From NCBI GenBank assembly GCA_044356525.1, contig JBIKVZ010000005.1, forward strand, positions 1,130 to 65,129: a stretch of 64,000 nucleotides of DNA. The letters are read 5' to 3'. Source of the DNA: Rickettsiales bacterium (GTDB lineage Bacteria > Pseudomonadota > Alphaproteobacteria > Rickettsiales > RGZB01). The notes beneath the pieces were generated by a model, which did no database searches, was not told the origin of the DNA, and saw nothing but the letters and a program-made list of their open reading frames with translations. Both the position numbers and the translations under genes were made by a program. Of the stretch, positions 1 to 64,000 are shown in pieces (the stretch's first letter is position 1; each line of letters opens with the position of its first letter).

Positions 1-326
1 ATATAAAATGGACGCAGTATGGTGATCAGGCCATAGTGGTGAAGTAGCAGAAAATTTAGGCCGCTGGCTGAGGGGAAATGCCAAAACGCATTCAAGGGCC
101 ACACTCGACAAATACCCCCAGCGCACCAGGACTCAACAACTTGCACATGCCACGCGCCGCGCCGCCAAGATTGCTAGTATTAGCGCCACCAACATTGACG
201 CTTGCCAAGCCATTTTAAATGTGTATTTTCCCAAGGACGAAATTGTAAACCAAAACGGTATCGCCAAACTGGAAGGTTATCGTGAAAAACTTGGAATGGT
301 TTCGCTAAGTCATTGTTTTATCGATG

Positions 327-403
<77 letters not shown>

Positions 404-523
404 TCGGTAAATTTCTTCCACCTCCTTGTTTTCTCATTTTGTTTCCCTATTTACATCAGGGGCGTATTCAGTATGATACGCCGCGCCGAAGGCGCTATTG
501 ATATTCAACGGGTTAGGCAGTTC

Positions 524-3247
524 ATGTTTGGTGGCATCGCGAAGAAGATTTTTGGTACCGTTAACGATCGCAAAGTAAAAGGCTTTTTACCCCTCGTTGA
601 GAAAATTAACGCGCTGGAAGCTGAAGTCAGCAAGCTTTCTGATACAAACCTCCAAAAACAGACCGAAAAATTCCGCAAACGCCTGAAAGACGGCGAGACG
701 CTGGATGCTATTTTGCCAGAAGTTTTCGCCACCGTGCGCGAAGCTTCAAAACGCGTGCTCAAAATGCGCCATTTCGATGTGCAGCTGATTGGCGGCATGG
801 TGCTGCATCACGGCATGATTTCTGAAATGAAGACGGGGGAAGGTAAAACGTTGGTCGCCACCCTGCCCGTTTATTTGAACGCGCTCGAAGGCAAAGGCGT
901 GCATGTGGTCACGGTGAATGACTACCTCGCTAAACGCGATGCTAGCTGGATGGGTCAGGTGTACGAATTCCTAGGCCTTAGCGTCGGCTGCATTGTGCAT
1001 GAGCTGACCGATGAGCAGCGCAAAGCCGCTTATGCCTGCGACATTACCTATGGCACAAATAATGAATTCGGCTTCGACTATCTGCGCGACAACATGAAGT
1101 TCTCACTCGATGAAATGGTGCAGCGCCCCTTTAACTTCGCGATTGTGGACGAAGTGGACAGCATCTTAATTGACGAAGCGCGCACGCCGCTCATTATCTC
1201 CGGCCCCGTGGAAGACAATACCGGCCTTTATATCAGCGTAAACAAGCTGATTCCAAAACTCACAAAAACCGACTTTGAAGTGGATGAAAAAGCCCGCTCT
1301 GTGAGCTTAACCGAAGAAGGCACCGAGCATATTGAAAAGCTGCTGGTAGAAAACGGCCTGGTGAAAGAAGGCGAAAGCCTATACGACCTCGGCAACATCT
1401 CGCTGGTGCATTATGTGACGCAGGCGCTCCGCGCCCACACGCTGTTCGAGCGTGACAAAGACTACATCGTAAAAGACGGCCGCGTGGTGATTATCGACGA
1501 ATTCACTGGCCGCATGATGGAAGGCCGCCGCTTCTCGGAAGGTTTGCACCAGGCGCTAGAAGCACGTGAAGGTGTACCCATTCAGAATGAAAACCAAACA
1601 CTGGCTTCCATTACCTTCCAGAATTACTTCCGCCTATTCCCGAAACTGGCAGGTATGACAGGTACGGCGCTGACCGAAGCCAATGAGTTTGCCGACATCT
1701 ATAAACTCGAGGTGGTAGAAATCCCCACCCACGTTGACGTGAAGCGCGTGGATGAGCAGGACATGATTTACCGCACCGCCGATGAAAAATACGGCGCGAT
1801 TATTAAAGAAATTGAAGAGTCGTTCAAACGTAACCAGCCCGTGCTGGTGGGCACTATCAGCATCGAAAAATCAGAATATTTAAGCAGTATGCTGAAGAAG
1901 AAGAAAATTCCGCACCAAGTGCTGAATGCCCGTTACCACGAAAAAGAAGCTGAAATTATTGCACAGGCCGGTCGCCCAGGCGCCGTGACCATCGCCACCA
2001 ACATGGCAGGCCGCGGAACGGACATCATGCTCGGTGGTAACCCTGTGCTGTTGGCAGAAGAAAAGCTCGAACCCGGCACAGATGAAAAACTCCGCGAGAA
2101 GGCAATTGAAGCCATGCGCGCACAGGTGGCTGAAGATAAGAAAAAAGTGCTCGCTGCTGGCGGTTTATATGTAATGGGTACCGAGCGGCATGAAAGCCGC
2201 CGTATCGATAACCAGCTGCGTGGCCGCTCTGGTCGCCAAGGTGACCCAGGCCGCAGCCGCTTCTTCATTTCGCTTGAAGACGATCTAATGCGCATCTTCG
2301 GCTCGGAACGTATTGACGGTCTTTTGCAAAAGTTGGGGTTAGAAGAAGGCGAAGCCATTCAGCACCCATGGATGACACGTGCACTTGAAAAGGCGCAGGA
2401 AAAAGTGGAAGCACGCAACTATGAAATCCGCAAAAACCTACTGAAGTATGACGACGTGATGAATGACCAGCGTAAGGTCATTTACGAGCAGCGCATTGAG
2501 TTGATGCAGGCTGAAAATGTTTCAAAACCCCTAAAAGAAATGCACACCGAAGTGGTGGATGCTGTGGTGGCAAACCATATTCCGGAGCGCGCCTTCCCCG
2601 AGCAGTGGGACGTGGAAGGGCTGAAGAAAGAAATCTTCCGTATTTTTGCGCTGAACCTGCCGGTTGATAAATGGGCGCAGGAAGAAGGCATTGCCGACCG
2701 CGAGGTCTTTGACCGCGTGATGCAGGCCACGGGCAAAATATTCTCTGAGAAAGAAAAGCAATACGGTGCACCAATTCTGCGTGATGTAGAAAAGAAAGTA
2801 CTACTCTTCACGCTCGATCAATTGTGGAAAGAGCACCTGCTGGGGCTCGACCATCTGCGCCACGGCATCAACCTGCGTGCATACGGCCAGAAAGACCCGC
2901 TGAATGAATATAAGCGCGAAGCGTTCTTGATGTTCGATACCATGCTTTCCAGCATGCGTGAAATGGTAGTAGCTCGGCTTTCACACCTTGAGCTTCAGGT
3001 AGGTAATGGTGAGTCTGTAGCACCTATCGCGCCGCGCCGCCAGCGCATGACCGAAAGCCGTGTAGACCCGGCAACCGGTGCTGGTGAGCAACGGCAGGGC
3101 GGCGTTCGCCTCGGCACCGTGGTGCATAAACCGCAAGGCCCGATTGACCCAAACGACCCAAACACGTGGGGTAAAGTTGGTCGCAACGATCTTTGCCCAT
3201 GCGGCTCCGGTAAAAAATTCAAGCACTGCCACGGCGTTCTAGCTTAA
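524..3247 (+). CDS. secA: Preprotein translocase ATPase SecA
   Basis: [19 protein letters not shown] is a canonical SecA N-terminus. It has a DEAD-like motor ([32 protein letters not shown]) and a C-terminal zinc finger ([14 protein letters not shown]). The tracked ORF start at 368 lies inside tRNA-Ile, so ATG 524 is preferred. ATG 473 is possible. Confidence 0.95.
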
Positions 3248-3260
3248 GCAAAAGACCGTA

Positions 3261-3965
3261 TTACGTCTTATTTTTATGCGGCATGTTGGTGACAAGCTGC
3301 GGCGGCAGCTTTAAAAAATCGACAATTTTTTTTGTATCTTTCTCTGCGGTAATATCAATCACCAGTAGGTCGTCTGGCCGCTCGGAAAAATATTGGACGA
3401 TTTGTCGGTTACGCTCCATATACACACGAATATACTGCTCACGCGTATAGGCAAGGCTCCAATCTTTTTTCCATGTCAGCGTGTCATCCACATCAATCAG
3501 CCACGTCAACTCATGTATGTATTCCAGATAGCCGTTATAAAGATATGGCTTCGCCGCAATGCTTTCTTTGGTGATGGCTTCATTTTCGCCCACACGAAGT
3601 ATCTTTTTGTGGAAGCTGTGCAGGGAATCAAACCATGCCTCCGGCTCACGGAAAGTGAGGATAAACTTACTATCCGGAAACAGCGCATCCATCTGTGCAT
3701 ATGTGCCCTTCATCGAGAAGGGAGCATCCTGAAAAGCATCGTATTGCGACACATATTCCACCAGCGGGCGCAGATTGCCTTTTTGCGCCTGAATGCCATA
3801 CAGCTCGCCCTCATGCTGGGGTGAGAGCTTCAACCCAAGGAGATGAAACACCGTTCCCAGCGAGCTTGTGCCTGTTTTATTCGCCCCAATGCCAAAAACC
3901 TTGTTAAAGGATTTATACACCTTGCACAGCGGAACGTAGGCTTTCCTGTATTTATCGACGTTCAT
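3261..3965 (-). CDS. Sulfotransferase family protein
   Basis: It has a PAPS 5'-phosphosulfate-binding-loop-like motif, GANKTGTSS, near the N-terminus. A downstream FILTFREPEAWFDS segment resembles the 3'-phosphate binding motif. About 234 aa, cytosolic. Confidence 0.6.
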   Translation of the reverse strand: MNVDKYRKAYVPLCKVYKSFNKVFGIGANKTGTSSLGTVFHLLGLKLSPQHEGELYGIQAQKGNLRPLVEYVSQYDAFQDAPFSMKGTYAQMDALFPDSKFILTFREPEAWFDSLHSFHKKILRVGENEAITKESIAAKPYLYNGYLEYIHELTWLIDVDDTLTWKKDWSLAYTREQYIRVYMERNRQIVQYFSERPDDLLVIDITAEKDTKKIVDFLKLPPQLVTNMPHKNKT

Positions 3966-4128
3966 ATCGCAGAACCTATCCTATGGTTAGGCACTCTTTA
4001 TAGCGCGATTAACAGCCCTTATGTCAAATTCTTATCATGCGCCACGCCGTGCTTTGGACTTGGCGAAGCCCGCATAACTTGATAAACGTCAATGCTGTGA
4101 TTTGCTTACATTGGTAAAGGATGGCCGA

Positions 4129-4383
4129 ATGACCGAAAAAGCCGAGAAAAAAGAAACCGTCACTTCGCTTTCGTTTGAACAGGCTCTGGGGGAGCTTGAG
4201 CACATCGTGCGCCGCTTAGAAGGTGGCGCGCAGGATTTGGACAGCGCGATTAAAGACTACACCCGCGGCACACAGCTTAAAAGCCATTGCGATAAAAAGC
4301 TCAACGAAGCCAAGCTGAAGGTAGAAAAAATCGTCGCCGGAGCCGATGGCGCGCTAAAAACAGAGGCTTTTGACGCAGAGTAA
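4129..4383 (+). CDS. xseB: Exodeoxyribonuclease VII small subunit
   Basis: [31 protein letters not shown] is typical XseB. AAAGGA lies 7 nt upstream of ATG 4129. The tracked ORF begins at TTG 4102. Confidence 0.85.
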
Positions 4384-4385
4384 CC

Positions 4386-5258
4386 ATGGCACACACCGCA
4401 GTAAAAACCACAGCACCTACGTCTGCCTACCAGGCAAAAGCAGAGCAATGGTTCCGCACACTGCGTGATGACATCTGCAAAGCATTTGAAACCTTGGAAG
4501 ACGAACTAACGGGCAGTAGTGCAAAAGCAGGGCGCTTCGAGCGCAAGCCATGGCAACGCGAAGGCGGTGGTGGTGGTGAAATCTCTCTCATGCATGGCCG
4601 TGTGTTTGAAAAGGTCGGCGTAAATATCTCTACCGTATACGGCGAATTTTCCGACAGCTTCGGCAAAGAAATCCCCGGCACAACACCTGATAGCCGCGGC
4701 TTCTGGGCCAGCGGTATTTCGCTGGTGGCGCATATGCATTCCCCACTCGTGCCAGCGGTGCATATGAACACGCGCCACATCGTGACGACGGGAAAAAACT
4801 GGTTTGGCGGCGGGGCAGACCTTACCCCGATGTATCCTGACAGCACCGACACAAAAGATTTTCACGCGGCATTTAAATCTGCCTGCGATGCGCATAACCC
4901 AGATTACTATCCAAAATTTAAAAAAGAGTGCGATGAATATTTTTTCCTGAAGCATAGGAATGAGCCGCGCGGTATTGGTGGCATTTTTTATGATTACCTT
5001 GAAACGGCCGATAAAGATGATGATTTTGTCTTTACGCAGGATGTTGGTAAGGCTTTCTTAAAAATTTACCCCGCGCTGGTGCGCCGCCACATGCAGAAAA
5101 AATGGACGGATGAACAGCGCGCCCATCAGCTAGTGAAGCGCGGGCGGTACGTGGAGTTTAATCTGCTCTATGATCGCGGCACCAAATTTGGGCTGATGAC
5201 GGGCGGCAATGTGGAGGGCATTTTAATGTCACTCCCACCGGAAGTGCGCTGGCCTTAG
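4386..5258 (+). CDS. hemF: Oxygen-dependent coproporphyrinogen III oxidase
   Basis: HemF signatures are present: [65 protein letters not shown] and [19 protein letters not shown]. Confidence 0.92.
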
Positions 5259-5268
5259 GCCTTTTCCT

Positions 5269-6555
5269 CTAGGCCTTTTCTTTTTCAGTATCCGCCCGGG
5301 TTTTGCCTTCACCAATATAATGTTTGCGGATGGTTTCAATCAGCTCTTTACGATTGTCTTTATAACCTGCCGCTTCCCATGCACCTTCTATTTCGCGCAG
5401 AATAATCCCAACTTCCTTGCCGGGCATAATGCCAAGCTGAATGATATCTTGCCCACGGATTGGAAATACGGGCGGCATCCAATGATTCGTGAGCAATAGC
5501 ATATCACGCAAGGTCGGCAGGTGTTTCGGATGGCGCGCCATTAAAATCAGCACGGCTGCACGGAAAAGCCCACGACCCATTTTGCGGAATACGGCTTTCT
5601 GGGTTGGCTCATCGGCATCCGGTGCCAGCATATGCTGCAATTGCAGCAACGCCGCCAACCACGCTTTATCAGTGTTGGAGAAGCGCCAATGGATGGCAAG
5701 CGCTTCAAATTGCTCTTCGTTGAGGTTAATCGGGAGCAATGCCGCAAGGCGAATCAATGGCTGCGCCTGCCCGTCACCTGCTTCTTCATCCAGCTCATGC
5801 GTCACCAACTGGCGGAAAGTTTCCACATTCAGCGGGCTGATTTCCGGCAAGATATATTTAAACACGCCGGACTCCTGCATGGTTTCCATCACCCGTGAAG
5901 GCTCAGGCGCAGCGAGGATTTTGAACATCTCCTGATGGATGCGTTCGCCGGAAAGATTCTGCAAACCCGCCATGTGATTGCGGATGGCCTCCATCCCCTG
6001 CCCGTCAAATTCGCCTTTGCCAAAATAGGCATGGAAACGGAAAAAACGCAAAATGCGGAGGTAGTCTTCACGGATGCGTTCATCGGCATTGCCGATAAAT
6101 TTTATTTTACCTGCCTTTAAATCAGCACGGCCCTCGAAGTAGTCAAACAAGTTGCCTGCCATATCGAGCGACATGGCGTTAATGGTGAAGTCGCGCCGTG
6201 CGGCATCTTCTTCCCACTCGCTGGTAAAGGATACTTCGGCATGGCGGCCATCGCAGTTTACATCTTTGCGCAGAGTGGTGATTTCAAACGAGCTACGCCC
6301 CACCACCGCTGTAACCGTGCCATGCTTAAGGCCTGTGGGAATCACACGCATGCCGGCCTCTTTCAATAGACGCATGGTTTCTTCGGGCAAATGCGTGGTG
6401 GCAATGTCGATGTCTTTCACCTGCCTTCCGGCCAGTGTGTCGCGCACCACGCCACCCACAAAACGGGCTTCCTTGAGGCCAATCGCATCCATCACTGCCT
6501 TTACTTCCGGCAGGTTCATCCATGGTTTTAGGGTAATACGCGAGCGGCCTGTCAC
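5269..6555 (-). CDS. cca: CCA tRNA nucleotidyltransferase / poly(A) polymerase family
   Basis: It has the class II nucleotidyltransferase head motifs GGVVRDTLAGRQVKDIDIAT, RKDVNCDGRHA and RRDFTINAM. Confidence 0.85.
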   Translation of the reverse strand: MTGRSRITLKPWMNLPEVKAVMDAIGLKEARFVGGVVRDTLAGRQVKDIDIATTHLPEETMRLLKEAGMRVIPTGLKHGTVTAVVGRSSFEITTLRKDVNCDGRHAEVSFTSEWEEDAARRDFTINAMSLDMAGNLFDYFEGRADLKAGKIKFIGNADERIREDYLRILRFFRFHAYFGKGEFDGQGMEAIRNHMAGLQNLSGERIHQEMFKILAAPEPSRVMETMQESGVFKYILPEISPLNVETFRQLVTHELDEEAGDGQAQPLIRLAALLPINLNEEQFEALAIHWRFSNTDKAWLAALLQLQHMLAPDADEPTQKAVFRKMGRGLFRAAVLILMARHPKHLPTLRDMLLLTNHWMPPVFPIRGQDIIQLGIMPGKEVGIILREIEGAWEAAGYKDNRKELIETIRKHYIGEGKTRADTEKEKA

Positions 6556-6839
6556 TTCGCTTCCTCATTCACGATATGGCCAGGAATCAGTTGGCCATCC
6601 TTATATTCGGCGGGCACATAGGCTCCGCCTGTATCGCGTTCTTGGGCCATACCCAGCACCAGCATAGAGGCCACCAGCAGCACGAACGAAGCGCCCAGCG
6701 CCCAAATCCACAGTTTTTCCTGCCATGGCAGCAATGTGCCCTTCTTCTTTTTTTTGCGGCCCCAGCCATACCACCACACCAGCCACACAATCAGTGGAAT
6801 CCAGGCGGGCCAGAAACGAAATATCAACATACGGAGCAT
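6552..6839 (-). CDS. Small membrane protein, unknown function
   Basis: Two hydrophobic helices are separated by the basic loop GRKKKKKG. Its stop overlaps the cca start by 4 nt, which suggests translational coupling. Confidence 0.5.
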   Translation of the reverse strand: MLRMLIFRFWPAWIPLIVWLVWWYGWGRKKKKKGTLLPWQEKLWIWALGASFVLLVASMLVLGMAQERDTGGAYVPAEYKDGQLIPGHIVNEEAK

Positions 6840-6938
6840 GGGTGCTAAAAAACCTTAAACCAAACACAAATCTGTGGTATTGAGCGCAAATATACTTTAA
6901 AGACTGACGTTCTTCAAAGGATAAAGGTAGCCACGGTT

Positions 6939-7748
6939 ATGGGCATTAAAATCGGGATTATTGGCTGCGCGGGGCGCATGGGGCGAATGCTGGTGGCAGA
7001 AGTGCTGGCAAACAAGGCCTGCACGCTGGCAGGTGGCGTGGAGCCTGCGGGCTCACCCTTTGTTGGGCATGACATGGCTATGCTGATTGGCGAAAAGCCC
7101 TGCAAGAAGCTTGTGACCGACAATGTGGAGGCGCTGGTTAAAGCTTCGGACGCGATTATTGACTTCACCGCGCCGGAATCCACCTTAAAAGCCGCTGCAC
7201 TGGCTGCGAAAGCCAAAAAAATTCATGTGATTGGCACCACGGGTTTCAGCGAAAAGCAAATCGCGGAGCTGCGCAGGCATGCCTCTAAAACCGCCATCGT
7301 GTTTGCCCCGAATATGAGCGTGGGCGTGAATTTGCTCGCCAGCCTCGTCCGCCAAGTTGCGGGCGCGTTAGGCGAAGATGATTTTGATATTGAAGTGCTG
7401 GAAATGCACCATAGCAAAAAGGTAGATGCGCCATCTGGCACCGCACTTGCCCTTGGCAAGGCCGCTGCCGAAGGCCGTAAAGTGAAACTGGAAAAAGTCG
7501 CCCGCCGCGAGCGCGATGGCGTGATTGGCGCCCGCCCGAAAGGCGAAATTGGCTTTGCGACCCTGCGCGGTGGTGATGTGATTGGCGACCATACGATCAT
7601 TTTCGCCGGTGATGGCGAGCGGATTGAGCTCACGCATAAAGCGTCCAGCCGCACGATTTACGCCAAAGGCGCCGTGCGTGCCGCATTGTGGGCGAAGGGC
7701 AAAAAGCCTGGGCTTTACACCATGAAAGACATTCTGGACATCGGCTGA
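6939..7748 (+). CDS. dapB: 4-hydroxy-tetrahydrodipicolinate reductase
   Basis: N-terminal Rossmann motif IGIIGCAGRMGRML and the DapB signature EMHHSKKVDAPSGTAL. Confidence 0.92.
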   Translation: MGIKIGIIGCAGRMGRMLVAEVLANKACTLAGGVEPAGSPFVGHDMAMLIGEKPCKKLVTDNVEALVKASDAIIDFTAPESTLKAAALAAKAKKIHVIGTTGFSEKQIAELRRHASKTAIVFAPNMSVGVNLLASLVRQVAGALGEDDFDIEVLEMHHSKKVDAPSGTALALGKAAAEGRKVKLEKVARRERDGVIGARPKGEIGFATLRGGDVIGDHTIIFAGDGERIELTHKASSRTIYAKGAVRAALWAKGKKPGLYTMKDILDIG

Positions 7749-7753
7749 TAAAC

Positions 7754-8284
7754 ATGAACACACCTTCTATGGCCGAAGCGCAGGACATCACCATCAGCCT
7801 CGTAAAACCCGAGGACGCAGACACCGTTTTCGCCATTTTTCGCGCCGTAGTCTCGCAGGGCAACACCTATACCTATAAACCTGACACCACCCGCGAGGAG
7901 GCTGAGACCATCTGGCTGCATGACCCGCGCACGCGCTACGTTATCCGCCACAAAGGCAAAATCGCTGGCTTTTACGACCTAAAGCCCAACCAGCGCGGCC
8001 TTGGCTCGCACATTGCCAATGCCGGCTTCATGATTCACCCTGACTTTCAGGGGCTGGGGCTGGGCAAAGCATTGGGCCGTCACGCGCTGAAAGAAGCCAA
8101 GAAAAAAGGTTTCCTTGCTATGCAATTTAACATGGTGATTAGCACCAATACGCGTGGGGTAAACACGTGGAAATCACTTGGCTTTAATATTATCGGCACC
8201 ATCCCGAAAGCATTCAACCACCGCGAACATGGGCTGGTGGATGCTTACATCATGCACCGTTTTTTAGATGATATTGAGGGCTAG
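7754..8284 (+). CDS. GNAT family N-acetyltransferase
   Basis: Acetyl-CoA binding motif FQGLGLGKALGRHALKEAKKKGF. ATG 7754 lies just after the dapB stop, whereas the tracked start at 7688 overlaps dapB. Confidence 0.8.
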   Translation: MNTPSMAEAQDITISLVKPEDADTVFAIFRAVVSQGNTYTYKPDTTREEAETIWLHDPRTRYVIRHKGKIAGFYDLKPNQRGLGSHIANAGFMIHPDFQGLGLGKALGRHALKEAKKKGFLAMQFNMVISTNTRGVNTWKSLGFNIIGTIPKAFNHREHGLVDAYIMHRFLDDIEG

Positions 8285-9243
8285 AGCCCGTATTCCTCGT
8301 GCCGCTTCACCTGCAAATGGAAGCGCAACTTGTGCAGATATTCCATCGGATCCTTCGGTTTTACCAGTGCACCCTCCACCTGATTCAGCCAGTCATAGAG
8401 GCGGCTAAGCAAAAAGCGCATTGCGGCGCCGCTGGCGAGCACTGGCAGTGCCTCTAGCTCCTCGCGGCTGAAGTTACGCACCTTGTTATAAGCATGCAGC
8501 ATGTGCTGCGCCTTGGTAATGTTGAATTCCTTGTTGTTTTCAAAGCTCCAACAATTCAGGCAAATGGCGAGATCATAGGCAAAGTAATCGTTGCAGGCGA
8601 AATAGAAGTCGATGATGCCCGTGAGCTTATTTCCTTCAAAAAATACGTTGTCAGGGAACATATCGGCGTGGATTACGCCCGTTGGCAGGTGCTTGGGCCA
8701 ATGGTGCTCAAGCCGCTCCAGCGCATGCTCCATCTCCGCCGCCAGCCCCTTCTGCACTTCATCGGCACGTGGTGCGCAAGCTTCAAATAGCGGGCGCCAG
8801 CTATGCATGCCCATGGCGTTCTCGCGCTTGCCCGTATAGCCCCAACTGGCCACGTGCATCTCCGCCATCGCCCGTCCTACTTCGGCAGCGTGCTCGCTTT
8901 GAATATGCTTGTGTGATTTACCTTCCAGAAACGATACCAGCGTTGCAGCTTTGCCTTTCAGCTCGTTCAATAGAACGCCCTTCTTATCGGCTACGGGCAA
9001 GGGGCATGGCACCTTCTGGCGCGAAAGATGCTGCATCAGGCCCAGAAAAAACGGCAAGTCTTCGCGCTTCATACGCTTTTCATAAAGGGTAAGGATATAG
9101 CGCTGGCCGCTCTCCATAGTCAGGAGGAAATTGGAGTTCTCCACCCCCTCCGCGATTCCCTTGAAATCGCGCAAGCTGCCTAAGTCATATCCCTTTAGGA
9201 ATGATTCAAGCTCCTGTTTCGTGATATCCGTATATACTGCCAC
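8281..9243 (-). CDS. thrB: Homoserine kinase, APH/ThrB type II
   Basis: N-terminus MAVYTDITKQELESFLKGYDLGSL..KGIAEGVENSNFLL and catalytic segment GVIHADMFPDNVFF are typical of alphaproteobacterial ThrB. Confidence 0.85.
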   Translation of the reverse strand: MAVYTDITKQELESFLKGYDLGSLRDFKGIAEGVENSNFLLTMESGQRYILTLYEKRMKREDLPFFLGLMQHLSRQKVPCPLPVADKKGVLLNELKGKAATLVSFLEGKSHKHIQSEHAAEVGRAMAEMHVASWGYTGKRENAMGMHSWRPLFEACAPRADEVQKGLAAEMEHALERLEHHWPKHLPTGVIHADMFPDNVFFEGNKLTGIIDFYFACNDYFAYDLAICLNCWSFENNKEFNITKAQHMLHAYNKVRNFSREELEALPVLASGAAMRFLLSRLYDWLNQVEGALVKPKDPMEYLHKLRFHLQVKRHEEYGL

Positions 9244-9279
9244 GTTGTTCCTTTGTTATGGCCTAACGGATTAAACAAT

Positions 9280-9312
9280 AAAAAACGCAAAGGCAAGCCT
9301 TTGCGTTTTTTT
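9280..9312 (-). terminator. Rho-independent terminator ending the T4SS operon
   Basis: Hairpin AAAAAACGCAAAGG-CAAG-CCTTTGCGTTTTTTT. A T-run follows the stem on the minus strand. It lies directly downstream of the small lipoprotein ORF. Confidence 0.75.
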
Positions 9313-9333
9313 AAATCGAAATATGCTTAATAA

Positions 9334-9480
9334 CTAGGCGTGCAGCCACCACGCATTCACGCTGCGCTTATCGCACGGGCTACCTTCAGCGCCCACGCAC
9401 GGGCTTTTCAGTTCTGGGGTTTTTGACGCGCAAGCCTGCATCACCAACATCACCACAACAACTGCAAGAATCTTTTTCAT
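9334..9480 (-). CDS. 48-aa lipoprotein, VirB7-like candidate (not in the ORF track)
   Basis: My translation is MKKILAVVVVMLVMQACASKTPELKSPCVGAEGSPCDKRSVNAWWLHA. It has a signal peptide plus a lipobox (MQAC). GAGGG lies about 9 nt upstream of the ATG. It is the last gene after the virB6 paralogs and before the terminator. Confidence 0.6.
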   Translation of the reverse strand: MKKILAVVVVMLVMQACASKTPELKSPCVGAEGSPCDKRSVNAWWLHA

Positions 9481-9580
9481 GGCTTAAGCCCTCAGAAATT
9501 TATAAAACGCTTATGAATAGGGATAATAACAAATTCACAAAGAAAATCAACTCATAGGACATACATCAGACAAATAAACA

Positions 9581-12502
9581 CTATCCGTCTGATTTAGGCT
9601 TCTTTGGCGTAGATTCACCGGTCAATTTTACCTGTTCTTCCAGTGCCCGTCTTAGCTCTTCCTCTTCTTCTTCCTGCTTTTTCCTACGGCGACGCTCTTC
9701 CTCAGCATCCTCACGTGCTTTTCTTTCTTGCTCACGTTGTGCTTCATCTTTTCTTGATTGCTCAGGATCCACATAGCTTTCAGGCACAGGAGGAGCCTCA
9801 TCCTTTTTAGCTGGTTTTTTATCATCGTCTTTTGATTTTCCACTACCATCGCCAAAAAGCCAGCTACTCGTTTCTTTTTCGCTGCCTGTCGTTACGGCTC
9901 GAATTGCGCCCAATTCTTTATCTGAATCCTCCTGCGCTTTCTTTATGAATTTTTCTATTTCTTTTTGTGTTGCACCTGCATCGGTAAGCTCTTTTTTGTG
10001 AGCCTTGGTTTGTTCTTTTTTCAGCTGATGCTCTTGCTTTGCAACCTCTACCACACGGCGGTCAGCATCAAACACATTGCGCTCGATGTCATGTTCTTGT
10101 TTCGCCTGTTCTTTGTTTTCTTCTCGGCTTTCTTCATCGCGAGCTTCTAAAATAACTGCGCTGAGGCGCTCTTGAGTCATTCCTGACTCAAGCACACCAT
10201 CTCTATCTGCAACCTCAATTAGCGCATCAAGCTCTTTATCAAATTCTTTTGTGATTTCTTTTTTCTTAATTTCTTGTTGAGATACTATCTCTTTCATGCC
10301 CTCTGCTGTTATTTTTGAGTGAGCTGACCTCAGGTTTTCTTCTTCTGATTTTGAGGCTGTCTCAAATCGTGAGCGCTCTACTTTCAACTCTGCGTTTAGT
10401 TTTTGTAACTCCTCAGATTCTTTTTTAGCGAGCTCGGTTTTACTTAAAGTAGAAACCTTGCGACGATCTTGCTGTTGTTTGGAAAGTTGCTCACGCTGTT
10501 TCTTTTCCTTTGAGACCAGCTCCTCCAGTTTTTTATCTTGGGCGTCACGCAATTCGCCAACACCCTTGCGTAATACGCCTTCCCTGAGCTTGGAGTATTT
10601 CTCTATTTCCTTATTTGCTTCACCCGATAGTTTTAGGATTTTATCCTGCTGTTTCGTCAGCAAGTTGGTAATAGCCGCGCGCTGCATCGAGGAGCCCTTC
10701 AATACCGATTTTAGCGCAATCTCAGTCTGCTTCTCCATATGCGCTTGTGATTTCTTTATCCCCGCACCTGCAGCAAGCGCCTTTCTGGCTTGTGTATCTT
10801 TGCGTAGCGTATCAAATGTTGCATCGACCTTCTTCTGCAGGGCTGACATTTCGTCTTTTTGCTTCCCTGCTATTTTAGCTAAATTCGCCTCGCGTGGAGT
10901 TGCAGGAGAAACAAATATTGGGCTTCGCATTTGATTCAATTTTTGTGCTGTATCTTTATCAACACCAAAGATATCCGCTGCGGCGGTACCCAGCGTTGAT
11001 TTAACCCCCTGACCTGCTTTTGCTGCCATATTGCCGGTAGCACCATACAGCACATTGCCAGCTATACTGAATGGAGACGTAGCAATTTTAGCCGCAACCT
11101 CAAGAGGGTTTCCTCTTATTGCGTTACGCATTATTTTAAGATTGTTCACATTCCATATGCCGCCTGTGGCACCACTGTTTCCGGAAAGACGGCTCAAAAT
11201 TCCGCCTTGCCCACCTTTACCAAACATGGCCCCGCTGACGCCACCCAGCGCAACACCGGCAACACCTGAAGCAGCTGCTTTCGCTGTTGCCAGGCCAATT
11301 AAAGTACCTGCACCTTTGGAGGTCACCACGGCCAAGTCAGCTCCCAACCTGTCTGCCCATGAGAACATATAGCGCATAATCCAGGCAATCATGATAAGGA
11401 CTACAAAAACAGCAAAGCTAAACGGCACTTGCGCATTAGGCCCTTCGATGCTGACAGCGTCCGTACCAAACTGCCACCAATTAAGCTGAATAATATCGCC
11501 GGGCATCGGCCAAAACTGTTTGTAACAAATGTTTGTTGGAGTGATTAGCCGCATCATATAGTCGTCATACATTGACTTCAGGAAACCCAAAACGGCAAAT
11601 ATCATAATCGGCTTAAGAGTGAAGCTGGTTATTTGCTTTAGCCAACCGCTAAACATATCCCTTGTTTGGTTGAACAATAAAAAAACAAGGAACAATGGTG
11701 CCAGCGCGTATAACAGATTACGACCCACTAACGAAATCAATACAATGTACACAGCTGTAAACAGTCCCCACATATAGCTAATAACAAGAACAATCATCAG
11801 CAAGCCATATAACCAGCCATTGCCGCCTGTCCCTGCTAGTGCGAGAATAATCTTAAGCGTGTTGTAGGATACAATATCGCCGATAATTTGATCCATAAAC
11901 TGCATGCCAGTAAGCCCACTAGACAACGCTCCGGCCAAACCCGCACTCAGCGAATTAACTGCACCCTCGAAAAAATCGCGTACATACGTACTAAAGTTTC
12001 CCCAATTCGTTGCCAAAAAGAATACCGCGCCAATCCTCATAAGGTTGGCCACTACGTCATATGGTGTAAAGCGCACAATACCCAACAAAAGCGTACTACT
12101 GTAAATTGCGATAGTAAGGGTTGCTGCCGCTGCAAGTGTTGGTCCATACCAAGGCTTTGTAGCAATACGTGTAAAAATTTCCCGGCTTGTGCGAGTAAGC
12201 TTACAATCCATGTATGCATGGATATAGGAAATCAGGCCCAAAGTTTGGGGTGTATCACCCGGATTGCACGCGAACCCTTTTTCAAGTTTGTAGGGGCTCG
12301 TCATGCCCAGAGGTTTGCAAACACTGGTGGCTTGCTTATCAACATCCCCACCGCTATTACCCTCTGCATCACCATCCGACATAGTCGTCTCAGGAAACGG
12401 GCACGCCGTTAATAACAAACAAATAAACAGCGCACAAAAAACCTTACCCACCTTAAAGGTAGTCCAGTGTTTTCTTGTATATATCTTACTGTTTTTCATC
12501 AT
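9581..12502 (-). CDS. VirB6/TrbL-like T4SS channel protein, paralog 4, with long charged C-terminal extension
   Basis: The polytopic core carries the paralog-conserved segment LYALAPLFLVFLLFNQTRDMFSGWLKQITSF. The N-terminus has the lipobox LLTAC. The C-terminal ~540 aa are K/E/Q-rich and predicted coiled coil. Its start overlaps the stop of paralog 3. Confidence 0.8.
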   Translation of the reverse strand: MMKNSKIYTRKHWTTFKVGKVFCALFICLLLTACPFPETTMSDGDAEGNSGGDVDKQATSVCKPLGMTSPYKLEKGFACNPGDTPQTLGLISYIHAYMDCKLTRTSREIFTRIATKPWYGPTLAAAATLTIAIYSSTLLLGIVRFTPYDVVANLMRIGAVFFLATNWGNFSTYVRDFFEGAVNSLSAGLAGALSSGLTGMQFMDQIIGDIVSYNTLKIILALAGTGGNGWLYGLLMIVLVISYMWGLFTAVYIVLISLVGRNLLYALAPLFLVFLLFNQTRDMFSGWLKQITSFTLKPIMIFAVLGFLKSMYDDYMMRLITPTNICYKQFWPMPGDIIQLNWWQFGTDAVSIEGPNAQVPFSFAVFVVLIMIAWIMRYMFSWADRLGADLAVVTSKGAGTLIGLATAKAAASGVAGVALGGVSGAMFGKGGQGGILSRLSGNSGATGGIWNVNNLKIMRNAIRGNPLEVAAKIATSPFSIAGNVLYGATGNMAAKAGQGVKSTLGTAAADIFGVDKDTAQKLNQMRSPIFVSPATPREANLAKIAGKQKDEMSALQKKVDATFDTLRKDTQARKALAAGAGIKKSQAHMEKQTEIALKSVLKGSSMQRAAITNLLTKQQDKILKLSGEANKEIEKYSKLREGVLRKGVGELRDAQDKKLEELVSKEKKQREQLSKQQQDRRKVSTLSKTELAKKESEELQKLNAELKVERSRFETASKSEEENLRSAHSKITAEGMKEIVSQQEIKKKEITKEFDKELDALIEVADRDGVLESGMTQERLSAVILEARDEESREENKEQAKQEHDIERNVFDADRRVVEVAKQEHQLKKEQTKAHKKELTDAGATQKEIEKFIKKAQEDSDKELGAIRAVTTGSEKETSSWLFGDGSGKSKDDDKKPAKKDEAPPVPESYVDPEQSRKDEAQREQERKAREDAEEERRRRKKQEEEEEELRRALEEQVKLTGESTPKKPKSDG

Positions 12503-13971
12503 TTTGGTTTATGAGCATCTAATGATTTACCAATACTTCCACGCAGTGAGCCTGCGCCACCCTTACCGAAGCCGGTGGCGGCACCGCCAAGTGCGCCGAC
12601 CACATCGCCTTTCGCAAGATTCCCAAGCCCTTGTCGGCCACTCGTTCCAAAAGCAGCACCCAGCGCACCGCCGCCTGCTTTCGCAAGCCCTTCTAAGGCG
12701 GCTGATTTAACTTGAACACCCGCACTAGCAAGGTTGGTGCCCATTTGTTGAATAAATCCAACAAACATAAACATAAACATACAGAAAAATGTACCGATAC
12801 CCCCAACCAGAACGTCTGTTAACGAATCAATCGAGGGAGATGGAACTGTTTTTACCCATGGCAGACCGGTGTTAGCGTCTACAAATTGGAATCGGTAGAA
12901 CGAGTACCAACTATCACTACCTACAATCTGAGAAGGCGCAGGAATAGAAATCCAGGCCATATAGCATAAATTTGGTGCCAGTGAGCGTGCCATGAAGTCC
13001 ACGATACCAAACAATAGCTCGTGCATAATAGAAACAAATGCAACCAGCAACACCGCCTGAATAATAAAGTTTATAATCTGCCCCAACCAGTTGTCGAAAA
13101 ATTGCCGTGTCTGCCTAAAGATAAGCGACAAAAGAAAAACCGGTGCCAATGCGTAAAGGAAATATCGCATAATCATAGCTAGAATAAGGTAATACAGTAC
13201 CTTCAGAACAGCAGCGACATAGAAAAAGAACATCGTGATAATCATGAAAAAGAATCCGAAGCCCACCAACCCATTAAGGGCAATTGCAAGCAGAAATTCA
13301 AAAAACTCCATGGATAAAAACATATTGATAAAGCGGTCCATCGAACCCGTTACTGAAAGCTCAGCTTGTGCCGCCGTTACAGTGCCAAAGGTCGATAGAT
13401 TACTAATAAATATTGCAGAAAGGTCGCTTACGATCGTTTCACCGAAGTCGCGCGTCCACATGGTAATGGTTGCGTAGTCTGAAACTAGGAAATACACGAT
13501 GATAACCTTGATCAGCACCGTTAACATATCGGCGATATGTGGCGAAGCACCTCCGGTAAGCACAAGGAAGAAGTAAATAGCGGTGAGCAATGTTAGAAGT
13601 GCAACGACCGTTCTTTTATACTCAGGGTCGTTCACGATGGCGGTCACAATTGCCTGGGTGCTAGCCTGAAGCCTGTCTCTTACCACTTTTAATACATACG
13701 TTACGGGACCAACGGCAGCACCGCCGGAAGGAGGGGGAGAAGATACCTTCAGGCTACCTGCGCTTGGCGGCACAATAAATATTTGATCTGTGCGTATGCA
13801 TACGCGACAATCCCTTCCGTCAGGGCAATTGCCTTTGGTTACCATGGTAGTGCCACCACCACCATCGTGCCTCTCTTTAATTTTGTCGGGAGGGGTTGTG
13901 CAAGCAGACAGCAAAAAAAATACACATAAAAGCGTGAATATAGGAAAGATTTTCTTCGGCAGTTTCACCAT
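12499..13971 (-). CDS. VirB6/TrbL-like T4SS protein, paralog 3
   Basis: Multi-TM core with LYALAPVFLLSLIFRQTRQFFDNWLGQIINF. N-terminal lipobox LLSAC. Gly-rich C-terminal tail. Confidence 0.8.
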   Translation of the reverse strand: MVKLPKKIFPIFTLLCVFFLLSACTTPPDKIKERHDGGGGTTMVTKGNCPDGRDCRVCIRTDQIFIVPPSAGSLKVSSPPPSGGAAVGPVTYVLKVVRDRLQASTQAIVTAIVNDPEYKRTVVALLTLLTAIYFFLVLTGGASPHIADMLTVLIKVIIVYFLVSDYATITMWTRDFGETIVSDLSAIFISNLSTFGTVTAAQAELSVTGSMDRFINMFLSMEFFEFLLAIALNGLVGFGFFFMIITMFFFYVAAVLKVLYYLILAMIMRYFLYALAPVFLLSLIFRQTRQFFDNWLGQIINFIIQAVLLVAFVSIMHELLFGIVDFMARSLAPNLCYMAWISIPAPSQIVGSDSWYSFYRFQFVDANTGLPWVKTVPSPSIDSLTDVLVGGIGTFFCMFMFMFVGFIQQMGTNLASAGVQVKSAALEGLAKAGGGALGAAFGTSGRQGLGNLAKGDVVGALGGAATGFGKGGAGSLRGSIGKSLDAHKPK

Positions 13972-13972
13972 A

Positions 13973-15550
13973 TCAACCGCCCTTACCTATTGCCCCACGG
14001 ATACTACCCATCCCACCGCTAATCGCCCCCATGCCTCCGGCAGCACCTTGCTTAATCATATCGCTGACACCAGAAACGGCATCCTTACCGTTAATCTGAA
14101 TCGCATTAGCAAGGTTTGGAATGGTGCTATCACCCGCACCGGCAAGCTCTGTGACCATGTTGGGAAGCTGTTTTTGAAAAGTAAACATAACCAGCATCGT
14201 GACTGTTCCAAGCATCATCGTGATGGCAAATTCTTTGACACGTGCCCACCCCCAATCCAAGAACGGCAGTGAAATATATTCTCTAATGAGACCCTTTCCC
14301 TCTTCTACAACCGCACCAACAGTATTGTCGTACACCCAATCTGCACCATCGCTTGCCCAATCTATAAGCACCCAACCTGTTCTTTCACTATCGCCCGTAT
14401 CCTGGGGCCTCACTTGCCTTGCAGCCAAGTCAACGCCTGTAATGGTTTGACGTTTTGATGGGTCGTTCATCGTGTGGTATGCATCAAGGTACAGTGCATC
14501 AAGGTCATACAAAACACTGAACATAATGTTAATAATAAATACAAAGAATACCGTTAAGATCATAGGCTGCATCGAGTAGCTGATGACCTGGTTAAGCCAC
14601 GCCCTAAAAATAGGCATTCCCCATGACTTAAACAGTATTAACGGGATAATCATCGGGCCAATTGCGGTAAGGAACAAAATGGCCACAAGTGATGCAATAT
14701 ACATGTAGACAGCCATTGCGAGAGAAAAGAATGTCATCAAAATTGCAGCGAGGCCGATCATCACCACCCACGTTCCTATGGGCCCCAGCATGATCAATAA
14801 CGCCAAAACAATTAACCCAAAAGCACCATTGATTAGTATTTTTTCCGTTGCTTTACCGGGAGAGTCTGTGCCGCTAACACCCACTAAAGTTCGAAGCATC
14901 TCATCCACGAAAAGCCATATCCTGCCGCCTGGAATATTGCTAGGGTTTGAATTAAGATTTTGTGCTGGTGCAAGAGGATCTTGCTCGTTAATTCCGCCAT
15001 CACCTGTGCCAGACAAAAAACTTTGGTCTCTGGCTGACGCAACTTCAAATGGCATCACCTCGATAGCCGTATCCGTGATAATCGAAGTTACTGAGGTTAT
15101 GTCATTCTTGATTTGTAAAAAATTTGTGCCAAGCGCAAAATAGCTTACTGCGGCCATTTTTAGGGCAAAAATGGTCAGCTCTTTAGTGAGATCCCTAGTT
15201 AAACTGCCAAACATGATACGAAGAGCGATAATAACAATACCCATTACCATCATGGATGCGACAACATCGCGGATGCCATTGACGACAGGCCCCACCATTG
15301 AGGTACCAAGAACCTCCACCACGCGGGTAAAGCAGAAAACAACTGGCTCGGTGATACCGGGAGGCGAAGCGCTAATAGCAGTTTGAACACGCGGCTTACA
15401 CTCGTTTGTCAGAACGTTTCCAACCGGGGTACTTGCAAACACCGATTCAGGCAATACGATGGCAAACAGTGAAAATATGGCGAAAAACAGAAAAATTTTT
15501 TCCCTACATTTCATGCCTAAGAACATGTTTTTTGTACACTGTCTTTGCAT
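13973..15550 (-). CDS. VirB6/TrbL-like T4SS protein, paralog 2
   Basis: Signal peptide, multi-TM core with IGPMIIPLILFKSWGMPIFRAWLNQVISY, and a Gly-rich C-terminal tail. Confidence 0.78.
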   Translation of the reverse strand: MQRQCTKNMFLGMKCREKIFLFFAIFSLFAIVLPESVFASTPVGNVLTNECKPRVQTAISASPPGITEPVVFCFTRVVEVLGTSMVGPVVNGIRDVVASMMVMGIVIIALRIMFGSLTRDLTKELTIFALKMAAVSYFALGTNFLQIKNDITSVTSIITDTAIEVMPFEVASARDQSFLSGTGDGGINEQDPLAPAQNLNSNPSNIPGGRIWLFVDEMLRTLVGVSGTDSPGKATEKILINGAFGLIVLALLIMLGPIGTWVVMIGLAAILMTFFSLAMAVYMYIASLVAILFLTAIGPMIIPLILFKSWGMPIFRAWLNQVISYSMQPMILTVFFVFIINIMFSVLYDLDALYLDAYHTMNDPSKRQTITGVDLAARQVRPQDTGDSERTGWVLIDWASDGADWVYDNTVGAVVEEGKGLIREYISLPFLDWGWARVKEFAITMMLGTVTMLVMFTFQKQLPNMVTELAGAGDSTIPNLANAIQINGKDAVSGVSDMIKQGAAGGMGAISGGMGSIRGAIGKGG

Positions 15551-15553
15551 TGT

Positions 15554-17053
15554 TTACATCTTGCCCGCTTGTTGCATCGCACCGGAAACACTATTCTTCA
15601 TACTTAAGTCTGCACCGCCAGAAACCGCTGCTGCTGTTGCATCTTTTGTTAAATTCTTTGCAGCATTCACAGCGGCTGCATAATAATTGATGTTACTCAT
15701 GAAGGTCGCGGAGACACCAGCACCAACCATTTCGCCAGCCCTTGACATCACGTTATTCATGAAGCTTAGGGTTAACACCATCATAATCGCCAAAACCATC
15801 AGGTTGATTAGAAGATGCTGCGTTCTGCACGAAATATATTTCGCTCGATCACCCGCCAATGTGGAGCAAATATTCACATCCGCAGCGTTATACTCATGGC
15901 TGGTCACCACAAAAGACCACCCCTCCACCTCAGAATTTTTACCTTGTGCAGGGTCTGCAACAATGGTAGTGACATCGCGGTTTTCAACGCGAGACTGCCC
16001 CTCGACCACTGTTTTATGTGATTTATAGTTAGTGTTATTGATTGTGTTTACAATGTCTGTGGCAATGCTTCGTAAACCCATGATGTTATTGGGCCCTGCC
16101 CCCGGAGGATCAATCACATAGCTATATATTTGTAGGCAGAAGGCAAGGTAGCCAAATAAAATCATTGGCATGAGCGTATAGCCAATCAACGCTTTAAACC
16201 AAACATCGAAAATGGTCTTTGTGCTGTTGAAAAGTACGGTCGGTATTGTAATCGGAGAAATCATCATGAGGACTGTAAGCGCAATGATGCACATGACATA
16301 TGCCATGCATGCCGTGGCAAATGCCGCCACCATAAAGAAAACCATAATGCCAACCATCACCATGACTGCCAGTCCCGGAGGCGTCCAAATAAGTTGGCCT
16401 GCGATAGAAAGAAGCGCCCATGGATTATTACTCCCCCCCACAACATCCCCGAGCATTGCATGCATCAAGTTGCAGTCTATTCTTACCCATATTCGGTCAT
16501 ACCCGCATGCGGGATTACCAGGCACTGTAGAAGTAATTACATCCGTCAGGCCCTTCATAAAGGTATAAAAGCCTGGCATAAAATACTCTACACCACCGTA
16601 CAAAACCAAAAATGTAACGGCAGTGAATTTTACAACGACAATAGAGAATTCAGCCGCGTATGACTTATCGAACGCGTTAAATAAAGTTTTATAGCCCATA
16701 ATAACAAGGTAAAGCACCAAAACACCAACCACCGTGTCTTTTATTGTATTTCGAAAAGTGGTGAAGCCCGTCATGCCAAAATAAACAATCATATCTTCCA
16801 TGCACCCAACCAGCGGGTGGGTAAATTCTGCATACGCCGTTGGAGGATAGCCTGCGGAATAAGCACTGCCCGGTGGGCCGCCACTTGGGTTTGTTGGCAT
16901 GATCGTAGTGGCGCCGCTCAAATCTTTTATTGGAATAGAGGGCCTTGTAACGCAGTTTATCGCCCACGCTTCGCCATGCCACAACACAATACTGAAGAAC
17001 AACAGCAATGCGGCGACTAAACGCGTAGTACTATAGCTGGTTAACCCTCTCAT
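15554..17053 (-). CDS. VirB6/TrbL-like T4SS protein, paralog 1
   Basis: Signal peptide MRGLTSYSTTRLVAALLLFFSIVLWHGEAWA. Multi-TM core with ISPITIPTVLFNSTKTIFDVWFKALIGY. ATG 17053 is preferred over the tracked 17107, which sits deeper inside virB4. Confidence 0.78.
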   Translation of the reverse strand: MRGLTSYSTTRLVAALLLFFSIVLWHGEAWAINCVTRPSIPIKDLSGATTIMPTNPSGGPPGSAYSAGYPPTAYAEFTHPLVGCMEDMIVYFGMTGFTTFRNTIKDTVVGVLVLYLVIMGYKTLFNAFDKSYAAEFSIVVVKFTAVTFLVLYGGVEYFMPGFYTFMKGLTDVITSTVPGNPACGYDRIWVRIDCNLMHAMLGDVVGGSNNPWALLSIAGQLIWTPPGLAVMVMVGIMVFFMVAAFATACMAYVMCIIALTVLMMISPITIPTVLFNSTKTIFDVWFKALIGYTLMPMILFGYLAFCLQIYSYVIDPPGAGPNNIMGLRSIATDIVNTINNTNYKSHKTVVEGQSRVENRDVTTIVADPAQGKNSEVEGWSFVVTSHEYNAADVNICSTLAGDRAKYISCRTQHLLINLMVLAIMMVLTLSFMNNVMSRAGEMVGAGVSATFMSNINYYAAAVNAAKNLTKDATAAAVSGGADLSMKNSVSGAMQQAGKM

Positions 17054-19424
17054 AAAATATCGGTAGCCATGTATCAGGATTATCACCCACTTCTGCTCGA
17101 ATCTCATCGAGCAGCCTTACCGTTTCAGCACGTCCAGATAAAACGTGAATTGCATTTGTCATGCCAGAAAGGTCAATGCGCGCCACCACAACTTCTGAAC
17201 CTTGCTTTACAAGGAAGTATCGTGTGGAAGGCGGCGTTGTTTTAATAATCTGGAACTCACGATCACTCAGCATGAACGTCTTTTTATATTCTTCTGTTGC
17301 CTTAGGGTTTGGCAGGAATATCTGCGTTGCTGTTTGCTGAATGAGCGTATCACTGATGTTACTTTTTGATGCGTCTTCCACGCTCTGAGTTGCAAAAATT
17401 ACCATCGCGTTCAGCTTACGAAGCGTTTTTAGCCAATCTTTAATTTTCGGAGCAAAAATCGGGTTATCAATCAGCGCCCATGCTTCGTCGAGCACGATAA
17501 CGGTTGGGGTACCATCGAGTGATTGGCTGATGCGATGGAACAAATACAAAAGAACCGGACCAATACTCACTTTGTCTTTCAGAACTTCGCCCATTTCGAA
17601 GCCAAACACTTTTGACTTTGAGAAGTCCAAAGAATCCTCAGGATTATCGAATAGCTTGGCATGAGATTCACCACTGTGCCACATTTTAAAACGACCCGCG
17701 AGCGTGCCAGGCCCCTCTAAGCCGAGAAACGCCGCAATATTGCTCGGCGTGCGCTTCTCTTTCTGCATTTTGTAATTGCCCTTAATTGCCTCGCTAATCG
17801 CATCGATGTCTTCGGGAGTAACTTTGTCGACGTGACTCATCACCAGAGCTGTCATCCAATCCGTTAAGAACGAACGGTTTTCTGGCGTATCATCTAACTG
17901 CAACGGATTAAAGCCAGATTCCTTACCAGGCTCAATAATCGTAAAAACCCCACCAAGCGCGCGAATAAATATTTCAGCACCGCGGTCTTTATCAAAAAAG
18001 AACATGCGACCATTATATTTTTGAGCCTGTGCGCATAAAAAATTCATCAGCACCGTTTTACCAGCACCAGTCGGACCAATGATGGTGGTGTGACCCACGT
18101 CGCGAGAGTGGAAGTTAAAGAAATACGGCGTGCCCGAAGTCGTATCAAACACTGTCAGCGCATTACCCCAATGATTGCCTGTGCACTTCCCAACAGGATA
18201 ATTATGCAACGACGCAAAAGAGGCAAGGTTCAGCGAATGTATTTTCGCTTTTCGCGGCAAATAATCAAAATTACCCGGCAATTGACCCCAATAGGAAGCC
18301 ATAAGATTTACCGTTTCGCGAACGGGTATAACGCCGAAGTTTACAAGCTCCCCGTACACCATGGAGAGGTTGTCTTCCATTCTCTTGAGGTTTTCATCCA
18401 TACACATCACGGTCAGGTGATGATAACCAAAGGCGATGTGGCCACCCATCGCAAGGTCAAGCGCGCCGCTGATTTCAACAGCTTGTGATATACCCGCATC
18501 ATTACCGCTTACCATTTTACGCTGCTGCGTTTTCATATCGGCAATCGCCGCCGCACGATTCATAAACTGGAAGGACTGAGAAAGCACATACTCAAATGGC
18601 AATTGAAGAAATGAATCCATCATGCCGGCCGATGTATGCGATGGGTATTCCTTTAAGCTTACAATACCAGCATATTTATTGCCCGTAGGCCCCCTTATCT
18701 CCATTGCCCGTGGACCAAAATATAGTCGACAGGTTGGAAGATAATGGGAGATATCAATTGTAGGCACAATCATGTTCGAGACGTTACCGCCGTTAACAAG
18801 CATCCCCAAAAATTCTAAAACTTCAGACTGGTGTACACCGTCTTCACTTTCGATCATTCCCAGCAGTCTTGGTTTATAATCTCTCAGTGTAGCCATCACG
18901 CGCTTTGCTAAATCTGAGACTTCTTTATAAGAAGCTTTAATTTGCATTTCCCACGCTTCTTTGTCAGCCTTCTGCTGCAGAAGCTTCATAAAATGCTCAA
19001 TCTTCGCGACACCTTTTGTGTCAGACTTAATCATCACAGTCATGTAGAGGTCATTACTGAATGTCTCGCGAGCATGGTGTTTTTTGCGCCATAGGCTTTC
19101 AAGATACGTGGCAAAACCGGGCGGGTGATTACCATCAACGTGCACAGATATCTTCCGGCGAACAATATGAAACCACATTGCATAATTGCCCTGCGCCACG
19201 CTCTTCAGCAGCGTATTACGCAGGTTTTTAGCCATATCCACATATTCGTCATCTGCCGTTTCAAACGAGAAACCCTCAAGCTTGACAACCTGCATCAACT
19301 CATCATTTTTAGTCACAATCGTATTACTGTCCCAATGGCAGTAATAGGGAATGAACGCCGACTCCGAGAACTCTTTGTCAGCCACGGCAGAATAGCGCGA
19401 ACGCCTGCGGCTAAACTTTACCAT
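17031..19424 (-). CDS. virB4: Type IV secretion ATPase VirB4
   Basis: 797 aa. Walker A is IIGPTGAGKTVLMNF and Walker B-like is VIVLDEAWALI. The organisation is typical of VirB4/CagE and it follows virB3. Confidence 0.93.
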   Translation of the reverse strand: MVKFSRRRSRYSAVADKEFSESAFIPYYCHWDSNTIVTKNDELMQVVKLEGFSFETADDEYVDMAKNLRNTLLKSVAQGNYAMWFHIVRRKISVHVDGNHPPGFATYLESLWRKKHHARETFSNDLYMTVMIKSDTKGVAKIEHFMKLLQQKADKEAWEMQIKASYKEVSDLAKRVMATLRDYKPRLLGMIESEDGVHQSEVLEFLGMLVNGGNVSNMIVPTIDISHYLPTCRLYFGPRAMEIRGPTGNKYAGIVSLKEYPSHTSAGMMDSFLQLPFEYVLSQSFQFMNRAAAIADMKTQQRKMVSGNDAGISQAVEISGALDLAMGGHIAFGYHHLTVMCMDENLKRMEDNLSMVYGELVNFGVIPVRETVNLMASYWGQLPGNFDYLPRKAKIHSLNLASFASLHNYPVGKCTGNHWGNALTVFDTTSGTPYFFNFHSRDVGHTTIIGPTGAGKTVLMNFLCAQAQKYNGRMFFFDKDRGAEIFIRALGGVFTIIEPGKESGFNPLQLDDTPENRSFLTDWMTALVMSHVDKVTPEDIDAISEAIKGNYKMQKEKRTPSNIAAFLGLEGPGTLAGRFKMWHSGESHAKLFDNPEDSLDFSKSKVFGFEMGEVLKDKVSIGPVLLYLFHRISQSLDGTPTVIVLDEAWALIDNPIFAPKIKDWLKTLRKLNAMVIFATQSVEDASKSNISDTLIQQTATQIFLPNPKATEEYKKTFMLSDREFQIIKTTPPSTRYFLVKQGSEVVVARIDLSGMTNAIHVLSGRAETVRLLDEIRAEVGDNPDTWLPIFYERVNQL

Positions 19425-19438
19425 TCCAAGCCCCTTTC

Positions 19439-19753
19439 TTAGTACGTATCAAAAGACTGTGTAAAACCGTGAAAACCTGTGTTGCGGCACTTCGCACACT
19501 TCTGGATGCGCGTCATCCATAAATCCATAAAGCGCGGCTCCTTAGAGCAAATAATATAACCCAGAAGATGCGTAAGGGCGGCGCCCGGAATCAGCACGCC
19601 AAAGTTTTTCGCGTTAATAAAATACATGGTCCATATCATGCCGTTAATCATGAACCAGTTGTATGTTACGCCCATCATCATTGGGGGGCGGGTCAGACCC
19701 AAAAAGAGCGGGTCAGCTGAAAGCCTTCCAACATCCTTCTTATCATCGGCCAT
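19439..19753 (-). CDS. virB3: Type IV secretion protein VirB3
   Basis: 104 aa with LFLGLTRPPMMMGVTYNWFMINGMIW, the conserved VirB3 membrane segment. GAGGAG lies upstream of the ATG. Confidence 0.88.
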   Translation of the reverse strand: MADDKKDVGRLSADPLFLGLTRPPMMMGVTYNWFMINGMIWTMYFINAKNFGVLIPGAALTHLLGYIICSKEPRFMDLWMTRIQKCAKCRNTGFHGFTQSFDTY

Positions 19754-19955
19754 CGCACACTCCTCATTTAGGTAAAAAAGAACACTTTTTCAGTGTCTAC
19801 TATAGTACATGAGAAGGATTAAAAAAATATTAACAATTTGAGATAAATTCCGGCTAAATACCCGTATTGGCTACTAAATGTAGCGGATTAAGCACAACCG
19901 CTTGCTATATATACCATAAAAAAGCCTCACATCGACAATCCAAAATCTAGGCAAA

Positions 19956-19987
19956 CAAAAACCCCGGCGGTAAAGCCGGGGTTTTTG
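19956..19987 (-). terminator. Rho-independent terminator after 5S rRNA
   Basis: CCCCGGC-GGTAAA-GCCGGGG stem flanked by A-run and T-run, immediately downstream of the 5S on the minus strand. Confidence 0.8.
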
Positions 19988-20029
19988 TTACATTTGAAAA
20001 TATGACATACGTTGTTTTCACACTTGCTT

Positions 20030-20150
<121 letters not shown>

Positions 20151-20369
20151 CAACGAAGCAAGCGTAAAAACAGTAACGATTTCAATCTATTATGAACCAG
20201 CTAATGTTATTGTGCAGGTTTAATGCTGCATACAACAACGGTAGCAAAATTTAAGCCAATGAAGCAATTAGTACTGGTAAGCTAAAGGCATTACTACCCT
20301 TACACACCCAGCCTATCAACGTCGTAGTCTACGACGGCTCTCATGGGGAAGTATAGTCTTGAGGAGGGT

Positions 20370-20401
<32 letters not shown>

Positions 20402-20567
20402 TCCGTACATAGCTACCCAGCGCTGCTCCTGGCGGAACAACTGGCACACCAGAGGTACGTTCATCCCGGTCCTCTCGTACTAGGGACAAATCCTCTCAAA
20501 CTTCCAACGCCTACGGCAGATAGGGACCGAACTGTCTCACGACGTTCTAAACCCAGCTCACGTACCA

Positions 20568-20646
<79 letters not shown>

Positions 20647-20673
20647 TTGCCGTCGATATGAGCTCTTGGGCAA

Positions 20674-20705
<32 letters not shown>

Positions 20706-21166
20706 TCGTTGAGCGATGGCCCCACCACGTGGAACCACCGGATCACTATGACCGACTTTCGTCTCTGCTCGACATGTACGTCTCGCAGTCAGGCAGGCTT
20801 ATGCCATTACACTCTGAAAGGTTGATTTCCGACCAACCTGAGCCTACCTTCGCACGCCTCCGTTACTTTTTGGGAGGCGACCGCCCCAGTCAAACTGCCC
20901 ATCATGCATGGTCCCCGACCCGGTTAACGGGTCTAGGTTAGATATCAAAAATACGTAGGGTGGTATCTCAAGGGTGGCTCCACCAAAGCTTGCGCTTCGG
21001 CTTCAAAGCCTCCCACCTATCCTGCACAACGAATTTCTAATACCAATGCAAAATTGCAGTAAAGGTGCACGGGGTCTTTCCGTCTAACCGCAGGTACCCC
21101 GCATCTTCACGAGGAATTCTATTTCGCTGAGCCGGTGTTGGAGACAGTGGGGAAGTCGTTACGCCA

Positions 21167-21250
<84 letters not shown>

Positions 21251-21523
21251 ATCCAGAGCTTGCACTCCATCACTTAACCTTCCGGCACTGGGCAGGCGTC
21301 AGACCCTATACGTCGACATTAATCTTCGCAGAGCCCTGTGTTTTTAGTAAACAGTCGCTACCCCCTAGCTTGTGCCACCTTTACATGGTTGCCCACATAA
21401 AGGCCACTCTTCTTCCGAAGTTACAAGTGCAACTTGCCTAGTTCCTTCAACACCGTTCTCTCAATCGCCTTGGTATACTCTACCAGTCCACCTGTGTCGG
21501 TTTGGGGTACGGACATTAGGCCC

Positions 21524-21946
21524 CAACGCCAGATATCAGAAACCAATTTAACCAAGCGCTGCTTTAACTGCAGCCTCGATGGCTTTTTTGTCTTTTAATG
21601 CTTGCTCGGAAGCAGCATTAAGATTGTTTGTCCGCCCTTCGTTCACATAAGCTTCGGCCAGCCTGCTTGCAAGCTGCTCGGAGTTTGGAAAAAAAGGCAT
21701 GCCAAGCTTAAAGTTTGGCAAACGCTCAAGGAGCAATGCATTCATCAGTTTCATCTGATAAACGAACACTTCGCTTTTTGCGTTAAGACTAAACAAATTG
21801 CCATCGGTTGATTTGGCTTTATTGATAATATCACTGTGTGACGCCATATAGACTCTGCTAGTTAAGAGTTAAGTTATTCGACTCACTCTCTTACCATCAA
21901 AGCATTTGGTTTACCACAGTAAATTAGCTTCTGATATCTGACGTTG
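21524..21946 (-). other. Intervening sequence (IVS) inside the 23S rRNA, closed by a ~20 bp stem
   Basis: The plus-strand arms are CAACGCCAGATATCAGAAACC (21524-21544) and GCTTCTGATATCTGACGTTG (21927-21946). They are inverted repeats. Sequence outside the arms aligns to conserved 23S domain III and sequence inside does not. Confidence 0.8.
21548..21847 (-). CDS. 99-aa ORF inside the 23S IVS, same sense as the rRNA
   Basis: Uninterrupted ORF MASHSDIINKAKSTDG...AIEAAVKAALG. It looks mostly helical. It stops 3 nt before the 3' stem arm. There is no strong SD, so translation is unproven. Confidence 0.45.
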   Translation of the reverse strand: MASHSDIINKAKSTDGNLFSLNAKSEVFVYQMKLMNALLLERLPNFKLGMPFFPNSEQLASRLAEAYVNEGRTNNLNAASEQALKDKKAIEAAVKAALG

Positions 21947-22356
21947 AAGTCCTATGTGGGAGCTATTTCCTGGGACCCCTTCACTGCCCGATCAATCCAA
22001 TAAGACCGAACAATTTACAGAATCCGTCACTACCCACTGGCCCATGAATATTAACATGGTTCCCATCGACTACGGCTCTCGCCCTCGCCTTAGGGGCCGG
22101 CTAACCCTGCGCAGATTAACTTTACGCAGGAACCCTTGGACATTCGGCGGGCGTGTTTCTCACACGCCTTTCGCTACTCAAGTCAGCATTCTCTCTTCTG
22201 ATACCTCCAGCACACCTTACGATGCACCTTCACAGGCTTACAGAATGCTCCGCTACCACTCTTTCGAGTCCGCATCTTCGGTACGTGACTTAATCCCCGA
22301 TACATTTTAGGCGCAAGAAAACTTATCTAGACCAGTGAGCTGTTACGCTTTCTTTA

Positions 22357-22387
<31 letters not shown>

Positions 22388-22954
22388 TTGTCTTGGTCTT
22401 CTCACATCCTTTCCAACTTAGTCACGATTTCGGGACCTTAGATGGCGGTCTGGGCTCTTTCCCTCTCGACCATGGACCTTATCACCCACAGTCTGTCTGC
22501 CGCAGAATCACTTTCCGGTATTCGGAGTTTGGTAAGGTTTGGTAAGGCTTTGGGCCCCCCTAGCCCTTCCAGTGCTCTACCCCCGGAAGTGTATATTGCG
22601 ACGCACTACCTAAATAGTTTTCGCGGAGAACCAGCTATTTCCCAGTTTGATTGGCCTTTCACCCCTAACCACAACTCATCCGAGACCTTTTCAACGGGCA
22701 CCGGTTCGGTCCTCCAGCTGGTGTTACCCAACCTTCAACCTGGTCATGGCTAGATCACTGAGGTTTCGGGTCTACTACAACTAACTAAATCGCCCTATTC
22801 AGACTCGCTTTCGCTACGGCTACACCTAACGGCTTAACCTTGCTAGTTACAGTAACTCGCTGACCCATTATACAAAAGGTACGCCGTCACAGCTCAAGGC
22901 TGCTCCGACTGTTTGTAGGCATTCGGTTTCAGGTACTATTTCACTCCCCTAATC

Positions 22955-22985
<31 letters not shown>

Positions 22986-23695
22986 GGTGCACTATCGGTC
23001 GCTAGAGAGTACTTAGGCTTGGAGGGTGGCCCCCCCATGTTCAGACAGGATTTCACGTGTCCCGCCTTACTCGAGAACATATATGCTTTCTACCCGTACG
23101 GGGCTATCACCCACTATGGCGCGACTTTCCAGACGCTTCCGGTTCTTACATACATGTTACTGGCCTGTTCCGGGTTCGCTCGTCACTACTAACGGAGTCT
23201 CTGTTGATGTCCTTTCCTCCGGCTACTTAGATATTTCAGTTCACCGGGTTCGCTTCCTTAACCTATGTATTCAGTTAAGGATACGGCCTAAGCCGTGGGT
23301 TTCCCCATTCGGAAATCTTCGGGTCAACGGTTGCTAGCACCTCACCGAAGCTTATCGCAGCTTGCTACGTCCTTCATCGCCTTCTAGCGCCAAGGCATCC
23401 ACCAAATGCCCTTATGTTGCTTAAATTTTGAGAATTACGGTTGCTGTATGCAGAACTAAACTTGCACACTTCAACATTTTTTGTTCGCTTCACTTTCAGC
23501 ACAGGATGTCTATGCCGCAAGCAAAGCTTAACACCGATTCAGCTAACAAAACGCGTATATCAGAACCTTTCGATTCCAACATATCGCCCTGCTAGCGATT
23601 AGTTTGATAATCTTTACTGTATGTCATATTCACGATGTAAAACAGCGGCTTTTCCTCAGAAAAGCGTTCCACACTATTACGTGTAGAGAGCGGCT

Positions 23696-23724
23696 GTTAT
23701 AAGTCCGATGCTTTCAATTGTCAA
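23696..23724 (-). promoter_or_regulatory. Sigma70-type promoter for the 23S-5S unit
   Basis: The minus strand reads TTGACA-17 nt-TATAAC, preceded by an A/T-rich UP-like tract. It lies about 260 nt upstream of the mature 23S 5' end. Confidence 0.7.
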
Positions 23725-24076
23725 CACCGATAATGAAAAAAATGTAAAAAAAACGAGCACTGCAGTAAAACCCTGAAAATCCGCCACTTTTTTGTATCTT
23801 TTTTTTGCCTCATTTTCGATTTTTTACCCCCTCGTTTGCAAAAAAATCATTTTACCAGATGGCTGAATTAACGTTTTCTTAATCTGAACCTGCCAAAATA
23901 TTCCTGAATCTAATTTTTAGGAGCATGTATGCCTGCACCCACCGGATCAAGCCAGCCCCCCCAAAAAGCCTACGCGGGAGGAGCTCTATAAAAACGAAGC
24001 AATCAAAGAGAATGGTAGAAGTCAGGAATTAACGGGCGGCGCTATTCGCGCGATTGAAGCACGCGATAATCAGGCG

Positions 24077-24868
24077 GTGTTCCATATAACAAGGCGCGCT
24101 ATGGATACGGGCATCGGTAGCCCTGTGACTTCAGAAACACTGATGGGCGCGGCCACCAAAGCCCTTACAAAGGCTAACATCAAGCATACTACAGGCCAAG
24201 ATGCGCTAGACCCTAGTTTTATTGGCACCGTGAAACTAGATGCAGCAAACTTAGATATTATCGCAGCCGCGCGGGTGATGCTGGAAGGCATCGCCAAACA
24301 TCTTGAAGAAAAGCGGGTCTCACCTAAACAGGGAGCAAAAGACTTCCCAGAACGCTTCCGCGAAGAAGCCGTGCAGATTGCAGCGGATCCTAAAATTGCT
24401 GAATTCCTGCAGCGCCTGGAAGTTGCACCAAAAGTTAGTAAGGGTACGCTGGATGAATTGAAAAAAGCAGAAAAAGGCGCAGAAGCCGCTCCCGCTGAAG
24501 AGAAAAAGTCGCCACCGGCACATAAACTTGACGCCGTGCGTGTACTTGAAAAAGTAACTGGCATGAAGCCCTTTGATGCCGTGGGCGGTTATTCTTATGA
24601 GGTGCGCGGTGAAACCGCCGCCCGCAAGCTTGTAGAAACCCTTACAACACGCGGTGGAGCGCTCCCTTCAGGCAACACAGGACTTGAAGAATCGGATATT
24701 ACGTTGAGGCGCAGGGGTCACAGCGTTTTTGTTGAAGTAAAAAAAGAAGCCGTCACGGAAGAAGTGGTAAGGGATATCTCTCGTTTACCAATTGGCCCAC
24801 AAAACATGGCGCGCGCTGCCGCTGAAATTAAGGCTGCTGAACCGCCCGCAGCCGGAAGGCGCTTTTAA
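24077..24868 (+). CDS. Hypothetical protein; the true start is probably ATG 23929 joined by a frameshift at a C7A5 tract
   Basis: I recognise no domain. The frame is open back to 23921. A strong AGGAG plus ATG 23929 sits in the neighbouring frame. See the corresponding finding. Confidence 0.6.
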   Translation: MFHITRRAMDTGIGSPVTSETLMGAATKALTKANIKHTTGQDALDPSFIGTVKLDAANLDIIAAARVMLEGIAKHLEEKRVSPKQGAKDFPERFREEAVQIAADPKIAEFLQRLEVAPKVSKGTLDELKKAEKGAEAAPAEEKKSPPAHKLDAVRVLEKVTGMKPFDAVGGYSYEVRGETAARKLVETLTTRGGALPSGNTGLEESDITLRRRGHSVFVEVKKEAVTEEVVRDISRLPIGPQNMARAAAEIKAAEPPAAGRRF

Positions 24869-24898
24869 CTAATCTTTCCGAACATTGTATGATGTGCT

Positions 24899-24930
24899 AA
24901 AACCCTTGGTGTCATTACCAAGGGTTTTTT
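24899..24930 (+). terminator. Rho-independent terminator
   Basis: AACCCTTGGT-GTCATT-ACCAAGGGTT stem followed by TTTTT. Confidence 0.8.
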
Positions 24931-24936
24931 GCTGAA

Positions 24937-25728
24937 ATGAAAATCGCCACATGGAATATTAACTCCGTTCGCCTGCGTATGCCGCTGGTGAAACAGCTCG
25001 TAGCTGAGGCTGCGCCTGATATTCTCTGCCTACAGGAAACCAAAACGCAGGATGAATTCTTCCCCGCGCTGGAATTGCAAGCACTGGGTTTCAAACACAC
25101 GTATTTCAGCGGCGAAAAATCATATAACGGCGTGGCGATATTGTCGCGCGTACCGCTGGCGAATATGAAGACTGAACGCTTCGTGAACGACAATAAACGC
25201 CACATCAGCGCCACACTGCCGGATGGCACCGAATTGCATAATTTTTATATCCCCGCCGGCGGGGATGAACCCGAGCCGATTATCAACCCGAAATTTGACC
25301 ACAAACTGAAGTTCGTGGAAGAAATGACGGCATGGTTTAAAAAACACCGCAAACGCAGCGATAAAATCATCATCCTCGGCGATTTCAACATCGCACCGCT
25401 AGAGCATGACGTGTGGAGCCACAAGCAACTGATGAATGTGGTGTCGCACACCGCGCCAGAGCTGGAGCGTATGGAAAAACTGCGTAAAAGCTTGGGCTGG
25501 ATTGATACTTCGCGTTTGTTTGTGCCGGAAGATGAAAAACTCTACAGCTGGTGGAGTTATCGCAATCAGGACTGGCGCAAGTCTGACCGTGGGCGGCGCC
25601 TCGACCACATCTGGACCACGCCCGCGCTCAAAAGCCGCATTAAATCCAGTACCATCCTTAAAAATTGCCGCGATTGGAGTGGCCCTTCTGACCACGTGCC
25701 GGTAATGACGGAGTTTAAACCCGCATGA
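24937..25728 (+). CDS. xthA: Exodeoxyribonuclease III
   Basis: MKIATWNINSVRLR..PDILCLQETK and C-terminal SDHVPV are the ExoIII/AP endonuclease fold signatures. Confidence 0.92.
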   Translation: MKIATWNINSVRLRMPLVKQLVAEAAPDILCLQETKTQDEFFPALELQALGFKHTYFSGEKSYNGVAILSRVPLANMKTERFVNDNKRHISATLPDGTELHNFYIPAGGDEPEPIINPKFDHKLKFVEEMTAWFKKHRKRSDKIIILGDFNIAPLEHDVWSHKQLMNVVSHTAPELERMEKLRKSLGWIDTSRLFVPEDEKLYSWWSYRNQDWRKSDRGRRLDHIWTTPALKSRIKSSTILKNCRDWSGPSDHVPVMTEFKPA

Positions 25729-26723
25729 AAAAGCTATTGCTCGCATTGCTACTTGCCTCCCTGCCCGCGCGCGCAGCAGCGATTGAGCTTGCGCTGCCTA
25801 TCGCCTGCGACATTGGCAAAGACTGCTTTGTTCAGAATTATGTGGATACTGCCGCAGCGAGTGGTTACGCGGATTTCCAGTGCAACCGCCTGAGCTACGA
25901 CAAGCATGACGGCACCGACTTTCGCCTAAAAGATTATGTGCAGATGAAAAAAGGCTACGATGTTCTGGCCGCAGCCGATGGCATCGTGACTGCTGTGCGC
26001 GACGGTATGGAAGACATTAACGTGCTCAAAATCGACCGCGCCAGCATCATGAAAAGCGGCTGCGGTAATGCCGTGATTGTTTCGCACACTGACGGCTGGC
26101 AAACCATGTATTGCCATATGCGCAAAGGCAGCGTGGCCGTGAAAAAAGGCGATGGCGTGAAAGCGGGGCAGAAAATTGGCCTTGTGGGGCTTTCCGGCCT
26201 TACCGAGTTCCCACACCTGCATATGTCGGTGAAAAAAGATGGTGTCGCGATAGACCCCTTCACCGGAAAGAACATGGAAACCGCCTGCGATAGCGTAGAG
26301 CCTGTAAAACCTTTATGGAAAAAAGAATTAGCCGAGAAACTAACCTACATTCCGTCTGCATTGCTCGGCATGGGTTTTACCACCGAAAAACCCGAGGAAG
26401 AATCCGCACTTGAAGGCAAGCATAATGTGGGAGCGCTCTCGCCCGAAGCGCCTGCCGTCATTCTGTGGGCCAGCGTGATGGGCGCACAGGAAGGCGATAC
26501 GCTGCTGCTACAGATTTTTGACACCGAAGGCCGCACAATGCAGGTGTACCAAAAAGATTTTGAAAAAGCGCAGGCAACCTTTTTTGCCTTCACCGGCAAA
26601 ACCAACAAGAACATCGGCAAATGGCCGGAAGGTATTTACAGAGGCAAAGTGATGTTGCTGAAAAAAGAAGGTGAAGTACCCACCGCCGTATTCAGTGAAG
26701 AGCGCGAAATATACGTGCGTTAA
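25725..26723 (+). CDS. M23 family metallopeptidase (secreted)
   Basis: Signal peptide, HDGTDFRL (HxxxD) and TEFPHLHMSV (HxH) zinc motifs. Confidence 0.85.
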   Translation: MKKLLLALLLASLPARAAAIELALPIACDIGKDCFVQNYVDTAAASGYADFQCNRLSYDKHDGTDFRLKDYVQMKKGYDVLAAADGIVTAVRDGMEDINVLKIDRASIMKSGCGNAVIVSHTDGWQTMYCHMRKGSVAVKKGDGVKAGQKIGLVGLSGLTEFPHLHMSVKKDGVAIDPFTGKNMETACDSVEPVKPLWKKELAEKLTYIPSALLGMGFTTEKPEEESALEGKHNVGALSPEAPAVILWASVMGAQEGDTLLLQIFDTEGRTMQVYQKDFEKAQATFFAFTGKTNKNIGKWPEGIYRGKVMLLKKEGEVPTAVFSEEREIYVR

Positions 26724-26745
26724 ACCTTGGCGTTAAACCTTGGCG

Positions 26746-27591
26746 CTAAATCCTGCGGCCGCTCACGCAGCGGTCAACGCCTGATAAGTCTTTCCACAAC
26801 TGAACTTCTTTAAGGCCTGCTTTTTCCATCATGCTTTTCAGCGCCGCTGCCTGCCCCTTGCCGCACTCAAAAATAATATGCCCGCCTGCATTTAAAAGGC
26901 GCGGCATGTCGCGTAGAATTTCGCGGTAGCAGCCAAGGCCGTCTGCATCCATGCCCACTAGCGCAAGGTGCGGCTCGTGCTCACGCACTTCCGGCTCAAG
27001 CCCGGCAATATCTTTTTCAGGGATATAAGGCGGGTTACTGATGATTAAATCAAATGAATGGTGGATATCAGCGCCCCAGTTCGAGCGGATAATCTGCGCG
27101 CGTTTTTCAAGTTTATGCGCAGTAATATTTTTGCGCGCCACCTTAATGTTGGGCATTGAAACATCCACGCCTGTACCTTCCGCTTTGGGGAATTCTTTCA
27201 GCAACGCCACTAGCAAGCAGCCCGTGCCTGTGCCAAAGTCGAGAATGCTTTCCGGCGCTTTGCGGTTATATATTTTCAGCACGGCTTCGATGAGTGTTTC
27301 GCTGTCTGGCCGAGGGTCGAGCGTATCTGGTGTCACGATAAAATCCATGCCCCAGAATTCACGCCGCCCTAAAATATGTGATACGGGTTCCCTATCCGCG
27401 CGCCGTGCGATCAGCACGCGCACCTTGTTGCGCTCTTTTAAGGGTACCTCGCAATCACCATCGGCAATCATACGCTCGTAGGTAATGCCAAGCGCATGGC
27501 ACAGCAGCAAGCGTGCATCAAGCCGCGCAGTGGTAATGCCCGCCTTCTTGAGCTGCTCGGTTGATTCTGCCAGTAGCGCATCAAGCTGCAT
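26746..27591 (-). CDS. prmC: Release factor glutamine N5-methyltransferase
   Basis: SAM motif ILDFGTGTGC and the catalytic motif IISNPPYIP. Confidence 0.9.
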   Translation of the reverse strand: MQLDALLAESTEQLKKAGITTARLDARLLLCHALGITYERMIADGDCEVPLKERNKVRVLIARRADREPVSHILGRREFWGMDFIVTPDTLDPRPDSETLIEAVLKIYNRKAPESILDFGTGTGCLLVALLKEFPKAEGTGVDVSMPNIKVARKNITAHKLEKRAQIIRSNWGADIHHSFDLIISNPPYIPEKDIAGLEPEVREHEPHLALVGMDADGLGCYREILRDMPRLLNAGGHIIFECGKGQAAALKSMMEKAGLKEVQLWKDLSGVDRCVSGRRI

Positions 27592-27592
27592 C

Positions 27593-28180
27593 TTACTGCT
27601 GGTAACCTTTCCCCGGTTTCAGGCGCGGGTGTTGTGGCATTTGTGGTGCAGCACCAAGGAACAGCATCTCACGCAGCACAACATACTCATTGTCCGTATC
27701 ATAAATTATGTAACCACCCACCGTGCTGCGCCACCAAAATTCAATGTAGAGCAGTTTGTCGTTCAGCCAGCGCACTTCGGGTACACCATCGGCATATAGG
27801 TCATGCAAGGTGATGGTCGTCATGTAATCTTTTTCGGCGTAGATATTGATATGATAATCCAGCCGTTGACCGACTGTCGGCCCCATGTTCACCAGCGTGT
27901 AGGTAATGGCAAACCAGCGTTTGTTGTCTTCTGAAAAGCGGCGCAGGTCAAGATTCAGCCGTTCATTCGTATTGCGGATGCTCACGCCCGTGTTAAACCA
28001 CTGCAGGTACTCACCCTGCGGCAGCATATAAAACACCTTGCCGCCGGGGCGCGCGTAGGCACTGCTTCCGGTAATCACCGAAATCAGTAGGACGAGTGTT
28101 GAAACCGTTAGTCTATTGTTCCAGCTGCTCAGAAAGTTGAGCCGCTTGATCCTCTGCAATGAGTGCCTCGACAAATTCAT
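27593..28180 (-). CDS. Secreted hypothetical protein inserted between prfA and prmC
   Basis: GAGGGAG lies 6 nt upstream of ATG 28180. The signal peptide ends in SSAYA. I recognise no domain. It overlaps the prfA 3' end by 68 nt. Confidence 0.6.
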
Positions 28181-29195
28181 CAAGATCTCCCTCGCCTACG
28201 ACATTCTGTACGTTGTACAGCGTCAGGTTGATACGATGGTCAGTCACTCTCCCCTGCGGATAATTATAGGTGCGGATGCGCTCAGACCTGTCGCCTGTGC
28301 CCACCTGCCCCTTACGTTTCGCAGCTCGCTCCGCAGCAAGCTTCGCACGTTGCGCCTCATACAAACGCGCGCGCAGAATCTTCATCGCCTTGGCGCGGTT
28401 TTTATGTTGCGACTTTTCATCCTGCTGCGACACCACCACGCCCGTGGGAATGTGGGTGATGCGCACGGCACTGTCGGTTGTGTTCACGCTCTGCCCACCA
28501 GGGCCGCTGGAACGAAACACGTCAATGCGCAGGTCTTTTTCTTCAATCTGAATGTCTACTTCTTCGGCTTCCGGCAGCACCGCTATCGTAACCGTTGAGG
28601 TGTGAATGCGCCCGCTCGATTCCGTGGCAGGTACACGCTGCACGCGGTGCACGCCCGATTCAAACTTCATGCGCGCGAACACTTCCGAGCCGCTGATGTT
28701 GGCCGTTGCTTCTTTGTAGCCACCAATGCCCGTGTCGCTCACTTCCATCACTTCAAAGCGCCAGCCGCGGCGGTCGGCATATTTTTGGTACATGCGGAAT
28801 AGCTGCGCCGCAAACAGCGCGGCTTCGTCGCCGCCCGCGCCGCCGCGAATTTCAAGAATGGCGTTTTTGGAATCGGCTTCGTCCCTCGGCAGCAGGCCGA
28901 GCTTTAAGTTGTGTTCGAGCTTGGGGAATGCGGCTTTGGCTTCGCGGAATTCGTCTTCCGCCATTTTGCGCATCTCGCTGTCCAGCGAGGTGTCTTTCAG
29001 CATTTCCTGCAAATCGTCGAGCGCTTGGCGGGATTTTTTATAATCCTGAATGCGCTCAATCAACGGCGCCATGTCGGAATATTCTTTGGAAAGCTTACCG
29101 AATTCTTTCGACGAAATTTCGCCAGGGTTATTCAGCTTTTCGCCAATCCCTTCGTATTTTTTAACCAGTGTATCCAGCCGCGCTTCAAAACTCAT
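28113..29195 (-). CDS. prfA: Peptide chain release factor 1
   Basis: GGQ motif ([23 protein letters not shown]) and a PxT-type RF1 domain organisation. Confidence 0.95.
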
Positions 29196-29203
29196 TTTTC
29201 ACC

Positions 29204-30472
29204 TTAACTTTTCGCGCGCATGATGTAGTCGATTAACTGGTCTTTTGCAACTGTTTCCTGCTGACTGGTAGCGAGGTTTTTTACCTGCACCTCGCCTTTT
29301 GCAAGCTCATCCGGCCCAATGATGACAGCATGGCTCGCGCCCAGCTTGTCGGCCTTGGCAAACCGCTTGCCCATATTGCCGCCGTAAATCACTTCCGCAT
29401 ACACGCCAGTGCCCCTTAATTTACTTGCGACCGCGACAGCGTAACTTTCCTCTTCGTCACCCAAACCAATCACTGCTACAGGCTTTTCGGCAACGGCTTC
29501 AGTTTTTGCCATCAGCATCAGGCGTTCGATACCTGCTGCAAAACCAATCGCAGGCGTTTCCGGCCCACCCATTTGCTTAATCAACCCGTCATAACGCCCA
29601 CCAGCCAGCACCGTGTTCTGTGCACCTAGTTCGCCTTCATCGGCAATAAATTCGAATACCGTATGGCTGTAATAATCCAGCCCACGCACCAGTTTCGGAT
29701 TAACGACAATACGCTCCGAGAGACCCGGAGAAGATTTAAGCGCTTTTAAAACATTCTCAAAAAATGTTTTGGCCGCAGCGCTTAAATGCTCGCCCATCAC
29801 GGGTGCATTTTTAACAATTGCTTTATCGCCTTCGTCTTTTGAATCCAGAATACGCAGTGGGTTCTTTTCAAGCCTGTTCTGGCTGTCTTCTGATAAATCC
29901 GCTTTGTGCTTGCTTAAATACTCCACCAGCACCTTGCGATAATTTGCGCGCGACTCTGCATCGCCCAGCGTGTTGATGTTCAGCTTTGTTTTAGAAAGAA
30001 TGCCAAGCTCTTGCAATATGTGGGCTGCCAGCAAAATGGTTTCTGCATCGGCATTTGAGTCCGCATTGCCAAGCCATTCAAAATTAATCTGGTGGAACTG
30101 GCGGTAACGGCCTTTTTGCGGGCGCTCATAGCGAAAGAGCGGGCCCCATGAAAACAGCTTCAGCGGCAGGTTTTGCTGCAAGCCGTTTGAGATAAATGCA
30201 CGGGCAATACCGGCGGTAAATTCAGGGCGCAAGGTGATGCTTTCGCCGCCCTTATCCTCAAACGTATACATTTCCTTGTTCACCACGTCCGATGTTTCAC
30301 CGAGGGTGCGTTTGAACACTTCGGTGAATTCAAAAATCGGCGTCGCCATTTCCTTAAAGCCATACAGGCCGCCTACGCTACGCGCAGTGTCTACCACGTG
30401 GCGGAACTTGGCGTAATCTTCCGGCAGGATGTCCTGCGTGCCACGAACGGATTGTAGTTTAGGGCTGGACAT
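29204..30472 (-). CDS. hisS: Histidine--tRNA ligase
   Basis: MSSPKLQSVRGTQDILPED and the class II motifs FRYERPQKGRYRQFHQ and GGGRYD-like LAGGRYDGL. ATG 30472 lies 4 nt after the ispG stop. Confidence 0.92.
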   Translation of the reverse strand: MSSPKLQSVRGTQDILPEDYAKFRHVVDTARSVGGLYGFKEMATPIFEFTEVFKRTLGETSDVVNKEMYTFEDKGGESITLRPEFTAGIARAFISNGLQQNLPLKLFSWGPLFRYERPQKGRYRQFHQINFEWLGNADSNADAETILLAAHILQELGILSKTKLNINTLGDAESRANYRKVLVEYLSKHKADLSEDSQNRLEKNPLRILDSKDEGDKAIVKNAPVMGEHLSAAAKTFFENVLKALKSSPGLSERIVVNPKLVRGLDYYSHTVFEFIADEGELGAQNTVLAGGRYDGLIKQMGGPETPAIGFAAGIERLMLMAKTEAVAEKPVAVIGLGDEEESYAVAVASKLRGTGVYAEVIYGGNMGKRFAKADKLGASHAVIIGPDELAKGEVQVKNLATSQQETVAKDQLIDYIMRAKS

Positions 30473-30476
30473 GGTT

Positions 30477-31726
<1,250 letters not shown>

Positions 31727-31730
<4 letters not shown>

Positions 31731-32458
31731 TGTGCTGGTTCCTGCTGTTTTTTGGCTTCGGTTTTCAGCTGGCGGGCACTAAGGCTGATCAGGCCACTCT
31801 CTGATTTCAGCGGCGCAATATCGCTGATGCTTACGCCATCAAAGAAAATATCCACGGCTTTTTCATCGTTCACCTGCAGCCACTGCGCCTGACCTTCCGG
31901 CACGAAGTATGTGTCGCCCGAGCGGAGGCTAACAACCGCTACCACATCACCGCTGCGGCTATAGAATGTGAGCTGTGCGCTGCCGCTGGCGAGAATCACC
32001 ACGCTGCTATCCCTGTTTGTTTCACTCAGTGTTTCTGTTGCCGATGGCATTTCAGGCTGATAGGCCGCCTGCACATTGCCCGTATCATGAAGGCCATACC
32101 ACAGGCCATAGACCACCAGCGCCAATGCAAAGGTGACATAAGTCAGATTCCTTGGCGGACGCAAATCATTAGCAAAATAATCCGGCGGCGTGAAATTTTC
32201 TTTGGTTTTTAAATCTTTTCCGAGCGTGCGGAATGCTTCAATCAGCGCCTTCTCATCCAGCTTCAAAAAGCGGCCGTAGCTGCGCAGGTGACCTTCAGCA
32301 TAAAGAATGCCGGGCAGTGCGGCAAAGTCGCCTTTTTCCATTGCTTCGATGTAGACAAGGCGGATGTTCAGTTGCTCGGCAACATCCTGGCGGCTAAGCC
32401 CAAGCATGTCCCTGCCTCTTTCAAGCACTGCACCGATTTCCTGAAAATTGGAATACAT
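31727..32458 (-). CDS. rodZ: RodZ-like HTH / DUF4115 membrane protein
   Basis: N-terminal XRE-type HTH ([40 protein letters not shown]), a single TM helix, a C-terminal beta-rich domain, and position upstream of ispG. Confidence 0.7.
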
Positions 32459-32557
32459 ACGACCTAAAACCCCACCTCATACACGCCACCAAAATGCGTG
32501 TATTACCAATGGCTTTTATATACTAAAACCTCGGTTTTTCAAGAAAATTGCTGCATT

Positions 32558-33337
32558 TTAGGGCAGTGTGAAACGCAAACCGTCATAACCCGGCTCCACG
32601 CCTTTAGGCAATTCCGCCTTAAGCGTGGCATAAGAAAGCTCATGCCCCATGTGGGTTAAAATGGCGCGTTTTGGCTGCACGCGCTCAATCCAGCCGAGGG
32701 TTTGCGCCACATTTGAGTGGGTGACGGGAGTGCTATAAGTCTGGGCGTCCACCACCCAGGTATGCACGCCTTTTAGGGCGTCAAAGGCCTTGTCCTCCAA
32801 GGCGTTCAGGTCGGTGGAATAGGCAAAATCCCCAATGCGGTAGCCAAACGTGGTGATGCGGCCATGCTCTTGCGGGAAAGGCAGGATTTTAACCCCCGCC
32901 ACTTCAAAGGGCTTATAGGGCTCTACCACCTGCGGCACAAGAGCGGCGCGAAACCAGCCAAACTGCGGATTTGGCTCTAAAAACGCGTAGGCAAATCGGC
33001 TTTCGATCAGTTCCAGCGTGCGGGCATCGCCATATACGGTTAGGGCCGATTGTTTCAGGTGGTTAAAGCGCTTTAAGTCATCCAGCCCATGGCTGTGGTC
33101 GCCATGTTCATGGGTATACAGCACCGCATCCACCTGACGGATGTTTTCGCGCAGTGCCTGAAGACGCAAGTCGGGCGAAGTGTCGATTAATATACCCACT
33201 CCACCCACTTCTACATGCAGGGAAACGCGGGTACGGTTGTCTTTGGGATCGGTCGAATGGCAGATGGCGCAATCACAGCCAATCACCGGTACACCGGTGG
33301 AAGCACCACAGCCCAAAATCGTTACGTTGATGGCCAT
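32558..33337 (-). CDS. MBL-fold metallo-hydrolase (PhnP/GPMBL-like)
   Basis: ILGCGASTGVP and the HxHxDH motif YTHEHGDHSHGLDDL. Confidence 0.8.
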   Translation of the reverse strand: MAINVTILGCGASTGVPVIGCDCAICHSTDPKDNRTRVSLHVEVGGVGILIDTSPDLRLQALRENIRQVDAVLYTHEHGDHSHGLDDLKRFNHLKQSALTVYGDARTLELIESRFAYAFLEPNPQFGWFRAALVPQVVEPYKPFEVAGVKILPFPQEHGRITTFGYRIGDFAYSTDLNALEDKAFDALKGVHTWVVDAQTYSTPVTHSNVAQTLGWIERVQPKRAILTHMGHELSYATLKAELPKGVEPGYDGLRFTLP

Positions 33338-33395
33338 AAAATACCATTCTTTTTCTGCATAATTGCTACTATAATGCAGCCGGAAAGTTTTGGGT

Positions 33396-33821
33396 ATGGA
33401 AAGAAATCATTTCACGCATTTTTTGATTCTCGCACTCGTCGCTGGCACGCTCGCTGCCTGCACGGGGCAGCAGCACCGTTTTATAAATGATGCCACGGAT
33501 GCTGGCGCGCGGGATTATTTAAACGGCCTGTCGCACCGCCAAGTGTGCAAACAATACCATCAGGTGATGACGCTGCCGCCGGAGTTCGCACTCGCGCAAA
33601 AGCGCCTGGCCGCCGAGTATGCCAAGCGCAAACTGAATGATAAAAAATGCAGCGAGGCGTACAGCATCTGCATGTCATACGGCGTAGAAGAAAACACGCC
33701 CGAGTTCGCTAACTGCATCGTGAACACGAACAACACGCTGAGGCTTGAAGCGGAAATTCGCCGCAGCGAATTGCTCCAGCGCAACAGCCGGAATTATTGC
33801 CGCTGGCAGCCCTGCTACTAA
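33396..33821 (+). CDS. Lipoprotein, unknown function
   Basis: Signal peptide with the lipobox LAAC (LILALVAGTLAACTGQQ). Confidence 0.55.
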   Translation: MERNHFTHFLILALVAGTLAACTGQQHRFINDATDAGARDYLNGLSHRQVCKQYHQVMTLPPEFALAQKRLAAEYAKRKLNDKKCSEAYSICMSYGVEENTPEFANCIVNTNNTLRLEAEIRRSELLQRNSRNYCRWQPCY

Positions 33822-33823
33822 CT

Positions 33824-34600
33824 TTATACTTTGCTGGCTTTGGTAAATAGGCGGAAGAAATTTTCCGTCGTGGCGCTCGCGACTTCCGCATACGAAATGC
33901 CGCGAAGCTCGGCAAGGAATTCCGCCGTGTGGCGGGTGAAGGCAGGTTCGCACGGTTTGCCGCGGTGCGGCACCGGCGCAAGATACGGCGCATCGGTTTC
34001 CACCAGCAGGCGGTTTAGCGGAAAGTCTTTCGCGCAGGCCTGAAGATCAGTGGATTTTTTAAAGGTCAGAATGCCGGAGAGGGAAATATAGCCGCCCAGC
34101 GCCAGCGCCTTTTCACCCAGCGTGCGGGTGGAGCTGAAACAGTGCAGCAGAAAAGTGAAGGCACCCTTCCCCATTTCTTCTTCCAGTATCGCCATCATAT
34201 CATCGTCCGCATCGCGGCTGTGGATAATCAGTGGCAGCTTGAGTTGGCGCGCTGCCTCAATGTGTGTGTGGAATAATGTTTTTTGTATTTCGCGCGGGCT
34301 ATGTTCATAAAAATAATCGAGGCCGGTTTCACCAATACCAATCACCTTCGGGTGCGCCGCCCATTTCACCAATTCGGCCACCGTGATGTCGGTGTGGCCT
34401 TCCGCTTCGTGTGGGTGAATGCCGATGGAGCAAAACACCTGCTTATTCTCTTCCGCGATTTTGGTAATCACCGCAAAGTCACTGCGTTTGGTGCTGATGG
34501 TCTGCAGCAGCTTGACGTCCGCATTTTCGGCGCGCTTCAAAAAATCCGGCAAGTTTGCGAATTCGGGATAGTTCAAATGGCAGTGCGAATCAACCAGCAT
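33824..34600 (-). CDS. tatD: TatD family metal-dependent hydrolase
   Basis: MLVDSHCHLNYPEF and downstream His/Asp motifs (IGIHPHEA, ETDAPYL). Confidence 0.9.
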   Translation of the reverse strand: MLVDSHCHLNYPEFANLPDFLKRAENADVKLLQTISTKRSDFAVITKIAEENKQVFCSIGIHPHEAEGHTDITVAELVKWAAHPKVIGIGETGLDYFYEHSPREIQKTLFHTHIEAARQLKLPLIIHSRDADDDMMAILEEEMGKGAFTFLLHCFSSTRTLGEKALALGGYISLSGILTFKKSTDLQACAKDFPLNRLLVETDAPYLAPVPHRGKPCEPAFTRHTAEFLAELRGISYAEVASATTENFFRLFTKASKV

Positions 34601-34608
34601 AAAATGCC

Positions 34609-34938
34609 TTACTTGGTGATAACCTTAAGGCCGATGCAACCTATTAATACCAGTAGCATGAATACGGCCTTCAGCACCGTCATCGGCTCATTGAAATACA
34701 TCATACCGATAATGGCGAACACAAACGTGCCCACTCCGCTCCAAATCACATAGGCCACAGCCAGCGGCAGGGTTTTGATGCTCATGCCCCAAAAGAAAGT
34801 GGCCGCAAACATCAGCACCATCGCCAACGCACCCAGCAGCGGCTTTTCAAAACCATTGGATATTTTCAACAATGGGTTACCAATCAATGAAAGCAGCAGG
34901 CCTATGCCCAAATAAAACCACCCGTTTATCCAACTCAT
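34609..34938 (-). CDS. sugE: SMR family small multidrug/quaternary ammonium efflux protein
   Basis: 109 aa, four TM helices, VAYVIWSGVGTFVFAIIG segment typical of SugE/EmrE. The specific symbol is tentative. Confidence 0.7.
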   Translation of the reverse strand: MSWINGWFYLGIGLLLSLIGNPLLKISNGFEKPLLGALAMVLMFAATFFWGMSIKTLPLAVAYVIWSGVGTFVFAIIGMMYFNEPMTVLKAVFMLLVLIGCIGLKVITK

Positions 34939-36611
34939 TTTTTGGCCTCCACTTGAAGGCGCGGGAACACACCCTGCGGCACTGGCAGCACCGTGCCGGG
35001 CTTTAATGCGAATTCCGGATTGAGCTTTGTGAAAGGAACGCCCGCATTAGCTTCCTTTTCATCATACCCCACCTGCACTAATATTTTCGCGCACGCGCTG
35101 GGAGCGAAAGGCTGAAGCATAATAGCGATACAGCGCACTGCTTCAGCAAGGTGATATAAAATCGTGTGGGCATGCGCCATGTTGGTTTTGGCTTTGGTCC
35201 ACGGCGCTTTTTTGTCGATATATTCGTTGGCGTAAAAACCCATGCGCTTGATGTCATCCAGCACTTCACGGAATTCACCATTCTCATAACGTTTGCGCAC
35301 AATGGCGGGAGTACTTTTTTCCGTCACCTGCACTTCTTTAAGCAGCGCCTTGTCGTCATCATCCAGATCATCCAGCAGCAAGTCATCAAATTCCGGCACT
35401 TTGCCGTCGCAGTTTTTTTGAATCAGCGAAAGGGTGCGCTGGGCAAGGTTGCCGATGTTGTTGGCAAGGTCAGCGTTGATGTTTTCCACCATGCGGCTTT
35501 GGGCAAAATCGCCATCATTACCGAACGGCATCGCCGCCAGCATGAAGTAACGCAGCTGGTCTACGCCGCCTGCTTTGGTAATCATGTCCTGCGGGGAAAG
35601 CACATTGCCGAGCGACTTGCTCATTTTTTCGCCTTCAATAGTCCACCAACCATGCGCCACAATTTGTTTTGGCAGTGGCAGGTTGGCCGCCATCAGCATG
35701 GCGGGCCAATACACGGCGTGGAAGCGTAGGATATCTTTCCCAATCACGTGCACCGCATTGCCGCGCACATATTCCGGATGTTCCTCGCGCTGCTTGGCTT
35801 CATCGTCCGGCGCCCAGAATTTTTTATATTCTTCGCCGTTCACATCGGGGTAACCCACGGCGGTCAGGTAGTTCGTCAGCGCGTCAATCCACACATACAT
35901 CACATGGCCTTTACGCTCCGGCACTGGAATGCCCCAGCCGAACTTCGTGCGCGACACGGAAAGATCTTGCAGCCCGCTTTTCACAAACTGCTTCACTTCG
36001 TTCATGCGGTATTGCGGCACGATAAAGTCAGGATTCTTGTCGTAAAACTCGAGTAGTTTTTTGCCAAACACGCTGAGCTGGAAGAAGTAGCTTTCCTCGC
36101 GCACCCATTCCACTTCTGCGCCGGTGGGGGCTAACTTCTTGCCGTCTTTTTCAATCAATTCTGATTCCGCGTAATACGCCTCATCGCGCACAGAATACCA
36201 GCCGTCATATTCATCAAGGTAAATATGCCCGCTTTCTTTCAGCTTTTCCCACAGCGCCTGACAGGCCTTGAGGTGACGCGGCTCGGTGGTGCGGATAAAG
36301 TCGTTGTTGGAGGCATTGAGGATGTTTGCCCCACCATCCGTACGGTTCGGGTCTTTCACCAAGTGGCGGAAACGCTGCGAGACTTCATCGCAAAATGCCA
36401 GTGGCGCTTTGCCTGCAGCAGCAGCGGCTTTATCCACCTTCTGCCCGTGCTCGTCTGTGCCGGTAAGGAATTTTACTTCCGCACCGTCAAGTCGCATGAA
36501 GCGCGCCATGACATCGCAGGCGATGGTGGTATACGCATGCCCGATATGTGGAGAATCGTTAACGTAGTAAATGGGCGTGGTGATGTAAAAAGCTTTACTT
36601 TTTCCCGCCAC
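34935..36611 (-). CDS. metG: Methionine--tRNA ligase
   Basis: HIGH motif (PHIGHAYTT) and KMSKS motif (KMSKSLGN). Confidence 0.95.
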   Translation of the reverse strand: MAGKSKAFYITTPIYYVNDSPHIGHAYTTIACDVMARFMRLDGAEVKFLTGTDEHGQKVDKAAAAAGKAPLAFCDEVSQRFRHLVKDPNRTDGGANILNASNNDFIRTTEPRHLKACQALWEKLKESGHIYLDEYDGWYSVRDEAYYAESELIEKDGKKLAPTGAEVEWVREESYFFQLSVFGKKLLEFYDKNPDFIVPQYRMNEVKQFVKSGLQDLSVSRTKFGWGIPVPERKGHVMYVWIDALTNYLTAVGYPDVNGEEYKKFWAPDDEAKQREEHPEYVRGNAVHVIGKDILRFHAVYWPAMLMAANLPLPKQIVAHGWWTIEGEKMSKSLGNVLSPQDMITKAGGVDQLRYFMLAAMPFGNDGDFAQSRMVENINADLANNIGNLAQRTLSLIQKNCDGKVPEFDDLLLDDLDDDDKALLKEVQVTEKSTPAIVRKRYENGEFREVLDDIKRMGFYANEYIDKKAPWTKAKTNMAHAHTILYHLAEAVRCIAIMLQPFAPSACAKILVQVGYDEKEANAGVPFTKLNPEFALKPGTVLPVPQGVFPRLQVEAKK

Positions 36612-37470
36612 GTTTCTTCCCCTTCTTCGCCGCTGGCTTCTTCGCCGTCGGTTTCTTGCCTGCTGGCTTTTTCTTGGCAGCTTTTTTGCGTGTGGCAGGT
36701 TTTTTACGCGAATTCTCGCGCAGCATTTCCATCGCCTGCGTGGCAGGGTAAATCATGTCTTCTGACTCTGCCTGTTTCTTATTGCTTGCGGGCTTATTCA
36801 TGCCTTTCAGGGGCTTCATTACATCACGCGAAGGCACCATCACATCAAGGTTTGAAAGCGGGCCTTTTTTATTGCGGCTGTAATACCAGCCATAAGACAC
36901 CACCAGCAGAATCAGGAACACAGCGATGAATGCCTGCACCATGTGTAACGATTCTTGCACCTGCTGTTTATTATCACCAATCAGGTAACCAATCGTGAGC
37001 AGAATCAGCATCCAGCCGCCGCCACCCACCGTGGTGTAGATACAAAACTTTTTGAAATCCATTTTGGCAATGCCTGCTGGAATGGGAATCAGGTGGCGAA
37101 GGCCTGGAATAAAACGGCCACTGAACGTGGAAATAGCCCCATGTTCTTTAAAAAACTCTTCTACTTTTTTGAAACGCTCTTCCGAGATGAACATATATTT
37201 GCCATAGGCGAGCAGGAACTTGCGACCCAGCGTTATACCCAGCCAATAGTTAAACACCGCGCCGGAAAGCGTGCCAACCGTGGCAACTAAAAACAACAGC
37301 CAAAAATTAAACAGGCCTTGGTGAGCCAGATAGCCTGCGGGAATGACTACCAGTTCGCTTGGTAGCGGCACGAAGGTGCTCTCGATGAAGGTAAGGATGT
37401 AAATACCCCAGTAGCCCATGCTGCCGATGAAATCCACCAACTGCCCCAGCAATGCATGTAACGCTTCCAT
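36595..37470 (-). CDS. DedA/SNARE-associated family membrane protein with Lys-rich C-terminal tail
   Basis: DedA core (FIESTFVPLPSELVVIPAGY, FSGRFIPGLRHLIPIPAG). The tail is KKPATRKKAAKKKPAGKKPTAKKPAAKKGKKRGGKK. It overlaps the metG start by 17 nt. Confidence 0.8.
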   Translation of the reverse strand: MEALHALLGQLVDFIGSMGYWGIYILTFIESTFVPLPSELVVIPAGYLAHQGLFNFWLLFLVATVGTLSGAVFNYWLGITLGRKFLLAYGKYMFISEERFKKVEEFFKEHGAISTFSGRFIPGLRHLIPIPAGIAKMDFKKFCIYTTVGGGGWMLILLTIGYLIGDNKQQVQESLHMVQAFIAVFLILLVVSYGWYYSRNKKGPLSNLDVMVPSRDVMKPLKGMNKPASNKKQAESEDMIYPATQAMEMLRENSRKKPATRKKAAKKKPAGKKPTAKKPAAKKGKKRGGKK

Positions 37471-37506
37471 CCGTACCTCTTTATCTACTTTAAAATGTTA
37501 CGTGGC

Positions 37507-38649
37507 TCAGGCAGCAACTGATTTCACTGCCTCAAGCATGCAGATGGCGGTGTGGCGCTTGTCCATATTGACGCGGTTCACGTCCACCATCATGCGGTTC
37601 ACTTTTTCCCATACATCCGCCCATTTATCAAGTGATGCTTTTGATGCGAGGGCTTTTTTTACCTCTGCCTCACCGCTGACTGCCTCTGGCTGCCATATCC
37701 CCGTCATCGAGCCTTGTGCCGTGCTGGCAATCAAATATTGCAGCAAATAACCGAAGCGGTGCCATGCGGCGGCGTCAGTTTTCGAGGTCACCTGCTGCAC
37801 CATCTCAAGGCATTGTTGGATATCGAGCGCAGGAAACTTGCGGCAGATGGAAAGCAGCACGCCATACATCTCGCGCGCGGCATCGGTGCTATATTCCAGT
37901 GCAAGACCCGGTGAACCGGGCGCAACGGTGGCAGCAAAACGCAGTTGAGCATCGTTAATGTCTGGCGCGGCAGCGCTTAACACCTGCTTCATCGGCTGGT
38001 CCGCCAGCGGGCGCAGTTTTAAGAATCGGCAACGCGAACGAATGGTCGGCAACAGCCTGCCCGGTGCATGGCTTACAAGAATAAATAACGCCCGCGCAGG
38101 CGGCTCTTCCAGCAGCTTAAGCAACGCGTTTGCGGCGTTACGGTTCATGTTGTCGGCACTATCCACAATCACCACACGCCAGCCCGATTGCGACGAGGTG
38201 AGTGAAAGGAAATGCCCCACGCGCCGCACTTCATCCACCGAAATTTCCTGCCTTACCTTACCATCTTCATCTGGCTGCTCTTCGCTAATAACCAGCAGGT
38301 CAGGGTGCGAGCCTTCGGCAATTTGCGTGAAGGTGTGGCTGGTTTCATCAATCGCCAAACCAGTTGGCGCTTCTATCGCAGGTTCAGGCAACAATTCACC
38401 AAACAAACCTTGCTGCGAGGTATCCACCTCTGCCTTACGAGCAGCCGCAGGGCTATCCAGCACCCAGCGCGCCATGCGGTATGCCAGCGTGGCCTTGCCA
38501 ATGCCTTTAGGGCCGGAGATAAGCCATGCATGGTGTGCTTTGCCCGATGCAAAGGCGCGCAGAATTTCAGCCTCTTCGGCTTCATGGCCAAACAAAGTAG
38601 GATTCTGCTGCGGCTTTTTAAATTCTGTCATGTTAGCCAACCGGAGCAA
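37507..38649 (-). CDS. holB: DNA polymerase III delta-prime subunit
   Basis: HAWLISGPKGIGKATLAYRMARWVL, SRC motif (TIRSRCRF), and tmk-holB synteny. Confidence 0.88.
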   Translation of the reverse strand: MLRLANMTEFKKPQQNPTLFGHEAEEAEILRAFASGKAHHAWLISGPKGIGKATLAYRMARWVLDSPAAARKAEVDTSQQGLFGELLPEPAIEAPTGLAIDETSHTFTQIAEGSHPDLLVISEEQPDEDGKVRQEISVDEVRRVGHFLSLTSSQSGWRVVIVDSADNMNRNAANALLKLLEEPPARALFILVSHAPGRLLPTIRSRCRFLKLRPLADQPMKQVLSAAAPDINDAQLRFAATVAPGSPGLALEYSTDAAREMYGVLLSICRKFPALDIQQCLEMVQQVTSKTDAAAWHRFGYLLQYLIASTAQGSMTGIWQPEAVSGEAEVKKALASKASLDKWADVWEKVNRMMVDVNRVNMDKRHTAICMLEAVKSVAA

Positions 38650-39280
38650 GTTTGAGTTTTAAGCGTTCGTTTGTATGGCGAATAATGTCTGTATGCACTT
38701 CTGCCATGCTGCGTGCCGCATTCACCACCACACAGCGTTTGGGCTCAGCGGCGGCAATTGCTAAAAACCCATCACGCAGGCGTTCATGAAAATCATGACC
38801 CATTTTTTCATAACGGTTTTCGGCCGCGCCACGGCTCTCCGCACGGCGAATACCATCCGCCACTTCAATATCGAGGATAAAGGTCAGGTGTGGCAAGAAT
38901 TTTCCGAGCACGATTTTGTGCAGCTTTTTTACCACCTCTTCGCCCAATTTATGGCCATGCCCTTGGTAAGCCAAGGTGGAATCTGAAAAACGATCACTCA
39001 CCACCCACGTGCCCTCTGCCAGCTTCGGCTGTATGGACTTGGTTACATGGTCGCGGCGCGCGGCGTAATGCAAAAGCAGCTCTGTCATTGCATCCATTTT
39101 TCCTGGCTCGCCGGAAACCAGCAAACCACGAATCGCCTCAGCCTCAGGCGTACCGCCCGGCTCACGCGTGACTGCGCACTCTACACCAGCATTTCTGAGC
39201 GCTTCAGCAAACATGCGTATCTGGGTGGATTTCCCCGCGCCCTCACCCCCTTCAAACGTGATGAATTTGGCGGCAGGCAT
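38633..39280 (-). CDS. tmk: dTMP (thymidylate) kinase
   Basis: P-loop FITFEGGEGAGKSTQ and the DRF motif (VVSDRFSDSTLAYQG). Confidence 0.93.
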   Translation of the reverse strand: MPAAKFITFEGGEGAGKSTQIRMFAEALRNAGVECAVTREPGGTPEAEAIRGLLVSGEPGKMDAMTELLLHYAARRDHVTKSIQPKLAEGTWVVSDRFSDSTLAYQGHGHKLGEEVVKKLHKIVLGKFLPHLTFILDIEVADGIRRAESRGAAENRYEKMGHDFHERLRDGFLAIAAAEPKRCVVVNAARSMAEVHTDIIRHTNERLKLKLAPVG

Positions 39281-39283
39281 CGG

Positions 39284-40453
39284 TTATTGTTGCAAGATAA
39301 GGATTTTAGCCTTTTGCACGAGGCGGCTGAAATACGAAAGTTCCACAACATCTTCACCCGCGATGAGCGGAATGCGCGTTTCTTCCATGCCCTGCTTATT
39401 CACCACCAGCTCGGCAATTTTCTGCCCTTTAGCAATGGGTGCAGGAATTGGGCCTTCGTACGCCACCGCCACTTTAATGCCATGGTTGCCACGACGGCTA
39501 ATCAGGAAGGCAACGTCTTTTTCTATCACCAGCGGAACGGTTGAGGTTTTGCCAAACCAGACATCAGCACTATCTACCACTTGCCCTGCCTTAAACAGCA
39601 CGCGGTGTTCAAAGTCGCGGAAGCCATGCATCAGCAGGCGTTCGGTTTCCGTGCCACGCTCTTTTTCGCTTTTCATGCCGTTGGTGACTGAAATCAGGCG
39701 GCGGCCATCCTGCAACGCAGAGGCAACAATGCCATAGCCGGCTTCTTCGGTGTGACCCGTTTTCAGGCCATCTACACCAATGCTTTTGCCCAGCAGCGGG
39801 TTGCGATTGTGCTGGCGGATACCGTGGAAAGTAAACTCCCTTTCGGCAAACATCGGGTAATATTCTGGGAAGTCACGAATAATGGCTTTGCCCAGAATCG
39901 CCAAGTCGCGCGGGGTGGAATAATGGTCAGGCTCAGGCCAGCCGCTAGCGTTTTTAAAATTGGAGTTTTTCATGCCGAGTTTGGCAGCCACATGGTTCAT
40001 CTCTTGGGCAAAGGCTTCCTCGCTGCCGGAAATGCCTTCTGCCACCACCACGCAGGCATCATTACCAGACTGAATGATAATACCCTTCAGCAAATCTGAA
40101 ATTTTTACCTGAGTATTCAAGCTCACAAACATTTTGGAGCCACCCATTTTCCAAGCTTTTTCACTCACAGTGAAGGTGTCATCCATCTTCACTGAGCCGC
40201 TTTTAAGACGCTCAAACAGAATATAATTGGTGAGTAGCTTCGTCATGGACGATGGCGTCATGCGCTCATCGGCTTTCTTCTCATAAAGGAACGAATCGCT
40301 GTTCATGTCCAGCAGCACGGCAAAGTCTGCCGTGCTGGTGAATCCACCGCCTTCTTGGGCTTGTGCCGGAGCGGCTAAAAATAAAAGAGAAAAAACGGAA
40401 AGAAAAAATGAGAATGTAGAAAGTTTATTTACCGACAATAATTGCATCATCAA
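39284..40453 (-). CDS. dacC: D-alanyl-D-alanine carboxypeptidase (PBP5/6 class)
   Basis: Signal peptide, SxxK (SMTKLLT), SxN (SGND) and KTG (KTGHT). Confidence 0.88.
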   Translation of the reverse strand: MMMQLLSVNKLSTFSFFLSVFSLLFLAAPAQAQEGGGFTSTADFAVLLDMNSDSFLYEKKADERMTPSSMTKLLTNYILFERLKSGSVKMDDTFTVSEKAWKMGGSKMFVSLNTQVKISDLLKGIIIQSGNDACVVVAEGISGSEEAFAQEMNHVAAKLGMKNSNFKNASGWPEPDHYSTPRDLAILGKAIIRDFPEYYPMFAEREFTFHGIRQHNRNPLLGKSIGVDGLKTGHTEEAGYGIVASALQDGRRLISVTNGMKSEKERGTETERLLMHGFRDFEHRVLFKAGQVVDSADVWFGKTSTVPLVIEKDVAFLISRRGNHGIKVAVAYEGPIPAPIAKGQKIAELVVNKQGMEETRIPLIAGEDVVELSYFSRLVQKAKILILQQ

Positions 40454-41318
40454 ATCCTAGATACGCTACCTGTTCCAATGCTTTACCGGCTTCTTCCTGC
40501 GTTTTGTAAGGTCCTACTTTCACGCGATAGAGAATGCTGCCCCGAAGCTCTGCTTCTTCAATACGCACATTCCCCACTTTGTTCAAGCCTTTTGCGATGC
40601 TGCTCGCACTATCGCGCGAACTATACGAACCGGTCTGCACAAAATGCTGATCGTAGCTATGCAGGCGTGCTTCCATGGTGGTTTCACGTGGTGACGTATG
40701 GTGGCGAGCAGTTTGCACGCGCGGGGTCGGCGGTGCATCGACATCGTGATTATCGTGGAACAATTTTGCAGTCTGCACTTTATCGAATTCCACTTTGATC
40801 TTCGCAACACCCTTGTCACGGAAGCCAAGCAGGTCAGCTGCGCGCTCTGAAAGGTCTAGGATGCGGCCGTCTTCAAACGGGCCACGGTCGTTCACACGCA
40901 CCAGCAGCGTCTTACCGTTTTCAAGATTGGTCACGCGCACCATGCAAGGCATCGGCAGAGTCCTATGCGCCGCGCTAATGTCATGGCGGTCGAATATCTC
41001 ACCGTTTGCGGTCAGCTTGTTATGGAACTTAGGCCCATACCACGAGGCATAGCCCACTTCTTTATATTTTTCGTCTTCTTTTGGCTTATACAACTTGCCC
41101 TTAATTTTGTAGGAAGCGCCGACTTTATAGTTGTCCCAGTTCTCGGTACGAGATGGCGGGCGCTTGAAGAAACTGAGGAATGACGGACGGTATGATTCAG
41201 GGCGATATTTATCTACCGTGGAGTAATAGCCATAGCTACTACAGGCAAACACCACCAGGCTCACGCAGTACACCCACGCGACGTTCCTAACGACCTTAAG
41301 AAAGCGAGCAATCATCAT
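40425..41318 (-). CDS. rlpA: Septal ring lytic transglycosylase RlpA family protein with SPOR domain
   Basis: DPBB core GYASWYGPKFHNKLTANGEIFD..MVRVTNLENGKTLLVRVNDRGPF. C-terminal SPOR-like FVQTGSYSSRDSA...YRVKVGPY. Confidence 0.88.
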   Translation of the reverse strand: MMIARFLKVVRNVAWVYCVSLVVFACSSYGYYSTVDKYRPESYRPSFLSFFKRPPSRTENWDNYKVGASYKIKGKLYKPKEDEKYKEVGYASWYGPKFHNKLTANGEIFDRHDISAAHRTLPMPCMVRVTNLENGKTLLVRVNDRGPFEDGRILDLSERAADLLGFRDKGVAKIKVEFDKVQTAKLFHDNHDVDAPPTPRVQTARHHTSPRETTMEARLHSYDQHFVQTGSYSSRDSASSIAKGLNKVGNVRIEEAELRGSILYRVKVGPYKTQEEAGKALEQVAYLGFDDAIIVGK

Positions 41319-41379
41319 ATACTGAAGTCTCTCGTTGGTTAAGGGGGGAGGATTTTACTAAAATTTTAGTAATCGCTTG

Positions 41380-42354
41380 TTAATAAGCAAGGGCATCCGC
41401 GAGACTACCCACGGCTACCGCAAAGAAGTTTGAACGGTTCCATTTTAAGATACTTTCATAGTTAGAGTAAACTAAAAAGGCATCTTTTTCCTTCCATTCA
41501 GGGATAATAAGCTTTGTTTTCAGTGGCTTATCTGGTAAATTGCCCCCACCCACGGCGCGCACCCCTTTTTGTTGCCATTCTGCGAGTAAAAGCTCTTGTT
41601 TTTCAAAAGAATAGTCAAAATCTGATGGTAATTTTACCTTCCTGCCCCACGTCAATTCATCATCCCAACCGACGTTTTTAAGGTAGTTGGCGATAGAGGC
41701 AAACACATCCTCCTGCGTGCCCCAAATATCCCGCTTTCCATCTCCATTTTCATCTACTGCAAAATTCAAAAAGCTGGAAGGCATAAACTGCGTCTGCCCC
41801 ATTGCGCCCGCCCACGAGCCAACCATCTTGCTCTCATCCACATGGTCTTCGTCGATGATTTTGAGCGCCTTTATGAGTTCGTCTTTAAAGAAGTCAGCGC
41901 GGCGGCCCTCATAGGCCATGGTGGCCAGCGCATCAACAATTTTAAACCCGCCCGTATTGCCGCCAAAATTGGTTTCAATGCCCCATAGCGCCACGATAAA
42001 GCGCGGCTGCACACCATATTTCGCGCCGATTGTGTTGAGCAGCGCCTTATGCTGGCGCATCATTTCACGGCCTTTTTGAATCCGCGCCTTGTTCACCACG
42101 TTCTTTAAGTACTGGTGCATGGTCAGCTTCATTTCCGGCTGTTTTCTATCCAGCTCGATTGCCTTGGGCAGGAACACGGCTTTGCCGAGTACGCCATCCA
42201 CCGTTGGTTGGCTGATGCCAGCCGTGAGCGCTTCCTGTTTCATGCCCTCTAACCACGGAGCAAATCCTTCGGCACCTTTTGCCAAAGCAGCGGGGCTTGT
42301 GCCCAGCATACCAACTAAGGTGAGTGTCATCAGGGCACCACGTAAACCAATCAT
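41380..42354 (-). CDS. Lytic murein transglycosylase (MltB family)
   Basis: Signal peptide, WGIETNFG and AGAMGQTQFMPSSF motifs. Confidence 0.85.
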   Translation of the reverse strand: MIGLRGALMTLTLVGMLGTSPAALAKGAEGFAPWLEGMKQEALTAGISQPTVDGVLGKAVFLPKAIELDRKQPEMKLTMHQYLKNVVNKARIQKGREMMRQHKALLNTIGAKYGVQPRFIVALWGIETNFGGNTGGFKIVDALATMAYEGRRADFFKDELIKALKIIDEDHVDESKMVGSWAGAMGQTQFMPSSFLNFAVDENGDGKRDIWGTQEDVFASIANYLKNVGWDDELTWGRKVKLPSDFDYSFEKQELLLAEWQQKGVRAVGGGNLPDKPLKTKLIIPEWKEKDAFLVYSNYESILKWNRSNFFAVAVGSLADALAY

Positions 42355-42473
42355 GCTTATCCTTTAAAATCGCTGGAAAATAATAGGGTTATAGTCTTTA
42401 ATCGGTGCTTAGTATGCTAAACAGCCTTGAAAATGCAAGAAAATTTCTTGCTCTTTAATAACCAAGGAACCCT

Positions 42474-43769
42474 ATGTCCACTGCCCTGATTGATGACCTG
42501 TTAAAGCGCGGCATCCGCCACCCACTGCAAGGGCATGTGGTAGAATTCCCCACACATAAGATAATGATTGAGGCCGGAGCGATTGAAAAAATCGGCCAGA
42601 TGGTGGCGCGCTACTTCCCCCCGCTTAACAATGTTGCCGTCATCAGTGATGCCAACACGCATCCGGTGGCAGCCGAGCGCGTGGAGCAGATTTTACATAA
42701 GTATTATCAGGTGACCTCCATCATTTTACCCCAACACGTGCGCCCCAGCGTACGCGAAGTACGACATATCCACTCCATGGTGGGCGATGCGGGGTTACTC
42801 ATTGCCGTAGGCAGCGGAACGGTCAACGACTTGGTTAAATTTTCCTCCCACACAGCGGGCAAACCTTATGCGGTGGTGGCCACTGCCCCCTCCATGAACG
42901 GATATGCCTCGGCCAACGCCTCGATTGAGGAAGAGGACGGGTTCAAACACACCCTGCCCGCCCATATGCCTAAAATGATATGGATGGATACTGCGGTTAT
43001 GGCACAAGCACCCCGCAGGCTTATCAGCTCCGGTATCGGCGACAGCCTCTGCCGAACCACTGCGCAGGCCGATTGGCTGCTCTCTTATTTTTTGCTGGGC
43101 ACAGACTACATCTCCACCCCCTTCAAGTGGCTAAAAGACAACGAAAAAAGGTTAATTCCCTCAGTGGACCGCGCAGTCCATAAAAGCAAGGAAGCCATTG
43201 AAATATTGTGCGAAAATCTTATTCTATCCGGCCTTGGTATGGTGCTGTGCGGCGGCAGCTACCCCGCCAGCCAAGCCGAACATATGATTGCCCACACGAT
43301 GGAGATGCGGCACGGAAAAACCCTCCAACACAGCTTCCATGGCGAGCAGATTGCCGTCACCACTCTCACCCTTGCGCGCTTGCAGGAAAAGTTGCTTGAG
43401 CAGCAACTCGAGGTGAAACACCGCCCCACCCCCGATGCATGGTTTGATAAGCAATTTGGAACGACCCTTGGGCCTCAGTGCCGTGCGGAGTACCGTAAAA
43501 AGGAAATCACCCCTGAGAAGGCCCATAGCATGAACCAGCGCATCGACAAGTTCTGGCCCGAGATGGTCAGCCAGCTGAAAAAAGTCATGGTACCTTCGGA
43601 AACGATAAGGGCTGCCCTACTAGCTGCCGGCTCTCCCACCACGCCGGATGAAATCGGCTGGCCGAAAGACGCCTACCGTAAAGCCTGCATGGATGCGCTG
43701 TTCACGCGCAACCGCTTTACCTTTTTGGACTACGCCTTCCTCACCGGAAAACTAGAAGAAATCCTTTAG
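42474..43769 (+). CDS. Fe-ADH_2 / sn-glycerol-1-phosphate dehydrogenase-like oxidoreductase
   Basis: NAD(P) loop AVGSGTVNDLVKF. Metal and substrate motifs APRRLISSGIGDSLCR and SQAEHMIAHTME match the G1PDH/AraM pattern (GxGD...K, EHxxSH). Confidence 0.6.
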   Translation: MSTALIDDLLKRGIRHPLQGHVVEFPTHKIMIEAGAIEKIGQMVARYFPPLNNVAVISDANTHPVAAERVEQILHKYYQVTSIILPQHVRPSVREVRHIHSMVGDAGLLIAVGSGTVNDLVKFSSHTAGKPYAVVATAPSMNGYASANASIEEEDGFKHTLPAHMPKMIWMDTAVMAQAPRRLISSGIGDSLCRTTAQADWLLSYFLLGTDYISTPFKWLKDNEKRLIPSVDRAVHKSKEAIEILCENLILSGLGMVLCGGSYPASQAEHMIAHTMEMRHGKTLQHSFHGEQIAVTTLTLARLQEKLLEQQLEVKHRPTPDAWFDKQFGTTLGPQCRAEYRKKEITPEKAHSMNQRIDKFWPEMVSQLKKVMVPSETIRAALLAAGSPTTPDEIGWPKDAYRKACMDALFTRNRFTFLDYAFLTGKLEEIL

Positions 43770-43773
43770 GATT

Positions 43774-46713
43774 TTAGTCCGTTAAGCTGCGACCGCCAGT
43801 CCATAGCGGCATACCCAGCGAGGCTTCAATGCGGTCATTACTTTCAGAAAGCTGGGCTTTGACTTCCTTCTGCGGATCCGTCATCGTTAAGCTGAAGCTT
43901 GGCGAGCTGTAGGTTGGGTTTGCACCAACATAGGCATGATACGCCAATTCACGCAGCCAGTCTAGTATGGGCAAACGATCCTCATGGCATTTGTTGATTT
44001 TATTGATGCAGTACACTTCCATCAACTTCGACCATTCCGACTGACGTTCGCGATAATCCATTTGCTCGGCAAGGTTTGGCCAGCCCGCTTCAAGCGGCGT
44101 TTTGAGCGTAATCTCCGGCGCGGGTTTTTTGCCCGTAATGGCTTCATAAATCAGCATGGCTTCCCTGCGGTCTGCTTTTTCAAGCGCAGCCAAAAACACA
44201 CGTGGCTCGTTCACCGAAGAGGGGTTATACGCCAGCGCTAAACGCTCCGCTTCTTTCGGTATTGGCCTTTCGCCATGTTTCATCCACGCCATGTCATAGT
44301 CTTTCTGGTGCAGCACCACAGCCTGCATACGGATATTATCGCGGAAAGATTTATTGCCCATATAGGCGTGGCGGAGTGCGGAAATCGGCTCACCGTCTTC
44401 GCCCTTACCGCCATAATACGGCATACTGGCCAAGTGTTCGAGCGCGCCCACCAAACCTACTGTAGCAGTCAGGTATGCACCATCGTGCTTCGAGCGTTGA
44501 TCGAGGCTGATGGCACGGCCTTCAATTGGGTCTGTTGTTTTTGTACGAGCACCCGGACGAGAGCTTTTGTTAGACCACTCAATTATTTCAGACGGGAAGC
44601 TAGCAAAATACGCCTTGATGGTTTCACGCGCCGGGCTACCTATATCGCCAATCGCCTGCTCATACCGATCCATCGCCGCGCGGAAATATTCCTTAGCGTG
44701 CAAGTACGCCTGCGTTTCATTCACACCCTCTGGCACTGGTCGCCATTCCACCAGACCGGTGGCGCGGGCATTTGCCAGCAAGCTCTGTGCAGCAAAGCTC
44801 TCCTGAAAATTTTCTGCCAGCAGCGGAGCGCCGAAAATAAGCTGCAGCTGCAAGCCCTGTAAGGTCATTGCTAATTTAGCAGGATAGTGCCCGCCTTCAC
44901 GCGCTTCGGCACGCAGCATCACGTGCGGTGTTTCCACAATTCGGCCACCGCCACGCATCTGGTCATCGCCACCACCTGCCATCACATACATTGCCGCGCC
45001 ATAACTTTTACGGTTCAGTGCAAGAATTTTACCAGCGGTTTCTTCCTGCTGACCCTGCACACCAGGGCCTGAAAGGCGCGCCGTATCACTTTTTGCAATC
45101 ATGGAGAGCATATAGCCGCGAGCCCTTACATGGGCGCCAAATACTTCGTCGGTGCACAGCGTGTGCACCATTCGAGGCGCTTCTTCCAAGTCCTTGCGCG
45201 ATTCAAACAGCGGCACTACATCCACTGTAGCTTTATCATTTGCCACCTCGTTGCCTGCCGCCTTCAGCATCAGCAGTGCAGCAAGACCGTTTGCTGCCGA
45301 TGTGGTTTCCGCAATAATCAGCTTCTGGAACATTTCAGGGTTTTCAGCCATCACACGCATGCGGGTGAGCACGCGCATTGCCGTTTGTCGGTCTTTGTCT
45401 TCACCGTAGGTGGTGTCAATCATCGTTTGGGGGTCAAGCTCCTTTACACTAGCCAAAAACTCTTCGTCGTTGAATTTTGTTTTGATGAGCGCGGCCTGTT
45501 TATCCGCATCCATCTCCATAAAATGCAAAGCACTGGGGATTTGGTAAGTCGCTTCTAGCACATGCCCCACCGTCGTCATCAAATCTTTCGAGTTATGACG
45601 CACGTCGATGCGCGTAAAGCGCGTGCCAAATGTTTCGACTTTGGTTTCAAAATCATCGAGCAGCCCATAACTTTTAGCGCCCTTGCCAACCTGCGCCACC
45701 ACAGCATTTACATCCGCCTCAAGACGTTTTTCATCGCTGCCATAACCACCGAGGCGCGCAGCGATTGCTTCTAAGTCTGCAGCAGCTTGCTCATAACCTT
45801 CTGTAAGCAGCGAGGGTGCCAGCACTTTAATATCTTCTGCATAGCGTTCCTGAATGCGGTTCTTGGAACGGGTTATAAATGCGCGCAGCACTTCTGCGGT
45901 CATGTTTGGGTTGCCATCGCCATCACCTGGGCCCCACACGTTTAGGTCCAGCAGCGGGTTTTTAATTTCAACATCCGTGTAGGCACTTTTATCAAGAGCA
46001 GCACGTAGCCTATGCTGCGGCCCAGCAACCGAATCATAAATTACATCCATAATGGCCAGCAGTTCGGTCGCTTCTTTTTCTGGCGTTTTCTTGCGTTCGC
46101 CATTTTGATTGGGTGCTTCATCCATCTGCGTGTCACGCACGTTGCGTAAAAGCGCCTCAAGCTCTCTCTGCTGTGTGGCAGGGTTTGCCAATGCTTTATC
46201 CACCACCAAGCCTTGCAGTGTATATTCCAGCGATGTCGGGTTGGTGGGGTGCGTGGTCAGGCTTGGCCACACCGTTAACCCATCCACCAGTTCCTGCACC
46301 TTTTTAGACGGAACATCTTGTGCTTTAAGGCGCTCCAATACTTCGCGAAACGTATCGCCGGTTTTTACGCCGACTTCGGCCAATGCATTTAGTACACCAA
46401 TACCAGCCACTTTACGGGCGCGCCAATGCATGTCCACCAGTTTGGCATTCATTTCTTCAAACAGATTGCGTTTATCCACCGGGATGCTTGCAAGCAGCGC
46501 CTCGTTCTGCGCCCTGCGCGATGCCTTATCGGTTACTTCAGCAATATCTAATTTTTTCTGCAGCAAACGTGCTATTTCAGCATCCTTTTCTGCCACCATG
46601 CGCAAAAAAATCTCTGCAACTGATTGCTGCAGCCGCTGTGAATATGGCTTTTCCTGATTTGCTTCCCTATATTGGCCTTTAACCGGTGCGGGCACATTCT
46701 CTGTAAATTTCAT
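43774..46713 (-). CDS. Highly divergent phosphoenolpyruvate carboxylase-like protein
   Basis: Blocks collinear with PEPC signatures: TTHPTNP (TAHPTE), RIDVRHNSKD (LDIRQES), VVPLFESRKDLEEAP (PLFETxxDL), IAKSDTARLSG (GYSDSxKDxG), MAGGGDDQMRGGGR (FHGRGGxxGRGG) and SSRPGAR (GSRPxKR). Several catalytic positions are substituted. Confidence 0.5.
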   Translation of the reverse strand: MKFTENVPAPVKGQYREANQEKPYSQRLQQSVAEIFLRMVAEKDAEIARLLQKKLDIAEVTDKASRRAQNEALLASIPVDKRNLFEEMNAKLVDMHWRARKVAGIGVLNALAEVGVKTGDTFREVLERLKAQDVPSKKVQELVDGLTVWPSLTTHPTNPTSLEYTLQGLVVDKALANPATQQRELEALLRNVRDTQMDEAPNQNGERKKTPEKEATELLAIMDVIYDSVAGPQHRLRAALDKSAYTDVEIKNPLLDLNVWGPGDGDGNPNMTAEVLRAFITRSKNRIQERYAEDIKVLAPSLLTEGYEQAAADLEAIAARLGGYGSDEKRLEADVNAVVAQVGKGAKSYGLLDDFETKVETFGTRFTRIDVRHNSKDLMTTVGHVLEATYQIPSALHFMEMDADKQAALIKTKFNDEEFLASVKELDPQTMIDTTYGEDKDRQTAMRVLTRMRVMAENPEMFQKLIIAETTSAANGLAALLMLKAAGNEVANDKATVDVVPLFESRKDLEEAPRMVHTLCTDEVFGAHVRARGYMLSMIAKSDTARLSGPGVQGQQEETAGKILALNRKSYGAAMYVMAGGGDDQMRGGGRIVETPHVMLRAEAREGGHYPAKLAMTLQGLQLQLIFGAPLLAENFQESFAAQSLLANARATGLVEWRPVPEGVNETQAYLHAKEYFRAAMDRYEQAIGDIGSPARETIKAYFASFPSEIIEWSNKSSRPGARTKTTDPIEGRAISLDQRSKHDGAYLTATVGLVGALEHLASMPYYGGKGEDGEPISALRHAYMGNKSFRDNIRMQAVVLHQKDYDMAWMKHGERPIPKEAERLALAYNPSSVNEPRVFLAALEKADRREAMLIYEAITGKKPAPEITLKTPLEAGWPNLAEQMDYRERQSEWSKLMEVYCINKINKCHEDRLPILDWLRELAYHAYVGANPTYSSPSFSLTMTDPQKEVKAQLSESNDRIEASLGMPLWTGGRSLTD

Positions 46714-46968
46714 AGCGTCGTATCTCTCTCAATCCATGGTCATCAAGCGGCCTGTTTCGCCTTGGGTACGTTACTGACTTTAAAAGAATATCGTTAACAA
46801 GGCGTTAACGACGCGGGTGAAAAAACAATTTTTAACTGTAATTTGCAACTACTATTCTTAAAAACTCTGCAAAACCGAGGCCGGCGAAGGGGTAAAGAAA
46901 TGGCTTTTCAATTCGGTTTTTATCCTTAGATTAGAGTGTTCCGGCATCACGGTTAAGGGTATGGACAC

Positions 46969-48930
46969 ATGAATAAGCCCAAAGAGCACCTCAGCAGCCC
47001 CGCAAACACCCTGTTTAAGGCGCCTAAGCCTGACCACACGCCGCTGGTAACCAAAGAAACATACGAAAGGCTCTACCGCGAATCGATTGAAAACCCTGAA
47101 ACCTTCTGGGCGAAACAGGCCGAGCGCCTGCATTGGTTCAAAAAATGGAGCAAAGTGAAGGACGCTGCCTTTAAGGGCGATATCCACGTGCGCTGGTTTG
47201 AAGGTGGCACGCTTAACGTTTCGTATAATTGTATCGACCGCCATTTACCCAAACACGCAAACACCACCGCCATTCTCTGGGAGGGCGACAACCCCAGCGA
47301 ATCCAAAAAAATTACCTATAGCGAACTTCACCAACAGGTGTGCAAGCTGGCCAATGCCTTGAAGGCGCAAGGCGTGAAAAAGGGTGATCGCGTGGTGATT
47401 TACCTGCCGATGATTCTAGAGGCCACTTATGCCATGCTAGCCTGCACACGCATTGGCGCCGTGCATTCAGTGGTGTTTGGCGGCTTCTCGCCCGATTCCC
47501 TGAAGGGCCGCATTGAAGATTGCAAAGCCAGTTTCATCATCACAGCAGATGAAGGCTTGCGCGGTGGCAAAAAAGTGCCGCTGAAAGCGAATGTAGACGA
47601 AGCCCTCAATAAAATGAATTTTACAGGCACTGTGCTGGTGGTGAAACGCACCGGTGGTACCGTTGCGTTCAAACAGGACCGCGACATCTGGTATCACGAA
47701 GCCGTGGAAAAAGCCTCGGCAGACTGCCCCGCTGAACCGATGGAAGCAGAAGACCCGCTCTTTATCCTCTACACCTCTGGCTCCACGGGCAAACCCAAAG
47801 GCGTGCTGCACACCACGGGCGGTTATCTGCTATGGGCCGCGATGACGCACGAGCTGGCGTTTGATTATAAACCCGGCGATATTTATTGGTGCACGGCAGA
47901 CGTAGGTTGGGTCACTGGCCATAGCTACATTGTGTACGGCCCACTCGCCAACGCGGCGACCACGCTGATGTTTGAAGGCATCCCAAACTATCCGGATTAT
48001 TCGCGCTTCTGGCAGGTTATCGACAAATATAAGGTGAATATTTTTTACACCGCACCCACCGCCATCCGCGCGCTCATGGCGCAAGGCGATGAGTGGGTGA
48101 AGAAAACCAAACGCTCCTCGCTGCGCATCTTGGGCTCGGTGGGCGAACCCATCAACCCCGAAGCATGGCTGTGGTACCATAGCGTGGTGGGCGATGGAAA
48201 TTGCCCCGTGGTCGATACATGGTGGCAAACCGAAACGGGCGGCTTCATGATTACGCCGTTGCCCTACGCTACCGACCTCAAACCCGGTTCCGCTACCTTC
48301 CCATTTTTTGGCGTGAAACCCGTGATTGTCGACAGTAACGGCAAGGTGCTGGAAGGCGAGTGTGAAGGCAACTTATGCATCGCCGAGCCATGGCCGGGTA
48401 TGCTACGCACCGTGTATGGCGACCACAAACGCTTTGTGGAAACATATTTCTCCACTTTTAAAGGCATGTATTTCACAGGCGATGGCTGTCGCCGCGACAA
48501 AGACGGTTACTACTGGATTACCGGCCGCGTGGATGACGTAATTAACGTTTCCGGCCACCGCCTTGGCACGGCTGAAATTGAAAGTGCGCTGGTGGCACAT
48601 GAACATGTGGCCGAAGCTGGCGTGGTGGGCTATCCCCATGCCATAAAAGGCCAAGGCATTTATGCATTTGTTACACTGAATGCGGGCATCACGCCCGATG
48701 ACGCAATGAAAAAAGAACTGGCGCAATGGGTGCGTAAAGAAATCGGTCCCATCGCCACGCCCGACATCATCCAGTGGGCACCGGGCCTGCCCAAAACACG
48801 TTCCGGCAAAATCATGCGACGCATCCTGCGAAAAATTGCCGCGAATGACTATAGCAGTTTGGGTGACACGAACACGCTGCTGAACCCTGAAGTGGTGCAA
48901 CAACTGATTGACGGCCGTCAAAACCGATAA
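46969..48930 (+). CDS. acs: Acetyl-coenzyme A synthetase
   Basis: AMP-binding motif [20 protein letters not shown], the C-terminal lysine motif [11 protein letters not shown], and 653 aa length. Confidence 0.95.
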
Positions 48931-49013
48931 ACTTATAAACCGTTGAAAAATTTGATTTTTAGGAGCAACTCTTGTACGCTGAACGCCTTGCAAAGCTTTT
49001 TGAGGACGAACGC

Positions 49014-49406
49014 ATGAGCAAAAAGGTGCTTATCGTGGAAGATAATGAGCTGAACTTAAAGCTCTTCCGCGACCTTTTGGAAGCACATTCGCTAAGCGTG
49101 ATGGAAACGCGCAGCGGCATGGAAGCTGTCATGCTGGCAGAACGTTATCAGCCAGACCTCATTATTATGGACATTCAGCTGCCAGAAATTTCAGGCGTGG
49201 ACCTGATTAAGCAAATGAAACAAAACGCACAGATTAAGCATATTCCTGTCGTCGCCGTGACCGCCTTTGCCATGCGCGATGACGAAGACCGCATCATGGC
49301 CAGCGGCTGCCAAGCCTATATCTCTAAACCCATCGCTATTGATATTTTTGTATCAACCATCCGCAAATATGTCGGCGACGTTACAACCAAACATGATGAA
49401 GAATAG
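49014..49406 (+). CDS. divK: Single-domain response regulator DivK
   Basis: REC domain (LIVEDNELNLKLF, DLIIMDIQLPEISG, AVTAFAM, YISKP) directly upstream of pleD. GAGGA lies 6 nt before ATG 49014. Confidence 0.85.
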   Translation: MSKKVLIVEDNELNLKLFRDLLEAHSLSVMETRSGMEAVMLAERYQPDLIIMDIQLPEISGVDLIKQMKQNAQIKHIPVVAVTAFAMRDDEDRIMASGCQAYISKPIAIDIFVSTIRKYVGDVTTKHDEE

Positions 49407-49415
49407 CCCCCGCTC

Positions 49416-50798
49416 ATGACCGCACGCGTACTGATTGTTGACGACTTAGCGCCAAACGTAAAGCTGCTCGAAGCCAAGCTAGCGAACGAATATTATGAAT
49501 ATGCCTCGGCTTACTCCGGCAAAGAAGCGCTCGAAAAGGTAAAAACCTTTAAGCCTGATATTATCCTGCTCGACGTCATGATGCCAGAAATGGATGGCTT
49601 TGAAGCCTGCAAGCGCCTGAAGTCCGACCCTGAAACGTCGCACATTCCGGTGGTGATGGTGACCGCACTCAGCGATATTTCTGACCGCGTACAAGGCCTG
49701 CAGAGCGGTGCGGATGACTTTCTTACCAAACCGATTAACGAGGTGCATCTATTTGCACGCATCCGTTCCCTCACCCGCGTAAAGCTCATGCTCGATGAGC
49801 TTCGCCTGCGTGACAAAACCGGTTCGCAGTTCGGCTTGGTGGAACAAGCCACCACTGAAAATTATGACACCAAAGGCGCACGCGTCTTTGTGGTAGATGA
49901 CGATGTAGTGGAATCCAAGCAAATGAAAGAAACCCTCGAAGCCAACGGCTTTGTGGTGGAGTTCGCCAAGGCAGAAGAAGCCGTGGCCAAAGCGGCAGGA
50001 ACGCCACCGGATTTAATTATCGTCAGCACCATGCTCGACAATGTCGATGGCCTGCGCCTGTGTGTGCAAGTCCGAAGCCAGGAAGCATCACGCCATGTGC
50101 CGCTAATGATTATGGTAGATATTGAAGACAAGGCGCTGCTCATTAAAGGCCTTGAGATGGGCATCAATGATTACATCGTTTCTCCGCTCGATGCGAATGA
50201 ACTGATTGCACGCTCCCGTACGCAAATTAAGCGCAAGCGCTACCAGGATGCGCTGAAGTCAAACTACGAAGAAAGCGTGTCGCTCGCGATTACCGACAGC
50301 CTCACCAAGCTCTATAACCGTCGCTATCTTGACGCACACATCCAGAATATTTTTGTGGAATGCATGGCAAAAAAAATGCCGCTTTCTGTGCTTTCGCTTG
50401 ATATCGACCACTTTAAAAGTATCAACGACAAACCAGGCTGGGGTCACCATATTGGTGACGAAGTGCTAAAGCAGTTTGCTCAGCGTATTTTAGCCGGCGT
50501 GCGTACAACTGACCTTGCCTGCCGCCCAGGCGGCGAAGAATTTGTGATTTTGCTGCCCGGCGCGGATAAGGACACCGCCAAAGCCATGGCAGAGCGCGTA
50601 CGCGCTTCTATTGCCGATGTGCCCTTCCCGATTACTGCTGCGCCGAACCACGTGCAAGTCACCACCAGCGTTGGTATGGCATCCACAGGGCATGGCATTA
50701 CGTCTGCCGCTGATTTGCTGAAAAAATCTGATGAAGCTTTGTATGCCGCCAAGAAAACGGGCCGCAATAAAGTGGTCACCGCTGAAGAGCTGGTCTGA
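49416..50798 (+). CDS. pleD: Response regulator diguanylate cyclase PleD (REC-REC-GGDEF)
   Basis: Two receiver domains, then a GGDEF domain with an RTTD I-site five residues before GGEEF. Confidence 0.9.
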   Translation: MTARVLIVDDLAPNVKLLEAKLANEYYEYASAYSGKEALEKVKTFKPDIILLDVMMPEMDGFEACKRLKSDPETSHIPVVMVTALSDISDRVQGLQSGADDFLTKPINEVHLFARIRSLTRVKLMLDELRLRDKTGSQFGLVEQATTENYDTKGARVFVVDDDVVESKQMKETLEANGFVVEFAKAEEAVAKAAGTPPDLIIVSTMLDNVDGLRLCVQVRSQEASRHVPLMIMVDIEDKALLIKGLEMGINDYIVSPLDANELIARSRTQIKRKRYQDALKSNYEESVSLAITDSLTKLYNRRYLDAHIQNIFVECMAKKMPLSVLSLDIDHFKSINDKPGWGHHIGDEVLKQFAQRILAGVRTTDLACRPGGEEFVILLPGADKDTAKAMAERVRASIADVPFPITAAPNHVQVTTSVGMASTGHGITSAADLLKKSDEALYAAKKTGRNKVVTAEELV

Positions 50799-50803
50799 TT
50801 CCC

Positions 50804-51274
50804 GTGCTGGCGGAAAACATCAACGCCTTCCTTGAACAGATACCGAAAAATAAGCGCCTGCTTGGGCTGGATGTCGGTGAGAAAACCATCGGCCTAGCCT
50901 TAAGCGATGGTTTACGCAGTATCGCCAGCCCGCTTCACACCATCGCCCGCAAAAAATTCACCGCCGATGTAAAGTCATTGCTCGACACCTGCGCCGAGCA
51001 TGAGGTCTGCGGCCTTGTCATCGGCCTGCCGCTGAATATGGATGGCAGCGTTAGCGCCCGCTCGCAGTCGGTAAAACAATTCGCGCACAATGTCGCAAAA
51101 CAATCCCCTCTTCCCATTTTGCTATGGGACGAGCGCTTCTCCACGCAAGGCGTGATGCATGCCATTAAAGAAGCCGATCTTTCCCGCCAGCGGCGCGATG
51201 CCGTGGTGGATAAGCTCGCCGCCAGCTACATTTTGCAAGGTTTCCTCGATACACTCAGGGGCACATCACTATGA
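50804..51274 (+). CDS. ruvX: YqgF/RuvX putative pre-16S rRNA nuclease
   Basis: LGLDVGEKTIGLALSD N-terminal motif and DERFST. Confidence 0.88.
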   Translation: MLAENINAFLEQIPKNKRLLGLDVGEKTIGLALSDGLRSIASPLHTIARKKFTADVKSLLDTCAEHEVCGLVIGLPLNMDGSVSARSQSVKQFAHNVAKQSPLPILLWDERFSTQGVMHAIKEADLSRQRRDAVVDKLAASYILQGFLDTLRGTSL

Positions 51275-51924
51275 GCATATATCGCGATGCTGTCGTAAAG
51301 GCCGACCTCGACACCCTGCGGCAAGCGCATTCTCAAGGCAATCACCGCAGCCTAAAAGATATTGAGTCCGTTACCGGCAACACGCTGCTGCACGACGTCG
51401 CAGAAGCCTTTGAGCCGGGCGGCTCCTACCCCATCACCGAGGCACGCCGCATGGATGTGGTAAAGTTTTTGGTGGAAACGGTGGGCATCGACATTAAGAC
51501 AAAAAATTCCCGTAATGAAACAGCGCTGGATATTGCAAACCGGAAATACGGAAAGAACAATCTGCTCTCGCAGTATTTTGGCCTGCGCGAGCCTACTCTG
51601 GTGGCACGCTATACCCCCATTCAGGTCGAAGAAAAAAGACACCAACTATTTGATTTAATTAGTGAAAATAAACTCGATGCCTTTAAAGCGCAGCTGGATG
51701 CATTGGCGGACGACATCGACCTCGGCCAATTGCAGGATGAAAATGGCAACACGCTGTTGATAAACGCCGTGAAGATGAAAAAACGCATGTTTATCATTAT
51801 GTTAATGTCATCCAAGCGCTATAAAACGAATTTAAGTGCCCCAAATTACGAAGGCAAAACCGCTTTCGATTTTGTGGATGACATCGCTATGGAGACCCTA
51901 CTACGGAATGCTGAGAACACGTAG
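51271..51924 (+). CDS. Ankyrin repeat protein
   Basis: Repeat cores GNTLLHDVAE, RNETALDIA, NGNTLLINAV and GKTAFDFV. Its ATG overlaps the ruvX stop (ATGA). Confidence 0.75.
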   Translation: MSIYRDAVVKADLDTLRQAHSQGNHRSLKDIESVTGNTLLHDVAEAFEPGGSYPITEARRMDVVKFLVETVGIDIKTKNSRNETALDIANRKYGKNNLLSQYFGLREPTLVARYTPIQVEEKRHQLFDLISENKLDAFKAQLDALADDIDLGQLQDENGNTLLINAVKMKKRMFIIMLMSSKRYKTNLSAPNYEGKTAFDFVDDIAMETLLRNAENT

Positions 51925-52121
51925 TAGAAGAACAACGTATTGATATTTCATTACTATTTATCCTCTGAAAAGATTTTTCATTTTTCTTTTAAAAACCCCT
52001 TTACGCCACATAATTCCTGTGTATAATCCCAGCCATATCGAATGTTCTATAATTTTATAATTATCGAATTATACATAATTAGAAACACAAGATTGAACAC
52101 TAAGGAACTCTGGGGGACTAT

Positions 52122-52421
52122 ATGAATATCGCAAAAATCGCAATCGCCGCTCTGCTACTGCTCGCAACCGCAGCCTGCGCAAAGCCAACTGAAAAAGAAT
52201 TCTACTCGGCCAAGTACACCAGTGCTGGTGGCTGTAACTGGACGCACGTGACCTGCTACGCAGGCGAGAAGCGCCCTGAAAATGTCATTTACGAAGATAA
52301 CGTCTGCCGCTTCTACTTTAACTTTGGTGAGCTTTCCGTTGCCCACTCGCACGACGAGATGGTGAAGAACGTAATCCTCACCCGCAATGAAAACTGCACC
52401 TTCCAGAGGGCAGTTCTCTAA
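52122..52421 (+). CDS. Small lipoprotein, unknown function
   Basis: Signal peptide with the lipobox TAAC (LLLLATAACAKP). GGGGGA lies upstream of the ATG. Confidence 0.55.
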   Translation: MNIAKIAIAALLLLATAACAKPTEKEFYSAKYTSAGGCNWTHVTCYAGEKRPENVIYEDNVCRFYFNFGELSVAHSHDEMVKNVILTRNENCTFQRAVL

Positions 52422-52540
52422 TAGAGCGATAGGTTTTTCCCAGAGGGTTAAGCAGTTCGTTCCCGATATTCACGATCCTCTCTCCATGGGCTCCCCCAGA
52501 GGTAACACTTTAGGGGGGCTTAATGTTTCAAGACCATAAT

Positions 52541-52570
52541 AAAAAAGGGCTTCAGATGAAGCCCTTTTTT
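52541..52570. terminator. Bidirectional rho-independent terminator
   Basis: AAAAAAGGGCTTC-AGAT-GAAGCCCTTTTTT lies between convergent genes. Confidence 0.8.
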
Positions 52571-52591
52571 ATTTGAAGTGGCACGAAGCGT

Positions 52592-52858
52592 TTATGCGGC
52601 TTCGGCATCGCCCGGCAGCATGCCTAGCGCGTGCTTGTAAATATCCAGCAGCTCTTCCTGCTCGGCACGTTCGTTGCTATCCATTTTGCGGATTTTAATC
52701 AGCTGGCGCATCACTTTCGCGTCAAAGCCGTTTGCTTTGGCTTCGGCATATGCATCCCTCACATCAGAGGCGAGGTCAGATTTTTCCTGTTCGAGGCGTT
52801 CAATTTTCTGAATGTACTGGCGAAGCTGTTCGCCGGCGATGCCACCATGTTTTGCCAT
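52592..52858 (-). CDS. gapR: GapR / DUF2312 (UPF0335) nucleoid-associated protein
   Basis: GEQLRQYIQKIERLEQEKSDLASDVRDAYAEAKANGFDAKVMRQLIKIRKMD is the hallmark DUF2312 sequence of alphaproteobacteria. Confidence 0.88.
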   Translation of the reverse strand: MAKHGGIAGEQLRQYIQKIERLEQEKSDLASDVRDAYAEAKANGFDAKVMRQLIKIRKMDSNERAEQEELLDIYKHALGMLPGDAEAA

Positions 52859-52891
52859 GCTATTTCCTTTTCGTTCCTTCGTTAGTTTAAA

Positions 52892-52967
52892 TGGTGCCGC
52901 TTGCCCGACTCGAACGGGCGACCTACCGCTTACAAGGCGGTTGCTCTACCAGCTGAGCTAAAGCGGC
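52892..52967 (-). tRNA. tRNA-Thr (anticodon TGT)
   Basis: The reverse complement is GCCGCTTTAGCTCAGCTGGTAGAGCAACCGCCTTGTAAGCGGTAGGTCGCCCGTTCGAGTCGGGCAAGCGGCACCA. The anticodon loop is CTTGTAA. Confidence 0.9.
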
Positions 52968-52982
52968 GTCAAATGCTGGGGT

Positions 52983-61573: not shown

Positions 61574-61601
61574 AAAACCGCCCTTAAGGGGGCGGTTTTT
61601 T
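61573..61601. terminator. Bidirectional rho-independent terminator
   Basis: AAAAACCGCCC-TTAA-GGGGGCGGTTTTTT. It follows the stop of the minus-strand pilin-like gene and also follows the tRNA remnant on the plus strand. Confidence 0.8.
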
Positions 61602-61631
61602 ATTGCCTCACGAGAAGTGATACACACTACT

Positions 61632-62531
61632 CTAAAAATCAGGCACGACTTCGCCGCCGCTGCGGCTTGAGATAGCACGGCGCACAAAACTATCCACACC
61701 TTCTGGCACTTTGCGCACACTGCCATCCATGAAGAGTGCATTGCCTGGCTTCACTTTCATCAATGCATCCTGCGTGGTTTCGGCAGCCAATTTTTTGGTA
61801 AAATAGCCATCTGCTAATGTACCCACCGTGGTGAATGAATTGTTCCAGTGCGGGTTCAAGAAGCCGTTTGCGCCATCGGGGATGCCGCCCGAATGACCCA
61901 TCATTACCGCAACCGTGTTTGATGTACCATCCGTAAGGCCGGCCATATTCGTTCTCGGATTCGGGCCGGGGAAACCCGCTGCCGGATTACTGCGGTCGAC
62001 CACAAACGCACCATTATCAGTACCCACCGGAATATGGTCACCGCGCATCACCGCATTTGTCTGTATAAAATCGGTGGTAAAATTGGCCGGGATATTTGGG
62101 GCATTACCACCCGCAATAAACACATAATCTGTTCTAAACGGGCTTGTGCTGTTTGAATTTGGGCTCCGCAGCACGGGTGGCGATTCCAGCGTCGAGTTCG
62201 GCGGATGCGCATACCAGTTGTTACTGGCTGACGCCGCGATGGTATTGCCGCCCTCCATATAAGGCAAAATATGCACGAAAGGGGATTCAATATAGGTAAG
62301 CCGCGTGGCAGGGTCCACCTGACGTTTAAATAATGGAGGCAGATGATTATGATCGTTTTGGAACCCTTGTATCGCAAGCCCAACCTGCTTGAGATTATTT
62401 GCATCCTGCATATTCCTCGCCGATTGCCGCACTTGCTGAATACCACTGAGAAGAAGCGCTAACAAAATAGCAGCAATCGCAATCACCACAATCGTCTCAA
62501 CGAGCGTAATACCCGCACGTTGGCCTGCCAT
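61632..62531 (-). CDS. Prepilin-type N-terminal methylation domain / DUF1559-like protein
   Basis: MAGQRAG|ITLVETIVVIAIAAILLALLLSGIQQVRQSARNMQDANNLKQVGLAIQGFQN matches the class III signal plus DUF1559 N-terminus. The C-terminal GNALFMDGSVRKV resembles the H-X9-DG tail. The frame stays open upstream to 62801. Confidence 0.7.
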   Translation of the reverse strand: MAGQRAGITLVETIVVIAIAAILLALLLSGIQQVRQSARNMQDANNLKQVGLAIQGFQNDHNHLPPLFKRQVDPATRLTYIESPFVHILPYMEGGNTIAASASNNWYAHPPNSTLESPPVLRSPNSNSTSPFRTDYVFIAGGNAPNIPANFTTDFIQTNAVMRGDHIPVGTDNGAFVVDRSNPAAGFPGPNPRTNMAGLTDGTSNTVAVMMGHSGGIPDGANGFLNPHWNNSFTTVGTLADGYFTKKLAAETTQDALMKVKPGNALFMDGSVRKVPEGVDSFVRRAISSRSGGEVVPDF

Positions 62532-62877
62532 GGATGTTTTCAGCGCCGTCGAACACCCACCATGCTCGCCCTCCGCATCTTTTTTTACACCCGGCATTCC
62601 TTTGGTGGCTTCTTTGATAACTTCTGAAAGTAAATCCGCGCCATCGCCTCTGTTCTGCAGCACTCCAGCATGTCCCGAGCCTTCGTTAGCGACAGATTGG
62701 GTTGCTTGGCTGCCCCACAGCGATGAACTCAAGCTTCCCAGCCATGTTTGGCGAGAAACCGGTGTGTCTCTTTCAGGATTGGCAGTGGCGCGTCGAAGCA
62801 TGTCAGTGTGTCCTTAAAACATTGCTTAACTATACCATACGGGATAAATGTTTAGAATTCGTTAAAGCCACATACAC

Positions 62878-64000
62878 ATGAAAAATACATCACCACGCAC
62901 CACATTATTCTTTGTTTCTCTACTGCACCTCATTTTGTGGGCGGCGCTGCCAATGCTGATGTTTCAAAATCCGCCGCTCGACATGATTGAAGGCGTCACA
63001 TGGGGGCGTTTATGGGAATGGGGTTATGAGAAACACCCACCGCTGGCTGCATGGATAACTCAAGGGGTGATAGAAATCATCGGCACGTCTCTTTGGAAAA
63101 GCTATTTCATCCTCAGCCCCCTCTGCATCGTGCTATGCCTGTGTGCGGTTTATAAAACCGCAAAACTGTACCTCGCGCCAAAAGAAAGTCTGTTTGCCGC
63201 CCTTTTGCTGCTGGGCTGCTATTATTACCACTTCACGGCGCCGGAATTTAACCCGAATATTCTGCTTTTGCCGCTGTGGGCATGGTTTGCTTTCGATTTT
63301 TACCACGCCGTAACCCAGCAAAAAGGCCACTGGTGGCTAACTGCCGCTACTTTAGCCGGGCTTTCCATGCTGGCAAAATACACCTCCGTCTTACCTTTAG
63401 CCGCAGCATTCCTAATGCTTGTAGGCACACCAGAGGGAAGAAAATCCTTCAAAAACCCTTGGTTTTACCTTTCCTGCATGGTTTTTATCGCGATTATTGC
63501 CCCTCATTTGCTGTGGGCGCTGGAAAACAAGTTCAGCGGCCTGAAATACATCGAAAGCGCCTCACATAAGGATGTATATAGCCCCCTAAACCATGTTTTT
63601 TACCCCATTCGGTTCATTTTCTCCCAGTTTTTGGCTCTTTTAGGGCTTATTTTGGTATTTTTCATTAGTTTTGGTATCAAATTGAAGCCAAAACTGCCAA
63701 AAAAGCGTGGCTTCCATACTATTTTCCCGTGGGTAATGGGCCTTGCCCCCGTGGTGCTCACCCTGTTTTTCTCGCTGCTAACAGCCTCGAAGGTAAAATC
63801 CATGTGGGGAACACCGCTATGGAGCTTCAGCGGCCTGCTGCTCTTTTTATGGCTTAAGCCCAAGCTTAGCCCTAAAGCAGCCAAGCGCCTTACCCTTGCG
63901 CTTCTCACCATATATATAGGCTTCGCCGCTTCTTACCCCCTGCAATTCACACTGGCGCTACACAAACGCGGGCATTTCCCAGGCAATCAGCTCAGTGACG
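62878..64000 (+). CDS. GT-C family (ArnT/PMT-like, GT39/83) membrane glycosyltransferase, 3'-truncated by the window end
   Basis: My translation is MKNTSPRTTLFFVSLLHLILWAALPML..DMIEGVTWGRLWEWGYEKHPPLAAWITQG.. with many TM helices and LSMLAKYTS. It has no stop before the window end, so it is absent from the ORF track. Confidence 0.7.
   Translation, partial: MKNTSPRTTLFFVSLLHLILWAALPMLMFQNPPLDMIEGVTWGRLWEWGYEKHPPLAAWITQGVIEIIGTSLWKSYFILSPLCIVLCLCAVYKTAKLYLAPKESLFAALLLLGCYYYHFTAPEFNPNILLLPLWAWFAFDFYHAVTQQKGHWWLTAATLAGLSMLAKYTSVLPLAAAFLMLVGTPEGRKSFKNPWFYLSCMVFIAIIAPHLLWALENKFSGLKYIESASHKDVYSPLNHVFYPIRFIFSQFLALLGLILVFFISFGIKLKPKLPKKRGFHTIFPWVMGLAPVVLTLFFSLLTASKVKSMWGTPLWSFSGLLLFLWLKPKLSPKAAKRLTLALLTIYIGFAASYPLQFTLALHKRGHFPGNQLSD

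Follow-up and report, generated by a model that had tools for sequence, protein, structure and literature searches.

Intervening sequences (IVSs) of bacterial rRNA genes have been known since 1990. To our knowledge, those described so far cluster at three hairpin tips, and those that bear an open reading frame (ORF) carry one protein family, S23p. The published sites in 23S rRNA are located at positions ~131–168 (helix 9), 543–550 (helix 25), and 1176 (helix 45), where an extended stem-loop takes the place of a small tetraloop (PMC6191907, PMC4990558). The classical IVSs without an ORF, which replace a hairpin tetraloop, are ~80–200 nt long and contain no gene. The IVS of Coxiella burnetii, 428–444 nt in length, includes a sense ORF and is closed by a 28-bp stem that is interrupted by one mismatch and one bulge. 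It is cut in vitro by the RNase III of both Coxiella and E. coli; its S23p ORF seems to decay without being expressed, and the RNA of the IVS is labile (PMC4990558). For endosymbionts from the Rickettsiales lineage, IVSs in 16S rRNA genes have been reported (Baker et al. 2003, cited in PMC5041132). Full-text literature searches on 23S IVSs, including helix 54 and Rickettsiales, returned no report of an IVS at E. coli position ~1595.

An insert at this position interrupts the 23S rRNA gene of a Rickettsiales bacterium, in the 64-kb stretch of DNA that was analyzed (the window). The insert is probably a bacterial IVS located in a single 23S gene, excised by RNase III, and carrying a captured cellular gene, here called X. 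The 23S gene was identified using the Rfam model RF02541 (LSU_rRNA_bacteria), which it matches with 2679 bits over the full model length, 1–2925.

20247..23426, minus strand: 23S rRNA gene, 3180 nt with the insert and 2757 nt without it
21524..21946, minus strand: intervening sequence as bounded in the original prediction, 423 nt, rRNA positions 1481–1903

Apart from the insert, the 23S gene is complete and high-scoring in the Rfam search. The GC content of the insert is 41.6%, compared to 51.7% in the remaining 23S sequence. The 5S gene (20035–20149) follows the 23S gene, and the Rfam search detected no 16S gene in the 64 kb. The separation of the 23S and 5S genes from the 16S gene is a trait of Rickettsiales. 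The 23S gene is bracketed by an inverted repeat that forms a pre-23S processing stem, and a cluster of type IV secretion genes is located directly downstream of the rRNA genes.

20211..20243, minus strand: 3′ half of the pre-23S processing stem, inverted repeat I2, 33 nt, 85% complementary
23436..23468, minus strand: 5′ half of the pre-23S processing stem, inverted repeat I2, bracketing the 23S gene
19439–19753: virB3, directly downstream of the rRNA genes
17031–19424: virB4, in the same cluster as virB3
9581–17107: four tandem virB6/TrbL genes, in the same cluster as virB3 and virB4

We take the layout of virB3, virB4, and tandem virB6 genes to be a hallmark of the rvh type IV secretion system of Rickettsiales. 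The rest of the window contains housekeeping genes (secA, hemF, dapB, metG, hisS, prfA, prmC, ispG, tmk, holB, ppc, acs, and the gene of a PleD-like regulator). Among the sequences compared, the 23S sequence of the window is closest to those of Rhodospirillales and Rhizobiales.

The insert is missing from six out of six alphaproteobacterial 23S genes, two of them metagenomic, that are otherwise collinear with that of the window. A 1201-nt query centered on the insert spans 773–777 nt in the 23S genes of Azospirillum, Sinorhizobium, Tistrella, and Indioceanicola; these subjects are 23S genes located on alphaproteobacterial megaplasmids and chromids. The best 23S matches, from Azospirillum, Indioceanicola, Tistrella, Sinorhizobium, and other Rhizobiales, are ~83–84% identical to the window. 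In an alignment of the window with four alphaproteobacterial 23S sequences and that of E. coli, the insert is a single clean block bounded by CCCAC-A and GUCCGUACC. The window is collinear with the references until ...CCAGGAAAUAGCUCCCACAUAG, and collinearity returns at GUCCGUACCCCAAACCGACACAGG; an example of an empty site from a reference 23S gene reads ...AUAGCUCCACCGUAUA-GACCGUACCC. Scanning of metagenomes with a helix 53 pattern provided the two metagenomic 23S genes without the insert, in which the site reads CCCGC-AUUA-GACCG and CCACC-AAUAUA-GACCG. The same scan identified no close relative, neither a nearest IVS-free sister nor a diverged copy of the IVS. As in IVSs, an extra block of the rRNA gene is missing from the homologous rRNAs of related bacteria. 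The 423-nt interruption of 23S collinearity that had been predicted is present as described, and the six genes without it identify it as a true insertion.

The insert is positioned in a linker of 4–7 nt that leads from the 3′ strand of helix 54 to the 3′ strand of helix 51, at E. coli A1594–U1597. The helix numbers used here (54, 51, and others) are those that we take to apply in the E. coli model. The placement is based on the recognition of CCCAC, which directly precedes the insert, as the 3′ strand of the base of helix 54, together with the order of strands in the Rfam consensus, where the 3′ strand of a composite helix directly precedes that of the helix enclosing helices 52–54.

21956..21960, minus strand: CCCAC, 3′ strand of the base of helix 54, directly 5′ of the insert, pairing with GUGGG at 22033–22037
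22033..22037, minus strand: GUGGG, 5′ strand of the base of helix 54, partner of CCCAC

The pairing of CCCAC with GUGGG corresponds to that of E. coli G1405–U1409 with A1589–C1593 at the base of helix 54, and it is retained and covaries in seven alphaproteobacterial sequences (GCGGG/CCCGC, GGCGG/CCGCC, GGUGG/CCACC). The helices that flank the insert are intact. The insertion site is thus a strand of a multi-helix junction and not the tip of a hairpin. The original prediction had placed the site near E. coli ~1590, which was a good estimate, and outside helices 9, 25, and 45, in agreement with the position in the linker between helices 54 and 51 (PMC6191907, PMC4990558). Location at one of those three tips is a classical feature of IVSs, although not a strictly defining one. 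The distance to the conserved downstream motif had been given as ~25 nt; measured from the 3′ end of the insert to GUACCCC (G1599), it is 13 nt.

The proposed check of the helix with a covariance model succeeded in part: the model recognized the 23S gene but misplaced the insert, and the helix had to be assigned from the alphaproteobacterial alignment. In the Rfam alignment, a 410-nt insertion is opened further upstream, and parts of the insert are forced onto helices 58, 59, and 54; where the last part of the ORF and the 3′ stem strand are fitted to helices 59 and 54, the posterior probabilities are ~0.2–0.4. This placement was rejected, because its posterior probability is low and it is contradicted by the alignment to alphaproteobacteria without the IVS. 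Inserts of this kind would therefore be misplaced or overlooked by automated pipelines. A global pairwise comparison with E. coli was also dropped for the placement, as it is unreliable over the variable region.

The termini of the insert pair with each other. The arms, in the sense of the rRNA, are CAACGUCAGAUAUCAGAAGC and GGUUUCUGAUAUCUGGCGUUG. As delimited in the original prediction, they form 20 base pairs, two of which are G-U. The predicted pairing and wobbles are real, but the length was underestimated: the complete terminal helix has ~31 base pairs, including five G-U pairs, and two single unpaired adenines.

21923..21954, minus strand: 5′ strand of the terminal helix, rRNA positions 1473–1504, present in the minimum free energy and centroid folds, the pair list, and inverted repeat I1
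21516..21547, minus strand: 3′ strand of the terminal helix, rRNA positions 1880–1911, present in the folds, the pair list, and inverted repeat I1

A repeat search identified the same region as a 38-nt inverted repeat, I1 (21513–21550 and 21920–21957). The arm matches its partner with two mismatches and occurs nowhere else in the 64 kb, with 0.00 occurrences expected from shuffled sequences. The 3′ strand of the helix begins one nucleotide past the stop codon of the ORF. The folding energy of the 451-nt segment is –166.4 kcal/mol, compared to –116.1 ± 5.1 kcal/mol for dinucleotide shuffles (z = –9.97). As expected of an IVS, the termini form a long duplex, of at least ~20 base pairs, that is fit to serve as a substrate of RNase III. 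By analogy with the long duplex cleaved in the Coxiella IVS, the stem is likely to be of the RNase III-substrate type, as predicted (PMC4990558).

The insert resembles the Coxiella IVS in its size (423–439 nt compared to 428–444 nt), in its terminal stem of ~28–31 base pairs with a mismatch or bulge, and in its single sense ORF of ~100–120 codons that fills the loop and has a weak ribosome-binding site. Both are found in a single-copy 23S gene that is unlinked from the 16S gene in a host-associated bacterium (PMC4990558). The site differs: the insert is positioned at the junction of helices 54 and 51 (~1595), whereas that of Coxiella is at the tip of helix 45 (~1176). Furthermore, excision was demonstrated for the Coxiella IVS, whereas the insert is known from its sequence. 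Like the IVSs known from Salmonella, Yersinia, and Campylobacter (helices 25 and 45) and from alphaproteobacteria (helix 9), the insert is a sporadically distributed extra stem-loop of 23S whose terminal duplex suits RNase III (PMC6191907, PMC4990558, PMC2672173). By contrast with these classical IVSs, it contains a conserved gene, and its helix is an additional one that emerges from a strand of a multi-helix junction.

These similarities suggest how the RNA would be processed. The 23S rRNA would be transcribed with ~430 extra nucleotides, which are predicted to fold into the 31-bp terminal helix projecting from the linker between helices 54 and 51. RNase III would cut this helix, as it would the pre-23S stem that flanks the gene, and the insert would be removed without religation of the ends. 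The ribosome would then work with two pieces of 23S rRNA, of 1480 and 1277 nt, in agreement with the ~1.48 and ~1.28 kb that had been predicted. We infer the excision and the fragmentation of 23S rRNA by analogy with the IVS of Coxiella. We know of no precedent for a tolerated break at such a junction strand, which counts against the reading of the insert as an excised IVS. In Rhizobium, Agrobacterium, and Gluconobacter, fragmentation of domain III near position 1500 has been reported without an IVS, and this cut likewise results in pieces of ~1.5 and ~1.3 kb, the sizes predicted for the window; however, it is located ~100 nt upstream of the insertion site in E. coli numbering (PMC6191907).

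An alternative is that the helix stays uncleaved in the mature 23S rRNA as a long surface arm, as does the actinobacterial H54a. The mycobacterial H54a, called the "steeple" or "handle", is ~100–110 nt long and emerges at helix 54 beside yeast ES26, so that helix 54 is known to tolerate extra rRNA at the surface (PMC3286452, PMC5737476). The insert resembles H54a and the eukaryotic ES26 as extra rRNA at helix 54 in domain III, a likeness that refers to the helix and not to the strand from which H54a exits. Since H54a and ES26 emerge there, it is suggested that the helix 54 region is solvent-exposed and tolerant of additions. Moreover, nothing in the sequence proves cleavage. However, H54a and ES26 are retained, lineage-wide structural RNAs without ORFs, whereas the insert is missing from the six other alphaproteobacterial genes, contains a conserved protein-coding gene, and has a lower GC content than its surroundings, with an interior that looks like mRNA rather than structured rRNA. 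Near-perfect duplexes such as that of 31 base pairs found here have been substrates of RNase III in every IVS tested (PMC4990558). Retention of the insert as an expansion segment is therefore unlikely.

The loop of the insert is mostly filled by an ORF in the sense orientation, which translates to the peptide quoted in the original prediction. Its 99 codons end, as had been noted, three nucleotides before the 3′ arm in its original delimitation.

21548..21847, minus strand: 99-codon ORF encoding P0001, a member of a conserved family of 99–102-residue proteins, family X
21848..21922, minus strand: leader from the 5′ strand of the stem to the AUG, 75 nt

Neither Pfam nor NCBIfam provided a match to P0001 at a threshold as permissive as E ≤ 10, and it therefore does not belong to S23p (PF05635, TIGR02436); comparison with PHROGs and PADLOC provided nothing, nor did comparison of the family X profile with the sequences from the PDB. 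A word-indexed search of 5.8 billion proteins returned P0001 itself alone. HMMER, run exhaustively against 1.84 billion cluster representatives, identified four relatives, of which three are full length and one is truncated. A profile search then extended family X to 15 clusters, including 13 that are full length. A scan of 185,579 species genomes provided one true match, in a metagenome-assembled genome labeled uncultured Alphaproteobacteria. The members of family X are 99–102 residues long, have 35–87% sequence identity, and lack internal insertions or deletions. Their alignment contains 21 invariant columns, including H4, M32-K33, N36, L40, P44, F46, G49, F52-F53-P54, L59, R62-L63, E65, Y67, and N69. 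P0001 keeps all 21 and is alone in its deviation at two further positions only, F21L and H31Q; the free-standing homologue P0004 departs alone at ten otherwise invariant columns. The identity of P0001 is 48–56% to the members of the clades found next to maeB and thrC, and 38% to P0004, and by its sequence the copy from the IVS appears to be a separate lineage. The dN/dS ratio within the family is ~0.02–0.27 where dS is unsaturated; for the lineage of P0001, dS is saturated relative to every homologue, which precludes a dN/dS value for the IVS lineage. The conservation of X may predate its capture, and only two substitutions, described below, bear on selection inside the IVS.

The AlphaFold2 model of P0001, calculated from the family alignment, is confident, with a pLDDT of 86.9 and a pTM of 0.80. 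It is composed of helices 4–14, 26–41, 56–69, and 76–98, which are 11–23 residues long, and a conserved GxPFFP loop. Foldseek searches of the PDB and BFVD identified no similar structure, with all listed matches having E > 0.7; among the listed matches, the best query-normalized TM-score was 0.40 for the PDB (50 listed, none with E < 1) and 0.50 for BFVD. The predicted fold is unlike the long four-helix bundle of the solved structure of S23p. Unlike the ORFs of the IVSs from Coxiella, Leptospira, and Brucella, which encode S23p, that of the insert is thus not S23p by sequence or by predicted fold, in accordance with the original prediction. X is a genuine conserved small protein without a match in the protein families and structures searched. 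The ORF proved neither disrupted nor unconserved, as 13 full-length clusters and two defective copies were found, and the suggested comparison of homologues and their dN/dS ratios bears out a conserved family. The observation made in the original prediction is confirmed overall, with its sequence claims holding, and its interpretation is supported in all the parts that are open to sequence analysis.

The presence of an ORF-containing insert within an rRNA gene also brings to mind self-splicing group I or group II introns and homing-endonuclease elements, such as those in the 23S genes of CPR bacteria and Coxiella. Such an origin is improbable in the extreme. A search with covariance models provided no match to an intron family even at E ≤ 10, with two chance matches to snoRNAs at E > 1 only; P0001 lacks LAGLIDADG, HNH, and GIY-YIG domains, or any other Pfam domain; and the structure of the insert is a simple long stem. 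The site is not among the conserved functional sites where these introns are located (PMC11270868). To the extent that covariance models and domain searches can decide, an intron is excluded, and the covariance models revealed no other known RNA family either.

A second copy of the IVS with identical junctions is present in a 775-nt contig from another metagenome (ENA ERZ4201065, here L002). Two substitutions distinguish it from the insert of the window, and each of them is synonymous (in the ORF, GCG to GCA and CUG to CUA; dN = 0, dS = 0.03). Beyond a point ~270 nt upstream of the IVS, the sequence of L002 is ~20% divergent from that of the window, including compensatory changes in helices, and the identity jumps abruptly from ~80% to 100%. 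The assembly coverage of L002 is low, 1.4×, and the break is either real mosaicism, caused by transfer or conversion of an IVS-bearing segment, or a chimeric assembly. The possibility that the insert or the segment of 23S surrounding it comes from another organism, or is a misjoin, has to be considered for a metagenome assembly, and the shift in identity within L002 would be in line with it. However, an independent sample contains the same two junctions and the IVS, with two single-nucleotide differences; the two arms are mutually complementary, helices 54 and 51 flank the insert exactly, and the remaining 23S sequence is intact. An artefact or chimera is thus very unlikely, and comparison of the two contigs shows that the junctions between the IVS and 23S are not an artefact of one assembly. 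The linkage of the IVS to the chromosome of the window is not fully secure, because metagenomic rRNA assemblies can be chimeric.

The genomic context of X was determined for 9–10 of the 12 other full-length clusters (P0012, P0013, and P0017 being left out) and for the two defective copies. All of these are free-standing genes, and an Rfam scan places none of them in rRNA. The usual arrangement is maeB-X-rpsT, where maeB is the gene of malic enzyme and rpsT that of ribosomal protein S20. In P0015, P0014, P0010, P0009, P0002, P0011, and P0016, X is located 11 to ~270 nt past maeB and/or ~65–75 nt before rpsT. P0003 lies between the gene of an M32 peptidase and thrC, and P0004 between a glycosyltransferase gene and mutL. 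The defective copies are P0006, which follows maeB and is frameshifted, and P0018, which is shortened and located just upstream of a gene with transposase-type HTH domains. The IVS holds a gene that is free-standing in the relatives examined; therefore, it has captured or delivered a passenger gene other than S23p. The leader and stem have no nucleotide similarity to the flanks of the free-standing homologues, and the similarity is limited to the ORF. The 64-kb window contains no second copy of X.

Compatible with the excised IVS is an origin from a mobile element, a MITE-like non-autonomous transposon with a passenger gene that landed at a TA in the linker between helices 54 and 51 and is proposed to be tolerated in 23S because its inverted repeats form a processable stem. 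We regard this origin as possible but less likely than not. The insert has the terminal inverted repeats of insertion sequences and MITEs, and its core, G1475...C1908, is flanked by UA on both sides. Removal of the core and one UA results in CCCAC-AUAAUG-UCCG, which is near the empty linkers AUAUUG, GUAUAG, and AUUAG of relatives without the IVS; however, two duplicated nucleotides carry little weight in a linker rich in A and U and are not significant. The GC content at third codon positions of the ORF is 44%, compared to 57 ± 6% in the host genes; however, the free-standing copies of X are likewise somewhat poorer in GC than the sequences around them, which weakens the GC argument for a foreign origin. 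L002 joins an almost identical IVS to a diverged upstream part of 23S, in line with a mobile element. Transposition is a long-standing hypothesis for the origin of IVSs (PMC4990558). On the other hand, there is no transposase, and the ORF has no transposase domain, as an insertion sequence would; the arms are not present in multiple copies within the window, as those of a MITE would be; and no homologue of X was found in phage, plasmid, or viral collections. The insertion sequences in 23S genes of Nostoc and Deinococcus are likewise ORF-bearing inserts bounded by inverted repeats (PMC2672173). Unlike the insert, they are 1.1–1.5 kb long, encode transposases, have other copies in the genome, and reside in one of several rRNA operons.

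If the insert is excised as an IVS, the resulting RNA of ~400 nt, closed by what is left of the stem, may serve for translation, and this would couple the production of X to rRNA transcription. That the excised RNA serves as the mRNA of X is suggested more weakly than the excision itself. Translation is favored by the intactness of the ORF, the retention of the residues invariant in the family, and the exclusively synonymous nature of the two differences from L002. It is disfavored by the weak ribosome-binding site and by the precedent of the S23p ORF and IVS RNA of Coxiella. The start codon of the IVS copy, in the context GCAGAG-N5-AUG, lacks a strong Shine-Dalgarno sequence, whereas those of the free-standing homologues have clear ones (AAGGA, GGGAG, AGGAG); 12 of 30 host genes are likewise without a recognizable Shine-Dalgarno sequence. 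Neither a sigma-70-like promoter nor a terminator was found inside the insert. It is doubtful, although conceivable, that the IVS is an expression device, in which processing of pre-23S rRNA would free a stem-closed mini-mRNA of ~400 nt so that X is made in step with rRNA. X might act in ribosome biogenesis or function, because it is located directly upstream of rpsT in the relatives examined.

The locus combines two novelties, an IVS at a previously unreported, non-hairpin site and a cargo that is a conserved cellular gene outside S23p. A large insert, and perhaps even a break of the chain, may be tolerated in the junction strand next to helix 54, at its base, which bears on ribosome assembly and on the choice of sites for rRNA engineering. 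An IVS with a different, still intact cellular gene is in favor of regarding IVSs as mobile cassettes, and makes it possible to test directly whether the ORFs of IVSs are ever expressed. If X is produced from the excised RNA, a functional protein gene would be housed in, and matured from, the precursor of a bacterial rRNA.

The bacterial LSU covariance model of Rfam misplaces the intervening sequence of the 23S rRNA gene. In the alignment of positions 21350-22150 of the window, a 410-nt gap is put in the area of helix 58, while the 3' end of the open reading frame within the insert (GCUGCAGUUAAAGCAGC) and the 3' strand of the insert stem are set on helices 59 and 54, respectively, both with low posterior probability. 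The automated placement of such inserts needs comparison with insert-free relatives.

The same intervening sequence is present in L002, an ENA contig from a different metagenome. Barring two SNPs, L002 is 100% identical to the window over the insert and approximately 270 nt of the upstream 23S rRNA gene. Further upstream, identity between L002 positions 1-160 and window positions 22150-22300 falls to approximately 80%, and compensatory changes in helices are present. The drop reflects either real mosaicism or transfer of the segment bearing the intervening sequence, or else a chimeric assembly of low coverage.

The 23S-5S unit is isolated at positions 20035-23468; there is no 16S rRNA gene anywhere in the 64-kb window, and no tRNA-Ile or tRNA-Ala spacer accompanies the unit. 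The rRNA genes are unlinked, as they are in Rickettsiales. An inverted repeat of 33 nt with 85% complementarity flanks the 23S rRNA gene (20211-20243 and 23436-23468), and represents the expected RNase III processing stem of pre-23S rRNA. Other genes of the window include the following.

327-403, solitary tRNA-Ile(GAU), approximately 20 kb from the 23S-5S unit, just before secA
19439-19753 (-), virB3, directly downstream of the 5S gene, in the cluster 9581-19753
17031-19424 (-), virB4, same cluster
15554-17107, 13973-15550, 12499-13971 and 9581-12502 (-), four tandem virB6/TrbL paralogues, same cluster

The virB3-virB4-virB6 arrangement with four virB6 copies, a layout characteristic of the rvh type IV secretion system in Rickettsiales, suggests a Rickettsiales-like host. 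Elsewhere in the window, positions 49416-50798 (+) encode a PleD-like regulator that combines two receiver domains with a GGDEF domain. A large serine recombinase gene (Resolvase and Zn_ribbon_recom domains; 54928-56520 (-)) adjoins tRNA-Tyr (54910-54995), and the region 54910-56520 could mark the border of an integrated element.

The open reading frame in the insert belongs to a family designated gene X, whose other examined members are free-standing. In the main clade, gene X is positioned directly upstream of rpsT, which encodes S20, with a gap of approximately 65-75 nt (L004, L006, L014, L016, L026 and L027), and in several loci it lies 11 nt downstream of maeB. The short X-rpsT spacer contains a sigma-70-like promoter in all four loci with downstream sequence read (L003, L004, L014 and L016), in three of them TTGACT-N17-TATAAG. 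The association of X with rpsT may be synteny only. Two free-standing copies are damaged (L023:5001-5400 and L022:100-930): one has a frameshift after 54 codons, with the rest readable in another frame, and the other is cut off at 70 codons, with a gene containing transposase-type HTH domains just downstream of it. The damage implies that some lineages can dispense with gene X.
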